In this document: one piece after another, positions 1-64,000 of the stretch | How the letters are laid out: the number at the start of each line of letters is the position of its first letter | How positions within the stretch are numbered: position 1 is the stretch's first letter | NCBI GenBank assembly: GCA_050184115.1 | Contig: JBFXAQ010000014.1 | Coordinates: 30,925 to 94,924, forward strand | Source of the DNA: Gammaproteobacteria bacterium | Lineage (GTDB): Bacteria; Pseudomonadota; Gammaproteobacteria; Ga0077536 | Direction: 5' to 3' | Length of the DNA stretch: 64,000 nt | Notes under the pieces: generated by a model | What the model was told of the DNA's origin: nothing | What the model saw: only the letters and a program-made list of their open reading frames with translations | Database searches by the model: none | Translations under genes and position numbers: made by a program

Positions 1-1
1 T

Positions 2-667
2 AGGGTGCAAGAGTCGGCCGCGGAGCGCGAACGCGTGGCATTCATGTCGGTCGTACTGGCCGACACCGAGGACACCTGGGCGGCGCTGTTCCAGGCCACC
101 GGCCAGCGTTACGCCGAGCCGCAGCTGGTGCTGTTCCGCGATGCCACGCCCTCCGCCTGCGGGCTCGGCCAGAGCGCGATGGGACCGTTCTACTGCCCGG
201 CCGATCGCAAGGTCTATCTCGACCTCGCGTTCTTCGACGAACTCGCGCGCCGTTTCGGTGCCCCCGGCGATTTCGCGCAGGCCTACGTGCTCGCCCACGA
301 GGTCGGACATCACGTGCAGACCCTGCTCGGCATCAGCGCGCGCAATCACGCCGCCCGCGAACGCGCGAGCGCGGCCGAGGCCAACCGTCTCAGCGTGCGC
401 CAGGAACTGCAGGCCGACTGCTACGCCGGGGTATGGGCTCATCATGCCCAGCGCGCGCGTGACATCCTCGAACGCGGCGATGTCGAGGAAGCGCTCGGCG
501 CCGCCACGGCCATCGGCGACGATCGCCTGCAGCGTCAGGCGCAGGGGCGTGTGACGCCGGATTCCTTCACCCACGGTACGTCCGAGCAGCGCGTGCGCTG
601 GTTCCGTACGGGGCTCGAACACGGCTCGCTCGAACGTTGCGACACCTTCGCCGCGGCGCAGCTCTGA
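2..667 (+). CDS. Putative neutral zinc metallopeptidase (YpfJ/Zn_peptidase_2 family); 5' end lies outside the window
   Basis: ORF 5..667 translation contains HEVGHH (HExxH) and a conserved C-terminal YpfJ-like region. The ~220 aa lacks the usual N-terminal TM part, so it is probably truncated by the window edge. Confidence 0.6.
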
Positions 668-677
668 ATCCATCACG

Positions 678-1249
678 GTGGGGCCGATCGAAGACCTCCC
701 GGCCGAGGGCATCGACACGCCGCACGGCCGTCTCTGCAAGCCCCTCGGCGACGGCTGGCAGAGCGGGGTGCTGCTGCTGGAATTCGCTGGCGGGCCGCTG
801 TGCGGCAACCTCGTCGGGCGCATTCCCGGTGACCTCAGCGAGCGCGCGCACCTTCCTCTACGTACCGCTCGTGCTGGTGTTCTTCGCCGGCTACACGCTG
901 TGGGTCGCGCGCCTCAATGCCATTGCCTTCGACGGCCTCGGCCGTGCCGGGCTGAAGACGCTGTTCCTGCTCATCGTGCGGCGCCTTCGGGCCGACACGC
1001 GTCGAAGAGGTCTTGCCGAGCGAGGGCAAGCTGCTCGAACTGGCTGTGCGGGCCCAGCGCGCCGGTGTCGCGTTCCGCCCGGCGAGTTATCCCCTCGCGG
1101 TCCTGGCCGGTTTCGCAGCGCTCGTCATCGAAACGCGGGTGAGCGCGGGGGGCATGTTCCTGCTCGTCGCTGGCAGTTGCGTGGCCTGGGGCGCGACCCT
1201 CGGCTGGCTCGGACGCCGCGGCTGGCTGCCGTTCACGGAAGAAGGCTGA
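678..1249 (+). pseudogene. Possible frameshifted small membrane-protein gene (protein-like translation jumps frame 0 -> +1 -> +2)
   Basis: Three successive overlapping ORFs (678.., 637.., 1013..1249) each give hydrophobic TM-like stretches (YVPLVLVFFAGYTLWVA, LAVLAGFAALVIE, MFLLVAGSCVAWGATLGWLG) only over adjacent sub-regions. No single long frame is present. Confidence 0.2.
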
Positions 1250-1373
1250 TGACGACGCCCGGGCGCGCTGGCCGCGGGTCCGCCAACGGGCTAAGGTCAC
1301 GAGCGGGGTGCGCCTGCGTGACTGCGCGGCGCGGGTCTGCGGCGAGCGCGCCGGATCGCGCGCACTCCAGTCA

Positions 1374-1772
1374 ATGGTCAACGTGCGAGGGGAGACAGAC
1401 GTGAACTGGTATATCGAAGTCCTGAAGAAGTACGCGGTGTTCAGTGGTCGGGCCAGGCGCAAGGAATACTGGTTCTTCGTCCTGTTCAACATCATCGTGA
1501 GCGTGGTGCTGTCGGTCATCGACGGCGTGACGGGAACGCTCGATACCGAAGGTGGCGTCGGTCTCCTCAGCGGCCTCTACACGCTCGCGGTCATCGTGCC
1601 CAGCATCGCTGTCGGCATCCGTCGCCTGCATGACATCGGCCGCTCCGGCTGGTGGTTGTTGATCGTCCTGGTGCCCTTGATTGGCGCCCTGGTCCTGCTC
1701 TTCTTCGCCGTGCAGGACAGCCAGCCCGGCAGCAACGAGTATGGGCCGAATCCCAAGGAGGTCGCGGACTGA
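1374..1772 (+). CDS. DUF805 family inner-membrane protein (YhaH-like)
   Basis: WYIEVLKKYAVFSGRARRKEYWFF...GIRRLHDIGRSGWW motifs are typical of DUF805. Alternative start is GTG at 1401, preceded by GAGGGGAG RBS. Confidence 0.75.
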   Translation: MVNVRGETDVNWYIEVLKKYAVFSGRARRKEYWFFVLFNIIVSVVLSVIDGVTGTLDTEGGVGLLSGLYTLAVIVPSIAVGIRRLHDIGRSGWWLLIVLVPLIGALVLLFFAVQDSQPGSNEYGPNPKEVAD

Positions 1773-1794
1773 CGGCCGTGCCGCTGCGGCGCGA

Positions 1795-2919
1795 CTAGGG
1801 ACGCGTCGCGCCCAGAGACCGTTCGGCCGGGGTGGCGAGATCGCGATCCCAGGCCGTGAGCCGGGGCGCGATGTGACGGAACCACAGTGGCGGCACGAGC
1901 ACCAGCGGCAAGGTGGCGAGATAACCGAGTGGCAACCTCGGCGCACTGTCGCTGGCGTGGAGTTCGGGGTAGTGCACACCAGCCCGGCTGTGATGGTCCG
2001 CGTGCCAGGGCAGGTTGAACAGCGCGGCATGGCTGAAGGCGCTGATCGAGTCCCAGGCGTGGCGGGGTTCGATCGGGGTACCCGCTACGCGGACCAGGCC
2101 GTAGTGCTCCATGTAATTGAGTGCTTCGAGCAGCAGCTTGTTCCAGGCCGAGGCGAGCAGGAACCAGCCGAGCGCACCGATGCCGCCAGCCCACAGGAAG
2201 CCGCCGGCCACCGCCAGGGCGCGCAGGAAGCCGCGCAGCACGCGGTTGTCGACGACGCGCGCGACGGGTTTGCGGCTGGCGAGGCGGGCACGCTCGATGC
2301 GCCAGGCCTGGGCAACCTGGCCGAGGCTCGAACGCAGGTAGAAGCGGTAGACGTTCTCACCACGCCGCGCGGTGGCCGGGTCGGCCGGCGTGCCGACCTC
2401 GCGGTGATGGCCCTGCACGTGCGCCACCTCCAGACTGCTGTTGAAGGCCAGCGCCAGCAGCCAGCGGCCGACCGCGAGGGCCAGCGGATCACGCGTGCGG
2501 TGGACCAGTTCGTGGGCCGTCAGGATGCCGGCCATGGCGATGGCGAGCGCGAACGACCAGGTGCCGCCGAGCCGATCGAGGGCATTGCTGGCATCGCGCG
2601 CCCCCAGGCAATCGTAGCCGCTCGCAACTTGGCAGGTGGCGCCGAAGCCGAGCAGGTCGGCATCGGCCAGCGACCAGGCGTAGACCAGGGTCAGCAGGGT
2701 GACCGTCGGCAGGAGGCTGTAGAGCGCGAGGTCGAGCAACGCACGATGGGCGTAACGCGGCGGCCGCGGCGCAACCGCGCTACTGAGGACGTCGCCGCCG
2801 ATCCAGACCACGACGCCTGCAACCAGCCCGCTCCATGCCCAGGAACCGCCCATGAGCAGGCCGAGCATGGTCGCCGCGACCAGCAGATGGGTGCCGAAGT
2901 AGCGCAGGTAGGCGCGCAT
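1795..2919 (-). CDS. alkB: Alkane 1-monooxygenase / AlkB-type membrane fatty-acid-desaturase-family hydroxylase
   Basis: All four His boxes are present: HELVHR, EVAHVQGHH, NYMEHYGL, LPWHADHH. Multiple TM segments. Start trimmed to MRAYLRY (ATG revcomp at 2917-2919) from the long ORF 1795..3624. Confidence 0.8.
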   Translation of the reverse strand: MRAYLRYFGTHLLVAATMLGLLMGGSWAWSGLVAGVVVWIGGDVLSSAVAPRPPRYAHRALLDLALYSLLPTVTLLTLVYAWSLADADLLGFGATCQVASGYDCLGARDASNALDRLGGTWSFALAIAMAGILTAHELVHRTRDPLALAVGRWLLALAFNSSLEVAHVQGHHREVGTPADPATARRGENVYRFYLRSSLGQVAQAWRIERARLASRKPVARVVDNRVLRGFLRALAVAGGFLWAGGIGALGWFLLASAWNKLLLEALNYMEHYGLVRVAGTPIEPRHAWDSISAFSHAALFNLPWHADHHSRAGVHYPELHASDSAPRLPLGYLATLPLVLVPPLWFRHIAPRLTAWDRDLATPAERSLGATRP

Positions 2920-2930
2920 CGTCGCGCCGT

Positions 2931-3269
2931 TCAGGACGCGGTCCCGCCGGCGGCGGGCAGGTTGAGCAGGACCACGCCGGCGACGACGCAGGCGATACCG
3001 GCGATCTTGTAGCGGTGGACGCGTTCGCCGAGCAGGGCGATGCCGAGCAGGGCGGCTCCCGCCGTGCCGCCGCCGGCCCAGACCGGGTAGACGCTGCTGA
3101 CCGGCAGCACGAGCAGCGCGCGACTGATCAGCCAGAAGGCGAGCGCAAAGGTCACGAGCGCACCGATGGCCGGCAGCGGGCGGGTGAAACCGTCGCTCCG
3201 GCGCAGCAGCAACGCCGCCGTGACCTCGGCCGCAATGGCGCCGCCGACGAGCAGCCAGGCGCCGGTCAT
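2931..3269 (-). CDS. SMR-family small multidrug/guanidinium exporter subunit (EmrE/SugE-like), partner 2
   Basis: 112 aa with 4 TM helices and conserved SMR motifs (PVSSVYPVWAGGGTAGAALLG). Lies immediately downstream of a second SMR gene. Confidence 0.8.
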   Translation of the reverse strand: MTGAWLLVGGAIAAEVTAALLLRRSDGFTRPLPAIGALVTFALAFWLISRALLVLPVSSVYPVWAGGGTAGAALLGIALLGERVHRYKIAGIACVVAGVVLLNLPAAGGTAS

Positions 3270-3290
3270 GGCGAACGGGTTCCGCGTGTT

Positions 3291-3668
3291 TCAGCAACCA
3301 CAGGCTTTCTCGGCGACGCGATTGATGAGCACCACGCCGGCGAGTACGAGGGCGACGCCCGCGCCTTTGACCAGCGTCAGCGGTTCGCCGAGCCAGGCGA
3401 CGCCGAGCACGGCCACGCCGACCGTGCCGCCACCCGCCCACACCGGGTAGGCGATGCTCACCGGCAGCGCACGCATGACGCGGGCCACGATCACCAGCGC
3501 GGCGCCGAAGGCGGCCAGCGCGAAGAGTGTCGGCAGCGTGCGCGTGAAGCCGGCGCTGAAGCGCAGTCCCAGCGCGCCGGCGGTCTCGCCGGCGACGGCG
3601 AGACCGAGCAGGGCCCAAGCCCAAGCGGGGCCCTGGGCGGGCCGCCGGTCCAGTGTGATCGATTCCAT
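3291..3668 (-). CDS. SMR-family small multidrug/guanidinium exporter subunit (EmrE/SugE-like), partner 1
   Basis: Translation MESITLDRR...PVSIAYPVWAGGGTVGVAVLG is the SMR signature. Start ATG (revcomp CAT 3666-3668) trimmed from ORF 3291..3761. The adjacent pair suggests a heterodimeric SMR. Confidence 0.8.
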   Translation of the reverse strand: MESITLDRRPAQGPAWAWALLGLAVAGETAGALGLRFSAGFTRTLPTLFALAAFGAALVIVARVMRALPVSIAYPVWAGGGTVGVAVLGVAWLGEPLTLVKGAGVALVLAGVVLINRVAEKACGC

Positions 3669-3683
3669 GGAGCCGCGCTTACA

Positions 3684-3701
3684 TTTTCGATAATTCGAAA
3701 A
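3684..3701. promoter_or_regulatory. AT-rich perfect palindrome TTTTCGA-TAAT-TCGAAAA in the SMR leader; candidate operator
   Basis: Perfect 7-bp inverted repeat inside a ~50-bp low-GC island (acattttcgataattcgaaaatattaacag) in an otherwise ~70% GC region. Located 16 bp upstream of the SMR start. Confidence 0.45.
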
Positions 3702-3849
3702 TATTAACAGACGAAACGGGGAAATCCAGGCTGGTACGTATTTCGCCCGCGCAGCGGTCACCGGACGCCGGGCGGGCCGGCCGGGCGGCCGGTCGAGGGG
3801 GCGCCGCGCGGAATGGCAATCGCCGGGACCGGCGCGCGGGACTCGTGGG

Positions 3850-4212
3850 TCAGCGCTTGCCCTTGCGCAGCATCCGTAGATCGCCTTCCAACGCCTCGTG
3901 CAGGTCGTGGTTGTCGAGCTCGTAGTAGACCTGCTTGCCGTCGTTGGTGGTGCTCAACCAGCCACGGTCCTTGAGTTGCTTGAGCTGCTGTGAGGTGGCG
4001 GCGAAGCTGAGCCCGAGGAGGCTGGCGATGTCGCCGACGCACAGGGGGCCGACGCGGCCGAGCGCGAGCAGGATCTTGATGCGCACCGGATTGGCGATGA
4101 GCTTGTAGAGCTCCGCCATGCGCGGCAGAACCTCGGCGTCCTGCTCCAGCTTGCGCGCGGCGCGCGCTACTGCGCGTTCGTCGCGCACGACGATGTTGGG
4201 CGTGGAGGGCAT
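3850..4212 (-). CDS. ArsR/SmtB-family HTH transcriptional regulator
   Basis: C-terminal 120 aa of ORF 3850..5793: ELYKLIANPVRIKILLAL...VGDIASLLGLSFAATSQQLKQLKDRGWL, a typical ArsR wHTH. Start at MPSTPN (CAT 4210-4212). Confidence 0.75.
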   Translation of the reverse strand: MPSTPNIVVRDERAVARAARKLEQDAEVLPRMAELYKLIANPVRIKILLALGRVGPLCVGDIASLLGLSFAATSQQLKQLKDRGWLSTTNDGKQVYYELDNHDLHEALEGDLRMLRKGKR

Positions 4213-4437
4213 GCGGCCACCAGTGTTCTGCAGGTGGCATATTCTCGAACTTTTCTTCGCCCCGCGCACGGTGTGCGCGGGGCAGTGCGATGTCGTGGCC
4301 GTCGCCCTGGATGTGGCCGTGCGCAATGAGCGTGGTGATCGCCGTCGACCCCGCCGACGTATCGACATACATGCGTTTGCCGCCTGCTCCACGCGGCGGC
4401 GATAATCGCTCCGCCCCGATACCGAGCCCGTGCCGAC

Positions 4438-5394
4438 GTGACCACCGGAGACCTCCACCGCTTTTCCTTCGACGGCCTGCCGGTTCGCGGCGCGCTGGTG
4501 CGCCTGACGTCGAGCTGGCAGGAGGCCTTGCGTCGCCGCGCCACGGTGGGCGCGTTTCCACCCGCCGTGCGCCACCTGCTCGGCGAGATGTCGGCTGCCG
4601 GTGCGCTGATGCAATCGGCGATCAAGTTCGACGGCGCCCTGGTGCTGCAACTCAAGGGCGACGGCCCGTTGCGCATGGCGGTGGCGGAAGTGAGCTCGGC
4701 GCTCAGCTTCCGCGCCACCGCGCAGGTCGTCGCCACCATCGAGGGCGCGCCCGAACTCGGCGCCATGGTCAACGTCGACGGCGGCGGTCGCTGCGCCATC
4801 ACCCTCGATCCGCGCGACCGGCCGGCCGGCAAGCTGCCCTACCAGGGTATCGTGCCGCTGGAGGACGCCAGCGGCGCGTCGCTGCGCCGATTGTCCGATG
4901 CGCTCGAGTTCTACATGCTGCAGTCCGAACAGCTCGCCACCCGTTTCGTGCTTGCCGCCAACGACGAGATTGCCGCCGGGCTCATGCTGCAACACATGCC
5001 GCCGGGCGCCGACGCCGAGCGCCACGAGCGACCCGATCCGCACCGACCGCACGCCGAGTTCGAGCGCCTTGCCACGCTCGGCGCGAGTCTCACCGCCGAG
5101 GAGCTGCTCGGACTGCCGCCGGCCGACATCCTGCGCCGGCTGTTCTGGGCCGAACAGCTGCGCCAGTACGAACCGCGCGACGTCGCCTTCGCCTGCTCGT
5201 GCAGCCGCGCGCGCGTCCAGGGCATGCTGGTCGGGCTCGGGCGGGCGGAGGTCGAGGACATCATCGCCGAACGCGGCGAGGTCGAGGTCGGTTGCGACTT
5301 CTGCGGCGAGCATTACCGTTTCGATGCCGTCGATGTCGGCGGACTGTTCACGCCCGCGCGCGATCAGCCGGGTTCCACCGATACGATGCAATAG
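4438..5394 (+). CDS. hslO: Hsp33 redox-regulated chaperone
   Basis: C-terminal zinc centre CSCSR...CDFCGEHY (CxC...CxxC) and overall Hsp33-like sequence. Confidence 0.85.
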   Translation: MTTGDLHRFSFDGLPVRGALVRLTSSWQEALRRRATVGAFPPAVRHLLGEMSAAGALMQSAIKFDGALVLQLKGDGPLRMAVAEVSSALSFRATAQVVATIEGAPELGAMVNVDGGGRCAITLDPRDRPAGKLPYQGIVPLEDASGASLRRLSDALEFYMLQSEQLATRFVLAANDEIAAGLMLQHMPPGADAERHERPDPHRPHAEFERLATLGASLTAEELLGLPPADILRRLFWAEQLRQYEPRDVAFACSCSRARVQGMLVGLGRAEVEDIIAERGEVEVGCDFCGEHYRFDAVDVGGLFTPARDQPGSTDTMQ

Positions 5395-5397
5395 ACC

Positions 5398-5838
5398 ATG
5401 ACGACGATCTTCCTCGCGCTGGCCGCCGCGCGCGTGGCGTGGCGGGCCGGGCGCGGCCTCCTGCTCGCATTCGCCGCCGTCCTGCTGGCCGTACCCGCCG
5501 GCGCCGCCATCACTCCCGATTTTTCCGCTTACGTCACGGTCGCCAGCGAAGCGCTGGCGCCGGGCAAGGTCGCCGGCACGGTGCGCAACATCAGCGGCGG
5601 GCCGCTGCGCGGCGTCGTGCTGCGGGTGCGCCACGAATGGCGCTGGTCGGGGCTCGACGGCGCCAAGGGCGGCAGCCTGGTCGAGACCCGCCGGGTGACG
5701 CTCGGCGAGCTGGTGCTGCCGGGCGATTTCGCCGGCTTTGCCTCCATCCACGAACCCGGCGCGCGGGTGCCGGCGCATGCGCGCTACACCCACGATGTGA
5801 CGGTCCTCGAACTGACCACCGTCGGCCTCGCGCCGTGA
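5398..5838 (+). CDS. Hypothetical secreted protein
   Basis: ORF directly after hslO stop. N-terminal hydrophobic signal-like segment. No recognisable family. Confidence 0.4.
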   Translation: MTTIFLALAAARVAWRAGRGLLLAFAAVLLAVPAGAAITPDFSAYVTVASEALAPGKVAGTVRNISGGPLRGVVLRVRHEWRWSGLDGAKGGSLVETRRVTLGELVLPGDFAGFASIHEPGARVPAHARYTHDVTVLELTTVGLAP

Positions 5839-5851
5839 CCGTCGCGCGCGT

Positions 5852-7219
5852 ATGAAGCTGTCGCTGCGCGAACTGACCGCGTTCGGCCTGCTCAGCGTGC
5901 CCCTGTCGACTGGCGGCCTGCCGCTGGTGCTCTATCTCACGCCCTTCTATGCCCGCGAACTCGGTGTCGGTCTCGCCTCGATCGGCCTGGTGCTGACCCT
6001 GGTGCGGATCACCGACGTCGTCACCGATCCCCTCATCGGCGCCTTGTCCGACCGCACGCCGGCGCGCTTCGGTCGCCGCAGCCTGTGGATCGCGCTCGGC
6101 CTGCCGGTGATGGCGGCGGCGACCTGGGCGGTGTTCGTGCCTCCGGCGTCACCGGGGCCACTCTACCTGTTCGTCGCGGTCGCCCTGCTCTACTTCGGCT
6201 GGACCCTGATCGGCATCCCGCTGTCGGCCTGGGTAGCCGAAATCTCGGAGGACTATCACGAGCGTTCGCGCATCAGCGGCGCGCGCATCTGGGGCGGACT
6301 GCTCGGCTCGGTCCTCGCCATCGTCGCGCCGCTGGTCGTCGTTAGCCTCGCCGCGGCCGGACTGGAGAGGTTCGCCGCCGACGGTCCGGACAGTCTCGCA
6401 CCAACCCTGCGCCTGCTGGCCTGCGTGACCATCGCCCTGCTGGTGATCGCGGTGCCGTGGTTGCTCGTCACGGTGCGCCAGCCGGATTTCGCACGACCCG
6501 GCCAGGCTGACCTGCGCGGCGGTTTCAGGCTCGTGCTCGGCAACCGCGCCTTCATGCGACTGCTCGCCTCCGGCATGTGTGCCGCGATCGGTTGGAACTC
6601 CATCAACACCCTGTTCGTGTTCTTCGCCACGCAATACCTCGGCGCGGCGCAGAACGAGTGGCCGATCATCGTACTGGTCTACCTCGTTGCGCAGCTCATC
6701 GGTACGCCGGTCATCGTGCGGCTCGCGCCGCGCTTCGAGAAGCACCGCATGCTGGCGGTGCTGTCGCTGACACAGATCGCGATCTTTTCGCTCGTGCTGG
6801 TGATGCCACCTGGGCACTGGCAGCTCTACACCCTGCTCAACGTCTTTACCGGCCTGCTCGCGCCGGTGGTGCCAATCCTGGCCCCGTCGATGGCAGCCGA
6901 CGTCATCGACGAGGACATGCTGGTCTCGGGCCAGCAACGCGGCGCCTTGTTCATGGCGCTGTGGGGCATGGCCGACAAGCTCGCCGTCGGCATCGCCGCG
7001 GGTATCGCGCTGCCGCTGGTGGCGGCGCTCGGTTTCGACCCCGCCGGCACGAACGACCCGGCGGGGCTGCGCGCGCTGCACCTGTCGTTCTGCCTCGTGC
7101 CGGAACTCTTCTTCGTCGCCTCGGTGGCCTTCATCTGGAACTACCCGCTGACGCGTGCACGGCACGCCGAAGTGCGTGCGGCGCTGCTCGCGCGGCGGCT
7201 GGCGCAACCGGCGAACTGA
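5852..7219 (+). CDS. MFS transporter, glycoside-pentoside-hexuronide (GPH/MelB-like) family
   Basis: 455 aa with 12 predicted TM. N-terminal GPH-like motif LVLYLTPFYARELGVGLASIGLVLTLVRITDVVTDPLIGALSDRT. Confidence 0.75.
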   Translation: MKLSLRELTAFGLLSVPLSTGGLPLVLYLTPFYARELGVGLASIGLVLTLVRITDVVTDPLIGALSDRTPARFGRRSLWIALGLPVMAAATWAVFVPPASPGPLYLFVAVALLYFGWTLIGIPLSAWVAEISEDYHERSRISGARIWGGLLGSVLAIVAPLVVVSLAAAGLERFAADGPDSLAPTLRLLACVTIALLVIAVPWLLVTVRQPDFARPGQADLRGGFRLVLGNRAFMRLLASGMCAAIGWNSINTLFVFFATQYLGAAQNEWPIIVLVYLVAQLIGTPVIVRLAPRFEKHRMLAVLSLTQIAIFSLVLVMPPGHWQLYTLLNVFTGLLAPVVPILAPSMAADVIDEDMLVSGQQRGALFMALWGMADKLAVGIAAGIALPLVAALGFDPAGTNDPAGLRALHLSFCLVPELFFVASVAFIWNYPLTRARHAEVRAALLARRLAQPAN

Positions 7220-7314
7220 GCGACCGGCGCCGTGCGCCAGGGCACGGCGGCAAGTACACTGTCGCCCTGCGCCGCGCTGCCGTTGCGCGGCACCACGACA
7301 TATCGAACGAGACC

Positions 7315-8208
7315 ATGAGCGCAGCCACGCCCGGACCGACCTCGCACAGCTATTTTTCGCAGCGCCTGCGCCTGCACTACGTGGACTGGGGCAATCCCGA
7401 CGCACCACCACTGCTTCTGCTCCACGGCGGGCGCGATCACTGCCGTAACTGGGACTGGGTGGCCGAGGCATTGCGCGACGACTGGCACATCATCGCGCCG
7501 GACCTGCGCGGGCATGGCGACAGCGAGTGGTCGGCCGACGGCCACTACCCGATGGAGTGCTACATCTACGATCTCGCCCAGCTCATCCACCAGCAACAGC
7601 TTGCGCCTGTGACGATCGTCGCCCATTCGCTCGGCGGCAACATCGCGCTGCGCTACACCGGCTGCTATCCCGACACCGTACGCCGCCTCGTCGCCATCGA
7701 GGGTCTCGGCTTCTCGCCGGCCAAGCTCGCCGAGCGCGACGCGATCGGACTCGACGAGCGCCTGCGCGACTGGATCGACGACAAGCGCCAGCTCGCCGGC
7801 CGCCTGCCGCGGCGTTACGCCTCGATCGAGGAGGCCTACCAGCGCATGCAGGAAGAGAACAAGCATCTCTCGCCAGCCCGCGCGCGGCACCTCACCATCC
7901 ACGGCGTCAACCAGAACGAGGACGGCACGTATTCGTGGAAGTTCGACAACTACGTGCGCTCGTGGCCGGCCTATGACATGCCGCAGGCGGACGTCGAGCG
8001 CCTGTGGCGCAACATCACCTGCCCGACCCTGCTGCTCTACGGCAACGAGAGCTTCGCGTCCAATCCGGCGGAGGACGGCCGCGCGCGGCATTTCACGAAC
8101 GCGCGCATCGAGACCATCGAAAACGCCGGGCACTGGCTGCACCACGACCAGTTCGAGCGCTTCATGGAACTGGTGCAGGACTTCATCGCCGCCGGTGACG
8201 CGCGCTGA
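7315..8208 (+). CDS. Alpha/beta-fold hydrolase
   Basis: HGGRDHCRNW...AHSLGG (GxSxG nucleophile elbow) with a C-terminal His. Trimmed to MSAATPG from ORF 6577..8208. Confidence 0.8.
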   Translation: MSAATPGPTSHSYFSQRLRLHYVDWGNPDAPPLLLLHGGRDHCRNWDWVAEALRDDWHIIAPDLRGHGDSEWSADGHYPMECYIYDLAQLIHQQQLAPVTIVAHSLGGNIALRYTGCYPDTVRRLVAIEGLGFSPAKLAERDAIGLDERLRDWIDDKRQLAGRLPRRYASIEEAYQRMQEENKHLSPARARHLTIHGVNQNEDGTYSWKFDNYVRSWPAYDMPQADVERLWRNITCPTLLLYGNESFASNPAEDGRARHFTNARIETIENAGHWLHHDQFERFMELVQDFIAAGDAR

Positions 8209-8242
8209 ACGACTGCGGCGCGGGCGAGTGGGGTGGGCGAGT

Positions 8243-8275
8243 GGGGTCAGACCCCGAAGCTCAAGGGTTTGTTTC
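8243..8275 (+). terminator. Candidate intrinsic terminator after the hydrolase gene
   Basis: GGGGT-CAG-ACCCC hairpin followed by T-rich gggtttgtttcag. An inverted copy of the same hairpin (ggggtctgacccc) lies at ~8301-8313. Confidence 0.3.
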
Positions 8276-8381
8276 AGCGAGACTATCTGTTGACGACGGG
8301 GTCTGACCCCGACAGGTAAGTGGTTGATTGAGGTTTGTCGGGGCGGGAGCGCCCGGGCAGCCGGACGGACGGAGGACGAAG

Positions 8382-9566
8382 GTGCGAGCACTCGAGGAAT
8401 TCCGCGCGCAGACGCGCGCCTGGCTGGAAGAGAACTGCCCGCCGTCGATGCGCACGCCGCTGCCTGACGAGGAGCGCGTGTGGGGCGGGCGCAACGCGAC
8501 GTTCAGGCACCCCGACAGCAAGCTGTGGCTGGAGCGCGTCGCCGCGCGTGGCTGGACCGTGCCGACCTGGCCGGTCGAGTACGGCGGCGCGGGTCTCGAC
8601 GCCGAGCAAGCCCAGGTACTGCGCGAGGAGATGGCCCGGCTCAAGTGCCGCCAGCCGCTCGCGTCCTTCGGTATCTGGATGCTCGGCCCGGTGCTGCTCA
8701 AGTACGGCACCGAGGCGCAGAAGCGCGAGCACCTGCCCAAGATCGCCCGCGGCGAGATCCGCTGGTGCCAGGGTTACTCCGAACCCGGCGCCGGCTCCGA
8801 CCTCGCGTCACTCAAGACGCGCTGCGAGGACCAGGGCAACCACTACCTGGTCAACGGTCAGAAGATCTGGACCTCCTACGCCAACTACGCCGACTGGATC
8901 TTCTGCCTCGTGCGCACCGATACCAGCACCAAGCACAACGGCATCTCCTTCATCCTCTTCGACATGGCGAGCGAGGGCGTGGAGACGCGCCCGATCACCC
9001 TCATCAGCGGTGCCTCGGTGTTCTGCGAGACCTTTTTCACCGACGTCCGCGTGCCCAAGGACAACCTCGTCGGCGGCCTCAACCAGGGCTGGACCATCGC
9101 CAAGGAACTGCTCCAGCACGAGCGCGGCATGATCGCCGAGATCGGTCGCACCATCGGCGGCACGGTGCCGCCGGTCGACGTCGTCGCGCAGCACTACCTG
9201 GCCGACGCCGACGGCCACATCGGCGAGCCTGCGCTGCGCGATGCCGTCGCCCGCCACGTCATGAAGGACCGCGCCTTCGGCCTCACCATTCGCCGCGCCG
9301 CGCAGGAGAGCGAAGCCGGCACGGCCTCGGGTGGCCTGTCGTCGATGTTCAAGTACTACGGTACCGAGCAGAACAAGGCCAAGTTCGAACTCATCATGAA
9401 ATGCGCCGGCCACAACGCACTCGGCTGGGAGGGCGGAGGCTTCAGTGCGCAGGAACTGGAGATCTGCCGCACCTGGCTGCGCTCGAAAGGCAACTCGATC
9501 GAGGGCGGGACCTCGGAGGTGCAGTTGAACGTCATTGCCAAGCGCGTGCTCGGCCTGCCGGATTGA
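8382..9566 (+). CDS. Acyl-CoA dehydrogenase family protein
   Basis: ACAD N/M/C domain-like sequence (WTVPTWPVEYGGAGLD...RWCQGYSEPGAGSDLASL...). GTG start preceded by GGAGGA RBS. Confidence 0.8.
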   Translation: MRALEEFRAQTRAWLEENCPPSMRTPLPDEERVWGGRNATFRHPDSKLWLERVAARGWTVPTWPVEYGGAGLDAEQAQVLREEMARLKCRQPLASFGIWMLGPVLLKYGTEAQKREHLPKIARGEIRWCQGYSEPGAGSDLASLKTRCEDQGNHYLVNGQKIWTSYANYADWIFCLVRTDTSTKHNGISFILFDMASEGVETRPITLISGASVFCETFFTDVRVPKDNLVGGLNQGWTIAKELLQHERGMIAEIGRTIGGTVPPVDVVAQHYLADADGHIGEPALRDAVARHVMKDRAFGLTIRRAAQESEAGTASGGLSSMFKYYGTEQNKAKFELIMKCAGHNALGWEGGGFSAQELEICRTWLRSKGNSIEGGTSEVQLNVIAKRVLGLPD

Positions 9567-9576
9567 GGGAGAAGCG

Positions 9577-10716
9577 ATGAACCTGGTATTGAACGACGAA
9601 GAGGCCATCCTCAAGCGCGGGGCGCACGAGTATTTCGGCGAGCGTCTACCGGTGGCCGCCCTGCGCCGCCTGCGCGACGAGCGCGTTGTCGACGGCTTCG
9701 ACCGTGCGGCCTGGGCCGAGATGGCCGACATGGGCTGGGCCGGCGTGCTGCTGCCGGAGGCCTACGGTGGCGCCGGTTTCGGTTACCGCGGCATGGGCCA
9801 GATCCTGGAAGAGGCCGGGCGCACGCTGGCCGCCTCGCCGCTGGTCGCCACCGCCCTGAGCGCCGCGCCGCTGGTGCTCAGCGCCGGCAGCGAGGCCCAG
9901 CGCGAGGCCATCTTGCCCGCGGTCGCGGCCGGCGAGTGCCTGCTCGCGCTCGCTGTCGACGAGGGCGCGCGCCATGCGCCGAACCGGATCGCGACCACCT
10001 GTACGGCGGTCGAGGGCGGCCTGCGTCTCGACGGCACCAAGGTGTTCGTGCTCGATGGCCACGTCGCCGATCACTTCGTCGTCGTCGCACGCAGCCATGG
10101 CGCGGTCGATGCCGAGGACGGCATCAGCCTGCTGCTGGTGCCGGCCGACACCGCCGGCATCCGGGTCACCCGCACCGCCATGGTCGATGCGCGCAATGCC
10201 GCGCAGGTCGTGTTCGATGGCGTGACGGTCGACACCGGCGCCGTGCTCGGTACGCTCGGCGACGGCTACGCCGCCCTCGAACGTGCGCTCGATGGCGCGC
10301 GCGCGGGCCTCGCCGCGGAGATGCTCGGCAGCGGACTCGAAGCCTTCGAGCGCACCATCGCCTATCTCAAGTTGCGCGAGCAGTTCGGGCAGAAGATTGG
10401 CGCCTTCCAGGCCCTCAAGCACCGCACCGCGCTGATGTACTGCGAGATCGAATTGACCCGTTCGGCGGTACTGGCCGCGCTCGATGCTCTCGATGCCGGT
10501 AGCGCCGAAGCCCCGGCCCTGGCCAGCCTGGCCAAGGCCCAGGCCTGCGAGATGCTCGAACTGGTCACGAACGAGGCGGTGCAGATGCACGGCGGCATCG
10601 GCATGACCGACGCCGAAGAGATCGGTTTCTTCCTCAAGCGCGCGCGGGTCGCCCAGCAGACTTTCGGTGACGCGGCCTGCCATCGCGATCGCTACGCGCG
10701 CCTGGCGGGTTTCTGA
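9577..10716 (+). CDS. Acyl-CoA dehydrogenase family protein (second, adjacent; possible partner subunit)
   Basis: MNLVLNDEE... with ACAD C-terminal region (QMHGGIGMTDAEEIGFF). Start 10 nt after the stop of the upstream ACAD, with GAGGGAGAAG RBS. Confidence 0.75.
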   Translation: MNLVLNDEEAILKRGAHEYFGERLPVAALRRLRDERVVDGFDRAAWAEMADMGWAGVLLPEAYGGAGFGYRGMGQILEEAGRTLAASPLVATALSAAPLVLSAGSEAQREAILPAVAAGECLLALAVDEGARHAPNRIATTCTAVEGGLRLDGTKVFVLDGHVADHFVVVARSHGAVDAEDGISLLLVPADTAGIRVTRTAMVDARNAAQVVFDGVTVDTGAVLGTLGDGYAALERALDGARAGLAAEMLGSGLEAFERTIAYLKLREQFGQKIGAFQALKHRTALMYCEIELTRSAVLAALDALDAGSAEAPALASLAKAQACEMLELVTNEAVQMHGGIGMTDAEEIGFFLKRARVAQQTFGDAACHRDRYARLAGF

Positions 10717-10726
10717 GCCGCTCGCG

Positions 10727-10903
10727 ATGAACGCTTACGAGGTGCGCCTGCGCACCGCCGGCGGCGAACGCAGCATCACTGTCGAGGCGGAGACGGCCGC
10801 CGCCGCGCGTGACGCGGTCGAGGCGACGCACGACGACGAGATCGTCGCCGTGCGCCTGCTGCATGTGCTCTCGTTCAGCTGCCGCGTACGCGACGGACGC
10901 TGA
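10727..10903 (+). CDS. Small hypothetical protein (58 aa)
   Basis: Short ORF MNAYEVRLRTAGGERSITVEAE... directly after the ACAD. Weak RBS. Confidence 0.2.
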   Translation: MNAYEVRLRTAGGERSITVEAETAAAARDAVEATHDDEIVAVRLLHVLSFSCRVRDGR

Positions 10904-10921
10904 GGCAGGCCGCGCCCGCAC

Positions 10922-11269
10922 CTACTTCCGGGCGTGATGGCCGGCGGCGTGCTGCGTGGCGCGCTGGGCGGCGACGACGTCGCCGACCTTGCGCGTCGGA
11001 TCCTTCTGGCATTCCGACCACACCTGGTCGACCTCGACCGGTAACCAGTCCTCGTCGATGACCTCGGTCATGACGCCGTCGCGGGCGTTCCAGCCATCGT
11101 GCCAATAGACCACCTCGGGCACGTACTCCATGTCGGTGACGAGGAGGTCCTTGCAGGTCAGGTCTCTCGGATGCCCGGTGGACGCTGCGTGATGTTCGGC
11201 AGCGGTGACGCCACCGCCGGTCACCAGGGCACCGAGGACCAGGACGGCCATTACGTGGGTTCTCTTCAT
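10922..11269 (-). CDS. HdeA-like periplasmic acid-stress chaperone
   Basis: Signal peptide MKRTHVMAVLVLGALVTGGGVTAAE. LTCKDLLVTDMEYVPEVVYW resembles the HdeA WTCEDFLAVDESFQP core with conserved Cys. Confidence 0.55.
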   Translation of the reverse strand: MKRTHVMAVLVLGALVTGGGVTAAEHHAASTGHPRDLTCKDLLVTDMEYVPEVVYWHDGWNARDGVMTEVIDEDWLPVEVDQVWSECQKDPTRKVGDVVAAQRATQHAAGHHARK

Positions 11270-11631
11270 GACGGCTTCTCCTGCGCGTTGTCGCGGTGAT
11301 GTCCGCTGGATGCTTGGACCGCGACGTGGGCGAATGTCGGTTACCGTCTCCTGGCCGCCTGATTAAGGATTGGTAAGGTCGGCACGCGGGTCGGCGGCCT
11401 TCACCGCCGGCCCGTTGTTGCCTTCGGCCGTGTCCGCGCCCGTGGCCACCACCGTGATGGTGGCCGTCGTCGCCGGAGTAGTACTCGATCGCCGGCCAGT
11501 CGATTTCCGCGACCCGACGGCCCATCACGGGTGAGTCGAGATTGCGGTCGACGAAGTGGTTGCCACCGTAGCGACGCGCTACCGGTCGAAGCACGCTGAG
11601 ACAGGTCGAGCGCGCCGCGCGACGTCGGGTA

Positions 11632-12153
11632 CTACGAAGCGACAGCGCAACTGACGGCCGTGTCCGGTCGCGCGGGCAGCAGCGTCACGGTATCGCCCAG
11701 GTGCACGATTCCACCGCTGATCACCCGCGCCGTGATGCCGCCGTGGCCGCGCACGGCGTTGTAGCCACCGGCGCCGAAGGTCTCCTCCATGCGCGAGCAG
11801 GGATGGCAGGCGCCGGTGCCCTCGAGCAGCGTCGCACCCATGCGGAAACGACGTTTCGCGAGCGCGAGGAGATTGATCCCCGCGACGACGACGTTGCGAC
11901 GAAGCAGCGCCGGGTCGATGTCGTCGCGGGCGAGGAGGGCGGCGAGCACGGCGAGGTGCTCGTGCTGGACCAGGGTCACCTGCCGGCGCCCGGAACGGCC
12001 AGCGTAGTGATCGCCCGCGATGCCGCTGGCGGCGTCGAGGATCAGCCTGTCGCAGGCCGTGAGCGGCGCGCGCCGCGCGGAGCGGGCGCCGAGCCACGTC
12101 ACCCGTCCACTGCGCGGCAGGCTGTCGAACAGCTCGGCGAGGGTCGGCGTCAT
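11632..12153 (-). CDS. MOSC domain-containing protein
   Basis: 173 aa with the conserved MOSC core ...GDHYAGRSGRRQVTLV...GTGACHPCSRME. Start MTPTLAELF (CAT 12151-12153). Confidence 0.65.
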   Translation of the reverse strand: MTPTLAELFDSLPRSGRVTWLGARSARRAPLTACDRLILDAASGIAGDHYAGRSGRRQVTLVQHEHLAVLAALLARDDIDPALLRRNVVVAGINLLALAKRRFRMGATLLEGTGACHPCSRMEETFGAGGYNAVRGHGGITARVISGGIVHLGDTVTLLPARPDTAVSCAVAS

Positions 12154-12184
12154 CAGCGCTGCCCGGTTGCGGCGCGGCGCCGGC

Positions 12185-13249
12185 TCAGGCCTTGCGCGGC
12201 GCGGCCTTCTTCGGCGCCTTTTTCTTCGTGGGCGTCTTCTTCGCGGACCGCGCGCCGGACGCCTTGTAGGCATTGAACAGGCGCTCCTTGGGATACTCCG
12301 CCCCGGCGACGTGCTCGATGGTCGAGATGCGCACCATCTGGTAGATGCGGATGCGGAACTCGGGGTCGCAGGACATGCGCACGTAGAGATCGCGCGGGGG
12401 CACGCCGTAATCCTCCGCCAGCCATTGCATGAGGTTGGCGGTGGCATCGTAGACCGCGTGCTCGAGCGGGCGATTGATGCCGACGGCGACGATGGAGTCG
12501 GGCTTCTCAATGCGCACGCAAGGCAGGCGCTTGTTCTTCACCACCGTGCAGGAAAGTTGCACCGTGGCTCGCGTTTCGTCGGCGATGCCGGTGAACTCGG
12601 TGTCGCCCTGGCCGCCGTGGCAATCGCCGATGTAGAGCAGGCCGCCGTCGTTGTAGCTGTTGAGGTAGACGGTGTGGCCGGCGCGGATGTCGCGACAGTC
12701 GATGTTGCCGCCGAACGGGCCCTGGCCGAGCACCGAGGTGAAGACTTCACGCTCGGGCGCGGTGGCCAAGGTGCCGATGAACGGTTCGAGCTTCCAGGTC
12801 AGCGAGTCGGAGTACTTGCCCCAGCCGTCGCGGGTATGCCCGCTCGGCCCCGGCAGGTGTTCGATGACGTGGACGTAGCCCTGCGCGCAGTCCTTGTAGC
12901 GCAGCGAGTCGCCGAGCGGGCCCATGCCGGGGATGATGCCCGAGAAGCCGTAGCGCCAGGGATCGATCCAGTCGATGTGCACGGCGAGCACGTCGCCGGC
13001 CTTGCAGCCCTCGACGAAGATCGGGCCGACCACCGGGTTGAACAGCCCCGGCGTGGCCTTGGCGAGGCTCGCGAAATGCTTGCCCTCGAAGCCCATCACC
13101 TTGGGGTGGTCGCTGTCATCGGCGATCATGCCGGACAGGGCGTCATCCGTTTCGACCCGGAAGGTCTCACCCGGCTTGACCTTGAGGCATGGCTTGTCAC
13201 GGTTGTCGAAGGCGTATTTCTGGACCTTGCGGCGCTTGATCGTGCGCAT
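12185..13249 (-). CDS. Acetamidase/formamidase (FmdA/AmdA family) with Lys/Ala/Pro-rich C-terminal tail
   Basis: FmdA_AmdA-like sequence (GPIFVEGCKAGDVLAVHI...CRDIRAGHTVYL...). Strong RBS GGGGAGGGAAAACG before ATG (MRTIKRRK). C-terminus KASGARSAKKTPTKKKAPKKAAPRKA. Confidence 0.75.
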   Translation of the reverse strand: MRTIKRRKVQKYAFDNRDKPCLKVKPGETFRVETDDALSGMIADDSDHPKVMGFEGKHFASLAKATPGLFNPVVGPIFVEGCKAGDVLAVHIDWIDPWRYGFSGIIPGMGPLGDSLRYKDCAQGYVHVIEHLPGPSGHTRDGWGKYSDSLTWKLEPFIGTLATAPEREVFTSVLGQGPFGGNIDCRDIRAGHTVYLNSYNDGGLLYIGDCHGGQGDTEFTGIADETRATVQLSCTVVKNKRLPCVRIEKPDSIVAVGINRPLEHAVYDATANLMQWLAEDYGVPPRDLYVRMSCDPEFRIRIYQMVRISTIEHVAGAEYPKERLFNAYKASGARSAKKTPTKKKAPKKAAPRKA

Positions 13250-13391
13250 CGTTTTCCCTCCCCGGATGGATGTCACCGAGCGGGCATTCTAAGCCCGCGA
13301 CGCGGGCAAATTGCCCTGTCTGCTCGTATGACCGGCGCGTAGCGTGGTCGACGAGCCGGGACTGCGACCCGGTCGGAGGAGGACCCAACCC

Positions 13392-13856
13392 ATGACCCAG
13401 CGACCAGCCGCGCTCGTGCGCTTCGACGACGCCAGCATCAACTGGCGCCGGCTCGGCGAGTTCGAGCATTTCCACTACACCATCATCGACGTCGACCCGG
13501 ACAACGAGGTCGCCGATTTCGCGCTGCGCTTCGTGCCCGGTGAACGCATCTTTCTGCACCGCCACCGCGCCCACACCAACACCACCGTGGTGCAGGGCGA
13601 GCACCGCATCTACGAACCGGCCGGGGACCTGCGCGAGGTGCGCCCACAGGGCAGCTACACTTCGTCGCCAGCCGCGCCCGAGCCGCATGCCGAGGGCGGC
13701 GGGCCGGACGGCGCTGTCGTCGTCTACCAGACCCGCGGCAGCGCCGACGGCGTGGTTTTCGACGTCCTCGACGAGGCCCACAACGTGGTCGGCACGCTCG
13801 GCGTGAACGACCTCACCCAGTTGTTCGAACTGCAGGGGCGACGTCCCGGCGCCTGA
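13392..13856 (+). CDS. Cupin-like hypothetical protein
   Basis: GGAGGAGGA RBS before ATG. HRHRAHTNTTVVQGEH resembles a cupin metal-binding motif. Divergent from the formamidase gene. Confidence 0.45.
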   Translation: MTQRPAALVRFDDASINWRRLGEFEHFHYTIIDVDPDNEVADFALRFVPGERIFLHRHRAHTNTTVVQGEHRIYEPAGDLREVRPQGSYTSSPAAPEPHAEGGGPDGAVVVYQTRGSADGVVFDVLDEAHNVVGTLGVNDLTQLFELQGRRPGA

Positions 13857-13962
13857 ACCGCGAGCGTCCCCGCGCGCCACGATCGGGGGTATCCTGTCGC
13901 CGGCTTCGCCACGGGCCGGGCGGTGGCCGTCCACACCCGGTCACCACCCAACGTGTCCACAG

Positions 13963-14604
13963 GTGATGACGGTGCAGGTTACCCCCGTCCAGGTTCTCGA
14001 TTTCTATTTCGGCACGCGCCTCGACGACGTCGCCGCCGCGCGCGCCTGCCTCGACCGCTGGTTCACGTTCGACCGCGCCTTCGACGCCGAGGTCGATGCA
14101 CGCCTCGGCGCTGCCGTGCGGCACGCCCTCGACGGTGGCTTCGGCGAGTGGAGAGGCGAGGCGCGCTCGGCGCTGGCACTGGTCGTCCTGCTCGACCAAC
14201 TGCCGCGCAACATCTTCCGCGGTACCGCGCGTGCCTTCGCCGGTGATGCGCGGGCGCGCGCGGTCGCTTTGCAGGCATTCGAAGACGGCCACGACCACGC
14301 GCTCTCGCTGACCGAGCGCATCATCCTGCACATGCCGCTCGAACACGCCGAGGACCTCGCCCTGCAGGAACGCTGCGTGGCCGGCTACGAGGCCCTGCAC
14401 GCGGCGGCCGACCCGGCCTGGCACCCGATCACGAGCGCGGCGCTCAAGGCCGGCCACGACCACCGTGCGGTGATCAGGCGCTTTGGCCGCTTCCCGCATC
14501 GCAACGTCCTGCTCGGCCGCGAATGTACGGCCGAGGAGACCGCCTACCTCGCCGAGAACCGCAGCGCCTGGGGCCAGGGTGCGGCCGATCTCGAGAAAAT
14601 CTGA
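13963..14604 (+). CDS. DUF924 family protein
   Basis: LDQLPRNIFRG and overall ~210 aa architecture are characteristic of DUF924. Confidence 0.65.
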   Translation: MMTVQVTPVQVLDFYFGTRLDDVAAARACLDRWFTFDRAFDAEVDARLGAAVRHALDGGFGEWRGEARSALALVVLLDQLPRNIFRGTARAFAGDARARAVALQAFEDGHDHALSLTERIILHMPLEHAEDLALQERCVAGYEALHAAADPAWHPITSAALKAGHDHRAVIRRFGRFPHRNVLLGRECTAEETAYLAENRSAWGQGAADLEKI

Positions 14605-14635
14605 AGTTCCACTTCGCGACGCCACCATCGCCCCA

Positions 14636-15070
14636 ATGAGCAAGACCCTGTGGACGCGCCCGGTGACCCCGGCCGACATCAACGAACTGCACCGCGCAAC
14701 CGCCTGTGAGAGCCTCGGCATCGAGTTCGTCGAGATCGGGCCCGACTACATGCGCGCGACCATGCCGGTCGACGCGCGCACGGTACAGCCCTATCGCATC
14801 CTGCACGGCGGCGCCTCGTTGCTGCTGGCCGAGACCCTGGCCTCGTGCGCGGCTGCCTTTGCCGCGCCGCCCGACCAGCGCGTGGTCGGGCTCGAGGTCA
14901 ATGGCAATCACCTCAAGTCGGCGCGCACCGGCCACGTCACCGGCACGGTGCGGCCGGTACACGTCGGCCGCAGCACGCAGGTCTGGCAGGTCGAGATCGT
15001 CAACGAAGCCGGTGAGCTGTGCTGCCTGTCGCGGGCGACGCTGGCCGTGCTGCAACCCTCCAGCGGTTGA
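14636..15070 (+). CDS. PaaI/hotdog-fold thioesterase
   Basis: 144 aa with ...YRILHGGASLLLAETLASCAAA...VWQVEIVNEAGELCCLSRATLAVLQ, a typical PaaI/4HBT fold. Trimmed from ORF 14483..15070. Confidence 0.7.
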   Translation: MSKTLWTRPVTPADINELHRATACESLGIEFVEIGPDYMRATMPVDARTVQPYRILHGGASLLLAETLASCAAAFAAPPDQRVVGLEVNGNHLKSARTGHVTGTVRPVHVGRSTQVWQVEIVNEAGELCCLSRATLAVLQPSSG

Positions 15071-15144
15071 TTGTCGCGCGCGCGAACCGGTGCTAGGTTC
15101 GCCTGCGACGCACCCGCCCGCGGTGCCCTGAGGGGAGCTGAATC

Positions 15145-15699
15145 ATGGCCAACCTGAGCCCGGTGCCGTTCGCGGACATCCCGGACTACCTGCAGAACGT
15201 CATGCATGCCTACGACGACGAACTCGGCGGTTCGGGTTTCGTCCAGGTGTTCGCGCATGCACCCGAGGTGTTCAAGCACTTCATCGATTTCTATTTCAAG
15301 CTCGAGCTCGAGACCCGTGGCGTGGTCGACGGCGTCATCACCGAACTGGCCCGCCTGATGGTGGCGCAGAAGAACAATTGTCATCTCTGAATGGGCGCCC
15401 GCCTTGCGGTCGCAAGGCAGGCAGGTCTGGACGAAGCGAAGATCGCGGAGGTTCCGCGTTACCGCGAGAGCGCGCTGTTGAACGCGCGCGAGAAGGCGGC
15501 CATCCATTACGCCGAGGTGCTGGCCGGCGATCACCAGTCGGCTGACCAGGCGTTGTTCGACGAGTTGCGCACCCAGTTCAGCGAAGCGGAGATCATCGAC
15601 CTCGGTATTCGCATCATGACCTTCGTTGGCTACGGTCGGCTGGTGCGCGTGCTCGGGCTCGAGATCGGCGGTACCTGTCCGCTGCCGCACCCGGGCTGA
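15145..15699 (+). CDS. AhpD-like / carboxymuconolactone decarboxylase (CMD)-family protein, candidate selenoprotein with in-frame UGA (Sec) at 15388-15390
   Basis: ORFs 15145..15390 and 15391..15699 are in the same frame and together give a full CMD/AhpD-like protein. The only interruption is TGA at the position of the second active-site Cys (NNCHL-U-MGA versus the family N-G-C-x-Y-C). A SECIS-like hairpin follows immediately. Confidence 0.55.
15397..15422 (+). other. Bacterial SECIS-like stem-loop downstream of the in-frame UGA
   Basis: 5'-GCCCGCCUUGC-GGUC-GCAAGGCAGGC-3' forms 11 pairs with one C·A mismatch. The GGUC apical loop starts 18 nt after UGA, matching the loop and spacing I recall for E. 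coli fdhF SECIS. Confidence 0.5.
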
Positions 15700-15777
15700 G
15701 CGACGCGCGGGACGGGCGCGACGCGGGCACCGAGGTACCCGCGGTGCGCCCGCGGCCGGCGTCGTCGAGGTGGCATT

Positions 15778-16887
15778 TCAGGCGTTCGCTGGCAGCCGCG
15801 CGAGCAGTTGCTCGGCGGCGCGGACGAGGGCGTCCTGGTGGGGCTGCAATTCCTGCTGCCCCATGTTGCCGAGGATGGCCTGGAAGGGATCGACGAGACC
15901 GGTGTCGACGCCGGCCAGGGTCTCGATGACGGCGTGGGCGAAGAACGGCACGGTCGGCGCGCTGTAGCCGCCCTCGTGGCACATCACCAGGCGCCCGTCG
16001 CAGCACTCGTCGGCGAAGCGCATGAGCTTACGCGTCAAGGCGCGATAGCCCTCGCTGGTCATCATCTGGCGACCCAGCGGGTCGTAGGCGCCGGCATCGA
16101 AGCCCGACGGCACGAAGATCAGCTCCGGGCGGTACTTCTCCAGCGCCGGCAGCACGACGCGGTCGAACACCGCCTCGTAGGCACCCACGCCCGAGCCCGG
16201 CGGCAGCGGCACGTTGATGTTGCAGCCGGCACCACGGCCCTCGCCGTTCTCGTGCAGGAAGCCCGAGTTGTGCGGGAAGCAGCGATCCTGGTGTACCGAG
16301 ATGGTCAGCGCGCGTGGATCGTCGTAGAACGCCGCCTGGGTGCCATTGCCGTGGTGCACGTCCCAGTCGACGTAGGCGATGCGCGCAAGCCCGCGCACGT
16401 CGAGCGCGTGGCGCCCGGCGATGGCGCCGTTGCAGAAGATGCAGAAGCCCATGGCGAGTTCGGGCATGGCGTGGTGGCCGGGCGGACGCACCAGGGCGTA
16501 GGCGTTGGCGAGGCGACCGTCGAGCACCGCGTCGACCGCCGCGACGACGCCGCCGGCGGCGAGCAGCGCGATGTCGAAGCTGCCGCGACCCATCGGCGTG
16601 AACACGCCGGCGTCGACGCCGAGGCTGTCGTTGAGTCCGCGGATGTGCTCGAGATGGGTGCGGGTGTGCACGCGCAGGACCTCGGCTTCGGTCGCCGGAC
16701 GGGGGGCGATCTCGGTGACCTGGTCGAGCAGGCCGGACACCGCCATGAGGTTCCTGATGCGGCGCTTGGTGTCGGGGTTCTCGGCGTGCTCGTAGGGTTC
16801 GACGGGATTACCGTAGGGCATGACGCCGGCGAGGTTGCCGGTGTTGTGCCAGAGGTAGAGTTCATGAAATACGAAGCCGGTCGGCAT
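15778..16887 (-). CDS. Histone-deacetylase-family amidohydrolase (AcuC/AphA-like)
   Basis: Arginase/deacetylase-fold motifs (PPGHHA, DWDVHHGNGTQ, GGGY...). Start MPTGFVFHELYLWH with GGGGAGGA RBS (CAT 16885-16887). Confidence 0.8.
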   Translation of the reverse strand: MPTGFVFHELYLWHNTGNLAGVMPYGNPVEPYEHAENPDTKRRIRNLMAVSGLLDQVTEIAPRPATEAEVLRVHTRTHLEHIRGLNDSLGVDAGVFTPMGRGSFDIALLAAGGVVAAVDAVLDGRLANAYALVRPPGHHAMPELAMGFCIFCNGAIAGRHALDVRGLARIAYVDWDVHHGNGTQAAFYDDPRALTISVHQDRCFPHNSGFLHENGEGRGAGCNINVPLPPGSGVGAYEAVFDRVVLPALEKYRPELIFVPSGFDAGAYDPLGRQMMTSEGYRALTRKLMRFADECCDGRLVMCHEGGYSAPTVPFFAHAVIETLAGVDTGLVDPFQAILGNMGQQELQPHQDALVRAAEQLLARLPANA

Positions 16888-16912
16888 GCCTGAGTCCTCC
16901 CCGGGATTTGTG

Positions 16913-17689
16913 ATGACGGCGCGCCGTATTGTCGCGCAAAGCCGCTGGCTTGCCGTGGCCGCGATGGTGGCCGTCGTCGTCACCGCGACCGTGACGGCGG
17001 CACCCGAGCCCGGCGCAAGGCAGTTCGTCGTCGGCGCGTTCTCGACGGCGCACCCGGGCGAGGCGACGGACCCGGCCTGGCGGCCGCTCGCGTTCGACGG
17101 CCGGCCCGGGCCGACCGTCTATACGCTGGTCGCGGACGGCGGCGCAACGGTGGTGGCGGCACGCGCTGCGGGGACCGCGTCCGGGCTTCTGCGCGAACTC
17201 GACCTGGCGCCGACGCAGTGGCCGCGGCTGCGCTGGCGCTGGAAGCTCGAAACCCTGCCGCGCGGCGCCGACATCGGCCGTCGCGAGGGCGACGACTACG
17301 CCGCACGGATTTACGTCACCTTCGCCTACGACGCCGAGGACGTCGGCCTGTTCGAACGCGCGCGGTTCGAACTGCTGCGGCTGCGTTACGGACACTACCC
17401 GCCGCGCGCCGCGCTGAACTACGTCTGGGACGCCGGCGCCGCGGTCGGCACCGTCAGGCCCAATGCCTACACCGGCCGGGTGCGCATGGTGGTGCTCGAA
17501 TCCGGGCCGGCCCGAGCGGGCGAGTGGGTCATCGAGGAGCGCGACCTCCTCGCCGATTTCCGCCACGCCTTCGGCTACCCGCCGCCGCGCATCAGCGGCA
17601 TCGCCATCATGACCGATGCCGACGACACCGGATCGGTCGCGGCGGCACGTTACGGCGACATCGAGCTCCTCGGACACGGGGCGCCGTGA
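16913..17689 (+). CDS. DUF3047 domain protein (secreted/membrane-anchored)
   Basis: Start MTARRIVAQSRWLAVAAMVAVVV (signal/anchor) and DUF3047-like body. An alternative ATG at 16886 would overlap the divergent HDAC start. Confidence 0.55.
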   Translation: MTARRIVAQSRWLAVAAMVAVVVTATVTAAPEPGARQFVVGAFSTAHPGEATDPAWRPLAFDGRPGPTVYTLVADGGATVVAARAAGTASGLLRELDLAPTQWPRLRWRWKLETLPRGADIGRREGDDYAARIYVTFAYDAEDVGLFERARFELLRLRYGHYPPRAALNYVWDAGAAVGTVRPNAYTGRVRMVVLESGPARAGEWVIEERDLLADFRHAFGYPPPRISGIAIMTDADDTGSVAAARYGDIELLGHGAP

Positions 17690-17838
17690 ACGCGCGCCGG
17701 CGCCCGCCCGCGAAGCCCGGTCCGCGCGGCTGGCCGCGAGGCGGGCGCGAATTCCAGGCTAGAATGCGCCGCACATCGCGCCGGGTACCGCTGCGCGATG
17801 CCGCCAAAACGCCGCTTCATTCGTACAGGTCGTCCACC

Positions 17839-18450
17839 ATGATCGTCTCCGGTTCCCGTGCCCCGTCCCGTTTTCTCGCCGCCCTGGCGCTGGTGCTGTG
17901 CGGCTTCGTACCGGTCGCCGACGCCGTCGCCGGCGAGCCGCACGAACTGGTCAGCGCGGTCATCGCACGCGTCATGTCGCGTCTCGGCGAGTTCACCGAC
18001 GAGCAAGCGCAGAACGGCGCGGTGAACCGGGTCTTCGAGGAGGAACTCAGCCCCCATCTCGCCTTCGGCACCATCGCGCGTTGGCTGTCGGGGCCGCGCT
18101 GGGCGACGTTCAGCGACGCGGATCGCGAAGAATTGACCGCGGTCATCCACGATCACATCGTGCAGGTCTATTCGTCGCTGCTCGCCTATGGTCGTGACGT
18201 CACCATCGAGGTCGAGCCGCATTCCACCCGCCACAAGAGCGCGGCCAAGGTCGCGGCCGTGCTGACCACGCCGGACAAGCGCAGCTTCGACGTCGAGTTC
18301 CGCCTGCTCGAGAGCCCGCAAGGCTGGATGCTCTACGATCTCGTCGCCGATGGCGTCAGCTTCGCCCGCACCATGCAGGCCGAGCTCGGCCCGGTGATCA
18401 CGGCCGACGGCGTGCCGGGCGTGCGCGCCTACCTCGCGCGGACCCGCTGA
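17839..18450 (+). CDS. MlaC/Ttg2D-family periplasmic phospholipid-binding protein
   Basis: 203 aa with signal peptide and Tgt2/MlaC-like core (FGTIARWLSGPRWATFSDADREEL...). Trimmed from ORF 17218..18450. Confidence 0.65.
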   Translation: MIVSGSRAPSRFLAALALVLCGFVPVADAVAGEPHELVSAVIARVMSRLGEFTDEQAQNGAVNRVFEEELSPHLAFGTIARWLSGPRWATFSDADREELTAVIHDHIVQVYSSLLAYGRDVTIEVEPHSTRHKSAAKVAAVLTTPDKRSFDVEFRLLESPQGWMLYDLVADGVSFARTMQAELGPVITADGVPGVRAYLARTR

Positions 18451-18472
18451 TGCCGCGGCGAGCGGCGAACCC

Positions 18473-19873
18473 GTGCCGGCGCGGTCGATGACGACCACGC
18501 TCTACCTGCCGGTCGAGAACCAGGTCCGCGAACTCGACGCCAAGCTGCTTTTCGCCGGCCTTGCCGCCACACGCGGCTACCGCGTGGTCCTGGGCAACAA
18601 GCAACTGCTGCATTTCGCCCTGCCGCGCTTCGAGCCCGGGGTGTTCATCGCCAAGAGCATGCGCGCGCGCGGCAAGCTGATGTTCGACATCATCCGCGGG
18701 CTCGGCCACGAGTTGGTGGCCTGGGACGAAGAGAGCCTGGTGCGCTTCGACTCGCCCGAGTACTACGCCTGGCGTTTTTCGCCGCCGACTTTCAACGCCA
18801 TCCGCCACCTGTTCGCCTGGGGCGAGGACGACGCCGCAATGTTCGCCGCCTACCCGGGTAGTGACGGCAGCGTCGCCATCCACGCCACCGGCAACCCGCG
18901 CATGGATCTGCTGCGCCCGCGCCTGGCCGGCTTCTTCGCCGACGAATGCGCGGCACTCGCGCGGCGCTACGGCCGCTACGTGCTGGTCAACACCAACTTC
19001 TCCTTCGTCAACCCGTTTCTCGCCGCGCACGCGCTGGTGCTCGAACCAGGCGCCAGTGGCGAGCGCGAGAGCCGCGTCGCGCACGGCATGAGCGCGGAGT
19101 TCGCGCGCGGCATGTATGCCCACCAGGAACGCATCTTCGAGCACTTCCGTGCCTTGCTGCCGCGCCTTGCCGCGGCGCTGCCGGACACCCGTATCGTGCT
19201 GCGGCCGCATCCGTCGGAGAACCACGAGGTCTGGCGCGAGCTGCTCGCGCCCCATGCCAACATCGAGGTTTGCCACGAGGGCAACGTCATTCCCTGGCTG
19301 ATGAGCGCGGCACTGCTGCTGCACAACGGCTGCACGACGGCGGTCGAGGCCTCGCTGGCGGAGCGCCCGGTCGTCGCCTATCGACCGGTGCGTTCGGAAA
19401 CCTTTGATTACGCCTTGCCCAATGGTCTCTCCCATCAGGCCGACACCATCGACGAGGTCATCGATACGGTCGGCGCCATCCTCGACGGCCGCCTGGGCCT
19501 GGTCGACGATGCGACCCGCGCGCGGTACTACCGTCGACATCTCGCGGCGGCCGAGGGGCCGCTGGCCTGCGAGCGCATTCTCGATGTCCTCGACGGGCTC
19601 GGTTATCGCGGCGGCTGGCACGCCCCTGTCGGCGCCGGCGCAAGGGCGTTCGCGCGCACCACGAGTGCTGTGCGCACGGCCATCAAGCGCTTCAACATGC
19701 GCCGCCGTCATCACTGGGCGAGCGGACGTTACAACGCCCATCGTTACCCGGGTATCACCCCGGAGGCCCTGAACGTGCGCCTCGCCAGCCTGTTGCAGGC
19801 GGCGGGGGTGCCGGTGAGCGTGCGCGCAACGCCCTGCGGTCAGGATCTCTATCGGCTCGACCCGGCTGGCTGA
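18473..19873 (+). CDS. Surface-carbohydrate biosynthesis protein (TIGR04396-like; capsule-synthesis/KpsS-like fold?)
   Basis: ~460 aa LYLPVENQVRELDAKLLFAGLAA... protein immediately upstream of NeuB-like and NeuA genes. Family assignment is from memory of this conserved trio. Confidence 0.45.
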   Translation: MPARSMTTTLYLPVENQVRELDAKLLFAGLAATRGYRVVLGNKQLLHFALPRFEPGVFIAKSMRARGKLMFDIIRGLGHELVAWDEESLVRFDSPEYYAWRFSPPTFNAIRHLFAWGEDDAAMFAAYPGSDGSVAIHATGNPRMDLLRPRLAGFFADECAALARRYGRYVLVNTNFSFVNPFLAAHALVLEPGASGERESRVAHGMSAEFARGMYAHQERIFEHFRALLPRLAAALPDTRIVLRPHPSENHEVWRELLAPHANIEVCHEGNVIPWLMSAALLLHNGCTTAVEASLAERPVVAYRPVRSETFDYALPNGLSHQADTIDEVIDTVGAILDGRLGLVDDATRARYYRRHLAAAEGPLACERILDVLDGLGYRGGWHAPVGAGARAFARTTSAVRTAIKRFNMRRRHHWASGRYNAHRYPGITPEALNVRLASLLQAAGVPVSVRATPCGQDLYRLDPAG

Positions 19874-19997
19874 ACGGTGCGTCGCCGCTCGTGCGCGCGC
19901 CGACGCAGCGTTAACGCGTTCTTAACGCCGCCGCGGTTAACTTGCCCGGTCTCCGCGCGCGTGTCGTGCGTCAGCGCAGGCACCAGGCAGCCCCGCC

Positions 19998-20900
19998 ATG
20001 CAAGAAGACCGTTCCAGGGCCGTAGCGCCACCCGCCGTGGTGGCGGAGATCGGCTGTAATCACAAAGGCGACATGGCCATCGCCCGTGAGCTCGTGCGCA
20101 GCGCGGCCGCGTTCGCCGGCGCCACCTACGCCAAGTTCCAGAAGCGCACCAATCGCGAGCTGTTGAGCGCCGCGGAATATGCCGCGCCTCACCCCAACCC
20201 GGCCAACAGCTACGGCGCGACCTACGGCGAACACCGCGAATTCCTCGAGTTCGATCGGGAACAGCACCGCGATTTGATGGCCTGGTGCGCGGAGCTCGGC
20301 GTCGGCTATGCCTGCTCGGTGTGGGATCTCACCGCTGCAGGCGACATCGTTGCGCTCGAGCCCGATTACATCAAGGTGCCCTCGGCCTGCAACCTCGACC
20401 GGCGCTTGCTCGGTTACCTTGCCGACGAGTACGGCGGTGGTTTGCATGTTTCGCTCGGCATGACCAGCGCGCGCGAGGAGGCCGAACTGGTCGATTTCCT
20501 CGAACGGCGCGGCGCGGCCGTGCGCACCGTGCTCTACGCCTGCACCTCCGGTTACCCGGTGCCCCACGCGGATGTCTGTCTGCGCGAGATCACCCGGCTC
20601 GAGGCCGAGTACGGTGGGCGGGTCGAGGCCATTGGTTTTTCCGGCCATCACCTCGGCATCGCGCTCGACGTCGCGGCGCAGACCCTGGGTGCGCGCTGGA
20701 TCGAGCGTCATTTCACCCTCGACCGCACCTGGAAGGGTACCGATCACGCGGCGTCGCTCGAACCCGACGGCCTGCGCCGGCTGGTGCGCGACACTGTCGC
20801 CGTCGCCGCAGCGCTGCACGCCAAACCGACCGACATCCTCCCCATCGAGGAACCACAACGGGCCAAGTTGAAACGCCTGCCCGGCGTGCACGTGACCTGA
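19998..20900 (+). CDS. N-acetylneuraminate synthase (NeuB)-family protein, short form without SAF domain
   Basis: AEIGCNHKGD NeuB motif and TIM-barrel NeuB N-domain. Only 300 aa, so the C-terminal SAF/antifreeze-like domain is absent. Confidence 0.75.
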   Translation: MQEDRSRAVAPPAVVAEIGCNHKGDMAIARELVRSAAAFAGATYAKFQKRTNRELLSAAEYAAPHPNPANSYGATYGEHREFLEFDREQHRDLMAWCAELGVGYACSVWDLTAAGDIVALEPDYIKVPSACNLDRRLLGYLADEYGGGLHVSLGMTSAREEAELVDFLERRGAAVRTVLYACTSGYPVPHADVCLREITRLEAEYGGRVEAIGFSGHHLGIALDVAAQTLGARWIERHFTLDRTWKGTDHAASLEPDGLRRLVRDTVAVAAALHAKPTDILPIEEPQRAKLKRLPGVHVT

Positions 20901-20904
20901 CCGC

Positions 20905-21570
20905 ATGCGTTGGGTGGCGCTGATGCCGCTGCGTGGCGGCTCGAAATCGATCCCGCGCAAGAACTTGCTCGAGGTCGGCGGCCGGCCGTTGTTTGCCTGG
21001 AGCCTGGAGGCGGCCGTCACGGCGCAGGTGTTCGACGAGGTGGTCGTGGCGAGCGACGACGCCGAGATCCGCGCGGCCGTGACCGCGGCCTTCGGTGCCG
21101 CGGTCACGGTCCTCGACCGCCGTGCGGAGAACGCCAGCGACACGGCCAGCAGCGAGGCGGTGATGTGCGAAGTTCTGGCACAACGGCCCTGTGACGTGCT
21201 GGCCCTGGTACAGGCGACCTCACCCCTGACCACGGCGGCAGATTTCGTCGCCGCTCGCGCGCGTTTCGAGCGCGATGAGCTCGATTCGCTGCTGACAGCC
21301 GTGCGTTGGAAGCGCTTCGTCTGGAGCGACGACGCCCGGCCGCTCAACTACGACCCCGCCGCGCGCCCGCGGCGCCAGGATTTCGCCGGCGCCCTGGTCG
21401 AGAACGGCGCGTTCTATCTGACCCGCAGCACCCTCCTCGAGTGCGGTGGCAGCCGCCTGGGAGGCCGCATCGGTATCCACGAGATGGGCGCCGACACCCT
21501 CGTCGAGATCGACGAACCGGCTGACCTCGCCGAAGTGGCCCGCCTGCTCGCCGCCCGTCGCGGCGCCTGA
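20905..21570 (+). CDS. neuA: Acylneuraminate (CMP-NeuAc/CMP-nonulosonate) cytidylyltransferase
   Basis: MRWVALMPLRGGSKSIPRKNLLEVGGRPL is the canonical CTP-transf_3 N-terminus. ATG 5 nt after the NeuB stop. Confidence 0.8.
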   Translation: MRWVALMPLRGGSKSIPRKNLLEVGGRPLFAWSLEAAVTAQVFDEVVVASDDAEIRAAVTAAFGAAVTVLDRRAENASDTASSEAVMCEVLAQRPCDVLALVQATSPLTTAADFVAARARFERDELDSLLTAVRWKRFVWSDDARPLNYDPAARPRRQDFAGALVENGAFYLTRSTLLECGGSRLGGRIGIHEMGADTLVEIDEPADLAEVARLLAARRGA

Positions 21571-21704
21571 GGTCTACCCTTGCCGCGCGGCTTGCCGGCG
21601 CGTCCCCGCTCTTCTATCGTCGACCGGAATTGCCGCTTGTCACGGTGACGCCGGGCCGGGTCAGCACCGGCGCGGCGTCATCCACCACCAGGGGAGAAGC
21701 ACGC

Positions 21705-22523
21705 ATGGGATTCGTTCGCAGCCCGCAGGAGATCGCCCGTATCCAGGAAGCACTGGCCAAGCCGCGGTTCGTCAATGCCGAAATGCTGATGGTCGATTTC
21801 CTCACCGAGCCCGCCATCGTCCGACACTTGTTGCCACCTGGCCTCGAGCCCACCGCCAATCCGCGCGTCACCGCCATGGTCGGCCGCTGGCAGAGCAACT
21901 GCGTGGGCGATTTCGATGGCGGCGCGGTCTACCTCGAAGCGCGTCACGGCGACATCGTCGGCGACTACGTACTGGCCATGTACATGGACCGTGACCAGCC
22001 CATCATCTACGGCCGCGAACTGTTCGGTGAGCCCAAGCGCCAGGCGGAGAGCCGGCTGTTCCACAACGGTGCGCGCTACAACGGTCGTGTCACCCGCCAC
22101 GGCGCCACGCTCATCGAGCTCGACGTCGAACTCGAGCGTGACCTCGGGCCGGGCGAGGTCGAGGGCGTCAACTTCAACTACAAGGCCATTCCCGCCACCC
22201 ACGGCGTGGGCCTCGAATGGGACGCCGCACTGACCTGCGCGCGCTTTCACAACGAGCTCAAGATCAACCGCGAGGGCCGCGGACGCGTCGCGCTGGGCGC
22301 CACCGTGCACGACCCGCTCGACGAACTCGTCGTGGTCGAGGTGCTGCGCGGTGCTTACGTCGAAGGCGACCTCATCGCCCGCGCCGAGACCCTGGCCTAC
22401 ATCGACGGCGACGCCTTCCTGCCCTATGCGCTGGGCCGCACCGACGACTGGAGCGCACTCGACAGCGAGACCCGTCCGGTCATCGCACCGCCCGGCATGC
22501 CGCGCGCGGCGTCGGGCGGTTGA
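21705..22523 (+). CDS. Acetoacetate decarboxylase (ADC)-family protein
   Basis: ADC-like sequence (LMVDFLTEP...GELFGEPKR...). RBS GGGGAGAAG before ATG 21705. Confidence 0.65.
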   Translation: MGFVRSPQEIARIQEALAKPRFVNAEMLMVDFLTEPAIVRHLLPPGLEPTANPRVTAMVGRWQSNCVGDFDGGAVYLEARHGDIVGDYVLAMYMDRDQPIIYGRELFGEPKRQAESRLFHNGARYNGRVTRHGATLIELDVELERDLGPGEVEGVNFNYKAIPATHGVGLEWDAALTCARFHNELKINREGRGRVALGATVHDPLDELVVVEVLRGAYVEGDLIARAETLAYIDGDAFLPYALGRTDDWSALDSETRPVIAPPGMPRAASGG

Positions 22524-22539
22524 ACGTTTATGACGCGTT

Positions 22540-22560
22540 GACTAGACACGCTGTCTAGTC
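22540..22560. promoter_or_regulatory. Perfect palindrome GACTAGACA-cgc-TGTCTAGTC; candidate TetR operator
   Basis: 9-bp inverted repeat with 3-bp spacer in the 100-bp gap between the ADC gene and the TetR gene. Confidence 0.5.
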
Positions 22561-22622
22561 TAGTTTGCGGCGATGTCCGCATCGCCGCAGCGTCGTTCTT
22601 CGTCCGCTACCAAGGGGCGCCC

Positions 22623-23258
22623 GTGGTCAGCGTGACCCGCCGCGCGCGCGCGGCGCCGCGCGACGATGCGGCGATGACCGATCGCCTGCTCGCGGCCCTC
22701 GAACGCCTGCTCGAGCACGAACCGAGCTATACGACCCTGGCGGTCGCCCGCCTGGCCGAGGAAGCCGGCATCGCACGGGCGACCTTCTATCTCCACTTCC
22801 GCGACAAGAGCGACCTCGTGCAGCGCCTGCTGGCGCGGGTCGAGGACGAGATGATCGCGGCCGGCGGCGAGTGGTTCCGTCACGCCGAGGACTTCGACTA
22901 CGCCGACCTGCGCGCCGCCATGCAGCGCTTCGCCGGCGTCTACCGCGCACACCATGCCGTCCTGCGTGTCGCCGCCGAGACCGCGGCCTACGATGCCGAC
23001 ATCGCCGCGCTCTACGCCCGCACGCTCGACCGCTTCCGTGCCGAGACGCGCGGCGCCGTGCAACGCATCGCCGCCGCCGGACGCGCCCACGCCGCGCTGC
23101 CGCCGCTGCTCGGCGACGTGCTCGCCTGGGCCGCCGATCATCTCTACGTCCACCACGCGGCAACCTTGCCCGAGGACCAGCTCGACGCCCTGCTCGATGC
23201 CATGACGTATCTCGTGTGGAGCGCCGTCTTTGCCGCGCCGCCCGGTGCGGCGTCCTGA
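22623..23258 (+). CDS. TetR/AcrR-family transcriptional regulator
   Basis: N-terminal HTH (YTTLAVARLAEEAGIARATFYLHFRDKSDL) plus C-terminal ligand domain. Confidence 0.85.
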   Translation: MVSVTRRARAAPRDDAAMTDRLLAALERLLEHEPSYTTLAVARLAEEAGIARATFYLHFRDKSDLVQRLLARVEDEMIAAGGEWFRHAEDFDYADLRAAMQRFAGVYRAHHAVLRVAAETAAYDADIAALYARTLDRFRAETRGAVQRIAAAGRAHAALPPLLGDVLAWAADHLYVHHAATLPEDQLDALLDAMTYLVWSAVFAAPPGAAS

Positions 23259-23314
23259 AGCGGTCAGGGCACATCCATATCAATCGACACCGTCAAACGA
23301 GGGGAGAACACACC

Positions 23315-24472
23315 ATGCAGGACATCGGCAAGCTGCTGCCGCTCGACGAGCAGGTCAACCACCAGATCATCGATACCTTTGCCACTGTCGCGCAGTCGGA
23401 CCTGTCGTGGACGGAGAAGTTGTGGACGCCGGTTTCGCGCAAGGACGGCAGCCTGCAGCTCGACATGGGGATGGGGCGCTATCCCAACCGCGGCGTTCTC
23501 GATGGCTTCGCCGGCCTCTCGCGCGGGCTCGAGCAGTGGACGGTACGGGCCAGCCGCGAACTCTCGCTCGACCCCTTGGCGACCGCGGTCGGCCCGCTCA
23601 GTTACGAAGTCCTCGAACCCTTGAAGCAGGTGCGCTGGAAGCTCGAGAAGAACGACATCGTCCCGCTCGAGTTCGACATCACCTTCCATGCAACCTTCCC
23701 GGCCTTCTTCGAGGATCGCCACATCCAGCGCGACGAGCACAGCTTTCGCGTCGTCTCCAACGTGGTGCGCTACCACCAGGCGGGCGAACCCAGCGGCTGG
23801 TACGCCATCGACGGCAAGCGCGAGACCATCAACACCGAGGACTGGTTCTGCTACCGCGACCATTCCTGGGGCGTGCGTCTCGACGTCGGTGCGCCGCCGT
23901 CGGACCTGCGCCCGGCACGCGACTTCGGCGAGCGCAAGTTCGAGGATTCCAAGTTCCTGCTCAATTGGTCACCGCTGCTGTTGCAGCGACCCGACGGCAG
24001 TCGCTACGAGTATCACTTCTACCTGCAGATCCGTGGTGACGAGGTGTTCTACTTTTCCGGCTATCGCAACCACGCCGACGGCCGCCAGGAGCGCATCGCA
24101 CGCGCGCGCCCGGAACTGCGTTACGTCGACGAGACTCGCCGCCTGATCGGCGGTCGCATTCATTTCGACATGCTCTCGGGCGAGACGGCGACGGTCGAAC
24201 TCGAGGTACGTGGCGAGTCCGGCTTCTACCTGGGGCCCGCCCTCTATCTCGGTTTCGACGGCAAGAAGCACGGCAACTGGCGCGGCGAACTCGCGCTCGA
24301 CGGCGAGCAGATCCCGGACATGACGAATCCCGAGGTGCGCAAGCGCATGGGCTCGGCCGTGCGCGACACCATCGTCGCCGTGCGCGAGGGCGAGGCCACC
24401 GGCCATGGCCTGTTCGAGCCCATCGTGCTGGGCGAGTGGCCGGACCTCGAACTCTACGGCACCCAGCCCTGA
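23315..24472 (+). CDS. Conserved hypothetical protein (385 aa), unknown function
   Basis: Strong RBS GAGGGGAGAA before ATG 23315. Soluble, Trp/Tyr-rich. No family recognised with confidence. Confidence 0.5.
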   Translation: MQDIGKLLPLDEQVNHQIIDTFATVAQSDLSWTEKLWTPVSRKDGSLQLDMGMGRYPNRGVLDGFAGLSRGLEQWTVRASRELSLDPLATAVGPLSYEVLEPLKQVRWKLEKNDIVPLEFDITFHATFPAFFEDRHIQRDEHSFRVVSNVVRYHQAGEPSGWYAIDGKRETINTEDWFCYRDHSWGVRLDVGAPPSDLRPARDFGERKFEDSKFLLNWSPLLLQRPDGSRYEYHFYLQIRGDEVFYFSGYRNHADGRQERIARARPELRYVDETRRLIGGRIHFDMLSGETATVELEVRGESGFYLGPALYLGFDGKKHGNWRGELALDGEQIPDMTNPEVRKRMGSAVRDTIVAVREGEATGHGLFEPIVLGEWPDLELYGTQP

Positions 24473-24481
24473 GGCCGCGCC

Positions 24482-25462
24482 ATGGCACGCGATCTGGAGC
24501 AGATGCTGGCAGGCCTGCGCGACCATCTTGCCGACGGCGCCGGATTGACCGGCATCGTGCCGCTGTCGACCGGCCATTCCAACGAGACCTACCTGCTCGA
24601 GGGCATCGATCGCATCCTGCGCATGCCGCCCTCGGAAGAAGGCCTCTTGCCGCCATACGACATGGCCCTGCAGCACGCGGTGCTGGCCGCCATGGGCGGC
24701 ACGGCAGACGGGCCGCCGGTGCCGGCGGTCTACGAACTGTGCACCGATGACAGTGTCATCGGGGACGCCTTTTTCGTCATGGAATGCCTGCAGGGCGAGG
24801 CCTTCGAGTACGTCACGCCCGATTGGTTGAGCGCGGCACCGGCCGCGTTGCCGGACGCCATGTGTCGGCAGTGGATCGGCGCCGTCACGGCCGTTCATCG
24901 ACTGCCGGTTGCGTGCATGCCAGCGGCCGCGCGCAGCCCCGTCGACGAAGCGCGTCATTGGCTGGCGGTCGCCGAGCAAGCCGAGGCGCCGGCCGCGCTG
25001 CTGGCAGTGCTACGCGAACTGGTCGCCAGCCCGCCGCGGTCGTCCGGTCCGGTCACCCCGGTGCATGGCGACCCCAAGCACGGCAATTGCCTGTGGCGGC
25101 AGGACGGGCAACTGCTGGCCCTGCTCGACTGGGAGATGGCCGGGGTCGGCGAACCGATGACGGATCTCGGCTACATCGCTCATTTCTATGACCAGGGCGA
25201 GGCCAAGCTCGCCACGGCGGGCTACGAGCTACCGGGTTGGTGGTCGAAGGCGCAGGTGGTCGCGGCCTGGGAAGCGGCGACCGGCCGCACGGCCGTCGAC
25301 TTGATGCGCTACGAGGCGCTCGCCGTGGCCAAGATCGCCGCCATCATTGCGCTCGGCTACCACCTGTTCGCCAGTGGACGGACCCGCGATCCGCGCTTCG
25401 AGGCCTGGGCTGCGGTGATACCCGGCTACGTCGACATGGCCACGCGTTTCGCGACGGCATGA
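24482..25462 (+). CDS. Phosphotransferase-family protein (APH/choline-kinase-like kinase)
   Basis: HGDPKHGNCLW (Brenner motif) and LLDWEMAGVGEPMTDLG (DxE/D motif) are typical of the APH fold. Confidence 0.8.
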   Translation: MARDLEQMLAGLRDHLADGAGLTGIVPLSTGHSNETYLLEGIDRILRMPPSEEGLLPPYDMALQHAVLAAMGGTADGPPVPAVYELCTDDSVIGDAFFVMECLQGEAFEYVTPDWLSAAPAALPDAMCRQWIGAVTAVHRLPVACMPAAARSPVDEARHWLAVAEQAEAPAALLAVLRELVASPPRSSGPVTPVHGDPKHGNCLWRQDGQLLALLDWEMAGVGEPMTDLGYIAHFYDQGEAKLATAGYELPGWWSKAQVVAAWEAATGRTAVDLMRYEALAVAKIAAIIALGYHLFASGRTRDPRFEAWAAVIPGYVDMATRFATA

Positions 25463-25477
25463 AGGCGCTGCGTTATA

Positions 25478-25567
25478 GGGCGGAGCGGAATTAAGTGCCG
25501 GGCCTTGCGGCCCGGCGAGGGGAGGTCCCAAGTACAGGTTTCGAGGGGAGGTCGATCTGCATTGGTG
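25478..25567 (-). ncRNA. Sibling sRNA 1 of 5 (CcsR/cuckoo-like, two CCUCCCCUC motifs)
   Basis: Minus strand has -35 TTGCGA, 16-nt spacer, -10 TAGACT. Variable-stem hairpin with loop UCGACCUCCCCUCGAAA, then GGGACCUCCCCUC. Terminator GCCGGGCC-GCAA-GGCCCGGC followed by ACUUAAUU. Confidence 0.55.
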
Positions 25568-25745
25568 AATACAAGTCTACACTAAAAATGCGGCATCGCA
25601 ACAATTTTATTGCACAACAGCATTTCCAATCTCGCTTGGCCCGTCACGGGAATCCGCGCCCGCGTAGTGAGCCTTCCAGTCGCGGTCGAGCCAAATAGCC
25701 GCGGAGCACGGCATGTGGCGCGCTAACGGAAGACAATCGGCAGGG

Positions 25746-25835
25746 GAAATTAAGTGCCGGGCCTTGCGGCCCGGCGAGGGGAGGTCCCAAGTACAGGTTT
25801 CGAGGGGAGGTCGATCTGCATTGGTGAATACAAGT
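25746..25835 (-). ncRNA. Sibling sRNA 2 of 5
   Basis: Near-identical to copy 1 over ~190 nt (offset 268 nt). Same promoter, hairpin and terminator. Confidence 0.55.
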
Positions 25836-25997
25836 CTACACTAAAAATGCGGCAGTGCAACATTTATATTGCATAACAGCATTTCCAATCTCGCCTGGCC
25901 CGTCACGGCAACCCGTGCTGTTTACGAGGCAATCTCGGCCGAACAGGATTGCCGCGAGGTACCGCGCACGGTGCGGTGAAGGTCGAGAATCGGTGGG

Positions 25998-26078
25998 CGA
26001 TTTAAGAGCCGGGCCTTGCGGCCCGGCGAGGGGAGGTCCCGAGTACAGGTTTCGAGGGGAGGTCGACCTGTATCGGAG
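25998..26078 (-). ncRNA. Sibling sRNA 3 of 5
   Basis: -35 TTGCAC, 16-nt spacer, -10 TATCAT. Hairpin stem CCGAUACAGG/CCUGUACUCGG, covarying relative to copy 1. Conserved loop and terminator. Confidence 0.5.
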
Positions 26079-26183
26079 GATGCCATGATACACGGTTTAT
26101 GTCGCAGTGCAACATTTCCCTGGGTGCTCGTGGCGCGCAGGCTGATGTGTCTGCAAAGCAGGCCCGTTCAGATGCCAAGGTCG

Positions 26184-26267
26184 GAAAATAAGAGCCGGGC
26201 CTTGCGGCCCGGCGAGGGGAGGTGCCAAAGACGGTTGTCGAGGGGAGGTCGAGCGTCCGTCTTGGTG
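26184..26267 (-). ncRNA. Sibling sRNA 4 of 5
   Basis: -35 TTGCGG, 16-nt spacer, -10 TATACT. Hairpin stem CCAAGACGG/CCGUCUUUGG (covarying). Terminator followed by CUCUUAUUUUCC. Confidence 0.5.
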
Positions 26268-26444
26268 TAAGCGAGTATAGGCGCCCTGTACCGCGCCGCA
26301 ACAACCAATTTGGAATAAGTCTATTCCCTTTCGTCAGCAAGGGGTTCTGCCAAGGACCTCAAGCTATGACTCAGATAGGGTCCCGAGCCGCGGCAACGAC
26401 ACCACAGCGGATCGGTGCAAGGCCGTTCGGACGAGGCGAGCGGG

Positions 26445-26528
26445 AAAATTAAGTGCCGGGCCTTTGCGGCCCGGCGAGGGGAGGTCCCAGTAACAGAATC
26501 GAGGGGAGGTCGAAGGACTGTTATGGTG
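26445..26528 (-). ncRNA. Sibling sRNA 5 of 5
   Basis: -35 TTGCGT, 16-nt spacer, -10 TATACT. Hairpin stem CCAUAACAG/CUGUUACUGG (covarying). Terminator loop has one extra U. Confidence 0.5.
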
Positions 26529-26617
26529 CGACGCAGTATAGCGCTCGATTGCCGCGACGCAACATGCAATCCGAACAACTTTGTTTCCCGGCGGGCAAAC
26601 CGCGGCGTGGCATCCGC

Positions 26618-28405
26618 TCAGGCCGGTTCGCAAGGACGTTCGGTGCGCGCGAAACCGGCCCGTCGCAGCCACAGGGCGTAGTGCTCGCGATCCTCCTCGT
26701 GGCGAAACGGCATGCGCGCGAGGTGGTCGTCGAGATCGAACTCGGGGTAATGCTCCAGATAGCGATCGACGTAGCGTGATGCCTCAGCGGTCTCTCCGAG
26801 CGCGGCATGGATGGCCGCAAACCAGCGGCAGGCCGACACCTGCGGCGTGTGCAGTTCCTTGATCACCGCCGCGGCAGCGACATAGCGCCGGGCGACGAAG
26901 TTGGCCGCGGCGTAGAGACTGCGCGGCCAGTCGCCGAGGAAGGGGTTGATGTCGAAAGCCCGCTCGAGCAATTCCATGGCACGTTCCGGTTCTCCTGCCA
27001 GGGTCAGCGCCTGGGCCAGGAAGGCGTAGCAGTCGGCGTCATTCATGTTGAGCTCGAGCGCGGTCTCGAAACATTCGATGGCCTTGTCGAGATCCTTGCG
27101 GAAGAAATGCACCATGCCGAGACACAGGCGATAGGTGTGGGCCGAAGGATCCAGGTGCGCGGCGCGCTGGGCGTAGTCGAGCGCCTTGTCGAGCGAACCC
27201 TGCGGGTCGCAGGTCCAGTATTCGTTGTAGGCGACTGCGTAGGTCCAGGCGATGCCAGCGTAGGCACGCGGATACTCCGGGTCGACCTGGATCGCCTGCA
27301 GGTAGAGCCCGCGGGCGGCGAGGTTGTCCTCGCGATTGAACTTCAACCACAGCTCGCGCCCGCGCAGGACGAGGTCGTAGGCGGCGACGCTGTGCGCGGC
27401 CTGCTCGCTGCGCGCACGTTTACGCTCGCTGACTTCGAGGCGCCCGACCAGGGTCGAGACGATGCGGCGGGTCAATTCGTCCTGGACGGCGAAGACGTCC
27501 TCGAGGCGACGGTCGAAGCGCTCCGCCCACAGGTGATGGCCGCTGGCCGCCTCGATGAGCTGCGCATTGACCCGCACCCGGTCACCGGCCTTGCGCACGC
27601 TGCCCTCGAGGATGTAGCGCACGTTGAGGTCGCGCCCGATGTCCTGGGCGCGGGGCGCGCGTCCCTTGTAGCTGAAACTCGTGTTGCGCGAGGTGACGAC
27701 GAGATCCTTGAAGCGTGACAGCTCGGTGATGACATCCTCGGTGATGCCGTCGGCGAAGTATTCGTCTTCCGACTGGCCGGTCATGTTGGTGAAGGGCAGC
27801 ACGACGATCGACGGTCGTGCCGGTGGTGCCGCGGCCGGCGCCACTGGCGAGAGCTCCGTCGCGGCACCGTCGACGTCTTCTCCTTCGTCGAGCGCGTAGA
27901 CGCGCACCGGACGCGCGATGTTCTTGACCTCCTGCTCGCCGAGGAAGCGCCAGCGCGTGTCGCCGCGACCGACGACGAAGTCGTGGGCCGGCCCCGACAG
28001 GGTGATCGAGCCCGGCTCGGCGAGCGCTTCCAGGCGCGCGGCAATGTTGACCCCCTCGCCGTAGATGCTGCCGTCGCTCTGCTGCAGGATGTCGCCCAGG
28101 TTGATGCCGATGCGGAAACGCATGCGACGCGGCTCCGGTCGTTCGGCGTTGCGCCGGGCGAGTTCGGCCTGGATGGCGAGGCTGGCATCGAGCGCTTCCA
28201 GCACGCTGTCGAACACCGCCAGGACGCTGTCGCCGGCCGTGTCGACCACCCGCCCGCCATGTTCGGCGGTGAACTCGCGGAACACGTCGCGCGAGGCTTC
28301 AAGCATCGTCACCGTGTCCGCTTCGTCCTCGCCCATCAGCCGCGAATAGCCGGCAACGTCGGCGCTGACGATGGCGGCGAGGCGGCGTCGAGGCTCGGTG
28401 AACAT
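26618..28405 (-). CDS. Class III adenylate/guanylate cyclase fused to TPR-repeat domain
   Basis: N-terminal CHD cyclase domain (AAIVSADVAGYSRLMGEDE...GINLGDIL...GEGVNIAARLE), then a TolB-like linker and C-terminal TPR repeats. Confidence 0.8.
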   Translation of the reverse strand: MFTEPRRRLAAIVSADVAGYSRLMGEDEADTVTMLEASRDVFREFTAEHGGRVVDTAGDSVLAVFDSVLEALDASLAIQAELARRNAERPEPRRMRFRIGINLGDILQQSDGSIYGEGVNIAARLEALAEPGSITLSGPAHDFVVGRGDTRWRFLGEQEVKNIARPVRVYALDEGEDVDGAATELSPVAPAAAPPARPSIVVLPFTNMTGQSEDEYFADGITEDVITELSRFKDLVVTSRNTSFSYKGRAPRAQDIGRDLNVRYILEGSVRKAGDRVRVNAQLIEAASGHHLWAERFDRRLEDVFAVQDELTRRIVSTLVGRLEVSERKRARSEQAAHSVAAYDLVLRGRELWLKFNREDNLAARGLYLQAIQVDPEYPRAYAGIAWTYAVAYNEYWTCDPQGSLDKALDYAQRAAHLDPSAHTYRLCLGMVHFFRKDLDKAIECFETALELNMNDADCYAFLAQALTLAGEPERAMELLERAFDINPFLGDWPRSLYAAANFVARRYVAAAAVIKELHTPQVSACRWFAAIHAALGETAEASRYVDRYLEHYPEFDLDDHLARMPFRHEEDREHYALWLRRAGFARTERPCEPA

Positions 28406-28427
28406 GGCGGAACCGCGCGGTGATCTC

Positions 28428-30692
28428 TCAATCGAGCAACGGCTTGCCGCTGACGAATCGATCGAGCACGTTCTTGGTGATGCGCGAGACGTTGTTCCTG
28501 TAGTTGTCGTGGGCGAGCGAGCCCGGCCAGGCGATCGAACTGGTCGCGAACACGCCGCCGCCGTTGGCGGTCTCGTAGAAGACGAGATCCGCGCGTACGA
28601 GGTCGTTCTCCTGGCCGCCGGTGCCGGGGTAGTTGATCAGCATCTCCTCGCACACCACGAGGTAGATGTCGGTGTGATCCTCCGAGGATGCCAGCAGGTA
28701 GGCATTGGGCGGTGTGCCCAGCGCACGGTCGGCGCGGTCGAGCTCGAGCCCGGCGGCGCCGCCGCCGATGAGGCCGAAGTCGCCGATGCGCTCGTCGGCG
28801 CCGACGCCGTTCATGATCCAGCGCACCTCCTTCCTGAAGCTGTCCGGCTTGCGCACGTAGTACGACGAGATGTCGAAACCCTGGGCGGTGAAGCCGGTGC
28901 CGACAATCTGCTGCGGCGGGCGGCCGTTACGTCGCCACAGTCCGCCGTACTCGCCGGTGAAACCGTGGTAGTACTCGCCCGTGCGCGCCTCCCAGGCGCG
29001 GATGCCGTCTTCGTTGCGCCGCACCTCGATGATGCCGGGCACCTCGCCGTGGTAAGCGATGCGCCAGTACCAGCCGTTGGCGCCCAGGTACATGAAGCGG
29101 CCGCCGCGCTGCTGCCAGGCATGCAGCGCATCCCACATCTGCTTCGAGTGGTATTCGGGATGCGAAGACGACAACACCACGCGGTAGGGCTCGATGGACT
29201 TGAGGCCTTCGTAGTGCAGCTCTTCGTCGGTGATGACGTCGTACTCGTAGCCCATGTTCTCGAGCCAGTTGATGATGTGGGTGTCGGCGTTGAACTGCCA
29301 CAGGGTCGAGCCCTCGCCACCCAGCCACGACTTGTACTTCGGCCGCATGTTGAGGATGGGGCGCAGGCGCGAGGAATGGCACACGCCCGAGCCGTCCGAA
29401 TGCACGTCGTAGCAGCTCGAACCATACTCGCGGTGCACGTTGCGGTAGAGATCCTGCCGCTCGTGCTCGACCAGGCGACCGCCGAGCAGCTGGGCAATCG
29501 GCGCGTCCGTGCCCATGTGCTCGTTGGCGTAGGCCATGTAGCTGGCCGTCGGCAGCACGAAACAGATCTTCGCCGTCGCCTGGCCGCGCGGCGGCAGCAC
29601 CGCGAACGGCACGTAGTCCTCGTCTTCGAGAGCCGCGCCGCAACGCAGGCGCGCGCAGTAGAGACCACTCTTGAGATTCTTCGGCACGGTCAGCGAGACA
29701 TCGACCTGCCAGGCCGCGTCGTAGACGTCGTCGTCGTGGAAGTGGATGGCGCCGTACTCGCGTGGCGCGTGGCGCCAGTTCATCTCCTCGCCGCTCCAGT
29801 TCCAGCCGGTCATGCCGCGCGCCGGCATGTGTACGACGTGCCCGTGCAGCCGGTTGGGTGAAAGATCGGAGACGCGCAAGCCGGTGATGTCGGTACTGAA
29901 GTCCCAGGCGCCGAAGACGTCGTTGGCCAGCGTGCGATCGAGGTTCGGTGCACGCAGGGTTTCCATCTCGGCGCGGTCGAGGGCGCGGGTCGCGATGCGC
30001 GGGCTGTCGATCTTGCCGTTGTAGTGCTGGTCGCACACCGTGCGGCCGGCGTCGAAGCGCTGGAAGCGGGCGGCGAGGGTGACGGGGCCATCGTGGCCGC
30101 CGAGGCGGGCTGTCTTCGCCGTGGCGCGGACGAGCGCCGCGTCGCGCGTGCCGACATGGGTGTGCAGGGGTTCCTGGATCAGCACCACTTTCTTTGTCCG
30201 GGCATCGAAGCTCGCGGCGATGAAATACCACTCGTGGGCGAGCAGGGCACGCCCGGTGGTGAAGGTTTCGCTGCGGCCGCGGGCGCCACCGAGGGTGAGC
30301 GAGATGCCGCCGTTGTCGGCGGCGATGCCGAGCACTGCGCCACCGCCCTGGCGACCTGCCCAATGGCTGATCAGCGCCTGCGCGCCGCGTTCTGGAGTAG
30401 TTGGCCAGATGAAGGCTTGCAGCGTGAAGCTGTCGAGTGCCGGCATGTTGTCGGCGCGCGGGATCTCGACGAACGAGCCGGCGTGAATCACCTGCTTGCG
30501 GCCCTTGTAGGTGCCGTTGGCCGGCGTGCGCACGACGCGTTCCTGGTACCCCGGGCCGTCCGGATTCATGTCGCCGCAGATCAGGCGCACGAAGTCGGCG
30601 CGAAATTCCCTCGCATCGCAGTTGACCATGAAGTTGATGGTTTCACCGGGCGCCACGCTGACGCGGTCGGCATAGGCAGTGATCTTCATCAT
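28428..30692 (-). CDS. dmfA2: N,N-dimethylformamidase large (beta) subunit
   Basis: ~755 aa. Start MMKITAYADRVSVAPGE with strong RBS GGGGGGAGGAAACAG. Sequence resembles the DMFase large subunit of Paracoccus/Methylobacterium/Alcaligenes type. Confidence 0.65.
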   Translation of the reverse strand: MMKITAYADRVSVAPGETINFMVNCDAREFRADFVRLICGDMNPDGPGYQERVVRTPANGTYKGRKQVIHAGSFVEIPRADNMPALDSFTLQAFIWPTTPERGAQALISHWAGRQGGGAVLGIAADNGGISLTLGGARGRSETFTTGRALLAHEWYFIAASFDARTKKVVLIQEPLHTHVGTRDAALVRATAKTARLGGHDGPVTLAARFQRFDAGRTVCDQHYNGKIDSPRIATRALDRAEMETLRAPNLDRTLANDVFGAWDFSTDITGLRVSDLSPNRLHGHVVHMPARGMTGWNWSGEEMNWRHAPREYGAIHFHDDDVYDAAWQVDVSLTVPKNLKSGLYCARLRCGAALEDEDYVPFAVLPPRGQATAKICFVLPTASYMAYANEHMGTDAPIAQLLGGRLVEHERQDLYRNVHREYGSSCYDVHSDGSGVCHSSRLRPILNMRPKYKSWLGGEGSTLWQFNADTHIINWLENMGYEYDVITDEELHYEGLKSIEPYRVVLSSSHPEYHSKQMWDALHAWQQRGGRFMYLGANGWYWRIAYHGEVPGIIEVRRNEDGIRAWEARTGEYYHGFTGEYGGLWRRNGRPPQQIVGTGFTAQGFDISSYYVRKPDSFRKEVRWIMNGVGADERIGDFGLIGGGAAGLELDRADRALGTPPNAYLLASSEDHTDIYLVVCEEMLINYPGTGGQENDLVRADLVFYETANGGGVFATSSIAWPGSLAHDNYRNNVSRITKNVLDRFVSGKPLLD

Positions 30693-30726
30693 TGTTCTGT
30701 TTCCTCCCCCCAGATCGTACGTCGGC

Positions 30727-31053
30727 TCAGGCGCGCAAGGTTTCACCCGTCAGCGCCTTCCAGCGCTGGCGGAAGACGTACCACTCGGCCTCGGTCTGGC
30801 TGGTGAAACGCCGGTTGAGCAGCTTGACCGGTTCGCCGGGTTTGCCGGTGGTCCGGGCGAGCTGCCATTCACGGTTGGGCTTGATCACCACCAGGCAGTA
30901 CTTGTCTGCCATGGGCGCACCGCGCATGCGCGTGAGCAGGCGCTGCAGGTCCGGACTGTGGTGTCCGATCGGGTTGTGCTTGAATTCCTCGATGAGGCGG
31001 CGGTCGTCCGCCTGCGGCCGGTAGTTCTCGTGCGCTTCTTTGAGTTCTGCCAT
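30727..31053 (-). CDS. dmfA1: N,N-dimethylformamidase small (alpha) subunit
   Basis: 108-aa MAELKEAHENYRPQADDRRLIEEFKHNP... ORF 34 nt upstream of the large subunit, with GGGGAGGA RBS. Trimmed from ORF 30727..31239. Confidence 0.6.
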   Translation of the reverse strand: MAELKEAHENYRPQADDRRLIEEFKHNPIGHHSPDLQRLLTRMRGAPMADKYCLVVIKPNREWQLARTTGKPGEPVKLLNRRFTSQTEAEWYVFRQRWKALTGETLRA

Positions 31054-31150
31054 GGCTTGTCCTCCCCGCGTGCCAGTGGATTGAACGCGAGCGGGGAGTA
31101 TAGCGCCGAACCCGGCGTGCCCCGTGACGGCGATGTCCCGCCCCGGCGCG

Positions 31151-32014
31151 TCAGAACGGGGTGCCGTGACGGGCCGCGTAGTCGCCGTAGGCCGGCGTGA
31201 GCCGCGCCAGGGCCGGGCGGTCGGCGCCGCCGATGGCACGGTCGTCGAGGCTGGCGATACCGATCAGCCCGGCGCCGCTGCCGCACAGGAAGGCTTCGTC
31301 CGCGCCGACGAGATCATAGGCGGTGAGCGGGCGTTCGCAGGCGCGGCCGCCGCCGGCCTGCCAGCATTCGAGCACGGTGGCCCGCGTGATACCGGGCAAC
31401 GCACCTTCGCTGGTCGGCGGCGTGACCAGGGTGTCGTCGATGACGGCGAAGACGTTCGCGCCGCTGGCCTCGGCGATGCGCGCCTCGGCGTTCAGCAGCA
31501 GGGCTTCGTCGTAGCCGCGCAGTCGCGCTTCGCGCTTGGCCAGCACGTTGTTGAGGTAGTTGAGACTCTTGACCTGGGGATCGAGCATGTCCGCCCGTGG
31601 CCGGCGCTGGCTGGCGGTGGCGAGACGCAGGCCACGCGCCCTCACCTCGTCGGGAAACATGCGGATATCGGCGACGATGCAGTAGAGCTCGGGCTCGTGG
31701 CAATCGGTCGGGTCGAGCGTGAGCGCGCCGACGCCGCGGGTGACGAGCAGGCGGACGTAGGCTTCGGCCGCGCCGTGGGCGCGCGCCGTTGCGCACACCA
31801 CCGCGGCCAACGCGGACCCGGCGAGCGGCAGGTCGAGGCCGATGGCGCGTGCGGAGCGCGCGAGGCGCGCGAGGTGGGCGTCGAGGCGGAACACCCGTCC
31901 GCCGGTGATGCGGATGCCCTCGAACACGCCGTCGCCGTAGAGCAGGCCGTGATCGAGCAGGGGCACGCGGCAGTCGCGCGCATCGCCGATGTGTCCACGA
32001 TGCCAGACCTTCAT
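31151..32014 (-). CDS. Class IV aminotransferase (branched-chain amino acid / D-amino-acid aminotransferase family)
   Basis: MKVWHRGHI...LLDHGLLYGDGVFEGIR...EAFLCGSGAGLIGIASLD is the IlvE/DAAT fold. RBS GGAAGGAGAG. Start overlaps the IclR stop (ATGA). Confidence 0.75.
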   Translation of the reverse strand: MKVWHRGHIGDARDCRVPLLDHGLLYGDGVFEGIRITGGRVFRLDAHLARLARSARAIGLDLPLAGSALAAVVCATARAHGAAEAYVRLLVTRGVGALTLDPTDCHEPELYCIVADIRMFPDEVRARGLRLATASQRRPRADMLDPQVKSLNYLNNVLAKREARLRGYDEALLLNAEARIAEASGANVFAVIDDTLVTPPTSEGALPGITRATVLECWQAGGGRACERPLTAYDLVGADEAFLCGSGAGLIGIASLDDRAIGGADRPALARLTPAYGDYAARHGTPF

Positions 32015-32742
32015 GTCGTCTCTCCTTCCAGTCGTAGAGCGATGCCTTCGGCGGCGTGGCGCACGCGGCGCACCGCGGCTGCTGTGCCGAGGGCGTGAAA
32101 ACGGGCGGCGACCATGGCCAGCGCGACGCAGCCTTCGAGCCGGCCCGCGACCTGCACCGGCGCCGCCGCGACGCACAGGCCGGCCTGCCATTCCTCGTCG
32201 TTGACGGCCCAGCCGCGGTTGCGCGCCTCGTCGACGGCCGCGTTGAGCGCGGCCCGGCTGCGCAGTGTCGCCGGGGTGTAACGCGGCAAGGTGTCGAGTT
32301 CGACAGTGGCTGGCGCAAGAGCGAGGTAGAGCTTGCCGACCGCCGTCGCATGCACCGGCACGTGCGAACCGAGCCGCGGCGCGGCCCGCAGGAAGCCGTC
32401 GCCCTCGGCCTTGGCCAGCACCACCAGGCGTGCGCCACGGGCGACGACGAGGAAGAAGGTCTCGCCGAGTTCGTGGGCGGCGGCTTCGAGCACCGGCTGC
32501 GCGGCATGGGCGACGGGTTCACGTCGCGCGCAGGCCAGCCCCAGGGTCATCAGCCCGAGGCCGGCCTGGTAGCGCCCCTCGGCGTCGCGCTCGACCAGGC
32601 CGCGCGCAACCAACGGCGCGAGGATGCGATGGGCGCTCGAACGCGGCATGTCGAGGCTGCGCGCGATGTCGGCCAGGCGCAGCGCCTGCCCGGCCTGACC
32701 GAGCAGGAAGAGGGCGTCGAGGGCCTTGTCGATGGTTGTCAT
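32011..32742 (-). CDS. IclR-family transcriptional regulator
   Basis: N-terminal wHTH (LRLADIARSLDMPRSSAHRILAPLVARGLVERD) plus IclR effector domain. Translationally coupled to the aminotransferase. Confidence 0.85.
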   Translation of the reverse strand: MTTIDKALDALFLLGQAGQALRLADIARSLDMPRSSAHRILAPLVARGLVERDAEGRYQAGLGLMTLGLACARREPVAHAAQPVLEAAAHELGETFFLVVARGARLVVLAKAEGDGFLRAAPRLGSHVPVHATAVGKLYLALAPATVELDTLPRYTPATLRSRAALNAAVDEARNRGWAVNDEEWQAGLCVAAAPVQVAGRLEGCVALAMVAARFHALGTAAAVRRVRHAAEGIALRLEGETT

Positions 32743-32754
32743 GATGTTCCGTAT

Positions 32755-32786
32755 TTCAGAACAGTGTTCTTGAATTCAGAACAAGG
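32755..32786. promoter_or_regulatory. Candidate IclR operator: TTCAGAACA direct repeat containing a 13-bp palindrome AGAACAgTGTTCT
   Basis: ttcagaacagtgttcttgaattcagaacaagg lies in the divergent iclR / methyltransferase intergenic region. Local GC is low. Confidence 0.4.
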
Positions 32787-32967
32787 ATTCGCATCTTCGC
32801 TTGCCGTCGTCAAGCCTGCCGCGATTCCTCCAAGAAATCCGGGGACGAGGCGAGCGCGGAGCCGTCCCCGCCGCCGCCCCTGTCGTCCACGGCCTGCACC
32901 GGCCGTTCCGCCATGTGGTACAAGGCGGCATCCGTTACACGTCGACAGTCGAGGAGGGGATCGAAGC

Positions 32968-34023
32968 ATGGACAAGGCGCGCATGAAGGCGATGGCCGAC
33001 CGCGTGTTCCGCGATGTCGCCGGGGGCATGGCGGCGGGACTGGCCTGGCTCGGCTGCGAGACCGGGCTGTTCCGCGTGCTGGACGAGCGTGGGCCGCTCG
33101 GCTTTGCGGCGCTGGCGGAGGCCAGCGGACTGGTGCCGCGTTACGTCGAGGAGTGGGCGCGCGGCATGGTCGCCGCCGGTTACCTCGACTACGACCCGGC
33201 CGCACAGACCGTCAGCCTGCCGGCGGAGCACGCCTGGTTGCTGGCTTCCGACGGCACCGATCACTACATGGGCGGCCTGTTCGGCATGGTGCCGCCCTTG
33301 ATGGCCGTGGCGCCGCGTATCCGCGCGGCGTTCCGCGAAGGTGGCGGCGTGCCCTTCGCCGATTTCCCGCCGGAGTGCCGTCACGCCATCGATCTCATGA
33401 ACCGCGGCAACTACGAACACCGCCTGGCGAGTTATTGGCTGCAGCAGCTGCCGGACACGGTGGCACGGCTCGAAGCGGGCGGTCGCGTGCTCGATCTCGG
33501 GTGCGGCAACGGCCAGGTGGTGGTGGCGCTGGCGCGGGCGTTCCCGAACAGCACCATCGTCGGCGTCGATCCGGACGCGGCCTCCATCGCCGCGGCACGC
33601 GCGGCTGTCGCCGCGGCCGGCGTCGCCGCCAATAGCGAACTCGTGCAGGCGACGCTCGACGCCGTGCCGCTAGAACCCGCCTTCGATCTCGTCACCGCCT
33701 GCGATTGCCTGCACGACCTGCCCGACCCGGTCGGTGTGCTGCGCGACGTGCGCGCCCACCTTGCCCCGCATGGTGTGCTGCTCGCCATCGAGCCACGCGT
33801 GGCGGACCGCTTGGAGGACAACGTCAATCCGCTGGCCGCGATGTTCTACGGCTTCAGCGTCTTTCACTGCACGACCCAGTCGATGGCGCACGACGGTGCA
33901 GCGCTCGGTGCCTGCATGGGGCCCACGCGCACCCGGGCGTTGTTCCGCGAAGCCGGCTTCTCGCGTGTCGAGGAGGTTGACGTCAGGAGCCCGGTGAATC
34001 TCTTCTACGCGGTCTACGCCTGA
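32968..34023 (+). CDS. Class I SAM-dependent methyltransferase (O-methyltransferase-like with N-terminal dimerisation/wHTH domain)
   Basis: LDLGCGNGQVVVALARAFP (motif I GxGxG) and acidic motif II. RBS GAGGAGGGGA before ATG 32968. Trimmed from ORF 32056..34023. Confidence 0.75.
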   Translation: MDKARMKAMADRVFRDVAGGMAAGLAWLGCETGLFRVLDERGPLGFAALAEASGLVPRYVEEWARGMVAAGYLDYDPAAQTVSLPAEHAWLLASDGTDHYMGGLFGMVPPLMAVAPRIRAAFREGGGVPFADFPPECRHAIDLMNRGNYEHRLASYWLQQLPDTVARLEAGGRVLDLGCGNGQVVVALARAFPNSTIVGVDPDAASIAAARAAVAAAGVAANSELVQATLDAVPLEPAFDLVTACDCLHDLPDPVGVLRDVRAHLAPHGVLLAIEPRVADRLEDNVNPLAAMFYGFSVFHCTTQSMAHDGAALGACMGPTRTRALFREAGFSRVEEVDVRSPVNLFYAVYA

Positions 34024-34047
34024 AACACGCACGGGGTCGCGAACGGA

Positions 34048-34854
34048 TCATTTCTTCAGCTGGTCTTCGCGGCTCTTCATCGGGAAGTGCATGGCGAAGG
34101 GGCGCGGCCAGGCGGAGGGCAGGTCGACCAGCGTGCCGCCCGTCGACACCGTCTCGGCGAGTTCGAGGGCGGCAGCGAGCACGGCGCGCTGACCGTCGGC
34201 GTCGTTGGGTGCGCCGAGCGCGTTGCCCATGGGGTGGTTGACGAAAGCCGTGCGCGGCGCGCGCACGTTCCACGACAGGTCGCGACCGGTCGAGAGCAGG
34301 GTGGTGACGATGCCGTGCTCCTCGACCACGCGCGCGACGAGGCCGGCGGTCTGGTGATCGAGCGGGCAGGCCGGGATCAGCACCAGCACGTCGACACCGT
34401 CGGCGGCGAGCTCGCGCGCGAAGGCCGGCGCGGCGATCTCGCACACCTCGTTGCGGATGTAGATGCGGCCCATGAAGCCACTCCACAGCCGTGATGCGAC
34501 ACTGCCGATGAACCCGCTCGCGGCCAGCTCGTGCAGGCGCGTGAGCGGGAACTGGCAGTTGATGTCGCGGCTGGCGTCGCGGTGATCGTAGTAGTTGTCG
34601 TGGATCTGGAAACCGTCGGCGGGAGTGTCGGCCGGGATGGCATCGAGGCGCAGGTCGTTGCGCGCATTGGCGTCGAAGGGCGCCGCAGTGGCGAGCGAGA
34701 TGCCGCCGGTGGTGAGCAGCGACACGCGGCATTCCGCCAGGGGCTTCGCCAGGCGCGCAAGCGGGGCGCTGTCGTTGACGGTCCAGTCATAGGGCGGAAA
34801 GCCGAGTGACTGGTAGCGTGCATTGAGCTCGTCGACGTAGGCGAGTGGTTGCAT
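34048..34854 (-). CDS. Conserved hypothetical protein (possibly GrdB/PrdB-reductase-related fold)
   Basis: 268 aa from MQPLAYVDELNARYQ. No firm family. The GrdB/PrdB suggestion is a weak recollection. Confidence 0.35.
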   Translation of the reverse strand: MQPLAYVDELNARYQSLGFPPYDWTVNDSAPLARLAKPLAECRVSLLTTGGISLATAAPFDANARNDLRLDAIPADTPADGFQIHDNYYDHRDASRDINCQFPLTRLHELAASGFIGSVASRLWSGFMGRIYIRNEVCEIAAPAFARELAADGVDVLVLIPACPLDHQTAGLVARVVEEHGIVTTLLSTGRDLSWNVRAPRTAFVNHPMGNALGAPNDADGQRAVLAAALELAETVSTGGTLVDLPSAWPRPFAMHFPMKSREDQLKK

Positions 34855-35039
34855 GACGATCTTCCCGTGAACGACCACGCGCGGACGCACGTGCGGCCTG
34901 CGCAGGTTAATCAATTCACCGTGGACCTGTCATGGTGCGGCGGATCGCGTGGGTGAGCGCGAATGGCGCTCCGGGATAGCGGACCAGCGGCGCGGACCGT
35001 GCGTCGAGGGCGCCGCAGCGCCCTCGACGATGGCTCACG

Positions 35040-35177
35040 TCACTTCTTGACGCATTGCGCCTTGGTGGTGTCCCACTTCTGATCGGACTTGCAGTGGTGC
35101 GTGTCGGCGGCCATGGACGCGAAACTGGCCAGCAAGAGCGCGGAAGCGAGCAGGGTCGAGAGTGTCTTGGTCTTCAT
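35040..35177 (-). CDS. Unannotated small secreted peptide (45 aa: signal peptide plus 22-aa Cys/His/Lys-rich mature peptide)
   Basis: Not in the ORF track. GAGGAG RBS, ATG, MKTKTLSTLLASALLLASFASMA|ADTHHCKSDQKWDTTKAQCVKK, then stop. Sits downstream of trkH on the same strand. Confidence 0.45.
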   Translation of the reverse strand: MKTKTLSTLLASALLLASFASMAADTHHCKSDQKWDTTKAQCVKK

Positions 35178-35337
35178 CGTCGTACTCCTCGTGGAGAGCA
35201 GTGTGTTGGATCAATGGACCGAGTCAGGAACAGTGCGCACCGTGGTGATCGGTGGACGTGAGACCGGTGGCACGGAATAAGTTCGACACCTGCGACGCCG
35301 GATGAAGCGCTTCGGAACCGTCCTACGCGACGCCCGC

Positions 35338-36780
35338 TCAACTGCGCCAGAAAGCCGGATGCAACAGCACCAGCAGGGTGAAGAACTCGAGTCGCCCGAG
35401 CAGCATGGCGAAGCTGTAGAGCACCTTCAGCCACGGTGCGACGGTGGCGAAGCTCAGGCTCGTGGTACCGAGCCCGGGACCGAGGTTGTTCAGCGTCGTG
35501 GCGGTGGCGCCGAAGGCGGACACCTGGTCCAGGCCGCCGATCATGCCGAAAGTCATCAGGAGCACGAAGACGAGCACGTAGAGGGCGAAGAAGCCCCACA
35601 CCGCATCGGTGACCTTGTCGGGAACGGTGCGCTCGTCGTGCTTGAGCGGGCGCACCAGGTTGGGATGGACGAGCCGTTCGATCTGCAGCGCACAGTTACG
35701 CGCGAGGACGACGAAGCGAATGACCTTGATGCCGCCGGCGGTCGATCCCGCGCAACCGCCGATGCAGCTGACGTAGATGAGGAGTGTCGGCAGCACGTTC
35801 GGCCACTGGGTGAAATCCTCGTCCATGAAGCCGGTGCTGGTGATCACCGTGACGACGGCAAAGGCCGCCGCGCGCCAGGCTTCGAAGCCGGCGAGATGGT
35901 CGTAACCGCGGACCAGGGCGGCGGTCAGGGCGACGGTGAGGATGACGACGACGAGAAAGGCGAGGGTCTCGCCGTGGCGGCGGTAGGGCGCAATGGAGCG
36001 TTGGTGTAGCGCCATGTAGTGCAACGTGAACGGAATCGAGCCGAGCAGCATGAAGATGATGGCGATGCTCTCGATGGCATCGCTGTGGAAGTAGGCGAAG
36101 CTGGCGTCGTGGGTCGAGAAGCCGCCGGTGGAGAGCGTCGACATCGCGTGGCAGACGGCATCGAAGGGCGACATGCCCGCGGCCAGGTAGGCCAGCGCGC
36201 AGACCAGGGTGAGGCCGGCATAGATGCCCCACAGGTGCTGCGCGGTCTTGCCGATGCGCGGCGTCAGCTTGTCGTCCTTCATCGGGCCGCTGGCCTCGGC
36301 GCGCAGGAGCTGCATGCCGCCGACGCCGATCATGGGCAGGATGGCGACGGCCGAGACGATCATGCCGATGCCACCGAGCCACTGCAGCTGGCTGCGGTAA
36401 TAGAGTATGGAGATCGGCATGCGATCGAGTTCCGCCAGCACGGTCGCGCCAGTGGTGGTGAAGCCGGAGACCGCCTCGAACAACGCGTCCTCGAGGGCGA
36501 CGTCGAGGAGGGCGTAGAACGGCAGCGCGCTCAACAGCGACAGCAGCACCCAGAACAGGGCGACGACGACGAAGCCGTCGCGCGCGCGCAGACGTTGGAT
36601 GGCACGGCGCTCGGGCCACCACAGGGCATAGCCCGCCGCTGCCGCGGTGGCGGCGAAGCCGGCCCAGGTGGCGCTGCGCGTCTCTTGGTCGCTGAAGGAG
36701 ATCAGCAACACCGGCAGCAGCGAGGCGGCGAACATCAGCAGCAGCAGCCCGGCCAGTTGTTGCAGTTGAGGACGTCCCAT
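35338..36780 (-). CDS. trkH: TrkH/KtrB-family potassium uptake protein
   Basis: Polytopic membrane protein with repeated selectivity-filter-like TTGF/STGG motifs (SGFTTTGATV, MSTLSTGGFS, TSTGFM, TTLNNLGPG). Start MGRPQLQQ with GGAGGAACG RBS. Confidence 0.8.
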   Translation of the reverse strand: MGRPQLQQLAGLLLLMFAASLLPVLLISFSDQETRSATWAGFAATAAAAGYALWWPERRAIQRLRARDGFVVVALFWVLLSLLSALPFYALLDVALEDALFEAVSGFTTTGATVLAELDRMPISILYYRSQLQWLGGIGMIVSAVAILPMIGVGGMQLLRAEASGPMKDDKLTPRIGKTAQHLWGIYAGLTLVCALAYLAAGMSPFDAVCHAMSTLSTGGFSTHDASFAYFHSDAIESIAIIFMLLGSIPFTLHYMALHQRSIAPYRRHGETLAFLVVVILTVALTAALVRGYDHLAGFEAWRAAAFAVVTVITSTGFMDEDFTQWPNVLPTLLIYVSCIGGCAGSTAGGIKVIRFVVLARNCALQIERLVHPNLVRPLKHDERTVPDKVTDAVWGFFALYVLVFVLLMTFGMIGGLDQVSAFGATATTLNNLGPGLGTTSLSFATVAPWLKVLYSFAMLLGRLEFFTLLVLLHPAFWRS

Positions 36781-37074
36781 GGCGTTCCTCCAGTTTGACC
36801 GGGACGCAGTATCGGTGCGCGCCGCGGCGTTCACACGTAAAGATCGCGTAAGGCTTTTATGGAATTTTTATGTGCGCCGGGGCTAGGCTTGCGCTGCAAT
36901 GCCTAGCCATGAACCTCATACGGATGCTCGCCGACAGCCTCATCCGCGCGCCCCGCAGCGTCGGTATGGGCCACCTGTCGGTGTCCTGCGCCAACGGCGT
37001 GCCCGCGGATACGCGTGTGGGCGGGCGCGACGGCGCAGTCCGCCTCACCGCCGGCTGCGCCCGATTGCCGCCGC

Positions 37075-38493
37075 ATGCTGAGCGAACGTTTCCCGTGGGG
37101 CATCGAGCGCGCGCGCCGGCCGTGGCGGCTGGTCGCCCTCTGTCTCGTCGTCGCCATCGCACTCGCCTACCTCATCGAAGGCTGGCTGCCGCACGCCAAT
37201 CTGTCGTTGATCTTCCTCGTCGCCGTTCTGGCGGTGGCGGGCAACACCGGCTTCGCGCCTGCCGTCGGCACCGCGGTGCTGGCCTTCGTCGCCTACAACT
37301 TCCTCTTCACCGCTCCGGCCCACACCCTGCGGGTCCACAGCACCGACGAGCTGGCCACGCTCGGCTTCTTCCTCATCGCCGGCCTGCTCGTCGCTGCGCT
37401 CGGCGCGCGCATGCGCCGCTACGTCACGGTGGCGGCTGAACACGCCGCGCGGGCCGAGGATCTCGGCGCGCTGAGTCGCCGTCTCGGCGCGGTGGCCGAT
37501 GCCGATGCGGTCGCGACGGCCCTGGTCGAGGGTATTGCCATGGTCACCGGGCACACCGCGCAGGTGCTGTACGGCGAGCGTTCGCCGGCTGCCGTGGCGG
37601 CGGGCTGGAGCGAGCTCGAGCTGGCGACGGAGGCCGAGCGCTTCGGTCACGTGCGCGTTGATTCGAGCGACGCGGCCGTCGTCGACACCGTACGCGGCCT
37701 GTGCGCGCAGGCGGCGGTGGTGCTCGAGCGCATCCACCTCGTCGCGGCGCTCGACGAAGCGCGCATCGAGACCGAGACCGAACGTCTGCGCGGCGCGCTG
37801 TTGTCCTCGGTGTCGCACGATCTGCGCACGCCGCTGGCCTCGATCATCGGCGCCACCACGAGCTTGCGCGAACTCGGCCCCGCGCTCAGCGCAACCGCGC
37901 GCGCGGACCTCCTCGACATGGTGGTGAGCGAGGCCGAACGTCTCAACCGCTACATCCAGAACCTGCTCGACATGACCCGTCTCGGCCAGGGTGCGTTGAG
38001 TCTCAAGCGCGATTGGACCGACGTCGACGACATCGTCGCCAGTGCGCTTGCCCGCCTGGGCGGCCTGCTGCGCGGCGTCGATGTCGCGCTCGACCTCGCG
38101 CCCGGTCTGCCGCTGCTCAGGATCCACGGCGCGCTGGTCGAGCAGGCCCTGGTCAACGTGCTGGAGAACGCCGCCAGGCATTCGCCGCCGCGCGGCACGG
38201 TGACGCTGGCCGCGCACGTGGTCGACGATGAGCTGCGCATCGAGGTCAGCGACGGCGGTCCGGGCATACCGCCGGCCGAACGGGAACGCGTGTTCGAGTC
38301 GTTCTACACGGCCCAGCGTGGCGACGGCGGTGCCGAGGGTACCGGCCTCGGGCTCGCCATCGCGCGCGGTTTCATCGGCGCCCATGGCGGCAGCATCGTG
38401 GCGCTCGATGGTCCGGGCGGGGTCGGCAGCACTTTCCGTATCAGCCTGCCGCTGCCCGAAGCCGCGCCGGATCTCCGTGACGGTGCCGAGTGA
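37075..38493 (+). CDS. Sensor histidine kinase, short KdpD-like (TM + GAF-like + HisKA + HATPase; lacks N-terminal KdpD/Usp domains)
   Basis: HisKA H-box LSSVSHDLRTPLASI. N/G1/G2 boxes (NVLENAARHS, DGGPGI, GTGLGL). N-terminal 3-4 TM helices resemble the KdpD membrane anchor. Confidence 0.7.
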   Translation: MLSERFPWGIERARRPWRLVALCLVVAIALAYLIEGWLPHANLSLIFLVAVLAVAGNTGFAPAVGTAVLAFVAYNFLFTAPAHTLRVHSTDELATLGFFLIAGLLVAALGARMRRYVTVAAEHAARAEDLGALSRRLGAVADADAVATALVEGIAMVTGHTAQVLYGERSPAAVAAGWSELELATEAERFGHVRVDSSDAAVVDTVRGLCAQAAVVLERIHLVAALDEARIETETERLRGALLSSVSHDLRTPLASIIGATTSLRELGPALSATARADLLDMVVSEAERLNRYIQNLLDMTRLGQGALSLKRDWTDVDDIVASALARLGGLLRGVDVALDLAPGLPLLRIHGALVEQALVNVLENAARHSPPRGTVTLAAHVVDDELRIEVSDGGPGIPPAERERVFESFYTAQRGDGGAEGTGLGLAIARGFIGAHGGSIVALDGPGGVGSTFRISLPLPEAAPDLRDGAE

Positions 38494-38494
38494 G

Positions 38495-39181
38495 ATGAGC
38501 GCGCGCATCCTGGTCGTGGACGACGAGGCGCAGATCCGCAAGTTCCTGCGCATCAGTCTCGAGGCCGCCGGCTATGCCATCGACGAGGCGCGTACCGGGA
38601 CCGAGGCCCTGGAATCGTGCAATGCCGCGCCGCCCGATCTCGTGGTACTCGATCTCGGTCTGCCGGACCTCGACGGCGTCGAGGTCATCGCACGGCTGCG
38701 CGAGTGGTCGCGGGTACCGATCCTGGTGCTCTCGGTGCGCTCGCTGGAGGCACAGAAGGTCACCGCGCTCGACGTTGGCGCCAACGACTACCTGACCAAG
38801 CCGTTCGGCATCTCGGAACTGATGGCGCGCTGCCGCGTGCTGCTACGCGACCAACCCGCCGGCGAGGACGAGCCGGTCATCCGTAGTGGCGCCCTGACCA
38901 TCGACCGGCGCAGCCGCCGCGTGAGTCTCGGCAACGAGGTCGTGCACCTGTCGCCGAAGGAATACGCCTTGCTCAACCTGCTCGCCGAACACCGCGGCCG
39001 CATCGTCACCCACCAGCAGCTGCTGCGCGCTATCTGGGGCGAGCGCCACGTCGACGACACCCACTACCTGCGCGTGCTCGTCGGCCACCTGCGCCAGAAG
39101 CTCGACGACGACCCGGCGCATCCTCGCTACGTCGTCACCGAGCAGGGCGTCGGCTATCGCTTCGGCGAGGACGGCGGCTGA
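38495..39181 (+). CDS. OmpR-family response regulator (KdpE-like)
   Basis: REC domain (ILVVDDE...DLVVLDLGLPDLDG) plus winged-helix trans_reg_C (YLRVLVGHLRQKLDDDP...VGYRF). ATG 1 nt after the HK stop. Confidence 0.85.
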   Translation: MSARILVVDDEAQIRKFLRISLEAAGYAIDEARTGTEALESCNAAPPDLVVLDLGLPDLDGVEVIARLREWSRVPILVLSVRSLEAQKVTALDVGANDYLTKPFGISELMARCRVLLRDQPAGEDEPVIRSGALTIDRRSRRVSLGNEVVHLSPKEYALLNLLAEHRGRIVTHQQLLRAIWGERHVDDTHYLRVLVGHLRQKLDDDPAHPRYVVTEQGVGYRFGEDGG

Positions 39182-39205
39182 TCCGCCGCCCCTTACCAGC
39201 GGCCC

Positions 39206-39281
39206 GCAATGGGGACAGTATACTTTTGCCCATGGCTTCGCCGCGGCCGCGCGTGTGCGAAAAGTATACTGTCCCCATTGC
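39206..39281. repeat. REPIN (inverted REP doublet) GCAATGGGGACAGTATACTTTTGC ... GCGAAAAGTATACTGTCCCCATTGC
   Basis: Two ~24-nt inverted copies separated by ~27 nt, immediately upstream of the RAYT gene. A third REP copy lies at 39966-39990 overlapping the RAYT stop. Confidence 0.75.
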
Positions 39282-39321
39282 TACGCGTTCGTAGCGTCGA
39301 TGAAGCACAGGAGGTGCTGCC

Positions 39322-39969
39322 ATGGCCAGGATGGCCCGACTCGTCGTTCCCGGCGTTCCGCATCACGTCACGCAGCGCGGCGGTCGCCGCCAGCAGGTCT
39401 TCTTCGGCGACGAGGACTACGCACATTACTTGCGCCTCATGGCGCGCTTCTCGGTCAAGGCCGGCACCGCCGTCGTGGCGTATTGCCTGATGCCTAACCA
39501 CGTTCACCTGATCATGGTCCCCGGCGACGAGGAAGGCCTGCGTGCGGCGTTGGGCGAGGCGCATCGGCGCTACGCACGCGACATCAACCAGCGTGAGGGT
39601 TGGCGGGGCCACCTGTGGCAGGAACGCTTCTATTCCACACCCATGGACGAGTGGCACCTCGCCCATGCGGTGGGTTACGTCGAGAGCAACCCGATGCGCG
39701 GCGGCTTGTGCAGTGATGCCTGCGCGTGGCCGTGGTCGAGCGCGCGGGCACGTGCCGATGGTAGCCAGGATGTCCTGCTGGATCTGCTGCCCGGACACGT
39801 TGCACAGTCCTGGCGCGAGCTGCGTGCAGCGCCTACCGACGCTGCTGTCGACACGCGCATCGCGCGCTGTACGCGCACCGGCCGTCCGCTAGGCGATGCG
39901 GCCTTCGTTGTGCGGCTGGAACAACTGAGCGGGCGGCGCCTGCGTCCGTGCCGGCGTCGCCCGGGCTGA
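39322..39969 (+). CDS. REP-associated tyrosine transposase (RAYT; IS200-like Y1 HuH transposase)
   Basis: HuH motif PNHVHLIM. Typical RAYT N-terminus (PHHVTQRG...). Conserved Y in the C-terminal half. Confidence 0.75.
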   Translation: MARMARLVVPGVPHHVTQRGGRRQQVFFGDEDYAHYLRLMARFSVKAGTAVVAYCLMPNHVHLIMVPGDEEGLRAALGEAHRRYARDINQREGWRGHLWQERFYSTPMDEWHLAHAVGYVESNPMRGGLCSDACAWPWSSARARADGSQDVLLDLLPGHVAQSWRELRAAPTDAAVDTRIARCTRTGRPLGDAAFVVRLEQLSGRRLRPCRRRPG

Positions 39970-39986
39970 AAAGTATACTGTCCCCG

Positions 39987-41393
39987 TTATAGGGCCCCCG
40001 CCGCGCGCAGCGCTTCCTGGCGCGCCTTCGCCATGTTGTAGGTACGCGCCATCATGATGCGCTGGGCCTTGAGCCCGCCGCCGGCCTGCAGCGCGGTCAC
40101 CAGGTACCAGCCGCCGAGCGCGTCGGCGGTCATGTCGCGGATGAGGTTGAACACCCGCATGCGCTGCTCGACGTCGGTGCCGGGCTTGGCCGCCATGTAC
40201 TTGCGCAGGTAGGCGCCCGCTTCCGGGTGACGGAGGTCCGCCTCCTCCGGCAGCGTGATCACGAGCCCGCCGGCGACGTCGTGCAGGTGTTTCACCATGC
40301 TGTGGAAGTTCGAGGCGTAGTAGTACTTCGTCACGTTGATGCCGAGGATGTTGGGATGCAGCATGCCGTCGGCGGTCGTCTCGTAGTTGGCGCAGGCATG
40401 GTCGATGCCCATGCGGATCATCTCGGCGTAGCAGATGAGTTCCGAGATGGCGTCCTGCACGTGCGGGTCGCGCTCCTTGCCCTGGGCCTCGGTGACGAGG
40501 TCGGCCAGGCCCACCATCAGTTCCGCTTCGTACGCCGCCATCACCAGCCCGAGCGTGCGTTCCCACAGGCCGAGCGAGGCGGCGAAGGCGCCGGCCATCT
40601 GCCACTCGCCGGCGAGGAAGACGCGGTCCCAGGGCACGAAGACGTCGTCGAAGACGACGAAGCCCTCGGGCATGGAGTGATGCGCGCTGGCCGGGTAGTC
40701 GAAGGCGTTGAGTTCGGCCGGGGCGAAACTGCGCGCGATGATCTTGACCCCCGGCGTGTTGACCGGGATGGAGAAGGCGACGGCGTAGTCGGCCTCGTCC
40801 TCGCGCATCGACTTGGTCGGCATGACGACGAGTTCGTGCACCAGCGGTGCGCCGGTGATGTGCAGCTTGGCGCCGCGTACCACGATGCCGTCGGCACGGC
40901 GCTCGACGATGCGCACGTAGAGGTCGGGATCGAGCTGCTCGTGGGCCTTCTTCGAGCGGTCGCCCTTGGCGTCGGTGATGACCTCGGCGGCGCGCAGGTC
41001 GTTGTCGCGCGCGTAGCGGTACATGTTCTCGATGTTCTGCGCGAACTGCGGGTTGATGGCGGCGAGGCGGTCCTTGATCTGCAGCAGCGCCATGTAGACC
41101 CCGGTCACGCCGCCGACGATCGACATCTGCCGCCCGAGCGCGAGGCGCTTGTGCAACTCCTCGATGGTGCGCGGCACCTGGTAGACGCGGTGGGCGAGCG
41201 TGCCGTCCTCGGTCTCGTAGGTGATGAGGTCGCGGATCTCGGGGTCGTCGTAGGCGTAGTCGCTACTGGCGACTTCGAGCGGCACCTGGAAGCGTGGGTG
41301 CGAGGTGACGTCCGTGATCTTCTCGCCGCCCCAGTAGATGACGCGTCCGTCATTGAGCGAGGCACGGTATTCGGCAGCGGTCTTGAGACCCAT
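39987..41393 (-). CDS. 4-hydroxyphenylacetate 3-monooxygenase oxygenase-component (HpaB) family flavin-dependent monooxygenase
   Basis: 468 aa. HpaB/4-HB-CoA-dehydratase family. Few Cys, which argues against the Fe-S AbfD-like members. RBS AGGAGAAC before MGLKTAAEYRASL. Confidence 0.65.
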   Translation of the reverse strand: MGLKTAAEYRASLNDGRVIYWGGEKITDVTSHPRFQVPLEVASSDYAYDDPEIRDLITYETEDGTLAHRVYQVPRTIEELHKRLALGRQMSIVGGVTGVYMALLQIKDRLAAINPQFAQNIENMYRYARDNDLRAAEVITDAKGDRSKKAHEQLDPDLYVRIVERRADGIVVRGAKLHITGAPLVHELVVMPTKSMREDEADYAVAFSIPVNTPGVKIIARSFAPAELNAFDYPASAHHSMPEGFVVFDDVFVPWDRVFLAGEWQMAGAFAASLGLWERTLGLVMAAYEAELMVGLADLVTEAQGKERDPHVQDAISELICYAEMIRMGIDHACANYETTADGMLHPNILGINVTKYYYASNFHSMVKHLHDVAGGLVITLPEEADLRHPEAGAYLRKYMAAKPGTDVEQRMRVFNLIRDMTADALGGWYLVTALQAGGGLKAQRIMMARTYNMAKARQEALRAAGAL

Positions 41394-41698
41394 GGGCAAG
41401 TTCTCCTGGTTGTCGGCGGGGAGCGCGGTCGGTGGCGCGAAGCAACGCAGTCGCCGGTGGTACGCCAGCACGTGCGCCAACCAGGGTCGCGTTTACGCCG
41501 GGTCACGGCTTTCCCACTTCGGAGCTCCCCGGAACCGAAGCGCGCAACGGCGAAAGCGGCGGCCCATCACAAAGTGAGCGCAGCGCCGGCGAAGTGACGA
41601 TATTTTACTTCCGGGTGGTACGCAAAAGGCTTAGGGTCGCCGGGCTGTCGGCCGCTGCGGGCGGTGTGCAGCGCCCCTCAAGGTCCCTGGAGTCCGAG

Positions 41699-42526
41699 AT
41701 GTCACGCCCCGTCCTGCATTCCGCGCTCGCCGCCCTCGCGCTCGTTCTCGGCGTGGTCGACGCCAGCCCGGCCATGGTCGTCACCGTCGGTGGCTACCAC
41801 GACTGGACGCTGGTCGAGGATCCGCCGCACCCGGGCATGTCGGCGAACGTCGACAGTGCGCTCCAGGTCAGCCTGGGCGCGAACGGTGCGGTCCCGGCCG
41901 GGGTCGACATCGGCTACCAGAGCGTCGACGGGGCGACGGTCGGAGCGTCCACCGGGGGGTGGTATTTCTCGCCGTCGAGTGATTTCAGTCTGGCTGTCGA
42001 CTATGCGGTGTCGGGCAGCAACCCGCTCGGCATCACCGCCATCGGTTTCGGCTTCGGTGAGGACGGCGACGGCGCCAATTCCGGCGGCGCGGTGCTGACC
42101 TTCAACAATGGTTCCGCGCTGGGATTCGGCGGTGCCGCGCGTACCAACGACGTCTCCACGCTCGCGCCGATCCTCGGCGCGGCACTCGCCAGCAGCGGCC
42201 GGCTGTTCGTCGGCTACGAAGCGGCCAGCGGCAACGTTTCCTACGGTTACAGCGCGACCCCGGGCAGTTTCGCGCCGGACGTCAGCGGAACGTTCAGCGG
42301 CCTGCAGAACGGCTGGACGGACAGCGACCTCCTGGTCTCGCTCTTCCTGCGCAGCGACGCGCTGCCGCCCTTCTTCGGCCCGCTGCAAGCGGGCAGCTTC
42401 GGCGTGACCTTCGGCCCGGTGGAAGTCCTTGCCGGGACACCGGCCGCGGTGCCGCTACCGGCAGCGGCCTGGCTGCTGTTCCCGGTACTGGCCGGCCTCG
42501 CACGGCGGCGCCGGCGGGCGGCGTGA
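41699..42526 (+). CDS. PEP-CTERM (exosortase-sorted) secreted protein
   Basis: N-terminal signal peptide MSRPVLHSALAALALVLGVVDA. C-terminus VPLPAAAWLLFPVLAGLARRRRRAA is a PEP-CTERM-like tripartite tail. Confidence 0.65.
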   Translation: MSRPVLHSALAALALVLGVVDASPAMVVTVGGYHDWTLVEDPPHPGMSANVDSALQVSLGANGAVPAGVDIGYQSVDGATVGASTGGWYFSPSSDFSLAVDYAVSGSNPLGITAIGFGFGEDGDGANSGGAVLTFNNGSALGFGGAARTNDVSTLAPILGAALASSGRLFVGYEAASGNVSYGYSATPGSFAPDVSGTFSGLQNGWTDSDLLVSLFLRSDALPPFFGPLQAGSFGVTFGPVEVLAGTPAAVPLPAAAWLLFPVLAGLARRRRRAA

Positions 42527-42535
42527 AGCGCCGGC

Positions 42536-44191
42536 TCAGCGCGCGGCGCTGAAGCCCCGCGCCCGTTCGCGCAGCACGAACTTCTGGATCTTGCCGCTCG
42601 GCGTGCGCGGGAAGTCGTCGACCAGTTCGAGCCGCTCCGGCAGGTATTGTCGCGTCAGCTTCGCCTGCAGCAGGTAGTCGACGAGACCGTCGAAGTCGAG
42701 CTGGCCACCGGCCTTGAGGCTGACGAAAGCGCAGGCGCGCTCGCCCAGGCGCGCATCCGGCATCGCCACCACCGCGGCGTCCTGCACGGCCGGGTGGCGA
42801 TAGAGCAATTCCTCCACTTCGACCACCGGGATGTTCTCGCCGCCCCGGATGATGATGTCCTTGGAGCGGCCCGTGATGCGGATGTAGCCGTCGTCGTCCA
42901 TGCGCGCGTTGTCGCCGGTCTCGAACCAGCCGTCCCCGTCGACCTCGTAGGCCTCGGGACGCTTGAGGTAGCCGACGAAGAGGGTCGCGGACTGCGCCTG
43001 CAAGCGGCCCTCGGTCCCGTTCGGCACCACCGCGCCGTGCTCGTCGACGATGCGCACGGCATGACCGGGCAGGGCGCGGCCGTCGGTCTCGAAGACCTTC
43101 TCCGCCGGGTCGCCGGGATAGGTCGCGGTCGAGATGCCCATCTCGGTCATGCCCCAGGCGCTCATCATGTACATGTTGGGCAGCGCGCGTGCGGCATCGT
43201 GCACCAGCACGCGCGGGATCGGCGCGCCGGCGCAGAGGAACAGGCGCAGGCTCGCCAATGCCTCGCCGTGGCTGGCCGCGGCCTGCACCAGGTCGCTGAC
43301 GAACGGCGTTGCACCCAGGGTCAGCGTGCAGCCCTCCTCACCGATGATGCGTGCCGCGGCGAGCGCGTCCCACTGGTCGAGCAGTACGAGCTTGGTGTGG
43401 TTGCGGATGGAGAACACCACGCCGTACATGAAGCCGGTCTGGTGCGCGACCGGCGAGCCCATGAAAACGGCATCGCGCTCGGTGAACGAGAACAGCTCGG
43501 TGGCGAGGAGCGCCTTGCAGTAGAGCGTGTTGGCCGTATGCATCACGCCCTTGGGTTGGCCGGTGGTGCCCGAGGTGTACATGATCTCGGTGACGTCGTC
43601 CGGTGCCGGTCGGCGTTCGGCGAGCAGTACCTCCACATCGGGCGCTTGTTCGTGCGGAATGTCGAGTAGGACGCGTTCGAAGGAGGTCGCCGGATCATTA
43701 CCGCCGATCACGAGCACATGGCGGAGTAGCGGCAGCTTCGACCGCAGGCCTGCCATCATCCTTGGGTAGTCGAAGCCGCGGAACTCGCGCGGCACGATCA
43801 TCACCTTCGACTCGGCGTGGCCGAGCATGAATTCGAGTTCGCGTTCACGGAAGATCGGCATCAGCGGGTTGATCACCGCGCCGATGCGCACGCAGGCGGC
43901 GTGGATGGCGGCGTATTGCCACCAACTCGGCAGCTGCACGGCGACGACGTCGCCCTTGGCGACACCGAGCGCGGCGAGACCGGCGGCGAGACGCAGCGAA
44001 TGATCGCGTAGCTGGCTGTAGGTGAGCTCGTTGCGCCGCCCGCTCATCGAGTTGTGGTCGACGATGGCGATACGCGTCGGGTCGGCCACCGCAACCTCGT
44101 CGAGATCGTCGATCAGCAGGCGGTCCGGCCACAGCCCGGCGGCGCGCATGCGCGCCGCACGTGCGGCCGGCAGGATCGGATCGGTCGCCAT
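42536..44191 (-). CDS. AMP-dependent acyl-CoA synthetase/ligase
   Basis: AMP-binding motifs YTSGTTGQPKGV and TGD...GRSKDII, C-terminal ...PRTPSGKIQKF. Confidence 0.85.
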   Translation of the reverse strand: MATDPILPAARAARMRAAGLWPDRLLIDDLDEVAVADPTRIAIVDHNSMSGRRNELTYSQLRDHSLRLAAGLAALGVAKGDVVAVQLPSWWQYAAIHAACVRIGAVINPLMPIFRERELEFMLGHAESKVMIVPREFRGFDYPRMMAGLRSKLPLLRHVLVIGGNDPATSFERVLLDIPHEQAPDVEVLLAERRPAPDDVTEIMYTSGTTGQPKGVMHTANTLYCKALLATELFSFTERDAVFMGSPVAHQTGFMYGVVFSIRNHTKLVLLDQWDALAAARIIGEEGCTLTLGATPFVSDLVQAAASHGEALASLRLFLCAGAPIPRVLVHDAARALPNMYMMSAWGMTEMGISTATYPGDPAEKVFETDGRALPGHAVRIVDEHGAVVPNGTEGRLQAQSATLFVGYLKRPEAYEVDGDGWFETGDNARMDDDGYIRITGRSKDIIIRGGENIPVVEVEELLYRHPAVQDAAVVAMPDARLGERACAFVSLKAGGQLDFDGLVDYLLQAKLTRQYLPERLELVDDFPRTPSGKIQKFVLRERARGFSAAR

Positions 44192-44354
44192 CGCCAGACT
44201 CTCCCCTCGTTGGCGGCGCCACCTCGCGCGGCGCGTCGGGGGGGAGTATAAGCCGGGGCTGCCGTGGAACGAGGTCGTGGCCGGCCGCGGGGCGTCGAGC
44301 GTGCCGGGCCGCGCGGGTGACGTTCAGCGCGGTGGCGCCGCGCCACCGATGGCG

Positions 44355-44633
44355 TCAGTGCATGCGCATACCTCCTTCGGCCGCCGAGCGTTCGTGGCCG
44401 CCGGCCGGCAGGTGGGCAAGCACGTGCTGCCAGGTCATCAGCGCGCGGTGATAGACGTTGTGACCGCAGGGCGCACGGAAGCGATCAGGATGCTCGGCGA
44501 GCAGGCCGAGCAGGCGCACCACCACCCCGGCGAGCTGTGGCGTGGGGTTCAGCACGAACTCGCTCATGGCGCGGATGGAACTCGCGTGCAGGGCCGTGAC
44601 GGGGACGGGGGTATCGGCATCTTCGGAAGGCAT
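44355..44633 (-). CDS. Small hypothetical protein (92 aa)
   Basis: ORF between the flavoprotein gene and the acyl-CoA synthetase gene on the same strand. No recognisable family. Confidence 0.25.
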   Translation of the reverse strand: MPSEDADTPVPVTALHASSIRAMSEFVLNPTPQLAGVVVRLLGLLAEHPDRFRAPCGHNVYHRALMTWQHVLAHLPAGGHERSAAEGGMRMH

Positions 44634-44719
44634 CGGCAGGTGCTCCTCGTGAATCGAGGTTGCACTTTAATGAGAATGATTCTCAATATCAAGAAATTCG
44701 ACCGCCGCCGTGTCTCCGC

Positions 44720-46012
44720 TCAGCAACCGCAACGTCGCGCGGCAGCCTTCCCCGCGACCATGCCCGTCGCCAGGCACCCCGTCAGCAGGTAACCCCCCGT
44801 CGGCGCTTCCCAGTCCAGCATCTCGCCGGCGACGAAGACACCGGGTTTCGCGTGCAGCATCAGCCACTCGTCGCACCCGGCGAAACGCACGCCGCCGGCG
44901 GTGCTGATGGCCTCTTCGACCGGGCGTGGCGCGGTGAGGACAAAGGGGGCCGCCTTGATGTGCGCGGCGAGGGCAGCGGGATTGCTGCGCCATTGCTCCG
45001 GCAGGACTTCGAACAGCAGCGCCGCGCGGATGCCGTCGAGGTATACGCTGCGGCGCAGGTGCTCACCGACGCTGCGCTTGCCGCGCGGGCGGGCGAGGGC
45101 GGCTTCCAGCGCGTCGGGCGAGTGCCCGGGCGCGAGGTCGATGCGCAGGGTGGTCGTCCCGTTGGCGGCGATGGCCTCGCGCAGCCAGCGCGAGAGGGCA
45201 TAGACGCAGACACCTTCGAAGCCGTATTCGCTGATCACGAGATCGCCTGGCGCGCGGCGGACGCGGCCCGCGGCATCGGTGCATTCGAGCACGACGTTCT
45301 TGGCGACCTGCCCGGCATGTCGCTCGCGCAAATGCACGCTGAACCTGCATTCGAAGCCGCAATTGGCCGACGCCAGAGGCGCGATGTCCACGCCCTGTGC
45401 TTCCAGCAGGGCGACCCAGCCACCGTCGGAACCCAGCCTCGGCCAGCTCGCGCCGCCCAGTGCCAACACGGTCGCGCGCGGTGTGACGCGCACTTCACCA
45501 ACCGGGGCATCGAACAGCAGGTCGTCGCCGTCCCAGCCGGCCCAACGATGGCGGGCATGGAAGCTGACGCCTGTACGGCGCAGCCGTTCGAGCCAGCGCC
45601 GCAGCAGCGGTGCGGCCCTCATGTCCGCGGGGAACACGCGGCCCGAAGAGCCGACGAAGGTGTCGATGCCGAGCCCGGCCGCCCAGGCGCGCACGGCGCG
45701 GGTGTCGACGGCTTCGAGCGCCGCGCAGAGCGCTGCCGGCAGGTCGTCGCCGTAGCGTGCGAGCAGCCTGTCGCCGGCTTCTTCGTGGGTGAGGTTGAGC
45801 CCGCCCTTGCCGGCGAGCAGGAACTTGCGCCCGCAGGAGGCCATGGCGTCGTAGACGGCGACCGTGGCGCCGCCGGCGGCGGCGGCCTCTGCCGCCATCA
45901 GCCCGGCCGGGCCACCGCCGATGACGGCGACGTCGCAGTCGAGCGGGGCGCATGGTGGGCGGGGCTCGGTCACGCGGCTGTCGACGGTATTGGCGCCGAC
46001 GGTGTCTGACAC
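44720..46012 (-). CDS. HI0933/BaiN-like NAD(P)/FAD-dependent flavoprotein (TIGR03862-like)
   Basis: Dinucleotide-binding DVAVIGGGPAGLMAAEAAA and C-terminal ...GEMLDWEAPTGGYLLTGCLATG are typical of the HI0933-like family. Confidence 0.65.
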   Translation of the reverse strand: MSDTVGANTVDSRVTEPRPPCAPLDCDVAVIGGGPAGLMAAEAAAAGGATVAVYDAMASCGRKFLLAGKGGLNLTHEEAGDRLLARYGDDLPAALCAALEAVDTRAVRAWAAGLGIDTFVGSSGRVFPADMRAAPLLRRWLERLRRTGVSFHARHRWAGWDGDDLLFDAPVGEVRVTPRATVLALGGASWPRLGSDGGWVALLEAQGVDIAPLASANCGFECRFSVHLRERHAGQVAKNVVLECTDAAGRVRRAPGDLVISEYGFEGVCVYALSRWLREAIAANGTTTLRIDLAPGHSPDALEAALARPRGKRSVGEHLRRSVYLDGIRAALLFEVLPEQWRSNPAALAAHIKAAPFVLTAPRPVEEAISTAGGVRFAGCDEWLMLHAKPGVFVAGEMLDWEAPTGGYLLTGCLATGMVAGKAAARRCGC

Positions 46013-46064
46013 CTGCCACGGAAGGCGTCAGACACCCGAAGCAGGCGGTGCGTGTGCTGCCCGC

Positions 46065-47411
46065 TCAGGGTGTGAAGAACTCGCAGCCGGTCTTGGCCTT
46101 CACTTCGTCCAGCGTCACGCCGTCGTGCAGTTCCTTCAGCACCAGGCCCTCGCCGTCCGGCAGCACTTCGAACACGCACAGATCAGTGATGATCATGTCG
46201 ACCACGTTCTTGCCCGTGATCGGCAGCGAGCAGTGCTTGAGGATCTTCGGCGTGCCGTCCTTCGCGCAGTGGTCCATCAGCACGATCACGCGCTTGACGC
46301 CGGAGACGAGATCCATCGCGCCGCCCGGGCCCTTGACCATCTTGCCCGGCACCATGAAGTTGGCGAGGTCGCCGTTCTCGGCCACCTCGAGGCCGCCGAG
46401 GATCGAAAGGTCGACGTGACCGCCGCGGATCATGGCGAAGGAGTCGGCACTGGAGAAGAAGCTCGAACCGGCAATGGCGGTGATGGTCTGCTTGCCGGCG
46501 TTGATGAGATCGGCGTCGACATCCGCTTCCTCGGGGAAGGGGCCGATGCCGAGCAGGCCGTTCTCCGACTGCAGGGTGACGTTGACGCCCGCGGGAATGA
46601 AGTTGGCAACCAGCGTCGGGATGCCGATGCCGAGGTTGACGTAGAAACCGTCCTTCAATTCCTGCGCGGCGCGTTTCGCCATCATGTCGCGGGTCGGAGA
46701 ACCGCCCTTCGCCGGCGTGCCGGCGACGGTGCGGAACTCGATGCGCTTCTCGTAATCGCGCCCCTGGATGATGCGGTCGACGTAGATGCCCGGGGTGTGG
46801 ACCTGGTCGGGGTCGAGTTCGCCCACCTCGACCAGTTCCTCGACCTCGGCGATACAGACCTTGCCGCAGGTCGCGATCGTCGGATTGAAGTTGCGCGCGG
46901 CCTTGCGGTACACCAGGTTACCGGCCTTGTCGCCCTTCCACGCCTTGACGATCGCGACGTCGGCGCGGATGCCTTGCTCGAGCACGTACTCGACGCCGTC
47001 GAACACCTTGACCTCCTTGCCCTCGCCGAGCGGCGTGCCGAAGGCCGTGCGGGTGTAGAAGCCCGGGATGCCGGCGCCACCGGCGCGCAGGCGCTCGGCC
47101 AGCGTGCCCTGCGGGGTGAGGTGCAGCTTGAGTTCGCCGGCCAGCACCTGGCGCTCGAACTCCTTGTTCTCGCCGACGTAGGAGGCGATGACTTCCTTCA
47201 CCTGGCGATTGTTGAGCAGGAGGCCCATGCCGAAGCCGTCGACGCCCGCGTTGTTGCCGACGATGGTCAGGCCCTTGATGCCGGACGCGGCGAGCGCGGC
47301 GATGAGGTTCTCGGGGATGCCGCACAGGCCGAAGCCGCCGGCGGCGATGGTGATGTCGTCCCGGAGGACGTCTTGGAGCGCCGACGTGGCGTCCGGGAAG
47401 ACCTTGTTCAT
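46065..47411 (-). CDS. 3-oxoacid CoA-transferase with fused A and B subunits (SCOT-like)
   Basis: A-subunit ([14 protein letters not shown]...) and B-subunit (…[11 protein letters not shown]… catalytic Glu region) in one continuous 448-aa reading frame. Trimmed from ORF 46065..48134. Confidence 0.75.
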
Positions 47412-47590
47412 CTGCTGGGCCCCTTGGAACCTGGCGCGCCCACGGCGCGGCGTGTCGAACGATGGCGAAGGGCCTGCGCCACCGAACGGGTCGCTCTCGC
47501 GGACGGGTGGAAGCGCGGGCCGCGCGGCGGACGGGCCGCGGCGGCCGCGATTATAGCGAAGCTGCGTGCGCCTTCGGCGCCGGGCCGGGT

Positions 47591-48034
47591 TCAGCCGTTC
47601 AGGCTGGACACGAGCGTCGGCGAGAGCTGGCCGTCGACGGGCAGTCCTCGGTCCGCCTGGTAGGCGCGAATGGCCTGGCGCGTCTTCGGCCCGACCACGC
47701 CGTCGACCGGGCCCGGGTCGTAGCCGCGCGCGGCGAGCCGGCCCTGGACGTCGGCAACGAGGTGGTTGAGTTCGCGTGCCTGGCTGCTCTGCTTCCACGC
47801 CGGGTCGCCCATGTCGACCTGCGACTTGTCGGTGAAGATGCCGGTCAGGGCACCACCAGCCGCGCCGAGCGCAGCGGCTTCCAGCACCGAGAGCCCGGTC
47901 ACCGCGCCGATGATGGCGCCGGCGCCGGCGCCGATGCCGGCGCCGCTGAGGCCGCGATCCTGGGCGGTGGTACCGCAGCCGGCGGTCGTGGCGAGCGCCA
48001 GGGCCAGCGCGGCGGTCTTCGTCATCGTGATCAT
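47591..48034 (-). CDS. Lipoprotein with glycine-zipper and C-terminal peptidoglycan-binding (PG_binding_1) domain
   Basis: Lipobox [24 protein letters not shown] glycine zipper. PGB motif ...[58 protein letters not shown]. Confidence 0.7.
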
Positions 48035-48227
48035 GATTCCCTCCTGCGTAGCGGTTTTCTTCTGGCGACGCGAGGTGTGCGTCGTGCCCGCAACCATGGC
48101 CAATCAGCCGCCACCAGCGCGTGACGGCGCGCACGCCGCGGCTGTCGCGCGGGCGGGTTCCCGGGCGAAACGTGAAGAGGTCGCGATTTCGTCGCCGTCG
48201 CCGGCGAGGCGAGTTCCTTACAGGCGC

Positions 48228-48875
48228 TCAGGTCTGGGTGTCGTCGAGACCCTGCTCGATGGCGTAGTGGACGAGGTCGGCCGTGCTGGTCAGGCCGAGC
48301 TTCTTGAGCAGGCGGGTACGGTGGGTGCTGACGGTCTTGATGCTGAGCGAGAGGTCGGCGGCGATGCGCGAGACGGTGTGGCCGCTGGCGAGCAGGCGCA
48401 GGATCTCGAATTCGCGGTTGGACAAGCGGTCGTGATCGCTGGCGTGCTGCGGATCGTCGGCAACCTGGCGGCTCATGCGTGGCGACAGGTAGCGTTCACC
48501 GCGACCCACCCGGCGCAGCGCGGAGACCACCTCGCTCGGCGGCGCGCTCTTCATCAGATAGCCGGCGGCACCGGCGCGCAGCGCGCGCAGCGCGTACTGC
48601 TCCTCCGGAAAGCGCGAATAGATGAGCACCGGCACGCGCGCGGCCACCGCGCGCATGCGGCGCAGGATCTCGACGCCGCTGCGCCCGGGCATGGCCATGT
48701 CGAGGGTGACGAGGTCGAGTAGCATCGATTCCAGGCAACGCACACCTTCGATGCCCGAGGTAGCCTCGGCGGCGATGGTGATGTCGTCGATGTCGGCCAG
48801 GATCTGGCGCAGACCGAGGCGGATGAGCGGGTGGTCGTCGACCACCAGCAGGCGCAGCGGCGTTGGCGCGTTCAT
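48228..48875 (-). CDS. NarL/FixJ (LuxR)-family response regulator
   Basis: REC domain (LLVVDDHPLIRLGL...) plus LuxR HTH (LSNREFEILRLLASGHTVSRIAADLSLSIKTVSTHR). Confidence 0.85.
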   Translation of the reverse strand: MNAPTPLRLLVVDDHPLIRLGLRQILADIDDITIAAEATSGIEGVRCLESMLLDLVTLDMAMPGRSGVEILRRMRAVAARVPVLIYSRFPEEQYALRALRAGAAGYLMKSAPPSEVVSALRRVGRGERYLSPRMSRQVADDPQHASDHDRLSNREFEILRLLASGHTVSRIAADLSLSIKTVSTHRTRLLKKLGLTSTADLVHYAIEQGLDDTQT

Positions 48876-51043
48876 GCGCCGAGGCCCGCGCGCCCGCCCT
48901 CGATGGCGTAGAGCGCGGTGCGTTCGCCGGCTGCTCGTGAAGTCAGTGGCAGGCGGGCGACGAGCCGCGCGCCACCCTGTTCGCGTCGACCCTCGGCGGT
49001 GAAGTCGCCACCGAGGTTGGCCATGCGCTCGGCCAGTCCGCGCAGGCCGTGACGGGGTTCGCCGCCAACCGTGCCTTCGGCGAAACCACGGCCGTCGTCC
49101 GCGACACTGAGTGTCACGGCGTCGTCATCGGCTTCGAGCGCGACTTGCACGTGGCGCGCTGCGGCGTGCCGCGTGACGTTGGTCAGGCCTTCCTGCAGCA
49201 CGCGGAACAGGGCCAGCGACTGCTCGGGGGAGAGTTCGGGCACTGCGCCGAGCTTGAGCGAGCAGGCCAGCCCCGAGCGCGCCTTGAAGTCGTCGACGTA
49301 CCACTCGAGAGCTGCCGACAGGCCGAAGTGATCGAGGATGGGCGGATGCAGGCCATCGACGATGCGATCGGTGGCGGCCGAGGCCCGTTCGACCAGCTCG
49401 TGCAGGCGGTCGAGCAGCACGCGGGTCTTCTCCGCCTCGTCGGCGGTGAGGTCATCGAGCGCGAACACCGTGTTGCCCATGACCGTCAGGATGGCGCCGA
49501 ATTCGTCGTGGACCTCGCGGGCGAGGCGGCTGCGTTCGTCCTCCTGCACGCGCTGCAGGGCGACGTAGGCCGCGCGCAATTCGTCGCGCGAGCGGGCCAG
49601 TGCCTCCTCGGCCTCCTTGCGCCGGGTGATGTCGGTGACGTGGCAGACGTAGGCCGCGCCGTCGGGCGCGCCGCCGCCGAGCGCGGTGGTCGAAACCAGC
49701 ACCTGCAGGGCGCGCGGGCGGCCGCAGACGATGCGTCGTTCCTCGGTCTCGCCCGGTACCGGCGTCCACACGCGGCCGTCGCCATCCGCCAGCAGGCGAG
49801 CGAAGTTCTCGCCCACCAGCTCGGCCGCGCATCCACCGAACAGGGCGCAGCCGCCGGGATTGACCTTGAGGATGGCGAGGCTGCCGTCGAGCACGATGAC
49901 GCCACCCGGCAGCGCGGTCAGGATCTGGTCGAGGTAGGCGCGCGAAACGGTGGCGCGTTCGAGGCGCGCGGCCATGTCGTTGAAGGCGGCGCCGATCTCA
50001 CCGAGTTCGTTCTTGGCGCGCAGGTTGACGCGCTGGGCGAGGTCGCCGCGACCGGCGCTGCGCAGTGCCACGACGAGCTGGCTGACCGGGCGCAGGAAAT
50101 TGCGCACCACCGCCCAGGCGGCGCCGGCACACAGCAGGATCATGGCCGAGAGCAGCAGCGTGACGCGGGTGCGGGCCTCGGCGATGCGTTGACCGACCGC
50201 CTGCTCGGCGCGTTCGACCTGGCCGCGCGCGGCGCTGGCGAGACGATCGTGGATCAGGGCGCGCAGCTGGTCGCGGCGGGCATAGACCACGCCGAGCGCG
50301 GCGTCGACATCGCGTTGCCGTTCGAGCGCCTCGCGCGCGGTGTGGCGCAGGGCGCGCAACTGCTCGCGCAAGGTGGTGATGAAGGGTGCCTGCGGGTGCA
50401 GGCCGCTCTGCGTGGCGGCCAGCACCAGGCGGTGTTCCAGCGTACGCAGCGCAATCTCGAGGCTGGCCGCGTGCACCGCGTCGGGTGCACCGACGTAATC
50501 GTGCAGGCGCCGTTCGATGTCGAGCGCGGCAGTGCGCAGCTCGTGTTCGGTGGCGATGTCCGCGCCCGCATCGCGGATCAGCTCGTCGGCGCGCAGCGCG
50601 AATTCACCGACCTGTTCCTCGAGCCCGGCCAGCGGGATGGCGTCGGCGGCCAACGCGGCGAGCAGGGCATCCACCGCGAGCAGGTAATCGCCGTGCAGCG
50701 TGGCGGCCTGCGCGGCCAGGCCCTGCGCCTCGCTGCTGGCGGCATTGCGACCATAGGCCTCGAGTTCGCGGGCGAACGTGCGGGCGTCGTGGTCGCGCGC
50801 GTACTGCGCGTGGCGTTCTGGGGCGTTGCGCAGGCGACGCAGGCTGGCCGCGCTCTCGGTGATGAGGTTTTCCAGTTCCTGCGCCGAACCGAGCATGTCG
50901 TAGCCGCCGGTCACGGCATGCTCGAGGGTGTCCTGAATGTGACTGATCTCGCGCTGGAGGAAGGCGTAGGCGCTGAGACAGGTCAGGAACGCAATGCCGA
51001 AGATCAGGCCGAGACGGGTGGCCAGTTGGCTGCGACGCCGCAT
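48872..51043 (-). CDS. Sensor histidine kinase (periplasmic helical sensor, HAMP, PAS, HisKA_3, HATPase_c)
   Basis: HisKA_3 H-box REVHDEFGAILT and HATPase_c C-terminus. Overlaps the cognate LuxR-type RR by ATGA. Confidence 0.8.
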   Translation of the reverse strand: MRRRSQLATRLGLIFGIAFLTCLSAYAFLQREISHIQDTLEHAVTGGYDMLGSAQELENLITESAASLRRLRNAPERHAQYARDHDARTFARELEAYGRNAASSEAQGLAAQAATLHGDYLLAVDALLAALAADAIPLAGLEEQVGEFALRADELIRDAGADIATEHELRTAALDIERRLHDYVGAPDAVHAASLEIALRTLEHRLVLAATQSGLHPQAPFITTLREQLRALRHTAREALERQRDVDAALGVVYARRDQLRALIHDRLASAARGQVERAEQAVGQRIAEARTRVTLLLSAMILLCAGAAWAVVRNFLRPVSQLVVALRSAGRGDLAQRVNLRAKNELGEIGAAFNDMAARLERATVSRAYLDQILTALPGGVIVLDGSLAILKVNPGGCALFGGCAAELVGENFARLLADGDGRVWTPVPGETEERRIVCGRPRALQVLVSTTALGGGAPDGAAYVCHVTDITRRKEAEEALARSRDELRAAYVALQRVQEDERSRLAREVHDEFGAILTVMGNTVFALDDLTADEAEKTRVLLDRLHELVERASAATDRIVDGLHPPILDHFGLSAALEWYVDDFKARSGLACSLKLGAVPELSPEQSLALFRVLQEGLTNVTRHAAARHVQVALEADDDAVTLSVADDGRGFAEGTVGGEPRHGLRGLAERMANLGGDFTAEGRREQGGARLVARLPLTSRAAGERTALYAIEGGRAGLGA

Positions 51044-51265
51044 GAAAGCTACCTCGCGGGAATCGTGTGGGAACGCGGAATGGACGGGGCGGGATGGGAG
51101 CCGGCCGCGGCGGCTCCGTCCAGGGACGCGCGGCGGCGCGAGTGTAGTGCATGGGCGCCCCGCCGGCGAGCGGCAATCCGTTGATCGGGGTCAAGCGGCC
51201 CGCGTGCGCGGCCGCTAACCGGCGGTGTATCCCCAAGAGCCTGATCGTTCACACGACCATTCCCG

Positions 51266-52228
51266 GTGATGTCGCAAGCTCCCGAATCCGCCCAACCCGC
51301 CGCGCCGCCCCTCGAGGACGTCGGCCGCGACGAGCTGCTCGCTTGCGTGCGCCTGCTCGCCACCAGCGTCGCCGACCACCGCGAACGCTTCGGCGCGGTG
51401 GCCATGGACCTGTCCGCTCGCCACGTCGACTCGCGCGCTCCGGCCGCCCAGGGCCCGTTGGCCGAGGCGCTTGCCTTGGTCCGCATCGCTTTGCCCGAAG
51501 CCGGGCAGTTGCCGGCGGTAGAACCGCTCGGCGACCTGCGTCGCCAGCATCGCATCAACCTCCATGCCGCGGTGGCGGTGCTGGACGACGCCCGCACGCG
51601 GCGCGTCCCGGCAGAGCTGCGCAACATTTCCTGGGGCGGTGCCGCCCTGCGCTGCCCGTCGATGCCGGCAAACCCCGGCGAACACGTGTGGTTGGAGTTG
51701 CCGGCCGGATTCGAGCGCGAGATCCCCGTGCGTGCCGAGGTCGTGCGACGCACCCGGATCGGCGAGGTCGAGGAATACGGTCTGCGCTTCGTCGCCCTCG
51801 ACCCGGCTGACGAACCGCGCTTTCGCCGCGTGCTGGAGATCCTCCTCGACCAGCCCGACGCCGACGGGCGCCGCGCCGAGCCACGACTCGTGCAGCGCCT
51901 CGAAATCGAGTACGGCGACGCCGGCGAACTGCGTGCGACCTTGGAGGACATTTCCGCCGGCGGTCTGCAACTCGTCGTACCCGACCCGCTGGAGCTGCAG
52001 CAGACCATCCTCATCGTGCTGTCCAGTGCCGATACGGCGCGCACGCTGGAGCTGCGCGCGCGGGTGGTGCACCAGGCCTGTGCGGACGAGGATGGCGTGG
52101 CGTTGTACCGCGTAGGTCTCGCCTTCGAGCATGCCGATGCGGCGCTGCGCGAACAACTCGGTGAGCTTATCCGGGCCCTGGCCCTGCAGGCGCCGGCGCG
52201 CGGCGCGCCGGCGGCGGGCAAGGTTTGA
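51266..52228 (+). CDS. Tandem PilZ-domain (c-di-GMP-binding) protein
   Basis: Two PilZ signatures: RRVPAELR...NISWGGAAL and RLVQRLEIEY...DISAGGLQL. Confidence 0.6.
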   Translation: MMSQAPESAQPAAPPLEDVGRDELLACVRLLATSVADHRERFGAVAMDLSARHVDSRAPAAQGPLAEALALVRIALPEAGQLPAVEPLGDLRRQHRINLHAAVAVLDDARTRRVPAELRNISWGGAALRCPSMPANPGEHVWLELPAGFEREIPVRAEVVRRTRIGEVEEYGLRFVALDPADEPRFRRVLEILLDQPDADGRRAEPRLVQRLEIEYGDAGELRATLEDISAGGLQLVVPDPLELQQTILIVLSSADTARTLELRARVVHQACADEDGVALYRVGLAFEHADAALREQLGELIRALALQAPARGAPAAGKV

Positions 52229-52270
52229 ACGGCAGGCGGGCGCGGCGGCGAACCGCCACGCCCGCGACCG

Positions 52271-54676
52271 TCACACCGTGGCGGCGTGCTCGGCGTAATC
52301 GATCTTCTCGGAGATGAGTTGATGTTCGGACGCGATGAATTTCGGCTTGATCCACCACACCATCAGTGGCAACACCAAGAGCGAGATCACCATGTTGATG
52401 GTCATGACCATGACCAGCAGCAGGCCCATGTCGGAGAGGAACTTGAGATCCGACAGGAAGTACCACGGCAGGATCGAGATCAGCACGATCGTCGCGGTGA
52501 AGGTGATGGCCTTGCCCGAGGTGGTGATGGCGCGGTCGATGGCCTCACCGTAGTGCTGCGAGTCCTGGAACTCCTCGCACATGCGGCTTAGCAGGTAGAT
52601 GCCGTAGTCGATGCCGACGCCGATGCCGATCGAGGCGATCGGCAGGCTGTTGACGTCGAGACCGATGCCGAGCGTCACCATCGTGGCATCGAGCAGCACG
52701 TTCGACAGGTTCACCGGCACCAGCAGGATGATGCCCGCCATCGGCGAGCGGTAGGCGAAGCTGCAGACCAGGAACATCAGTCCGTTGAGCAGGGCGAGGA
52801 TGGTCAGGCGGTTCTGCGCGACGACGTCGTTGACCGACTGCTGCAGCGCGATCGCCCCGGTGCCCATGCGGATGGTGAAATTGGTGTGCTCGAGGCCGAC
52901 CTTGTCCAGCACCTCGCGCGCCTGCCTGAGCGCGAGGTCGACGGTCTCCTGCTTATTGTTCTTGTACCACAGTGACAAGGTGCCGTTCTGCAGGCCGAAG
53001 TCCATGACGTGGCTGTAGGCCTTGGGACTCGAGCCCAGCATCAACGCGTTGACCGAAGCGTTGGACGCCTCGTCGGTGGGATCGATCGGCGCCCACTTGG
53101 GGTTGCCGCCGGCGAAGATGCGGTTGGCCTCCGGCAGGTAGTCGGCGAACGACAAGGTCGCTTCCGGCGGTTGCGGGTAGGATTCGAGCAGGCGCTGCAT
53201 CTGGTGCATCGTCGTCATCGTTTCCGATTCCTGCAGGATGCGGTTGGCCTTCTTGCCGCCTTTGCCCTCGAACACGATCTCGAGCGTCATGAGCCCCGGG
53301 AAGTGCGAGTTGATGGCGCGCACCGCGGTGTTGAACTCCGAGTCGTCGAACAGCAGGTTGCTGCCCTCGACCGGGTTGCCGACCTGCATCAGTGACTGGA
53401 TGTAGAAGCCACAGGCGAAGATGACGACGAATATGCCGGTCGTGAGCGGCGCGCGGCTGCCGTGACTCAGACTCGCGACGCGTCTCAGAATGCCGATGAG
53501 ACGCGTGTGCCAGGTGACCTTGTCGGTGTGCCCGGTGAGGACATCGACGTTCTTCGGCGTCGGCAGGTAGGAAGCGAGGATCGAGGCCAGGAATACGTCG
53601 GTCGGAATCAGGCACAGCGCCCAGAAGCCGCAGAAGATGGCGAAGCGCTCCATCACCGGGATCGGCGCGACGGCGATCAGGAACAGGCACATCATGTCGG
53701 TAACGATGCCGAGAATGCCCGGTGCCATCATCACGCCGAGCGAGATCTGCGCCGCCTTGCGCTTGTCCTTGACCTCGTAGAGCACCTCGTAATAGCGCTC
53801 GAGATACTGTACGCAGTGGCTGAAGGCGCGCGCGATGAGCAGCATCGGCACGACCATGATCAGCGGTTCGATGGGCTGATGGATCCAGCCGGTCAGACCG
53901 AAGCCCCAGATGCCACCGACGATGGACACCGCGATGGGCGCGACCACGCCCGGCAGGTTGCGCATGTAGAGGACGAGCGAGACGATCAACAGGGTCGCCG
54001 TGATGGCGAAGATGGTCAGCATCTGCACCTGGTAGGTATAGACCCAGCCGGTCAGCATGGGCTGGCCGGCGGCGTAGATCTCGTGATGTTCGTCGCGCTC
54101 GCGCTCGACCAGCTTCTGCACGTAGTCGAAGGTCTTGCCATAGTCGAGGCTGAACTCGATGAAGGTCGCGGTGACGAGCGTTGCCGTCTCGTCCTCAGAG
54201 ATGAGGAATTTGCGCACGTTGTTCGAGCGGTCGACGCGGTGCTTGAACTCCGCCATCGCCTCGGGTGAATCCGGCACGCTGTCTTCCATCATCGGCTTGA
54301 TATCGACACCGTAGGGTGTGGCCTCGGCGTAGCGCGCCTTCTCCGAGGCCAGCGAGAGAATCTGGTCGTGGTCGACGGACGGGGCGAGGTCGATGTCGCG
54401 CGTCATGCGCCAGACCTTGTTCAGCGTCTCGTGGTTGTAGATGTCACCACGCTTGTTCTTGATCATGATGGTGATGGTGAGCGGATTACCGAAGTTGCGG
54501 TGATCCTGGAAGGTCTGCACGTACGGGTGGTTCTTCGGGAACAGGTCCGAGAAGATGGTGCGGATGTCGACGTCCTTCAGTCCGTAGAGGAAGAACGCGG
54601 TGATCGCCATCAGAATGGCGAGCGAAATGTGCCGGTAACCGATGATCAGCGCGGCTATGCGATGTCGGATGCCCAT
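52271..54676 (-). CDS. RND-superfamily exporter (MMPL/HpnN-like, sterol-sensing-domain type)
   Basis: 801 aa with two 6-TM bundles separated by large periplasmic loops. Sequence resembles MMPL/HpnN-type RND transporters. Confidence 0.65.
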   Translation of the reverse strand: MGIRHRIAALIIGYRHISLAILMAITAFFLYGLKDVDIRTIFSDLFPKNHPYVQTFQDHRNFGNPLTITIMIKNKRGDIYNHETLNKVWRMTRDIDLAPSVDHDQILSLASEKARYAEATPYGVDIKPMMEDSVPDSPEAMAEFKHRVDRSNNVRKFLISEDETATLVTATFIEFSLDYGKTFDYVQKLVERERDEHHEIYAAGQPMLTGWVYTYQVQMLTIFAITATLLIVSLVLYMRNLPGVVAPIAVSIVGGIWGFGLTGWIHQPIEPLIMVVPMLLIARAFSHCVQYLERYYEVLYEVKDKRKAAQISLGVMMAPGILGIVTDMMCLFLIAVAPIPVMERFAIFCGFWALCLIPTDVFLASILASYLPTPKNVDVLTGHTDKVTWHTRLIGILRRVASLSHGSRAPLTTGIFVVIFACGFYIQSLMQVGNPVEGSNLLFDDSEFNTAVRAINSHFPGLMTLEIVFEGKGGKKANRILQESETMTTMHQMQRLLESYPQPPEATLSFADYLPEANRIFAGGNPKWAPIDPTDEASNASVNALMLGSSPKAYSHVMDFGLQNGTLSLWYKNNKQETVDLALRQAREVLDKVGLEHTNFTIRMGTGAIALQQSVNDVVAQNRLTILALLNGLMFLVCSFAYRSPMAGIILLVPVNLSNVLLDATMVTLGIGLDVNSLPIASIGIGVGIDYGIYLLSRMCEEFQDSQHYGEAIDRAITTSGKAITFTATIVLISILPWYFLSDLKFLSDMGLLLVMVMTINMVISLLVLPLMVWWIKPKFIASEHQLISEKIDYAEHAATV

Positions 54677-55068
54677 GTGATGAGTGCCCCGTGCGAGAAG
54701 GAAGCGGCCGTGGCCGCACCGTGCGGTGTCGACATGGGACCACGACCACCGACGCGGGTCGGGACGCGCCGTACGGCCGTCCCGTGTCTCCCCTCGCGGC
54801 AGCGGCCGGGAGCCGCATGCAGGTACCGCTTCCAGGTCGCCGCCGTGACGGTGTGCGACCGTGCCGGGTGGTTGCCGCTTCGCCCTCCCCAGGGTGAATT
54901 GCGCGGTCTACCCGGCGTGTCCCCGGATTCTGCACACGGGCCGCGCGGCGATCGACGCCAGCGCGGCGCGATCGCCGTAGGACGAATCCGATAGTCTCCC
55001 GCCCGCCTGCGCTTGCGGCGCTCTCCTCCCTTCATCTAAGGTCGCCCGGGTTACTCCGGGGAGGTTCC

Positions 55069-55920
55069 ATGCAGCACTACCAGACCACGCCGTTCGTCGG
55101 CGATTTCGTCTTTCTCGAGGGGCCGCGCTGGCACGACGGCCGCCTGTGGGTGTCCGACATCTGGGGGCACACCGTCTACGCCATCGGTCCCGACGGCACG
55201 CGCGAGGCCGTCGTCGAGGTGCCGGAACGCCCGTCGGGCCTAGGCTTCCTGCCCGACGGCACGCCGCTCATCGTCTCGATGGTCGACCGCCGCCTGTACC
55301 GCCTCGAAGGCGGGCAGCTGGTGCTGCATGCGGATCTCGCGGGCAGCATTCCGGCTGAGATCAACGACATGGTGGTCGACGCCCGCGGCCGCGCCTACGT
55401 CGGTAACATGGGGTACGACCTCTTCAGCGGCGCTGAGCCGAAGACGGCCGAGATCACCCTGGTCGAGCCGGACGGCAGCTTCCGTCACGTCGCGAGCGGC
55501 CTCGATTTCCCCAACGGCATGGTGATCACGGACGCCGGCCGGACCCTGGTGGTGGCGGAATCCTTCGGTCACCGCGTATCGGCCTTCGATATTGCCGCCG
55601 ACGGTGGCCTGTCCAACCGCCGTGTGCTGGCCGAATTGCCGGACCTCATCCCCGACGGCATCTGCCTCGACGTCGCCGGCAACGTGTGGGTGGCCGGTGC
55701 CATGGGCGGGCTCTTCGTCCAGCTCGACCCGGGCGGCAAGGTCATCGGCCAGGTCGACGTACGTCCGCGCGCGGCAATCGCCTGCCAGCTCGGCGGCGCC
55801 GACGGCCGCAACCTCTACTGCCTCGTCTACGACGGCGGCATCGAAGAGTTGTCGCGCGGCCAGCCGGGGGCGTCGATCGAGATCGCGCGGGTGGAGCATC
55901 CGGCGGCGGGGTCGCCCTGA
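55069..55920 (+). CDS. SMP-30/gluconolactonase/LRE-like (SGL) beta-propeller protein
   Basis: FLEGPRW...DIWGHTVYAIGPDG...PNGMVITDAGRTLVVAES...PDGICLD motifs. Confidence 0.75.
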   Translation: MQHYQTTPFVGDFVFLEGPRWHDGRLWVSDIWGHTVYAIGPDGTREAVVEVPERPSGLGFLPDGTPLIVSMVDRRLYRLEGGQLVLHADLAGSIPAEINDMVVDARGRAYVGNMGYDLFSGAEPKTAEITLVEPDGSFRHVASGLDFPNGMVITDAGRTLVVAESFGHRVSAFDIAADGGLSNRRVLAELPDLIPDGICLDVAGNVWVAGAMGGLFVQLDPGGKVIGQVDVRPRAAIACQLGGADGRNLYCLVYDGGIEELSRGQPGASIEIARVEHPAAGSP

Positions 55921-56188
55921 CAAAGGCAACTGCGAGGCGACAGCGGAGCCCATGTGCAGCGTTGCGCGCGCCGCTCCGTTCCCCATTCCCATTGGTTCAC
56001 CCCGGTGCTCGCCGCGTGCGACTCGCCTCCGGGATTCCTGGTCGCACCTCACGGCGGGATCTAAACCGGGGACAGACCACAATTTACCTTCCCCGGCTTT
56101 ACCGCGGCCCGCTAAACCTGATCGGTCGACCGGGAGGGGCACTAAAAGCAAGTGCGTCCCCATTTCGCGGGCCGCTCGACGCGGCGCA

Positions 56189-56257
56189 CTGGGGACAGTT
56201 TACTTTTGCACGGCGCGTCGCCGCGGGCCGGGCGTCGGTGAAAAGTAAACTGTCCCC
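56189..56257. repeat. REPIN (inverted REP doublet), variant GGGGACAGTTTACTTTTGC ... GTGAAAAGTAAACTGTCCCC
   Basis: Same REP family as at 39206 (TTTAC instead of TATAC), in inverted orientation ~27 nt apart. Intergenic between SGL and the aminotransferase. Confidence 0.65.
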
Positions 56258-56276
56258 TTCAGCGTCGCCTCGTCGT

Positions 56277-57566
56277 TTACCGCGCCACCCATTCGCACAG
56301 CCGCTCGACGGCCGTCATCACCGGCGCGCACCAGCGGCGCAGGAAGGCTTCGTCGATGGTTTCCGTCGTGCCCGCGGCTGCCAGTGCCGCGGCGCCGTCG
56401 AAGTCGACGCAGGCGAGGCGTAGTGACAATTCGTCTGCCGGCCGGCCGAAGCAAGTGCCCGGCAGCACCGCCACCCCGGTTTCTTCCAGCAGGCGTTCGC
56501 ACAGCGTGACGCTGTCGGTGAGGCCGCGCGCGGCGAGGCGTTCGCGCAGCGGCTCGAAGTTGGGGAAGAGGTAGAAGCCGCCCCTGGGCTGGGTCAGTTC
56601 CGCCCCCGCCGCGGCTAGGCGTTCAAAGGCGTCGCCGCACAGCGCGGCGAGGATGGCGCGTGAACGGACCAGGTAGTCCTCGATCTCGGCGTGATCGCCG
56701 AAGCCGGTCACGGCGGCGTACTGGATGGGCGCGCTGGTGGAGGTGTAGGTCTCGCTCGCGACGGCGACCAGTGCTGAATGCAGCCACGCCAGGGTGGCGG
56801 GGAAGACGAAGGCGCCGAGGCGCCAGCCGCCGGCGCCGCACCACTTCGAGAGCCCGTTGCTGACGATCGTGCCCTCGGGGTAGTAGCGCGCGATGGAGAC
56901 GTGCTCGCCGGCGAAATTGAGGCCGCCGTAGATCTCGTCCGACAGCACCAGCACGCGGTAGCGCCGTGCCACCGCCGCGATGGCGGCGAGTTGCTCGGAG
57001 CTGTAGACCATGCCGGTGGGGTTGCCGGGGTAGTTGATGATGAGCAGGCGCGGGCGCTCGGGGTCGGCGCTGCACACGCGGTCGAGCGCTTCGGGGGTGA
57101 CCCCGAGCCCGCTCTCGATGGCCGTCGGCAACCACACGAGGTTGCGGCCGATGATGCGTGCCTGCGGCGCGTAGGAGACCCAGCTCGGACTCGGGATCAG
57201 CAGGTCGCCGTAGTAGGTGAGTTGGGTGAGGAACATCAGCTCCTTGGTACCCGGCCCGACCAGCACGTGCTCTGGCGAGTAGTCGATACCCTGGGTGCGG
57301 CGGCAGTAGTCGACGATAGCCTGGCGCAGCGCGGGCAGGCCACGAACCGGCAGGTAGTCCTTCTCGCCGGCACGATCGCGCAGGGTCTGCTGCACGAGAT
57401 CCGGCACCGGGAATGGCGACTGGCCGAGGCCGAGCGCGTAGACCTGTCGGCCGGCGGCGCTGAGCGCCTTGCTGCGCTCGTTGATGCTGACCGTCGGCGA
57501 CGGTTCGAGGCCGCGCACGTTGAGATTGATGTGGACGGCCGGGGGCAGGAACTGGGGCGTGGTCAT
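56277..57566 (-). CDS. PLP-dependent aminotransferase class I/II (aspartate-aminotransferase-like)
   Basis: ...LSKWCGAGGWRLG... (SK PLP-Lys region) and overall AAT-like fold. Confidence 0.8.
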   Translation of the reverse strand: MTTPQFLPPAVHINLNVRGLEPSPTVSINERSKALSAAGRQVYALGLGQSPFPVPDLVQQTLRDRAGEKDYLPVRGLPALRQAIVDYCRRTQGIDYSPEHVLVGPGTKELMFLTQLTYYGDLLIPSPSWVSYAPQARIIGRNLVWLPTAIESGLGVTPEALDRVCSADPERPRLLIINYPGNPTGMVYSSEQLAAIAAVARRYRVLVLSDEIYGGLNFAGEHVSIARYYPEGTIVSNGLSKWCGAGGWRLGAFVFPATLAWLHSALVAVASETYTSTSAPIQYAAVTGFGDHAEIEDYLVRSRAILAALCGDAFERLAAAGAELTQPRGGFYLFPNFEPLRERLAARGLTDSVTLCERLLEETGVAVLPGTCFGRPADELSLRLACVDFDGAAALAAAGTTETIDEAFLRRWCAPVMTAVERLCEWVAR

Positions 57567-57732
57567 GCGTGTACTCGCGGCGCGGGATGCGCCCGGCTTA
57601 TAGCAAATCGGACCGCGATCGTCGCGCGGGCGCGGGCGGTGACATCCACTGTAAGGATCCCGCGCCGTGGCCGACCAAGCCGCGAAACCGGTGGCTCGTG
57701 CCGCCGCTCATCCAGCCAACGAGGAATTCGAC

Positions 57733-57963
57733 ATGAAGAACCTGCTTGCCACTCTGAGCCTGCTCCTGGCCGCCAACGTTGCGCTCGCCGACGGCTTCGC
57801 GCCGTGGGATGCGCGCATGGCCGCGGTCGACACCGCCGCGGCCCCCGCCCTGACCGCCGCCGCCGGCTTCGCGCCGTGGCGCGATCGCGCCTTCGTGCCG
57901 GACATGGCCGATCCCAACACCCGCTTCGGTGACATGCCGAGCGTGTTCCGCCCCTGGAGCTGA
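57733..57963 (+). CDS. Small secreted protein with GFAPW repeats
   Basis: RBS GAGGAA before ATG. Signal peptide MKNLLATLSLLLAANVALA. Two DGFAPWDARMA / AGFAPWRDRAF repeats and terminal FRPWS. Confidence 0.45.
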   Translation: MKNLLATLSLLLAANVALADGFAPWDARMAAVDTAAAPALTAAAGFAPWRDRAFVPDMADPNTRFGDMPSVFRPWS

Positions 57964-58056
57964 GGCCGGCCATGGCGCGGGCGCCAGCCCGCGCCGGGTC
58001 CATCGCCACCGCCGAGCGTGCTATGTTCTGGCCCCCCACGTTCGCGCGGTGCCGCG

Positions 58057-58626
58057 ATGCCCGTCAGTGCCGATCCGGAAGCCTGGCTCGATGCGCATGG
58101 TGATGCGCTCTACGCTTTTGCCATGACGCGTGTACGCAATTCCGCCGTCGCCGAGGACCTCGTGCAGGACACCCTGCTCGCCGCGCTCGGTGCGGTGGCC
58201 GGGTTCGACGGCCGCAGCAGTGAGCGCACCTGGCTCATTGGCATCCTCAAGCACAAGCTCATCGACCACCTGCGCCGCGCCGGCCGCGAGCAGACCGTGG
58301 ACACGAGTGACGAGGACGGTGCGGTGTGGGCGGCCCGCTTCGATCACACCGGTCACTGGGTCGAGCCGCCGCGCGACTGGGGCGATCCCGCGCGCATCGC
58401 CGAGAACGATGGTCTCGGACGGGCGCTGGCCGCCTGCATCGAGCATCTGCCGGAGCGCCAGCGTGTGCTCTTCGTACTGCGCGAGGTCGACGGACTCGAT
58501 ACCGACGAGTTGCTGACCCTGCTCGGCATTTCCAGCGCCAACAACCTGTGGGTGATGTTGTCGCGGGCGCGCACGGCGTTGCGTGACTGCGTGGAGCGCA
58601 CCTGGCTCGGGGGGACGCGACCATGA
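58057..58626 (+). CDS. ECF (sigma-70 family, group IV) RNA polymerase sigma factor
   Basis: Sigma-2 region (DLVQDTLLAAL) and sigma-4 region (LPERQRVLFVLREVDGLDTDELLTLLGISSANNLWVMLSRARTAL). Confidence 0.8.
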   Translation: MPVSADPEAWLDAHGDALYAFAMTRVRNSAVAEDLVQDTLLAALGAVAGFDGRSSERTWLIGILKHKLIDHLRRAGREQTVDTSDEDGAVWAARFDHTGHWVEPPRDWGDPARIAENDGLGRALAACIEHLPERQRVLFVLREVDGLDTDELLTLLGISSANNLWVMLSRARTALRDCVERTWLGGTRP

Positions 58627-58877
58627 TCGACTGCCGCGAGGCGACGCGCCTGAACTCGACAGCGCCGGAACGACCCCTCACCCTCGGCGAGCGCTTCTCG
58701 CTCGCCCTGCATCTCGCGCTCTGTCCGCCGTGTCGGTATTTCCGGCGCCAGATGGCCGCCCTGCGCACAGCGGCGCGTGGCCTCGCGGCCGACGAGGCGC
58801 CGGCACAGCCGCCCCTCGGTCCAGCGGCGCGCGAACGTCTGCGCGAACGCCTGCGCAAGGCGCGCGACGAGTCCTGA
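58623..58877 (+). CDS. Anti-sigma factor, zf-HC2 (putative zinc-finger) type
   Basis: HLALCPPC motif. Overlaps the ECF sigma stop (ATGA). Confidence 0.65.
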   Translation: MIDCREATRLNSTAPERPLTLGERFSLALHLALCPPCRYFRRQMAALRTAARGLAADEAPAQPPLGPAARERLRERLRKARDES

Positions 58878-59083
58878 ACGCGGCCGCGCAGCCCTCGAGC
58901 CGGCACCGCGTCGCCATTATCGATATCAATTCGCTATTGCGTTCGGACCAGCGCGCATGGCCGGCGAATTCCGATGTGCCGGCACGGCATCGACTAGCGT
59001 TCTTGCAGCCTCGCGCCGGGGTTTCTTTACCCGGCCCGCCGATTTGGCCAAGATTGGCTGCGTTTCCACCCAGGACCGATCCC

Positions 59084-59686
59084 ATGCGCCAATCGGCCCC
59101 GTTCTGCTTCGCAACTGCGCGCGGGCCCTTGCTCGTGGTTTTCGTGTTGGCCGCGACGCTCGCCGGCGCGTGCGCCAAGACCCCGCAGATCCTGCCGGTG
59201 ACGCCGAGCGTCGCCGTCACCACCGACGCGGCGCGCGGCGCCGGGCGCAGCATCGCCATCGAGGTCGTCGACGTGCGCGGCACCGATGTCGTCGGCTACC
59301 GCGACCCGGCTGATCCGGGCTCCGCCATCACCACGCCGCCGGAGACACTCGGCAACATCCAGCGCGCGCTGGAGGACGGCTTCCGCCGCTTGGGTTTCGA
59401 AGTGGTGCCGGTCGGCGCGACCGCCGATGTCGCGCTCGAAGTACGTCTGAGCGAACTCGGCTACAAGCGCGACGCCGCCGGCCTGGTGCGCGATCTGCGC
59501 ACGGTGGCCACGGTCGAGGCGACCAGCGTGCTGGCGGGCAAGACCGTCAACGCCATCTACCGCGACGGCCAGGGCAAGGACACGGTGATCGCGCCGTCCC
59601 TGCACGAGAACGCCGCCATCCTCAACAAGCATCTCGACGGCGCGTTGTCGAAACTGGTCGCCGATCCGCGTCTGACCACGGAGTAG
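59084..59686 (+). CDS. YajG-family lipoprotein
   Basis: Lipobox LAGAC. YajG-like body (…LEVRLSELGYKRDAAGL…). Trimmed from ORF 58583..59686. Confidence 0.55.
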   Translation: MRQSAPFCFATARGPLLVVFVLAATLAGACAKTPQILPVTPSVAVTTDAARGAGRSIAIEVVDVRGTDVVGYRDPADPGSAITTPPETLGNIQRALEDGFRRLGFEVVPVGATADVALEVRLSELGYKRDAAGLVRDLRTVATVEATSVLAGKTVNAIYRDGQGKDTVIAPSLHENAAILNKHLDGALSKLVADPRLTTE

Positions 59687-59783
59687 CACGGGAAGAGGAA
59701 GAAGTCGGCGCCGCGAGCGCGGCGTCGACGCAGGCCGGGACCGCCCCGCGTGGCGAACCACTTCGGGCAGCATGGATGCCGGA

Positions 59784-60212
59784 TCAGCGGCCCTCTGTCA
59801 GGTACGTGACGTCGGGGGTACGCTCGACCTTGCTCAACTCCGTGTCGGGGTAGCTGGCGTCGTGGCAGGGCACGAGCGTCCCACGGTTGTTCTGCAGGTT
59901 GACCACGTCGATGCTCTGGAAGCGCTCCACGCGGGTGCCGACCCGGGTCGGATCGCCCTTGAATTCCAGCTGCTGTGCGGCGTATTGCGGATCCTCGGTC
60001 CAGCTCTTCTGGATCTGCCAGATCTTCCACCGCTCACCGGCCGTGTCGAAGGCGTTGGCGTAGCAGGCCTCGCCCCACTGACGGTCGGCGTAGATGAACT
60101 TCGTCGAGTACGGGTGGTTGTCACGCTGCGGATACATGCGTATCACGACGACCGAGCGCAGCGCCCAGTCGTCGTGCGGAGCCCAACCGCTGGGTCCGTG
60201 ACAACAACGCAT
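59784..60212 (-). CDS. Hypothetical protein
   Basis: Protein-like 142-aa ORF. No family recognised. The start may be an internal Met. Confidence 0.3.
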   Translation of the reverse strand: MRCCHGPSGWAPHDDWALRSVVVIRMYPQRDNHPYSTKFIYADRQWGEACYANAFDTAGERWKIWQIQKSWTEDPQYAAQQLEFKGDPTRVGTRVERFQSIDVVNLQNNRGTLVPCHDASYPDTELSKVERTPDVTYLTEGR

Positions 60213-60293
60213 GCCGCAACCCTGGTGGCACGCCCGAGATCGCTTTCTCTTGGCCGCAATATGCGCTTCGGATACGACGCCTCGGCGTGACGA

Positions 60294-60755
60294 TCAGAGC
60301 GCGGCGATGCGCTGGCGTGCGAAGCCCTCGTCGTAAGGCGACAGCGCGCGCACGTCGAGGGTCAGCGAGCGGAACATCCAGCGCTCCCCCACGCGTACGT
60401 ACTCGTCGACGTACTTGCCCATGATCCAGGCTGCGACCGGCTCGGGTTCCTTGACGATCGGGGCCCACAAGTCCCAGCGTCCGGTCGCGCGGTCGCCAGC
60501 GACGTCGATCAGGGGATTGGTCGCGTAGTGGTCGACGAAGGAGATGACCTTGCTGACACCGCTGAAAAAGGCATGGATGGCAGCGCGCCCTTCGTGGCGG
60601 CCGAACGGGCCACCGTCCCAGAAGCCGTCCTCGACGAACAGGCCCGCGATGCCGTCGGGGTCATAGTCCTGGTCGGCGAAGGCACAGTAGCGCGCCTTCA
60701 ACTGCTTGATGCATTCGATGTCGTAGAGCCATTGCAGGCGGTCGGCGTCATCCAT
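60294..60755 (-). CDS. SnoaL-like / NTF2-like superfamily protein
   Basis: MDDADRLQWLYDIECIKQLKARYCAFADQDYD...FVEDGFWDG pattern is typical of SnoaL_4/NTF2-like proteins. Confidence 0.55.
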   Translation of the reverse strand: MDDADRLQWLYDIECIKQLKARYCAFADQDYDPDGIAGLFVEDGFWDGGPFGRHEGRAAIHAFFSGVSKVISFVDHYATNPLIDVAGDRATGRWDLWAPIVKEPEPVAAWIMGKYVDEYVRVGERWMFRSLTLDVRALSPYDEGFARQRIAAL

Positions 60756-60849
60756 CGGTGGTTTCCCCTCGGTTGGTGGTGGCGACGGCCGCAGCATAAC
60801 CGCGCCCATCGTCGTTGCCGAAAGGGGAAGGTGCGCCGCCGGCGCCGCT

Positions 60850-61290
60850 TCAGATGGCGTCGCTGAGCAGGCTGTCGCCGTGGAGGAGCTTGTCGATGCG
60901 CTGCGCCGCGCGCTCGCAGTCGTCGAGGGTGGTGAAGACCTTGAAGCGCAGGCCCAGTGACGGCCGGCTGCCTTCCAGGCGTGCCAGCACGGCGCGCGTG
61001 AGCGGGCTGCAGTTCTCGGTCATGCGCGCTTCGGCGGCGACCAGGGCAGGGTCGGCCTCTTCGAAGATCTCGAGCAGGGGATAGCGGTCGAGCAGGGCGT
61101 CGGCGACGCGGCTCTGGTAGAGGAACACGCGTTCAGCGCGCGACGGCTCGTGGGTGGCCGCTGCGGTGGCTTCGCGGTGCGTGCCAGCGAGGCTGGCGCA
61201 GCCGCCGAGGGACGCGCTCAAGGCGAGGGTGACGAGCGCCCGGCTTGCGGCATCGAACGGGAATCTGTTGTGAACCTGCCAGCGCCGCAT
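60850..61290 (-). CDS. Hypothetical lipoprotein
   Basis: Lipobox LSASLGGC. 146-aa C-terminal part of ORF 60850..61968. Confidence 0.4.
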   Translation of the reverse strand: MRRWQVHNRFPFDAASRALVTLALSASLGGCASLAGTHREATAAATHEPSRAERVFLYQSRVADALLDRYPLLEIFEEADPALVAAEARMTENCSPLTRAVLARLEGSRPSLGLRFKVFTTLDDCERAAQRIDKLLHGDSLLSDAI

Positions 61291-61516
61291 CTCGTCCTGC
61301 CTGCCCCGGGACGCCCAGCGTCGCGCCCCTGCTACCCCTCGTCGTTCTACCAGCCTAGACGGCGAGCGCATGTTATCCAGTGTCCCGGCCTCCGACTGTG
61401 AAGCGTTTCGCGCCGGCGCCGGCGATGGCCGGGTCATGTCGTCAACAATCGTCACGGTAGCGATCCTCCGCCGGAGGATAGCGGCGCGTACCGCCCGGGC
61501 TTGACGGGGCCGGGGT

Positions 61517-63706
61517 TCAACGCGGTGCGCGCCGCGCGAGCCCGCGCTCGAGTTCCGCCAGCAGCTTGTCACCCGGTCGCTGGCGTGGCGCTGGCGCGTG
61601 GGACTCGCCGAGCCGCGGCCAGAGCCCCTGTCGGATGGATTCGGGCAGGACGTTCTCGAGGTATTCCAGCGCGGTACCGCGCATTTCTCGATCCCGGCTG
61701 AAGACGGCACGGAAGGACAGGCGCAGGGCATCGCGGTCGAGCACGAGGCTGAGCAGGGTGAAGACGTGTTCGAGCCCGTAGTCGACCTCGATGCCGCTGT
61801 CGGTCGCCACCGGGTCCTCGCCCTGGATGACGTCCTCGACGCGGATGTCGTGGCGCTGCCACTCGGCATCGGACACCGCGACCTCGCGCGCGCAGGCGGC
61901 GTAGACGCGTTCGCCGTCGAGGGCGAGGCGCGGGTCGCGGCCGCGCATGCGCGACAGCGCGCGGGCACAGGCGAAGCGCACGTTGAACTCGCTGTCGTCG
62001 AGACCGTCCTGCAGGATCGCGATCACGCGCGGTTGCGGCGATACCTCGAGCACGCTCGGCAGGCGCTGGCGGGCGAGGAGCGGTACGTCGGGGTCGAACA
62101 GGGCGTCGCCGAGCGCACCGGCGCAGCGCGGCACGATGAAACGCAGTTCCGTACGCGCGAGTTCGGCAAGTTCGTCCACCGCGAGCATCGGCACCACGAA
62201 CGGCGCCAGGCGGGCGTCCATGAACTCGCCTTCGAGCGCACGGCGGACGCGCTCACGTTCGCCCGAACACAGGGCACCGACGAGTTGGCCGAGACGCTCG
62301 CCGGGCCCGCTCGGCGGCGCGACGCCGTCGGGATGTTCCGCCCAGCGGCCGCCACGGGCGTGGTCGGCGCGCAGCTCCTGGATGCGGGCGAGCAGCAGCG
62401 CGCGCTCGGAGGCGCTCGAACTCTCGGCCAGGGTCTGGCGCGTGGTGGCGTCGACGATCTCGTCGTCGGCGAGCGAGATGAGGCCGTCACGCAGGTTGTC
62501 GGCGAGTTGCGCCACGTAGCCGCGGTAGAGGCGCGCAACCACGACCAGGGTGAACAGGGCCACGAGCATGGCAACGCCGATGACGACGCCGGCGGACAGC
62601 TGCGGCAGCAGCGCCAGCAGGCCGAGCACGATACCGCCGCCGACGACGTCGCCGAGGCGGTCGGAGGCGACGTCGATGATCGACTTCGTCGGCCGCTTGC
62701 GCGCCGGCGGCAGCGGTGTGTAGAGCAGTTCGAAGGCCGAACGGAAGAACGAGTTCTGCACCACCATCTGCCCACCGCGCAGCAGAACCACCGTCCACAG
62801 GCGCAGTGCCACGCTGTTGAGGAGGCCGCAGGCCAGCACCACCACCGGCATGGCGGCGAGCGCGACGCCGATGCCGAAGCGGTTGAGCAGGCGCGGGCCG
62901 AGCACCGACTGCACGACGAAGGTGACCAGGCCGGCGATGGCGTAGAAGCGCCCGAACAGGCCGACGAGCGCGGCCTGGTCGGTCAATTGCCGCGACGCTT
63001 CGGCCTTGAAGGCGTAGTCGACCAACGCCGCGAGCGCGGCGACCAGCACCATCAGCGTGCCCATCAGGACGAGGTAGCGATGGCGGAAGAGCAGTTGGAT
63101 GCCGGACTCGACCTCGAGCTCGTGCGCCGGAATGGGCCGCTGCGGGCGGCCGATGCCGCGCACCGTCGCCGCGCAGGCGAGGTGCAGGCCACCGAGCACC
63201 AGCATCATGGCGCGGGCGTCGATCAGCGCCGCGACGCGGTCGGCCATCAGGCCGCCGATGACGCCGCCCAAGGTGGCTGCCGCGGCGACCTCGGCGATGG
63301 TGCGCTTGGCGGTGTGTGGATCGAAGCGTTCGTTCACCACCGACCAGAAGCCCGAGATCAGCACCGCGCCGAACACCGCCATCTGCAGGTAGAGGGTGAG
63401 CGCGGCGAGCTCGGGCAGGGTGGCGTAGATCGACCAGCTGCCCCAGAACAGTACGCCGCTGACGAGGAAGGCGGCCGGCACGATACGCCACGGTCCGAAG
63501 CGGGTCAGCAGCCGTGACATCACGATCACGGCGAGCATCGACAGCAGTGCCGCCACGATGACCATCTTGGGCAGTTGGGTGATGTCGTAGACGGAGAGGA
63601 AGATGGCGTCGCGCGTCGCCTTGCCGCCGACCTGGTGGGCGATCATGAGCGTCGCCGAGACCAGCGCGAAGACGGTCGGCCAGGAGCGTTCGCGCGCGGG
63701 CGTCAT
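61517..63706 (-). CDS. Membrane transporter-like protein (12-TM, Npt/TLC ATP:ADP-antiporter-like MFS) fused to C-terminal HEAT-repeat domain
   Basis: N-terminal ~430 aa polytopic, then a soluble HEAT-like region (…VPMLAVDELAELARTE…ILQDGLDDSEFNVRFACARALS…). Start MTPARERSW (CAT 63704-63706). Confidence 0.5.
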   Translation of the reverse strand: MTPARERSWPTVFALVSATLMIAHQVGGKATRDAIFLSVYDITQLPKMVIVAALLSMLAVIVMSRLLTRFGPWRIVPAAFLVSGVLFWGSWSIYATLPELAALTLYLQMAVFGAVLISGFWSVVNERFDPHTAKRTIAEVAAAATLGGVIGGLMADRVAALIDARAMMLVLGGLHLACAATVRGIGRPQRPIPAHELEVESGIQLLFRHRYLVLMGTLMVLVAALAALVDYAFKAEASRQLTDQAALVGLFGRFYAIAGLVTFVVQSVLGPRLLNRFGIGVALAAMPVVVLACGLLNSVALRLWTVVLLRGGQMVVQNSFFRSAFELLYTPLPPARKRPTKSIIDVASDRLGDVVGGGIVLGLLALLPQLSAGVVIGVAMLVALFTLVVVARLYRGYVAQLADNLRDGLISLADDEIVDATTRQTLAESSSASERALLLARIQELRADHARGGRWAEHPDGVAPPSGPGERLGQLVGALCSGERERVRRALEGEFMDARLAPFVVPMLAVDELAELARTELRFIVPRCAGALGDALFDPDVPLLARQRLPSVLEVSPQPRVIAILQDGLDDSEFNVRFACARALSRMRGRDPRLALDGERVYAACAREVAVSDAEWQRHDIRVEDVIQGEDPVATDSGIEVDYGLEHVFTLLSLVLDRDALRLSFRAVFSRDREMRGTALEYLENVLPESIRQGLWPRLGESHAPAPRQRPGDKLLAELERGLARRAPR

Positions 63707-63939
63707 GACCGCGGAGTCGGTCGCCGCGAGGGGCAGCAGGCGTCGAGGCGGGGAGCGGGCGTGTTCGCGGCGGTGGTTTTGCGGCAGGCGGCGGTGCGGG
63801 CGGTGAACGCCTGCGCTCGCGCGTGGGTGGCTTCTTGCCGCTGCCTCGAGTGGTGCCGTCTCACCGCGCAAGCATACTGTGCACGCCTGGGCCGCGCACC
63901 GCCGGCGTCGTCGCCGAGGGTGCGCGGCCGCTTGCCGTT

Positions 63940-64000
63940 CAGAAGCGCGCGCCGTCGCGGTATTCGAGGCCGACCTCGGCGGCCTGGCGGCGCACGGTGT
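63940..64000 (-). CDS. 3' end of a minus-strand gene that starts beyond the window end
   Basis: tca (stop revcomp) at ~63940 followed by a protein-like frame running off the window end. Too short to identify. Confidence 0.2.

What the first reader, a model, noticed from the sequence alone, without database searches (positions are those of the whole stretch)
1795..4212. ArsR regulator - heterodimeric SMR pair - AlkB hydroxylase on one strand with an AT-rich palindromic operator
Four co-directional minus-strand genes sit with tiny gaps: ArsR-family repressor, SMR subunit 1, SMR subunit 2 (a paired SMR such as Gdx/EbrAB-type), then an AlkB-type alkane 1-monooxygenase starting 9 nt after the SMR stop. 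Coupling a membrane hydroxylase to a paired SMR exporter under an ArsR regulator is unusual. It suggests a substrate-export or detoxification unit, for example cationic or hydrophobic compounds. The leader of the first SMR has a perfect AT-rich palindrome TTTTCGATAATTCGAAAA (3684-3701) inside a ~50-bp low-GC island, a likely operator/promoter. I looked for guanidine-I/II/III riboswitch signatures in this leader and did not find them.
Basis: partly seen in the sequence, partly recalled or inferred. Interest (0 to 1): 0.55.

Follow-up and report, generated by a model that had tools for sequence, protein, structure and literature searches.

The report
Repressor-controlled cysteine-tailed SMR pump plus AlkB-like hydroxylase
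The four genes are a real cassette, conserved in uncultured Gammaproteobacteria: a repressor with a conserved operator, a two-subunit mini-pump of an undescribed type that ends in an invariant cysteine, and a membrane hydroxylase, and gene neighbourhoods elsewhere suggest, without proving, that it detoxifies arsenic- or metal-bearing organic compounds.

Summary
On the minus strand lie an ArsR-family gene (4212-3850), two SMR genes (3668-3291, 3269-2931) and an AlkB-fold diiron hydroxylase (2919-1795). The last two gaps are 21 and 11 nt.

The AT-rich "palindrome" is an 8-4-8 inverted repeat inside a 24-bp box. The box overlaps the -10 of a conserved promoter and recurs directly after arsR in 57 of 62 related loci. 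No riboswitch was found.

17 of 24 loci of this AlkB-like clade have the SMR pair adjacent, with different flanking genes. None of 65 more distant relatives does.

The SMR pair is neither Gdx nor any named subtype. It is an obligate antiparallel heterodimer, and the inward-facing subunit ends in -GC-COOH in 100 of 106 homologues.

Elsewhere the ArsR-SMR-SMR core has a four-cysteine CadC-like regulator. It sits beside Zn/Cd/Pb-type P-type ATPases, MerT/MerP, thiol-disulfide oxidoreductases or ars genes, and often a corrinoid/pterin protein. AlkB-linked regulators have lost most of these cysteines.

In one metagenome contig the hydroxylase and SMR pair sit inside a complete ars operon.

Best reading: a repressor-gated detoxification unit for a thiol-reactive, lipophilic alkylated compound. 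An organo-arsenical or organometal substrate is inferred, not shown.

The parts
3850..4212 (-). ArsR/SmtB-family repressor gene (120 aa). It belongs to the CadC lineage but has one cysteine only (PLCVGD) and no alpha5 metal site.
3723..3728 (-). -35-like hexamer TGGATT of the SMR promoter. It is conserved as TGGAcA in relatives, 16 nt upstream of the -10.
   Evidence: inferred from conservation; the consensus scan did not flag it
3701..3709 (-). Extended -10, TGtTAATAT. Relatives have TGnTA(T/A)CAT at the same place.
3681..3704 (.). 24-bp operator box ATATTTTCGAATTATCGAAAATGT (family consensus TCATTTCGATATTATCGAAAATGA). It overlaps the -10 and the predicted transcription start.
3291..3668 (-). 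SMR1, the inward-facing subunit (N-in/C-in by K+R bias). The Glu14 equivalent is E28.
3294..3311 (-). Codons for the SMR1 C-terminal motif E-K-A-C-G-C. The terminal -GC-COOH is the family hallmark.
2931..3269 (-). SMR2, the outward-facing subunit (N-out/C-out). The Glu14 equivalent is E15, and there is no terminal cysteine.
1795..2919 (-). AlkB-fold membrane diiron hydroxylase (374 aa) with the His motifs HELVHR, AHVQGHH, NYMEHYG and HADHH. It starts 11 nt after the SMR2 stop codon.

Best explanation
Regulation. The ArsR-family protein has its own upstream region. I infer that it represses a second promoter (TGGATT-16-TGtTAATAT) by binding a 24-bp imperfect inverted repeat that overlaps the -10 and the transcription start. 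That promoter drives SMR1-SMR2-AlkB-like as one unit.

Transporter. SMR1 faces in and SMR2 faces out. Together they form an antiparallel, proton-coupled heterodimeric exporter of a distinct SMR subtype. Both subunits keep the central Glu, Tyr and Trp. The inward-facing subunit carries an invariant cytoplasmic C-terminal thiol (-GC-COOH).

Enzyme. The third gene encodes a six-helix, nine-histidine diiron alkyl hydroxylase of the AlkB/XylM superfamily. Its reductase partner is encoded elsewhere.

Proposed function. The unit detoxifies a membrane-partitioning, thiol-reactive alkylated compound. The most likely class is an organo-arsenical or another alkylated soft metal(loid). The hydroxylase would oxidise the alkyl group, or the metalloid centre, within the membrane. 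The cysteine-tailed SMR pair would capture and expel the compound or its product.

Shown from sequence and comparison: gene identities, the AlkB fold, subunit topology bias, the cysteine hallmark, the conserved promoter and box, and the conserved linkage.

Inferred: repression by this ArsR, co-transcription, export direction, and above all the substrate class.

My confidence by layer: about 0.85 for the regulated SMR1-SMR2-hydroxylase module, about 0.55 for a soft-metal(loid) link, and about 0.25 for organo-arsenicals specifically.
For: Linkage:
- ArsR-SMR1-SMR2-AlkB-like occurs in the same order, with unrelated flanking genes, in the window, L003-L010, L085, L090, L093, L111, L124, L140 and the P0034 locus.
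- It is divergently arranged in L013/L084.
- It is ordered AlkB-like-SMR1-SMR2 with an ATGA stop/start overlap in L169.
- SMR2 and the AlkB-like gene overlap by 8 nt in the P0034 locus.
- In total 17 of 24 clade loci have the SMR pair adjacent. None of the 65 relatives at 31-39% identity does.

Regulation:
- The box scores 17-24 of 24 directly after arsR in 57 of 62 distinct loci. Random 165-nt pieces have a median of 12 and a 99th percentile of 17.
- The box begins inside a conserved TGnTAnCAT -10, with TGGAcA 16 nt upstream.
- No promoter-like or terminator-like site lies between SMR1, SMR2 and the hydroxylase gene.

Transporter:
- K+R bias points inward in 97 of 97 SMR1 sequences and outward in 60 of 60 SMR2 sequences. 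Glu, Tyr and Trp are invariant.
- 100 of 106 SMR1 homologues end in Cys.

Hydroxylase:
- The AF2 model has pLDDT 93.5 and TM-score 0.82 to AlkB-AlkG 8F6T.
- All His motifs are invariant in the clade.

Metal(loid) link:
- All 48 regulators outside AlkB contexts carry CxxPCF plus LCVCD. Their best PDB matches are CadC proteins, with the N-terminal Cys motif aligned.
- Neighbours include a P-type ATPase that passes the heavy-metal model and has ZntA-type models as its best specific matches, MerT/MerP/MerR, TlpA/DsbD/thioredoxin proteins and a CDF transporter.
- L169 reads arsR-arsC/D-arsA-acr3-AlkB-like-SMR1-SMR2, with arsH and an arsM-like gene alongside.
- L083 reads arsRC-acr3-arsD ... arsM-MFS-AlkB-like.
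- acr3, arsC or arsM-like genes lie next to SMR-only loci L141, L115, L126, L172 and L123.
Against: - The window's own ArsR has a single cysteine and no alpha5 site, so it cannot bind metals the way CadC or the known As(III) sensors do.
- tblastn with my arsenic, mercury and P-type ATPase probes finds nothing in the 64-kb window.
- Only 2 of 24 clade loci lie in ars islands. The arsM-MFS pair in L083 may be a unit of its own.
- Some clade members and near relatives sit in classical alkane/alcohol oxidation contexts. L175 has a PQQ-cytochrome c alcohol dehydrogenase and an ALDH. Polaromonas pPNAP01 has an alk-like operon.
- No rubredoxin or XylA-like reductase is encoded in the window.
- About 90% of SMR1-family loci lack the hydroxylase, and 7 of 24 hydroxylase loci lack the SMR pair.
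- Many metagenome loci come from one set of samples (Ga03162xx).
- Everything is comparative. No expression or activity data exist.
Confidence: 0.5

Rival explanations
1. This is hydrocarbon or alkyl-chain oxidation with an accessory efflux pump, and no metal(loid) is involved. The AlkB-like enzyme hydroxylates alkanes or the alkyl tails of lipophilic cations such as long-chain quaternary ammonium compounds. The SMR pair exports the toxic substrate or an alcohol or aldehyde intermediate. The cysteine-depleted ArsR has been re-purposed to sense an organic ligand.
For: - The closest cultured relative (40% identity, Polaromonas CJ2 pPNAP01) is a fusion protein in an alk-like operon with a GMC oxidoreductase, an acyl-CoA ligase, an ALDH and OmpW.
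- Clade member P0040 sits beside a PQQ-cytochrome c alcohol dehydrogenase and an ALDH.
- BVMO-like and luciferase-like monooxygenases flank the cassette in L084/L013, L090 and L111.
- Acyl-CoA dehydrogenase genes lie nearby in the window.
- The AlkB-linked ArsR proteins have lost the metal-binding cysteines.
- SMR pumps classically export lipophilic cations (review PMC9574504).
Against: - The terminal cysteine of SMR1 is kept in every AlkB-linked locus, even where the preceding residues drift, as in L007 and L008. That is hard to explain for a plain cation or solvent pump.
- The same SMR family is otherwise always found in metal or thiol-redox contexts under CadC-like control.
- In L169 the hydroxylase and SMR pair are placed inside an ars operon.
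- No alcohol or aldehyde dehydrogenase travels with the cassette.
Confidence: 0.28
2. There is no functional link. A mobile ArsR-SMR-SMR metal-resistance module landed next to a resident alkB-like gene in one ancestor, and the adjacency persists by descent.
For: - The ArsR-SMR-SMR core is mobile. It sits in Tn3-family contexts on V. campbellii pIFL1_1 and on P. putida pWW0 and pGRT1.
- It usually lacks the hydroxylase: 7 of 80 metagenome loci have it.
- 7 of 24 clade loci lack the SMR pair.
- The co-directional cassettes form one clade in a neighbour-joining tree.
Against: - Flanking genes differ from genome to genome while the cassette stays intact.
- Three different arrangements keep the genes adjacent: co-directional, divergent, and hydroxylase first within an ars operon.
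- Stop and start codons overlap in two lineages.
- SMR linkage appears in both branches of the tree.
- Regulator type tracks hydroxylase presence without exception among loci with enough flanking sequence.
Confidence: 0.12
3. This is a guanidinium (Gdx), polyamine (MdtIJ) or generic Qac/EbrAB-type exporter, as the first reader suggested testing.
For: - The best NCBIfam matches are EbrA and EbrB (62.7 and 79 bits), followed by SugE and the Qac models.
- The paired antiparallel topology is like EbrAB and MdtIJ.
Against: - No named model's cutoff is reached: EbrA/B 160, SugE 126, EmrE 162, MdtI 103, MdtJ 122.
- The residue three positions after the central Glu is an invariant Gly (SMR1) or Ala (SMR2). 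From my knowledge of Gdx proteins, that position is Trp.
- No guanidine riboswitch is present.
- The family is a tight, separate cluster. 106 hits lie mostly at 50% identity or more, and the one unrelated SMR below that is at 37%. It has its own hallmark motif.
Confidence: 0.07

Closest known systems
CadC / SmtB-type ArsR-family repressors (S. aureus pI258 CadC, PDB 1u2w; Listeria Lmo1102, 9t6r; Synechococcus SmtB, 1r1t)
   Same: - It has the same winged-helix fold family.
- The recognition helix (ATSQQLK / ATSHQLK) is conserved across the whole set.
- It has an inverted-repeat operator overlapping a promoter.
- Relatives outside AlkB contexts carry the CadC N-terminal C-x-I-x-C-F-(D/E)-x-x-K-V motif plus LCVCD.
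   Different: - The window's protein keeps only the first alpha3 cysteine (PLCVGD) and has no alpha5 D-x-H-x10-H-x2-E site.
- Its best PDB match is SmtB (53.6 bits), not CadC (35.5 bits).
- Its own upstream region has no box, so autoregulation appears lost.
- Its effector is unknown.
Paired SMR transporters (EbrAB, MdtIJ, YkkCD) and EmrE
   Same: - Each subunit has four helices and is about 110-125 aa.
- The two adjacent genes have opposite K+R bias (+3.1 and -4.4), as the SMR review describes for heterodimers (PMC9574504).
- The central Glu, the Tyr switch and the binding-site Trp are invariant.
   Different: - The family does not reach any named subtype's cutoff.
- The inward-facing subunit ends in an invariant -GC-COOH and often has further N-terminal cysteines.
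- It is controlled by a CadC-lineage repressor rather than a riboswitch or a TetR/MerR-type regulator.
- It is embedded in metal, thiol-redox, corrinoid or hydroxylase operons.
- The review names four functional subtypes and none resembles this one.
AlkB alkane 1-monooxygenase (Fontimonas AlkB-AlkG, PDB 8F6T/8SBB) and XylM
   Same: - It has the same fold over the full length (TM-score 0.82).
- All the His motifs are present.
- It aligns over its full length with XylM at 28% identity.
   Different: - Sequence similarity to canonical AlkB (about 35%) covers only the C-terminal 60% or so.
- The motif is AHVQGHH instead of EHNRGHH.
- No rubredoxin is present in the window or the loci.
- Relatives at 31-39% identity pair with XylA-like Fer2-FAD reductases, and some relatives at about 42-45% identity are ferredoxin fusions.
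- It is linked to an SMR pump and an ArsR regulator instead of alcohol and aldehyde dehydrogenases.
Organoarsenical resistance genes of ars operons (ArsP and ArsK efflux permeases; ArsH, ArsV and ArsI oxidising or cleaving enzymes). I name these from my own knowledge and literature titles.
   Same: - The logic is the same: a permease paired with an oxidising enzyme under an ArsR-family repressor.
- In L169 the hydroxylase and SMR pair sit between acr3 and arsH in a complete ars operon. In L083 the hydroxylase follows arsM-MFS.
   Different: - It has no sequence relationship to any of those proteins.
- The neighbouring flavin monooxygenases score far below the ArsO model's cutoff (51-70 bits against 425).
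- The window itself has no ars genes.
- No activity on arsenicals has been tested.

Membership tests
ArsR/SmtB transcription factors | Winged-helix HTH_5 domain scoring above the curated cutoff | tested here: met
   NF033788 scores 72.7 bits against a cutoff of 55, and PF01022 scores 42.7 against 22
CadC-type (alpha3N) metal sensors | Four thiolate ligands: an N-terminal CxxxC pair plus CVC in helix alpha3 | tested here: not met
   The window protein has one Cys (PLCVGD). All 18 AlkB-linked homologues have 1-2 Cys. All 48 homologues in other contexts have the full set.
alpha5 (SmtB/CzrA-type) metal sensors | D-x-H-x10-H-x2-(E/H) in helix alpha5 (motif taken from my knowledge of SmtB and CzrA) | tested here: not met
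   The window has LDNHDLHEALEGDLRMLR, with Arg at both distal ligand positions. The proximal D and H are not conserved in orthologues.
SMR family (PF00893) | Four-helix subunit with the central membrane Glu, the Tyr switch and the binding-site Trp | tested here: met
   PF00893 scores 66.5 and 76.9 bits against a cutoff of 23.7. E28/E15, Y74/Y61 and W77/W64 are invariant in 97 and 60 sequences.
Paired (heterodimeric) SMR | Adjacent genes with opposite Arg/Lys bias | tested here: met
   SMR1 averages 5.29 against 2.15 (N/C-terminal side richer in 97 of 97). SMR2 averages 0.40 against 4.77 (opposite in 60 of 60). The gene gap is 21 nt.
Gdx (SugE) guanidinium exporters | Curated SugE model cutoff; Trp three residues after the central Glu; frequent guanidine riboswitch control | tested here: not met
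   59.8 and 56.5 bits against a cutoff of 126. Gly or Ala is invariant at that position. There is no Rfam match in the leader.
Qac/EmrE, EbrAB, MdtIJ and ArnEF subtypes | Curated NCBIfam cutoffs for each subtype | tested here: not met
   - EbrA/EbrB score 62.7 and 79 against 160.
- EmrE family scores 54.9 and 66.4 against 162.
- MdtI scores 40.3 and 43.1 against 103; MdtJ scores 34.9 and 34.5 against 122.
- ArnF scores 29.3 against 99.
AlkB/XylM membrane diiron hydroxylases | The histidine motifs that bind the diiron centre (HExxH, HxxGHH, NYxEHYG, HxDHH) | tested here: met
   H136, H140, H167, H171, H172, H272, H306, H309 and H310 are invariant in 28 clade members and aligned with AlkB 8f6t
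AlkB/XylM membrane diiron hydroxylases | AlkB fold over the full length | tested here: met
   The AF2 model has pLDDT 93.5 and pTM 0.91. Foldseek against 8F6T gives E=3.8e-16 and TM-score 0.82; against 8SBB the TM-score is 0.75.
Canonical alkane 1-monooxygenase system (AlkB-AlkG-AlkT) | Rubredoxin partner and alcohol/aldehyde dehydrogenase genes in the neighbourhood | tested here: not met
   tblastn with a rubredoxin probe and a XylA-like reductase probe finds nothing in the 64-kb window. No dehydrogenase travels with the cassette. The rest of the genome could not be searched.
Canonical alkane 1-monooxygenase system (AlkB-AlkG-AlkT) | Terminal hydroxylation of n-alkanes | not testable with these tools
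   This needs an enzyme assay
ars (arsenic resistance) operon genes | Location within an operon with arsR, arsC, acr3/arsB, arsA/D, arsH or arsM | tested here: inconclusive
   It is met in L169 (ArsA 910 bits, Acr3 393, ArsH 376, ArsD 130) and partly in L083 (ArsM 365 bits against 263). It is not met in the window or in the other cassette loci.

The most novel reading that the evidence does not exclude
The cysteine-tailed SMR pair is a fifth functional SMR subtype, dedicated to thiol-reactive methylated or alkylated soft metal(loid)s. Candidates are methyl-arsenicals, arsenic-containing hydrocarbons, methylmercury and alkyl-lead or alkyl-tin cations.

It works with an enzyme that attacks the carbon-metal(loid) side chain. 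In anaerobes that enzyme would be a Cys-rich corrinoid/pterin (MtrA-like) methyl-transfer protein. In aerobic Gammaproteobacteria it would be this AlkB-like diiron hydroxylase, which occupies the same operon position.

The window's cassette would then be a new class of organometal(loid) resistance or dealkylation genes, and new ars genes in L169.
Probability: 0.18. Interest if true: 0.9.

Novelty: new variant of a known kind. Interest (0 to 1): 0.66.

Why it matters
- **A possible fifth SMR subtype.** SMR transporters are a textbook minimal transporter family with four recognised functional subtypes. A tight, widespread subtype with an invariant cytoplasmic terminal cysteine and CadC-type control has apparently not been described. 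It is carried even on the well-studied plasmids pWW0 and pGRT1. It would add a fifth subtype and a thiol-assisted mechanism.
- **A new substrate for AlkB-family enzymes.** These enzymes are known for hydrocarbon oxidation. A branch wired to a metal-type regulator and pump, and in one case built into an ars operon, suggests membrane diiron hydroxylases may act on organo-arsenicals or other alkylated metal(loid)s. The enzymology of aerobic dealkylation of such compounds is largely unknown.
- **A ready-made test system.** The conserved 24-bp operator and the natural series of regulators from four cysteines to one allow direct study of how a metal sensor is re-tuned.

Tried and rejected
- **Riboswitch or structured leader.** An Rfam E-value scan of 1-8000 gave nothing relevant. 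Arms of the box look like a covarying hairpin in L004, L009 and L010. The window and L007 do not keep that register, and the element overlaps a promoter, so I treat it as a DNA operator.
- **Consensus promoter/terminator scan**. It found nothing between the genes. It also missed the SMR promoter, whose -35 matches only 3 of 6. Conservation rescued that promoter.
- **Searching the window with the family consensus box** at up to 3 mismatches, and with TTTCG-N7-CGAAA. Both missed the window's own site, because its left arm is shifted by one base (N6 spacing). No second site turned up in the window.
- **Electron-transfer partners.** Rubredoxin and XylA-like reductase probes gave no hit in the window.
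- **Flavin monooxygenase neighbours as ArsO-type arsenic enzymes.** Scores are 51-70 bits against a cutoff of 425, so I rejected this. They look like ordinary BVMO-type enzymes.
- **The 220-aa methyltransferase near the cassette in L001 as ArsM.** It scores 44 bits against 263, so I rejected this.
- **"unk285" of L169 as a new conserved arsenic gene.** It is probably the antisense reading of an ECF-sigma/CMD gene pair.
- **Hsp33 and DUF805 flanks as part of the unit.** They are kept only in the closest relatives.
- **Literature.** Searches for AlkB+SMR+ArsR, SMR+mer operon, SMR+ars operon and MtrA/DUF4346+metals found no description of this cassette or SMR subtype. The library is incomplete, so this is not proof of absence.
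- **Record look-up.** CP092684.1 failed without the NZ_ prefix and was recovered through.

Full report
**1. What is in the window**

- ArsR-family gene, 4212-3850, 120 aa. NCBIfam NF033788 scores 72.7 bits against a cutoff of 55.
- SMR1, 3668-3291, 125 aa.
- SMR2, 3269-2931, 112 aa. Both SMR genes match PF00893 well above its cutoff.
- A 374-aa PF00487 protein, 2919-1795.

The gaps are 181, 21 and 11 nt. The flanks are Hsp33 (divergent) and a DUF805 gene (convergent). The window is identical to a 172-kb contig of an uncultured gammaproteobacterial MAG.

The last protein is an AlkB-superfamily enzyme.
- It matches the two solved AlkB structures at 1e-36 and 1e-30, with all His motifs aligned.
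- Those histidines are invariant in 28 clade members.
- An AlphaFold model (pLDDT 93.5) superposes on AlkB-AlkG 8F6T with TM-score 0.82 over the full length.
- It is not a canonical AlkB. Sequence similarity to canonical AlkB covers only the C-terminal 60% or so. XylM aligns over the full length at 28%.
- No rubredoxin or XylA-like reductase gene is in the window.

**2. The palindrome is a conserved operator on a conserved promoter**

It lies in a 100-nt stretch of 47% GC within a roughly 70% GC region.

Intergenic regions of relatives show a 24-bp box. The consensus is TCATTTCGATATTATCGAAAATGA, and the window has ATATTTTCGAATTATCGAAAATGT at 3704-3681.
- In 57 of 62 distinct loci the best match directly after arsR scores 17-24 of 24.
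- Random 165-nt pieces of the same loci have a median of 12 and a 99th percentile of 17.

In the hydroxylase-linked loci the box begins inside a conserved extended -10 (TGnTAnCAT), with TGGAcA 16 nt upstream. In the window these elements are TGGATT at 3728-3723 and TGtTAATAT at 3709-3701.

A repressor on the box would therefore occlude the -10 and the transcription start. No Rfam family matches the leader.

The four genes are thus two units. One is arsR with its own upstream region, which has no box except in L124. The other is a repressible SMR1-SMR2-hydroxylase unit, with no promoter-like or terminator-like site inside it. Binding by this ArsR and co-transcription are inferences.

**3. The linkage is conserved**

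A genome-collection scan with the clade alignment, followed by tblastn, shows ArsR-SMR1-SMR2-hydroxylase in the same order in L003-L010, at 60-83% hydroxylase identity. L013 has a divergent arrangement.

Look-ups and a metagenome scan add L085, L090, L093, L111, L124, L140 and the P0034 locus. Each has different flanking genes.
- In the P0034 locus SMR2 overlaps the hydroxylase gene by 8 nt.
- In L169 the order is hydroxylase-SMR1-SMR2, with an ATGA stop/start overlap.
- Altogether 17 of 24 clade loci have the SMR pair adjacent.
- None of the 65 loci of relatives at 31-39% identity does. Those mostly sit beside XylA-like Fer2-FAD reductases.
- A neighbour-joining tree places SMR-linked members in both branches of the clade.

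**4. The SMR pair is a distinct subtype**

Neither subunit reaches the cutoff of any named SMR model.

Homologue searches return small, tight families. SMR1 has 106 hits, mostly at 50% identity or more, and the one unrelated SMR below that is at 37%.

K+R counts give SMR1 an inward bias in 97 of 97 sequences and SMR2 an outward bias in 60 of 60. That makes an obligate antiparallel heterodimer. The Glu14, Tyr60 and Trp63 equivalents are invariant. The position three residues after the Glu is Gly or Ala, where Gdx proteins have Trp.

The hallmark is the SMR1 C-terminus.
- 100 of 106 hits end in ...(S/A)EKxxGC-COOH.
- The six exceptions are SMR2 cross-hits, a frameshifted product, one unrelated EmrE-like protein, and one with CGC four residues from the end.
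- By the positive-inside rule this thiol is cytoplasmic.
- Many members also have N-terminal cysteines.
- The terminal GC is kept in every hydroxylase-linked locus, even where the preceding residues have drifted, as in L007 and L008.

The current SMR review lists four functional subtypes (guanidinium, drug/antiseptic, polyamine, lipid) and nothing like this one (PMC9574504).

The pair also occurs on P. putida pWW0 and pGRT1 and on V. campbellii pIFL1_1, next to Tn3-family transposases.

**5. What the SMR core keeps company with**

ArsR-SMR1-SMR2 is the core unit. ArsR is adjacent in 55 of 69 dereplicated loci. An unbiased clustering of neighbours within 5.5 kb gave the following.

| Neighbour | Loci (of 69) |
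|---|---|
| 390-aa Cys-rich MtrA (corrinoid) + pterin-binding protein, directly after SMR2 | 23 |
| DsbD/CcdA-like | 18 |
| Thioredoxin-like | 17 |
| hyp149 (149-aa protein with no family match) | 14 |
| MacB-type ABC transporter | 10-13 |
| AlkB-like hydroxylase | 12 |
| TlpA-like (AhpC/TSA fold) | 11 |
| MerT-like | 8 |
| CDF transporter | 6 |
| P-type ATPase | 6 |
| TPMT-like methyltransferase | 5 |

- The P-type ATPase of L086 passes the heavy-metal model, and ZntA-type models are its best specific matches.
- MerT/MerP/MerR neighbours occur in L088, L126 and L128.
- The hydroxylase and the MtrA-like protein occupy the same position after SMR2 and never co-occur.

The regulators split cleanly.
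- All 48 outside hydroxylase contexts carry N-terminal CxxPCF plus LCVCD. Their best PDB matches are CadC proteins, with the N-terminal motif aligned.
- All 18 in hydroxylase contexts have (L/M)CV(G/S)D and only one or two cysteines.
- The two apparent exceptions are contigs that end just after SMR2.
- The window's protein best matches SmtB but lacks the alpha5 ligands.
- Four-cysteine loci also have a second box about 35-41 nt upstream of arsR. Hydroxylase loci do not.

**6. Arsenic**

Two loci place the hydroxylase in arsenic islands.
- L169 reads arsR (C-terminal CC...C cluster)-arsC/arsD-arsA (910 bits)-acr3 (393 bits)-hydroxylase-SMR1-SMR2. arsH (376 bits) is convergent, and an arsM-like gene lies downstream.
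- L083 reads arsR-arsC-acr3-arsD, then arsM (365 bits against a cutoff of 263)-MFS-hydroxylase.
- acr3, arsC or arsM-like genes also flank SMR-only loci L141, L115, L126, L172 and L123.

Several results point the other way.
- The window has no hit to my arsenic or metal probes.
- P0040 sits beside a PQQ-cytochrome c alcohol dehydrogenase and an ALDH.
- The closest cultured relative (Polaromonas pPNAP01, 40%) is a fusion protein in an alk-like operon.
- BVMO-like neighbours are not ArsO-type.

The enzyme is best described as an alkyl C-H hydroxylase whose substrate in the SMR context is unknown.

**7. Most likely mechanism and rivals**

I commit to a repressor-gated detoxification unit.
- The ArsR-family protein holds the SMR promoter shut.
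- On induction the cell makes an antiparallel SMR exporter and a membrane diiron hydroxylase.
- The inward subunit of the exporter offers a cytoplasmic thiol.
- The target is a lipophilic, thiol-reactive alkylated compound.

The comparative pattern favours an organo-arsenical or another alkylated soft metal(loid). My confidence is about 0.55 for the metal(loid) link and about 0.25 for arsenicals specifically. The loss of thiolate ligands in the regulator means its inducer differs from that of CadC-like relatives, and it is unknown.

Rivals:
- Plain hydrocarbon or lipophilic-cation oxidation with an accessory pump (0.28).
- Adjacency by descent without a functional link (0.12).
- A Gdx, polyamine or generic Qac pump (0.07).

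All steps beyond sequence, fold, topology bias, conservation and context are inferred. No expression or activity data exist, and no cultured host carries the four-gene cassette.

**8. Novelty and verdict**

Each part belongs to a known kind: ArsR repressor, paired SMR, AlkB-superfamily hydroxylase. The new elements are the SMR subtype, its operator, the regulator series and the coupling to a hydroxylase, or to a corrinoid/pterin protein in other lineages. I found none of these described in the searchable literature.

I rate it a new variant of a known kind, with interest 0.66.

Noticed in passing
L126 6701-7885; L172 6669-7847; L117 6633-7805 (23 of 69 dereplicated SMR1 loci): A 390-aa protein lies directly downstream of SMR2 on the same strand. 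It has a Cys-rich N-terminus (KKCWRCGC...CLGCEVCWP...HC), an MtrA corrinoid-binding domain (PF04208, 1e-40) and a pterin-binding DUF4346 domain (PF14251, 2e-24). It scores 523 bits on NF002128 against a cutoff of 568. It occupies the operon position that the AlkB-like gene holds in the window, never co-occurs with it, and is always under a four-cysteine CadC-like ArsR.
   Followed up: partly
L091/L095 2774-8254; L086 2137-6336 and about 12 further loci: A second conserved architecture exists: CadC-like ArsR, then up to three conserved proteins with no family match (319, 185 and 149 aa), a MacB-type permease, an ABC ATPase, SMR1, SMR2 and a TlpA/ResA-like thiol-disulfide oxidoreductase. It is often followed by a second ArsR-like gene and a heavy-metal P-type ATPase. 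It sits on a Tn3-family element in V. campbellii pIFL1_1.
   Followed up: partly
L173 (P. putida TOL plasmid pWW0, NC_003350.1 83333-84170); also pGRT1 of DOT-T1E: The cysteine-tailed SMR pair (SMR1 ends SEKRSGC, and its N-terminus has two Cys) sits next to a Tn3-family transposase without an ArsR gene. It is near ISPpu12, which carries cadR, merR, a merB-like gene and a cation transporter. Model-organism plasmids therefore carry this uncharacterised pump.
   Followed up: partly
window 4259-4283: A perfect GC-rich inverted repeat lies 47 nt upstream of the arsR start codon, between arsR and the divergent Hsp33 gene. Its arms are 11 nt with a 3-nt loop: GCCCCGCGCAC-GGT-GTGCGCGGGGC. It has no T-run on either strand and is not conserved in the closest relative, L003.
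   Followed up: partly
L018-L073 (relatives of the hydroxylase at 31-39% identity, e.g. L021 5036-5974, L031 4936-5925): A broad set of AlkB-like genes shares the LEVAHV motif. They occur in Fluviicoccus, Alcanivoracaceae, Solimonas, Methylophaga-like MAGs and Thiobacillus, and mostly sit next to a XylA-like Fer2-FAD-NAD reductase rather than a rubredoxin. Several homologues at about 42-45% identity are ferredoxin fusions.
   Followed up: partly
L083 3793-4634; L169 about 7490-8400; L115 816-1598: An ECF sigma factor and CMD/AhpD-like gene pair recurs beside arsM or acr3 in three arsenic-linked loci. The plus-strand ORF first taken for a conserved unknown protein (L169 7545-8402) is probably its antisense reading.
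   Followed up: no
L151 6001-7798: The whole SMR1-SMR2 pair is tandemly duplicated upstream of a heavy-metal P-type ATPase gene.
   Followed up: no
L084 8527-11308; L090 4094-5725; L111 3226-4812: BVMO-type flavin monooxygenases (about 545 aa, 42% identical between lineages) recur within 3 kb of the four-gene cassette in three lineages. In L084 a luciferase-like monooxygenase is there as well. They score far below the ArsO model's cutoff.
   Followed up: partly
window 5-667, 5852-7219, 8328-10716: The nearby window genes are a zinc-metallopeptidase-like ORF (my reading of the HExxH sequence), a GPH-family symporter and two acyl-CoA dehydrogenases. None is related to metals or arsenic.
   Followed up: partly

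Follow-up and report, generated by a model that had tools for sequence, protein, structure and literature searches.

Does the TGA at positions 15388-15390 of the window (the whole stretch of 64,000 nucleotides of DNA that was analysed) end a small gene, or does it encode a residue of a larger one? Inspection of the ORFs reveals a single + strand reading frame, 15145-15699, which is interrupted only by this TGA; the ORFs on either side of it (15145-15387 and 15391-15696) share the frame, and their joined product has 184 residues (Table 1). The original prediction had described two same-frame ORFs parted by one TGA, and both this layout and its coordinates proved correct. The peptide across the UGA reads ...TELARLMVAQKNNCHL*MGARLAVARQAGL..., with the motif C79-H-L-U82, and the codon directly 3' of the UGA is ATG. 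We conclude that 15145-15699 is almost certainly one AhpD-like redox gene, the internal UGA of which encodes selenocysteine (Sec), and we consider it very probable that this predicted Sec-encoding UGA is served by a functional SECIS.

Table 1 Features of the UGA-interrupted gene, with positions numbered along the window
Feature	Position	Strand	Remarks
Shine-Dalgarno-like GAGGGGAG	15130..15137	+	7 nt 5' of ATG; read from sequence
N-terminal coding part, residues 1-81	15145..15387	+	81 sense codons from ATG 15145
Glu67 codon	15343-15345	+	N-terminal part
Cys79 codon	15379-15381	+	N-terminal part; first residue of the C-x-x-U motif
In-frame UGA, residue 82, predicted Sec	15388..15390	+	Conserved TGA; aligned with the second Cys of CxxC
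SECIS hairpin within the coding sequence (predicted)	15397..15422	+	Folding, SECIS criteria, covariation
C-terminal coding part, residues 83-184	15391..15696	+	102 codons
Arg86 codon	15400-15402	+	C-terminal part; residue invariant in the family
Terminal stop TGA of the gene	15697..15699	+	ORF inspection

Searched with C in place of U, the joined protein scores 36.4 bits against Pfam CMD (PF02627; cutoff 23, E 5e-9), a value above the cutoff that bears out the claim that joining the two ORFs gives a complete CMD/AhpD-like protein. TIGR01926 ('peroxidase-related enzyme'), the model cited for AhpD-like selenoproteins (PMC13188914), aligns over its full length (profile positions 3-172 of 178) with 52.8 bits, below its curated cutoff of 81.8, and NF053654 ('YciW-related (seleno)protein') is also aligned from one end to the other, at 63.8 bits, below its curated cutoff of 310. 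Comparison of the family profile to PDB chains matched PA0269, Atu0492, Bmp8 and several 'peroxidase-related' proteins. The 'ndCrlC' of the family is aligned on the 'NGCAYC' of PA0269, which identifies the UGA as the second Cys of the CxxC; the stop had been predicted to sit at the second catalytic Cys of the family, and the PA0269 profile alignment agrees. Homologs carry the JGI name 'alkylhydroperoxidase family enzyme'. An AlphaFold (AF2) model of a Cys form that is 65% identical (P0002; pLDDT 78, pTM 0.72) is all-helical, with the CxxC at the N-terminus of helix 80-92, and matches 3c1l, 2prr, 2pfx and 2oyo (all 'peroxidase-related'), PA0269 and Bmp8 with TM scores of 0.6-0.72; its structural match to AhpD from Mycobacterium tuberculosis is marginal (E ~0.6).

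The codon was followed through 163 related loci (160 collected from genomes and metagenomes plus three fetched earlier), with protein identities of 51-97%, from Gammaproteobacteria, Binatia, 'Deltaproteobacteria' bins, Methylomirabilota, and marine single-cell and Tara assemblies. At the UGA column 160 of the 163 carry TGA and three carry TGC (L017, L018 Nevskia and L030), Cys being the sole sense residue found there. Orthologs with TGC and no conservation of the hairpin had been named beforehand as the observation that would speak against Sec; what the relatives present is the prevalence of TGA just given, together with a hairpin that covaries (see below). Two assemblies built independently from other sequencing runs show 100% identity across the entire gene, TGA included. 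When the protein was used as a query, 13 homologs came back at full length, next to about 75 fragments (102-116 amino acids) which cover the C-terminal half alone, the footprint left by gene callers at a recoded UGA. Among the 13 full-length homologs nine have CxxC and four have 'CxxW'; in one of the latter (P0001), the DNA of which was read, a TGA called under genetic code 4 stands at the Trp position.

Both halves of the gene are conserved to the same degree: across 155 UGA loci the median identity to the window is 63% in the N-terminal half and 64% in the C-terminal half, with extra stops in two loci and one locus, respectively. Compared to a syntenic sister genome (L004, ~87% DNA identity to the window), the N-terminal half shows 13 synonymous codon changes and one nonsynonymous change, and the C-terminal half 22 synonymous and four nonsynonymous. 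This predominance of synonymous changes, taken with the conservation among the relatives, indicates that both halves are translated in frame and are under purifying selection. A conserved in-frame UGA, the existence of Cys homologs and conservation on both sides of the UGA, which count among the comparative-genomic criteria for a selenoprotein, are all found at this locus. The intact and conserved frame past the stop, with its mostly synonymous substitutions, is hard to reconcile with a pseudogene arisen by a TGC-to-TGA nonsense mutation, or with a sequencing or assembly error, and so are the recurrence of the same TGA in two independent assemblies, its presence in 160/163 related loci down to 51% identity, and the covariation of the hairpin. 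TGC and TGA are admittedly one base apart, Cys forms do exist, and the Sec machinery was not seen in the window; mutation or error is nevertheless effectively refuted as an explanation, and we assign it a negligible probability.

The ATG that follows the TGA, which the window shares with 69 of 161 loci, would also allow two small genes of 81 and 102 amino acids, joined by TGA-ATG stop-start coupling, the products of which would assemble non-covalently. Public annotation does call the 102-aa ORF as a gene: NCBI annotates the C-terminal fragment alone (MGE0487157.1 and MGE3569121.1 in MAGs, MCB1747306.1 in the sister genome JACKNG01, HK-STAS-PROT-138), and among the best 150 cluster representatives from an exhaustive search using the C-terminal half as query, 92 are fragments of ≤135 amino acids. 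In many homologs, however, the codon next to the TGA is unable to start translation (AAG in 13, CAG in three, CGC in two, ACN in four, AGG/CGG in two, and others), and no Shine-Dalgarno-like sequence precedes the internal ATG. Separate products would mean a CxxC active site cut in two, the Cys forms consist of one chain each, and the covarying hairpin would be left unexplained. A pair of coupled genes is on these grounds very improbable, and a single gene that is read through the UGA is the reading followed here.

Downstream of the UGA the coding sequence can fold into a hairpin, 5'-GCCCGCCUUGC (15397-15407), a GGUC loop (15408-15411) and GCAAGGCAGGC-3' (15412-15422). The upper stem consists of seven uninterrupted base pairs (15401-15407 with 15412-15418) and the lower stem pairs 15397-15399 with 15420-15422, the two being separated by a C-A mismatch at 15400/15419. 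The original prediction gave this hairpin 11 pairs with one C·A mismatch: the mismatch is there, but the arms of 11 nt each form ten standard pairs besides it. It had also placed a GGUC apical loop at nt 18 after the UGA, which we confirm (UGA-to-loop spacing of 17 nt). The stem makes use of the Arg codon AGG, which accounts for 3.1% of the Arg codons in the window. The energy of the hairpin is -17.3 kcal/mol, and as a single sequence its stability is comparable to that of shuffles of this stretch of 69% G+C (z = -0.83); it is conservation and covariation, rather than folding energy, that give the hairpin its significance.

Two classes of hairpin, A and B, divide the relatives. Class A, to which the window belongs and which is found mostly in Gammaproteobacteria, has the stem CCUUGC/GCAAGG and a GGUC or AGUU loop, in which the G and U of positions 2-3 are invariant. 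Class B, found mostly in Binatia and relatives, has the stem UUGCCUU/AAGGCAA and a GGC loop, and lies three nt further downstream. Within class A (33 distinct sequences, window included) both partners differ in five pairs (U-A is replaced by C-G in nine sequences, for instance, with zero unpaired cases); the covariation score is 0.258 vs 0.141 for shuffled alignments, was reached by 0/500 shuffles, and compares with ≤0.112 for slid-register controls. For the 83 sequences of class B, pairing in the 7-bp stem reaches 99.8%, and covariation is seen at three pairs (C-G/G-C/U-A, U-A/C-G and U-A/C-G), again a result reached by 0/500 shuffles. Through several of the compensatory changes Arg is replaced by Gly, Lys or Ala, which means that pairing is kept at the expense of the protein. 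In the three Cys forms two to three of the seven stem pairs are broken. These substitution patterns mark the hairpin as an RNA structure under selection.

In the published model of the bacterial SECIS, an upper stem of 4-16 bp carries a loop of 3-9 nt with one G or more among its first two positions, the UGA-loop spacing is 16-37 nt and the MFE is ≤-7.5 kcal/mol (PMC13188914). In the window a 4-nt loop stands on the 7-bp upper stem, the GGUC loop has G at both of the first positions, the spacing is 17 nt (20 nt in class B), and the energy of -17.3 kcal/mol lies below the threshold. An MFE of ≤-7.5 kcal/mol was found in 159/161 homologs when nt 7-45 were folded; when uninterrupted stems alone are scored, many class-B elements miss the energy criterion. 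A check with SECIS covariance models, which the original prediction had proposed, was run with Rfam and gave it no support: no SECIS match was obtained in the whole window at the gathering threshold, nor for any SECIS family, SECIS_2 and SECIS_3 included, when the locus was searched at E≤10. As a positive control, Rfam SECIS_2 scores the fdhF of E. coli at 87.1 bits, from which it follows that the Rfam SECIS models work but are specific to the fdhF gene family.

The resemblance to fdhF that had been predicted in loop sequence and spacing holds for architecture and fails for membership in the sequence family, on which SECIS_2 is silent. E. coli fdhF reads UGA-CACGGCCCAUCGGUUGCA-GGUC-UGCACC, and in both cases the UGA is followed directly by a stem-loop with GGUC as its apical loop of 4 nt, which starts at nt 18 in the window and at nt 19 in fdhF. 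The fdhF SECIS is described as having a bulged U; the seven uninterrupted pairs of the upper stem in the window have no counterpart of it, and the window hairpin is unmatched by the model that scores fdhF at 87 bits. Class B of the gene family has another register and a GGC loop. By these comparisons the likeness to fdhF is architectural, and a sequence-family relationship is undetectable.

Sec machinery was looked for in the window and in the related loci. ARAGORN found no tRNA in the 64-kb window and no tRNA-Sec in 60 related loci; Pfam found no SelA, SelB or SelD among the 40 scanned window ORFs; and tblastn with SelA, SelB and SelD of E. coli against the window plus the 163 related loci (1.69 Mb) returned nothing below E = 1. 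No other UGA-interrupted gene was detected in the window, where a scan for in-frame TGA flanked on either side by coding signal yielded, besides the target, one position, 24470, that is an ordinary gene junction. Four pairs of neighbouring ORFs in one frame proved to be normal gene ends. A literature search gave no report on selenocysteine in Binatia. For Gammaproteobacteria, Sec decoding is a common trait (PMC1794560). Going by the conservation pattern of the gene, the source genome would be expected to possess the Sec machinery.

The UGA might alternatively be decoded as an amino acid other than Sec, either through a reassigned code (Trp or Gly) or by near-cognate read-through (Trp, Cys, Arg). 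Some gene callers have indeed translated the UGA of homologs as Trp, and Sec machinery was not observed in the window or in the related loci searched. Yet TGA terminates 27 of the 31 Pfam-supported ORFs of the window, as well as the gene itself, and a reassigned genetic code is therefore unlikely; we know of no reassignment of UGA in Gammaproteobacteria or Binatia. Cys as the only sense residue at the column, with which the nine full-length Cys proteins agree, is a Sec/Cys signature, and a SECIS-type hairpin stands at the canonical distance. Decoding as another amino acid is accordingly given little credence, and Sec remains the residue that we assign to position 82. The reading as a candidate selenoprotein, first made from the bare sequence, has drawn support from the conservation of the UGA, the selection on both halves, the covarying hairpin, the agreement with the SECIS model and the precedents in the literature.

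These precedents are well documented. AhpD-like (COG2128) CxxU and CMD-domain CxxU selenoproteins were reported from the Sargasso Sea in 2005 (PMC1088965), and in 2008 'AhpD-like 1' ranked fourth by abundance among the prokaryotic selenoprotein families of GOS, with 299 Sec vs 902 Cys forms (PMC2398784); the statement in the original prediction that AhpD-like selenoproteins had been reported in bacteria is correct on the evidence of both papers (PMC1088965, PMC2398784). The family is also listed in a 2026 review (PMC13188914) and in BSepDB (PMC13326102). AhpD-like CxxU selenoproteins are an established, abundant family, and the window gene is a member: it shares the fold family and a C-x-x-U with Sec for the second Cys, has Cys homologs, and carries its SECIS immediately downstream within the coding sequence. 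Unlike the known family, the window protein falls below the TIGR01926 and NF053654 cutoffs. What is mildly new is a subfamily that is captured by no curated selenoprotein model and is almost entirely Sec-containing (~98% of the loci sampled). Many Binatia genomes carry the gene in duplicate, the complete chromosomes OY282457.1 and OZ246888.1 with their two copies being examples, and some of the paralogs are without the resolving Cys (SSAKP-U).

We propose that at UGA 15388-15390 the hairpin 7-32 nt downstream would serve as a SECIS of the bacterial type. The apical loop, G-rich and 17 nt past the UGA, would bind SelB-GTP-Sec-tRNA(Sec), Sec would be inserted in place of termination, and translation would run on to the stop at 15697-15699. 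Codons 85-93 contain the element, the sequence of which is for that reason doubly constrained, by RNA structure and by protein. Most likely the protein would function as a selenol/thiol oxidoreductase: nucleophilic attack would come from Sec82, which stands at the N-terminal end of a helix, and Cys79 would resolve through a selenenyl-sulfide, which would then be reduced by a thiol partner; a peroxide, a peroxiredoxin or another compound may be the substrate.

The proton relay of M. tuberculosis AhpD comprises Glu118/Cys130/His132/Cys133/His137, and that of PA0269 from Pseudomonas aeruginosa Glu36/Cys48/Tyr50/Cys51/His55 (PMC3141380). In the profile alignment the corresponding residues of the window protein are Glu67/Cys79/Leu81/Sec82/Arg86, and the family alignments show no variation at Glu67, Cys79 or Arg86; the five-residue AhpD relay is not preserved, Leu81 replacing His/Tyr and Arg86 replacing His. 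The window protein resembles AhpD and PA0269 (PDB codes: 2ijc, 2o4d, 7xw1) in the all-helical fold and in the CxxC on the same helix hairpin, and differs from them in Sec for the second Cys, in Leu81 and in Arg86. With the Glu and the redox pair kept and the His/Tyr and the His replaced, AhpD-type chemistry is, at the level of sequence, not assured. A 'peroxidase-type' activity may be suggested for the window protein, and reduction of a peroxide or peroxiredoxin would be the default guess. Clustering of the gene neighbourhoods revealed no conserved partner gene, of the ahpC type or other, across lineages; synteny is lineage-specific, and a partner may be encoded elsewhere.

Bmp8 (PDB codes: 6ohi, 6ohj), a debrominase, shares the CMD fold with the window protein (TM ~0.65, sequence E 2.5e-7), from which it differs in having ~20% identity and no selenocysteine. 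Bmp8 sits in a biosynthetic gene-cluster context, which is not seen at the window locus. As a thiol-dependent dehalogenase, it demonstrates that CxxC proteins of the CMD fold can carry out non-peroxide chemistry. The active site of the subfamily, Glu-Cys-x-Leu-Sec-x3-Arg, is without the AhpD His relay, and the subfamily makes use of two structurally different SECIS classes. That the subfamily constitutes a distinct selenoenzyme rather than another AhpD-like peroxidase adaptor is a tentative and rather unlikely proposition; were it true, it would imply new chemistry, for instance selenol-based reduction of a substrate other than a peroxide, along the lines of Bmp8.

General knowledge of selenoproteins is unchanged by this gene, AhpD-like CxxU selenoproteins having been described from 2005 onwards and ranking with the most abundant families of ocean metagenomes. 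The main value of the finding is in correcting fragmented database annotation: in public records this gene and about 100 relatives are split into an 81-aa piece that goes unannotated and a 'CMD family' or 'hypothetical' protein of 102-110 amino acids, or else the UGA is translated as Trp. The family is, in addition, a natural example of one stretch of sequence that serves two codes, its SECIS stem being preserved despite amino-acid changes. With records split or translated as Trp, the use of selenium in uncultured Gammaproteobacteria and Binatia is under-counted.

The SECIS elements of the related loci were read from two alignments (A4 and A5) spanning UGA-6 to UGA+50, and these show that a single gene family carries two SECIS classes, which differ in register and loop. 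The loop is GGUC or AGUU at 17 nt in one class and GGC at 20 nt in the other, and the class follows both the lineage and the local peptide (ARLAVARQ vs ARFALARQQ). In the same alignments, compensatory changes in the stem turn an Arg codon into Gly, Lys or Ala.

In three loci with TGC at the position of the UGA (L017, L018, and L030), 4-5 of the 7 positions that form the class-A stem (UGA-equivalent +14 to +31) remain paired. This residual pairing could represent a SECIS decaying after a recent Sec-to-Cys replacement, or it could be mere chance in G+C-rich coding sequence.

Four full-length homologs (P0001, P0005, P0007, and P0013) are metagenome gene calls on short contigs with an apparent CxxW motif. 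The DNA was read for P0001: its W codon is TGA, and genetic code 4 was apparently used for the translation. Such calls can be mistaken for Trp variants. A further database protein, P0073 (272 aa, ENA), has N-terminal GST domains followed by a stretch 93% identical to the C-terminal half of the window protein, and may be a frame artefact, a chimeric call or a genuine fusion.

The gene order around the selenoprotein gene (DUF924, 4HBT, selenoprotein, histone deacetylase family) is common to the window and the loci L002, L003, and L004, and is not family-wide. Elsewhere in the window, the acetamidase/formamidase-family and DMFA2_C genes hint that this uncultured gammaproteobacterium can break down amides or formamide.

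Features in the window, paralogs lacking the CxxU cysteine, and one metagenome CxxW call
Feature	Location	Strand	Remark
Acetamidase/formamidase-family protein	12185-13288	-	
DUF924 gene	13963-14604	+	upstream of selenoprotein gene, same strand
4HBT thioesterase gene	about 14636-15070	+	upstream of selenoprotein gene, same strand
Histone-deacetylase-family gene	15778-16983	-	downstream of selenoprotein gene, convergent
N,N-dimethylformamidase beta-subunit-like protein	28428-30749	-	DMFA2_C, 333 bits
SSAKP-U paralog	L076:5988-6549		UGA and class-B SECIS retained
SSAKP-U paralog	L077:10000-10561		UGA and class-B SECIS retained
SSAKP-U paralog	L079:10000-10561		UGA and class-B SECIS retained
Metagenome CxxW call P0001	L001:407-967		

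In many complete or near-complete genomes of Binatia the gene is present twice, the copies lying far apart and both with UGA (L035 and L058 on OY282457.1; L051 and L064; L055 and L068; L062 and L070; L063 and L075; L066 and L071; L047 and L072). A literature search found no paper mentioning Binatia and selenocysteine together. Three paralogs have SSAKP-U where the usual motif is N-x-C-x-L-U, and therefore lack the resolving Cys three residues before U. One of them, L079, shares contig CAVWXK010000001.1 with an ordinary CxxU copy (L016), and L076 occurs with L034 in one MAG. These paralogs could constitute a single-selenol variant of the family with a differing mechanism.

Follow-up and report, generated by a model that had tools for sequence, protein, structure and literature searches.

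The 64-kb stretch of gammaproteobacterial DNA analysed here (the window) carries an array of five units of about 80 nt on its minus strand (25489-26562), downstream of a dimethylformamidase (DMFase)-like operon. The sRNA reading of these units is strongly supported by what could be computed from their sequence, namely gene structure, RNA fold, strand, conservation and synteny. We put a probability of roughly 65% on the fuller reading, in which the array consists of five paralogous, independently transcribed regulatory sRNA genes of ~80 nt whose products would pair with G-rich ribosome-binding sites. The family is of a known kind and previously undescribed, and as far as sampled it is confined to one uncultured gammaproteobacterial lineage. 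The preliminary description of this DNA had proposed five paralogous sRNA genes, each with a promoter, a hairpin body and a terminator; all of its structural claims were upheld, and the comparative evidence adds support. The features are listed below in window coordinates. Copies are numbered in transcription order (our copy 1 is copy 5 of the preliminary description), and bit scores are matches to the covariance model (CM) of the family.

24482-25462, plus strand: APH-family phosphotransferase gene, convergent with the array (Pfam)
25489-25567, minus strand: sRNA copy 5, recent duplicate of copy 4, predicted 79 nt, 95.4 bits; motif 1 25542-25553, motif 2 25516-25527, terminator 25497-25516
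25574-25629, minus strand: copy 5 promoter, -35 TTGCGA 25596-25601, -10 TAGACT 25574-25579; upstream inverted repeat 25611-25629
25747-25826, minus strand: sRNA copy 4, predicted 80 nt, 96.9 bits, fold z-score -4.28; motif 1 25801-25812, motif 2 25775-25786, terminator 25756-25775
25833-25888, minus strand: copy 4 promoter, -35 TTGCAC 25855-25860, -10 TAGACT 25833-25838; upstream inverted repeat TGGAA-N9-TGCAA 25870-25888
26000-26078, minus strand: sRNA copy 3, predicted 79 nt, 90.2 bits, fold z-score -5.01; motif 1 26053-26064, motif 2 26027-26038, terminator 26008-26027
26085-26112, minus strand: copy 3 promoter, -35 TTGCAC 26107-26112, -10 TATCAT 26085-26090; no recognisable inverted repeat upstream
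26185-26267, minus strand: sRNA copy 2, predicted 83 nt, 95.9 bits, fold z-score -4.33; motif 1 26239-26250, motif 2 (CACCUCCCCUCG) 26213-26224, terminator 26194-26213
26274-26329, minus strand: copy 2 promoter, -35 TTGCGG 26296-26301, -10 TATACT 26274-26279; upstream inverted repeat GGGAA-N9-TTCCA 26311-26329
26445-26528, minus strand: sRNA copy 1, predicted 84 nt, 95.3 bits, fold z-score -4.18; motif 1 26500-26511, motif 2 26475-26486, terminator 26455-26475
26535-26590, minus strand: copy 1 promoter, -35 TTGCGT 26557-26562, -10 TATACT 26535-26540; degenerate upstream inverted repeat (3 mismatches) about 26572-26590
26618-28405, minus strand: adenylate/guanylate-cyclase plus TPR gene, co-oriented with the array and immediately upstream of it (Pfam, tblastn synteny)
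28428-30692, minus strand: DMFase beta subunit (LamG + DMFA2_C; Pfam)
about 30727-31053, minus strand: DMFase small alpha subunit (DMF_alpha annotation of orthologues)
28428-31053, minus strand: DMFase-like operon (beta + alpha), the conserved upstream neighbour of the array

A repeat search recovered all five recurring copies as a 70-nt core at plus coordinates 25486, 25745, 25997, 26183 and 26444 (core-to-core spacings 259, 252, 186 and 261). The recent duplication that had been suspected for two of them agrees with the 95% identity between 25489-25659 and 25748-25918, over 171 nt. The array lies, as first described, between convergent aph-like and cyclase genes (APH family and Guanylate_cyc plus TPR, respectively) and in a low-GC island, with 55-62% GC vs 65-72% in the flanks. 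With up to one mismatch allowed, the 64-kb window has 10 occurrences of the string GACCTCCCCTCG, every one within the array and on the minus strand, two per unit. By chance 0.68 occurrences would be expected, and none of 100 shuffles reached 10.

Each unit is preceded by a sigma-70-type promoter at a fixed distance, and the -35 TTGCNN, 16-nt spacer and -10 TATACT, TATCAT or TAGACT proposed earlier were seen in all five. These elements are kept across species: over 36 promoters, TTGC and, in the -10 element (TAnnnT), the T, A and last T are near-invariant and the spacing is fixed (TTGC-N18-TAnnnT). A strict promoter-consensus scanner called none in the array, because the -35 element is TTGCNN and not TTGACA. 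Upstream of most promoters, centred near -53, lies an inverted repeat, TGGAA-N9-TTCCA. With up to two mismatches at the fixed offset it was present at 26 of 42 unique promoters; among 2000 control windows, 17 had it. A single dimeric transcription factor, which would co-regulate the siblings, probably binds there. A regulon search of the rest of the window for TTGGAA-N9-TTCCAA gave nothing above chance outside the array. Readings of the conserved upstream blocks as sigma-54, sigma-E or sigma-32 elements were rejected on sequence inspection, as their spacing is wrong.

At the other end of each unit, the GNRA-loop terminators predicted on the minus strand were located in all five copies as hairpins of the form GCCGGGCC-GCAA(A)-GGCCCGGC. 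Across the family the terminator is an 8-bp GC hairpin, 100% paired and with 2 covarying pairs, closed by a GCAA or similar loop and followed by a U-rich tail. A terminator scanner calls three of the five window copies. One clade has strong U-tracts; in the clade of the window they are interrupted (ACUUAAUUU), and copy 3 has a poor tail (CUCUUAAAU).

The predicted RNAs come to 79-84 nt, close to the ~85 nt first estimated. Their 5′ part folds into a 9-bp bulged stem, an internal loop, a 4-bp UCGA/UCGA helix and a 7-nt CCUCCCC loop. A second GACCUCCCCUCG, identical to the first motif, lies unpaired between this hairpin and the terminator hairpin. The preliminary description had a hairpin with the conserved loop UCGACCUCCCCUCGA and a single-stranded motif behind it; both are present, and the loop is refined in that UCGACCUCCCCUCGA contains the 4-bp helix and the 7-nt loop. 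Motif 1 has a mean unpaired probability of 1.00 over 41 unique RNAs, and motif 2 one of 0.83. In the family alignment the three helices have 96.2% of their cells paired. Double-sided changes occur at 8 of 21 pairs, extending the compensatory stem changes first noticed among the window copies. The upper 4-bp helix covaries from UCGA/UCGA to AUGA/UCGU. None of 500 shuffles reached the observed pairing and double-sided change, and controls in which the structure was slid were 22-46% paired. The alignment was fitted by the CM, and an independent MAFFT/RNAalifold run gives the same helices.

Four kinds of evidence identify the minus strand as the RNA strand. First, about 25 G-U cells would become A-C mismatches on the opposite strand. 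Second, the minus strand folds with z-scores of -4.2 to -5.0, the plus strand with -1.4 to -1.8. Third, the promoters lie on the minus strand. Finally, the terminators read correctly on that strand only. The island had also been called ORF-free. Mechanical ORFs of 67-112 aa do exist there, so the term holds in the sense of no coding signal: third-position GC is 0.54-0.66 in all frames of the island vs 0.83-0.93 in the coding flanks, with no periodicity, and the ORFs have no Pfam match. A small peptide was considered and rejected, since an AUG-started 23-codon frame in copies 4 and 5 loses both AUG and frame in the other copies.

The covariance model that had been recommended was built from the unit and run on related genomes. 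It found 37 copies at or above 50.9 bits, with noise at most 24.4 bits, in the window and 16 species-level MAGs. These 16 other species, also gammaproteobacterial, have 1-4 tandem units each, and the host genomes carrying the family are all labelled Gammaproteobacteria. For the organism of the window itself, TrkH gives a placement no finer than class, being 91% identical to that of MAG HK-STAS-PROT-138 and about 55% identical to those of Thiohalomonadaceae and Nitrosococcus; its cyclase protein is recorded solely on a 2.3-kb Logan contig. Five metagenome contigs contributed 11 further copies, for a family total of 48. The 12-nt motifs, two per RNA, are unchanged in all 48 copies, an invariance that across genomes is largely by construction because the scan patterns required the motifs: the genome scan required the whole of motifs 1 and 2, and the metagenome pattern required the first nine bases of motif 1. 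Support that does not depend on the patterns is given by the additional copies inside each array and, in the metagenome copies, by motif 2 and the final bases of motif 1. The metagenome pattern left free the UCG, motif 2 and the terminator, and all three are intact. Twelve invariant nucleotides are also more than an anti-Shine-Dalgarno (anti-SD) seed needs, and could point to a protein or some other specific partner.

Whole-genome scans of GTDB species representatives, including a 5.7-Mb complete chromosome, found one sRNA locus per genome. A dispersed REP/MITE family without promoters, which the preliminary description had named as the reading that would overturn its own, was thereby rejected, all 10 motif matches of the window also being inside the array. 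The same scans bear on the broader idea that the array is repeat DNA that is not transcribed at all, whether REP/MITE-like, satellite, attC-like, CRISPR-like or a cluster of protein-binding sites. Tandem repetition, palindromic segments and a weak CRISPR-DR29 match (E = 6.4) would fit that idea. We consider it highly improbable: the single locus is syntenic across genomes, G-U pairs and strand-asymmetric folding indicate RNA, promoter elements are conserved at fixed spacing, and the genes scanned around the array include no cas, integrase or transposase gene.

Compared with the nearest relative (L004), conservation is limited to the promoter and the RNA. RNA bodies are 83-99% identical vs 38-51% for the spacers; copy 1 is 99% identical to copy 1 of that relative, and the promoter block of copy 2 (26274-26329) is identical. 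By tblastn synteny the array is kept downstream of the cyclase or DMFase genes in relatives, as the preliminary description had suggested checking. The DMFase alpha and beta genes are upstream of the array in all relatives with enough flank, and the cyclase-TPR gene sits between them and the array in the clade of the window only. Of the relatives, L004 and L030 alone share the APH flank downstream of the array. At more distant DMFase loci (L034-L036, 63-72% identity), a search with filters off for divergent sRNAs found none.

This constant position, always co-oriented with and directly downstream of DMFase or cyclase genes, could also arise if the units were processed from operon read-through as 3′-UTR-derived sRNAs, their promoters being fortuitous or minor. 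The CcsR1-4 RNAs arise in this way (PMC8034643). Such an origin is improbable here, as the -35 element, 16-nt spacer and -10 element are conserved at a fixed distance from the stem in all units of 17 genomes, mostly together with the inverted repeat. In addition, the terminator hairpin of each unit would stop read-through, and the spacers are unconserved. We infer instead that each sRNA gene is transcribed from its own promoter.

How the sRNAs would act is suggested by their two exposed C-rich motifs, whose complement is GAGGGGAGG, a Shine-Dalgarno sequence that is extended and G-rich. Their most likely function, judging from the analogous cuckoo/CcsR and sX13, would be to repress mRNAs whose ribosome-binding sites are G-rich. 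The sRNAs would pair with these sites and translation would be repressed, with multiple copies providing dosage and slightly differing flanking specificity. In the window, at least 14 candidate start codons have GGGGAG, GGGAGG or GAGGGG 3-12 nt upstream, those of both DMFase genes included. The complement of the 12-nt motif (up to one mismatch) was found nowhere else in the 64-kb window. When 21-nt motif segments were run against the window in a naive RNAduplex search for targets, GC-rich flanks and the antisense strand of the array itself dominated the results, which were therefore uninformative. A role of the DMFase genes as cis-linked targets conserved in the family is not supported; in the window they have GGGGAGG at their ribosome-binding sites, which vary in relatives.

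The motifs may also be read as bait. On this account the RNAs are real and serve as decoys or sponges, the 12-nt motifs titrating either a protein that binds C-rich RNA or a factor recognising the 16S 3′ end, with which they share ACCUCC. Motifs that are longer than a typical anti-SD seed and invariant, twice per RNA in 48 copies, would suit a sponge. So would the high dosage from up to five gene copies, typical of titrating RNAs, and no conserved mRNA target was found nearby. We think a sponge unlikely, because the genes linked to the locus include no candidate binding protein, the RNAs have no repeated Csr/Rsm-type GGA loops (the sole GGA is partly in the lower stem), and the C-rich-loop sRNAs that have been studied work by base pairing (PMC3771888, PMC8034643).

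Base pairing with G-rich ribosome-binding sites remains our preferred mechanism, and it can be extended into a more speculative model. The array may be an independently evolved, lineage-wide 'anti-SD governor', in which the putative TGGAA-N9-TTCCA factor would switch on up to five copies whose two motifs would throttle translation of all mRNAs with GGGGAGG-type ribosome-binding sites, those of the adjacent DMFase (amide/C1) genes included, as a convergent gammaproteobacterial counterpart of CcsR. We regard this full model as doubtful.

The array brings to light an sRNA family that is well supported and had not been described. It comprises 48 copies and has a covariance model, together with a promoter that is defined and a putative site for a regulator. 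The family belongs to a lineage known from metagenomes only, for which Rfam 15 and the literature searched describe no RNA regulator. It would also be a second, apparently independent design of tandem siblings with an invariant anti-SD motif, outside the Alphaproteobacteria. Such recurrence supports the view that this architecture has arisen repeatedly as a means of controlling mRNAs whose ribosome-binding sites are strong and G-rich. The constant association of the array with DMFase-like genes offers a testable physiological context.

Sibling sRNA genes are familiar in Gammaproteobacteria: Qrr1-5, PrrF1/2, OmrA/B and RsmX1-5 are near-identical and often tandem. Siblings of this kind have their own promoters under a shared regulator and their own Rho-independent terminators, with an invariant seed and variable flanks. 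The sequences, seeds, regulators and structures of these arrays differ from ours. Rsm RNAs act via GGA motifs that bind CsrA/RsmA. Unlike these sponges, each array RNA has a single GGA (UGGGACC), the first two Gs of which are paired in the lower stem.

The closest functional resemblance is to the cuckoo/CcsR/NfeR RNAs (Rfam RF02344, ar14), which are short and form tandem clusters with as many as 9 copies (Reinkensmeier & Giegerich 2015, PMC4615179; Grützner et al. 2021, PMC8034643). These have 2-4 adjacent hairpins with the motif CCUCCUCCC in each loop, the HP2 type having two modules per ~80-nt RNA (PMC4615179). Their C-rich anti-SD motifs, at least two and invariant, are proposed to pair with ribosome-binding sites, and their stems vary by compensatory change (PMC4615179, PMC8034643). 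Our array has the same tandem units, invariant C-rich anti-SD motif and covarying stems. This shared design of ~80-nt units with two modules (PMC4615179) raises the idea of homology, the family being a divergent branch of the alphaproteobacterial one acquired by horizontal transfer. Both are also found near C1/amide metabolism: CcsR modulates C1 metabolism in Rhodobacter (PMC8034643), and the array adjoins DMFase genes.

We give common descent little chance, and treat the array as an analogue and not a member. The preliminary description had proposed looking for an Rfam match, cuckoo/CcsR among others. Rfam 15 gave no family match at gathering score in the window or five relatives. Over 25300-26700, a search relaxed to E = 10 did not list cuckoo/ar14 and gave only weak terminator-like CC0196 and SorX matches and noise. 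The papers retrieved from the literature with the motif strings were all eukaryotic or unrelated, none of them describing the motif in a bacterium. The array differs from cuckoo in its motif, its architecture, the taxon of its host and its gene context. The array motif is CCUCCCCUC in all 48 copies, and one copy per RNA is displayed in a hairpin loop, the second being single-stranded before a dedicated terminator. RNase E releases CcsR1-4 from the 3′ UTR of a DUF1127 mRNA with an RpoHI/HII promoter (PMC8034643), whereas in the array every copy is equipped with a promoter and a terminator of its own, mostly with an inverted repeat upstream. The array neighbours are APH, cyclase-TPR and DMFase genes, with no DUF1127 (Pfam). 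Finally, the array host is gammaproteobacterial, while a screen of 2,689 genomes found cuckoo RNAs in no group other than the alphaproteobacteria (PMC4615179).

A second functional parallel is sX13 of Xanthomonas, whose C-rich loops repress mRNAs with G-rich ribosome-binding-site motifs (Schmidtke et al. 2013, PMC3771888). A search with Rfam models shows no sequence or CM similarity between the two. sX13 is single-copy and has three stem-loops with 4C/5C loop motifs, whereas the array is multi-copy, each RNA having one loop motif and one linear motif. In the sX13 study, genes with G-rich ribosome-binding sites form a distinct subset (PMC3771888). Like sX13, the array RNAs are gammaproteobacterial and present a C-rich loop, and the GGGGAG(G) ribosome-binding sites of the window match the sX13 target type.

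On the minus strand between an APH-family gene (plus strand) and a Guanylate_cyc+TPR gene (minus strand) lies a ~70-nt core in five direct copies, which a repeat search of the window placed at plus-strand coordinates 25486, 25745, 25997, 26183 and 26444. The preliminary description had read this region as an array of sRNA genes, and every element it named was found where it had been placed. In transcription order, the units are:

26445-26528, minus strand: copy 1
26185-26267, minus strand: copy 2
26000-26078, minus strand: copy 3
25747-25826, minus strand: copy 4
25489-25567, minus strand: copy 5

In minus-strand orientation, GACCUCCCCUCG appears two times per unit, and a GC-rich hairpin, GCCGGGCC-GCAA(A)-GGCCCGGC, comes after each unit. 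Allowing one mismatch at most, the 64-kb window has 10 occurrences of this 12-mer where 0.68 would be expected by chance; every one is a minus-strand match within the array. The two proximal copies are 95% identical across 171 nt, indicating a recent duplication; the fifth copy of the window is a lineage-specific duplicate of the fourth. The GC content of the island is 55-62%, against 65-72% for its surroundings, and the third-position GC periodicity present in the flanking genes is absent from it. None of the mechanical ORFs of the island matched Pfam. In copies 4 and 5 a 23-codon frame runs from an AUG, 5 nt away from the predicted 5′ end, to the UAA of the terminator tail. This AUG and frame are not conserved among the remaining copies, and a small-peptide reading was rejected.

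The predicted RNAs of the five copies are 79-84 nt long. A lower stem of 9 bp, bulged by one nucleotide on its 3′ side, leads through a variable internal loop to a 4-bp upper helix (UCGA/UCGA) closing the 7-nt loop CCUCCCC; the 3′ part consists of unpaired GGGACCUCCCCUCG, the 8-bp hairpin of the terminator and its U-rich tail. Folded as single sequences, the minus strand gives z-scores between -4.2 and -5.0, the plus strand between -1.4 and -1.8. In 41 distinct members of the family, the CCUCCCC heptamer of the loop is unpaired with a mean probability of 1.00 and the linear one with 0.83. A MAFFT alignment with RNAalifold, done before any model was built, gave identical helices. In a model-guided alignment of 34 distinct sequences, standard pairs occupy 96.2% of 713 cells and 8 of 21 pairs show double-sided changes (32 cells), counts that are supportive and carry no formal probability, given an alignment fitted to the structure and the relatedness of the sequences. 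Not one of 500 column shuffles attained any observed structure measure, and sliding the partners by 1-3 columns lowered pairing to 22-46%. In one clade U-A/C-G of the upper helix is replaced by A-U/U-G, and the terminator shows two swaps of G-C to C-G. G-U pairs occur in ~25 cells, where the opposite strand would have A-C mismatches. Together with the terminators and promoters, these pairs identify the minus strand as the transcribed one.

Upstream regions of all five units were aligned by anchoring on the terminators. In each, a 16-nt spacer separates TTGCNN from TATACT, TATCAT or TAGACT, and the stem begins ~7 nt past the -10 element. TGTTGC(A) at -35 is near-invariant among 36 distinct promoters, as are the T, A and last T of the -10 (TATACT in 16, TATGAT in 8, TATCAT in 3), and all sit at fixed spacing. 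The spacing does not fit sigma-54, sigma-E or sigma-32 promoters. The inverted repeat TGGAA-N9-TTCCA precedes the -35 element by 28 nt and is centered close to -53, counted from the predicted start of transcription. With up to two mismatches it occurs at a constant offset in 26 of 42 unique promoters, compared with 17 of 2000 control windows (0.85%). It is absent upstream of copy 3, and a search of the rest of the window found no further site:

26572-26590: inverted repeat of copy 1, degenerate
26311-26329: inverted repeat of copy 2, good
25870-25888: inverted repeat of copy 4, good
25611-25629: inverted repeat of copy 5, good

The repeat is probably the site of a dimeric transcription factor co-regulating the sibling sRNAs. 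The family promoters also have a near-invariant TGC.GCA in the spacer immediately after the -35 TTGCA, often giving TTGC-N6-GCAA (for example, window 26296-26285). The role of this block could be that of a second operator or of an extended promoter element.

Scanning 185,579 species-representative genomes with the pattern GACCTCCCCTCG-N10-30-CCTCCCCTCG returned 33 loci. Sixteen, each the single locus of its genome, are true relatives and hold 1-4 tandem units; their MAGs are labelled Gammaproteobacteria or Pseudomonadota apart from one mislabelled Klebsiella. The other 17 are unrelated chance or repeat matches. The exception, L006 (CAMCBY010000286.1), was deposited as a 'Klebsiella pneumoniae' MAG and has DMFase genes and two sRNA copies like the sister-clade relatives; its label or binning is almost certainly wrong. 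A covariance model made from 34 units gave 37 family hits at 50.9-105.6 bits, with all else at or below 24.4 bits, and found no degenerate additional copies. A 27-nt tandem repeat (GACCTCCCCTCGCCCCATCCTTAAAGT) in an unrelated gammaproteobacterial MAG (L011, ~4100-4240, plus strand) contains the same 12-mer, but scores only 24 bits and is not a family member. A metagenome scan whose pattern was constrained only at the 5′ stem and at bases 1-9 of the loop motif added five loci with 11 units, and the remainder of that motif, the linear motif and the terminator were intact in every one. The window TrkH shares 91% identity with a protein from the MAG contig that carries L004, the nearest relative, and only ~55% with those of named genera (Thiohalomonadaceae, Nitrosococcus), which places the host in a deep, uncultured lineage of Gammaproteobacteria.

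A footprint comparison was made with L004, in which the flanking proteins share 87-97% identity with those of the window. The RNA bodies are 99, 83, 91 and 91% identical, the promoters 48-75% and the inter-unit spacers 38-51%. Selection thus targets the RNA and its promoter rather than the repeat as a whole. REP/MITE, CRISPR-like, attC-like, Csr/Rsm-sponge and riboswitch/leader readings were each rejected. The interpretation as an sRNA gene array is supported and the feature is real; we put the probability that the units are genuine sRNA genes at about 85%.

In every relative with sufficient flank, the array is directly downstream of a two-gene operon resembling N,N-dimethylformamidase (DMFase), on the same strand. 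In the window these genes are:

~30727-31053, minus strand: DMFase-like alpha subunit (small, DMF_alpha); orthologues are annotated PF26354, and the local Pfam copy gave no match
28428-30692, minus strand: DMFase-like beta subunit (LamG+DMFA2_C)
26618-28405, minus strand: adenylate/guanylate-cyclase + FlgO-like + TPR protein, between the DMFase genes and the array

The cyclase-TPR insertion is confined to the clade of the window (L004, L005, L007, L010, L026, L030, L031, L038-L040); a sister clade lacks it, and there the array abuts the DMFase genes. The downstream flank varies by lineage (APH, PhyH, IspA, or an ECF sigma factor with a ChrR-like anti-sigma factor). The sigma pair, of the type that controls the singlet-oxygen response in Rhodobacter, was found by scanning at the relative L009 only (888-2182, plus strand; anti-sigma Cupin_7), convergent with the array; downstream flanks differ in the other lineages examined. 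No sRNA was found at DMFase loci of 63-72% identity. The DMFase-array linkage outlived rearrangements on both sides, which is modest evidence, and no more, that the two are functionally connected.

The motifs are complementary to GAGGGGAGG, and their ACCUCC is common to the 3′ end of 16S rRNA. Among long, high-GC3 ORFs of the window, 14 or more candidate start codons have GGGGAG, GGGAGG or GAGGGG at a distance of 3-12 nt upstream; both DMFase genes belong to this set, with ribosome-binding sites reading GGGGAGG. Unusually G-rich sites (GAGGGGAG or GGGGAGG) precede many window genes, for example those with starts at 23315 (plus), 44191 (minus), 1401 (plus), 55069 (plus), 16887 (minus) and 13249 (minus). 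The first is probably the true start of a mechanical 635-aa ORF (22565-24472). A 689-aa mechanical ORF at 46065-48134 (minus strand) matches 3-oxoacid CoA-transferase subunits A (residues 242-459) and B (residues 481-686) behind an extra ~240-residue N-terminal extension; it is a fused gene, or else its start was over-called.

The complementarity of the motifs, the G-rich sites in the window and the direct experimental precedents of sX13, whose C-rich loops repress mRNAs bearing G-rich ribosome-binding-site motifs (PMC3771888), and of CcsR1-4, which have CCUCCUCCC in their loops and act on flhR (PMC8034643), lead us to lean, by analogy, toward translational repression. The sRNAs would occlude the ribosome-binding site. 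Three points speak against this mechanism. A target search in the window brought out no specific target, the DMFase ribosome-binding sites are not conserved among relatives, and the motif is invariant over 12 nt, longer than a seed needs, so that the sRNAs may instead serve as protein decoys.

Cuckoo/CcsR, an alphaproteobacterial family, is the closest match in design to the array. Membership fails on every defining feature tested: motif sequence, motif-in-every-loop architecture, Rfam model, DUF1127 context and taxon. Biogenesis also differs, as the array units have their own predicted promoters and terminators, while CcsR arises by RNase E processing of a 3′ UTR. Among Gammaproteobacteria the closest mechanistic analogue is sX13, which is single-copy and unrelated in sequence. 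The array represents a predicted sRNA family, not described before but of a familiar kind, in which siblings share an anti-Shine-Dalgarno motif. The concept is not new, but the case is unusually clean: it offers a covariance model, a promoter and a candidate operator, and its gene neighbourhood is conserved.
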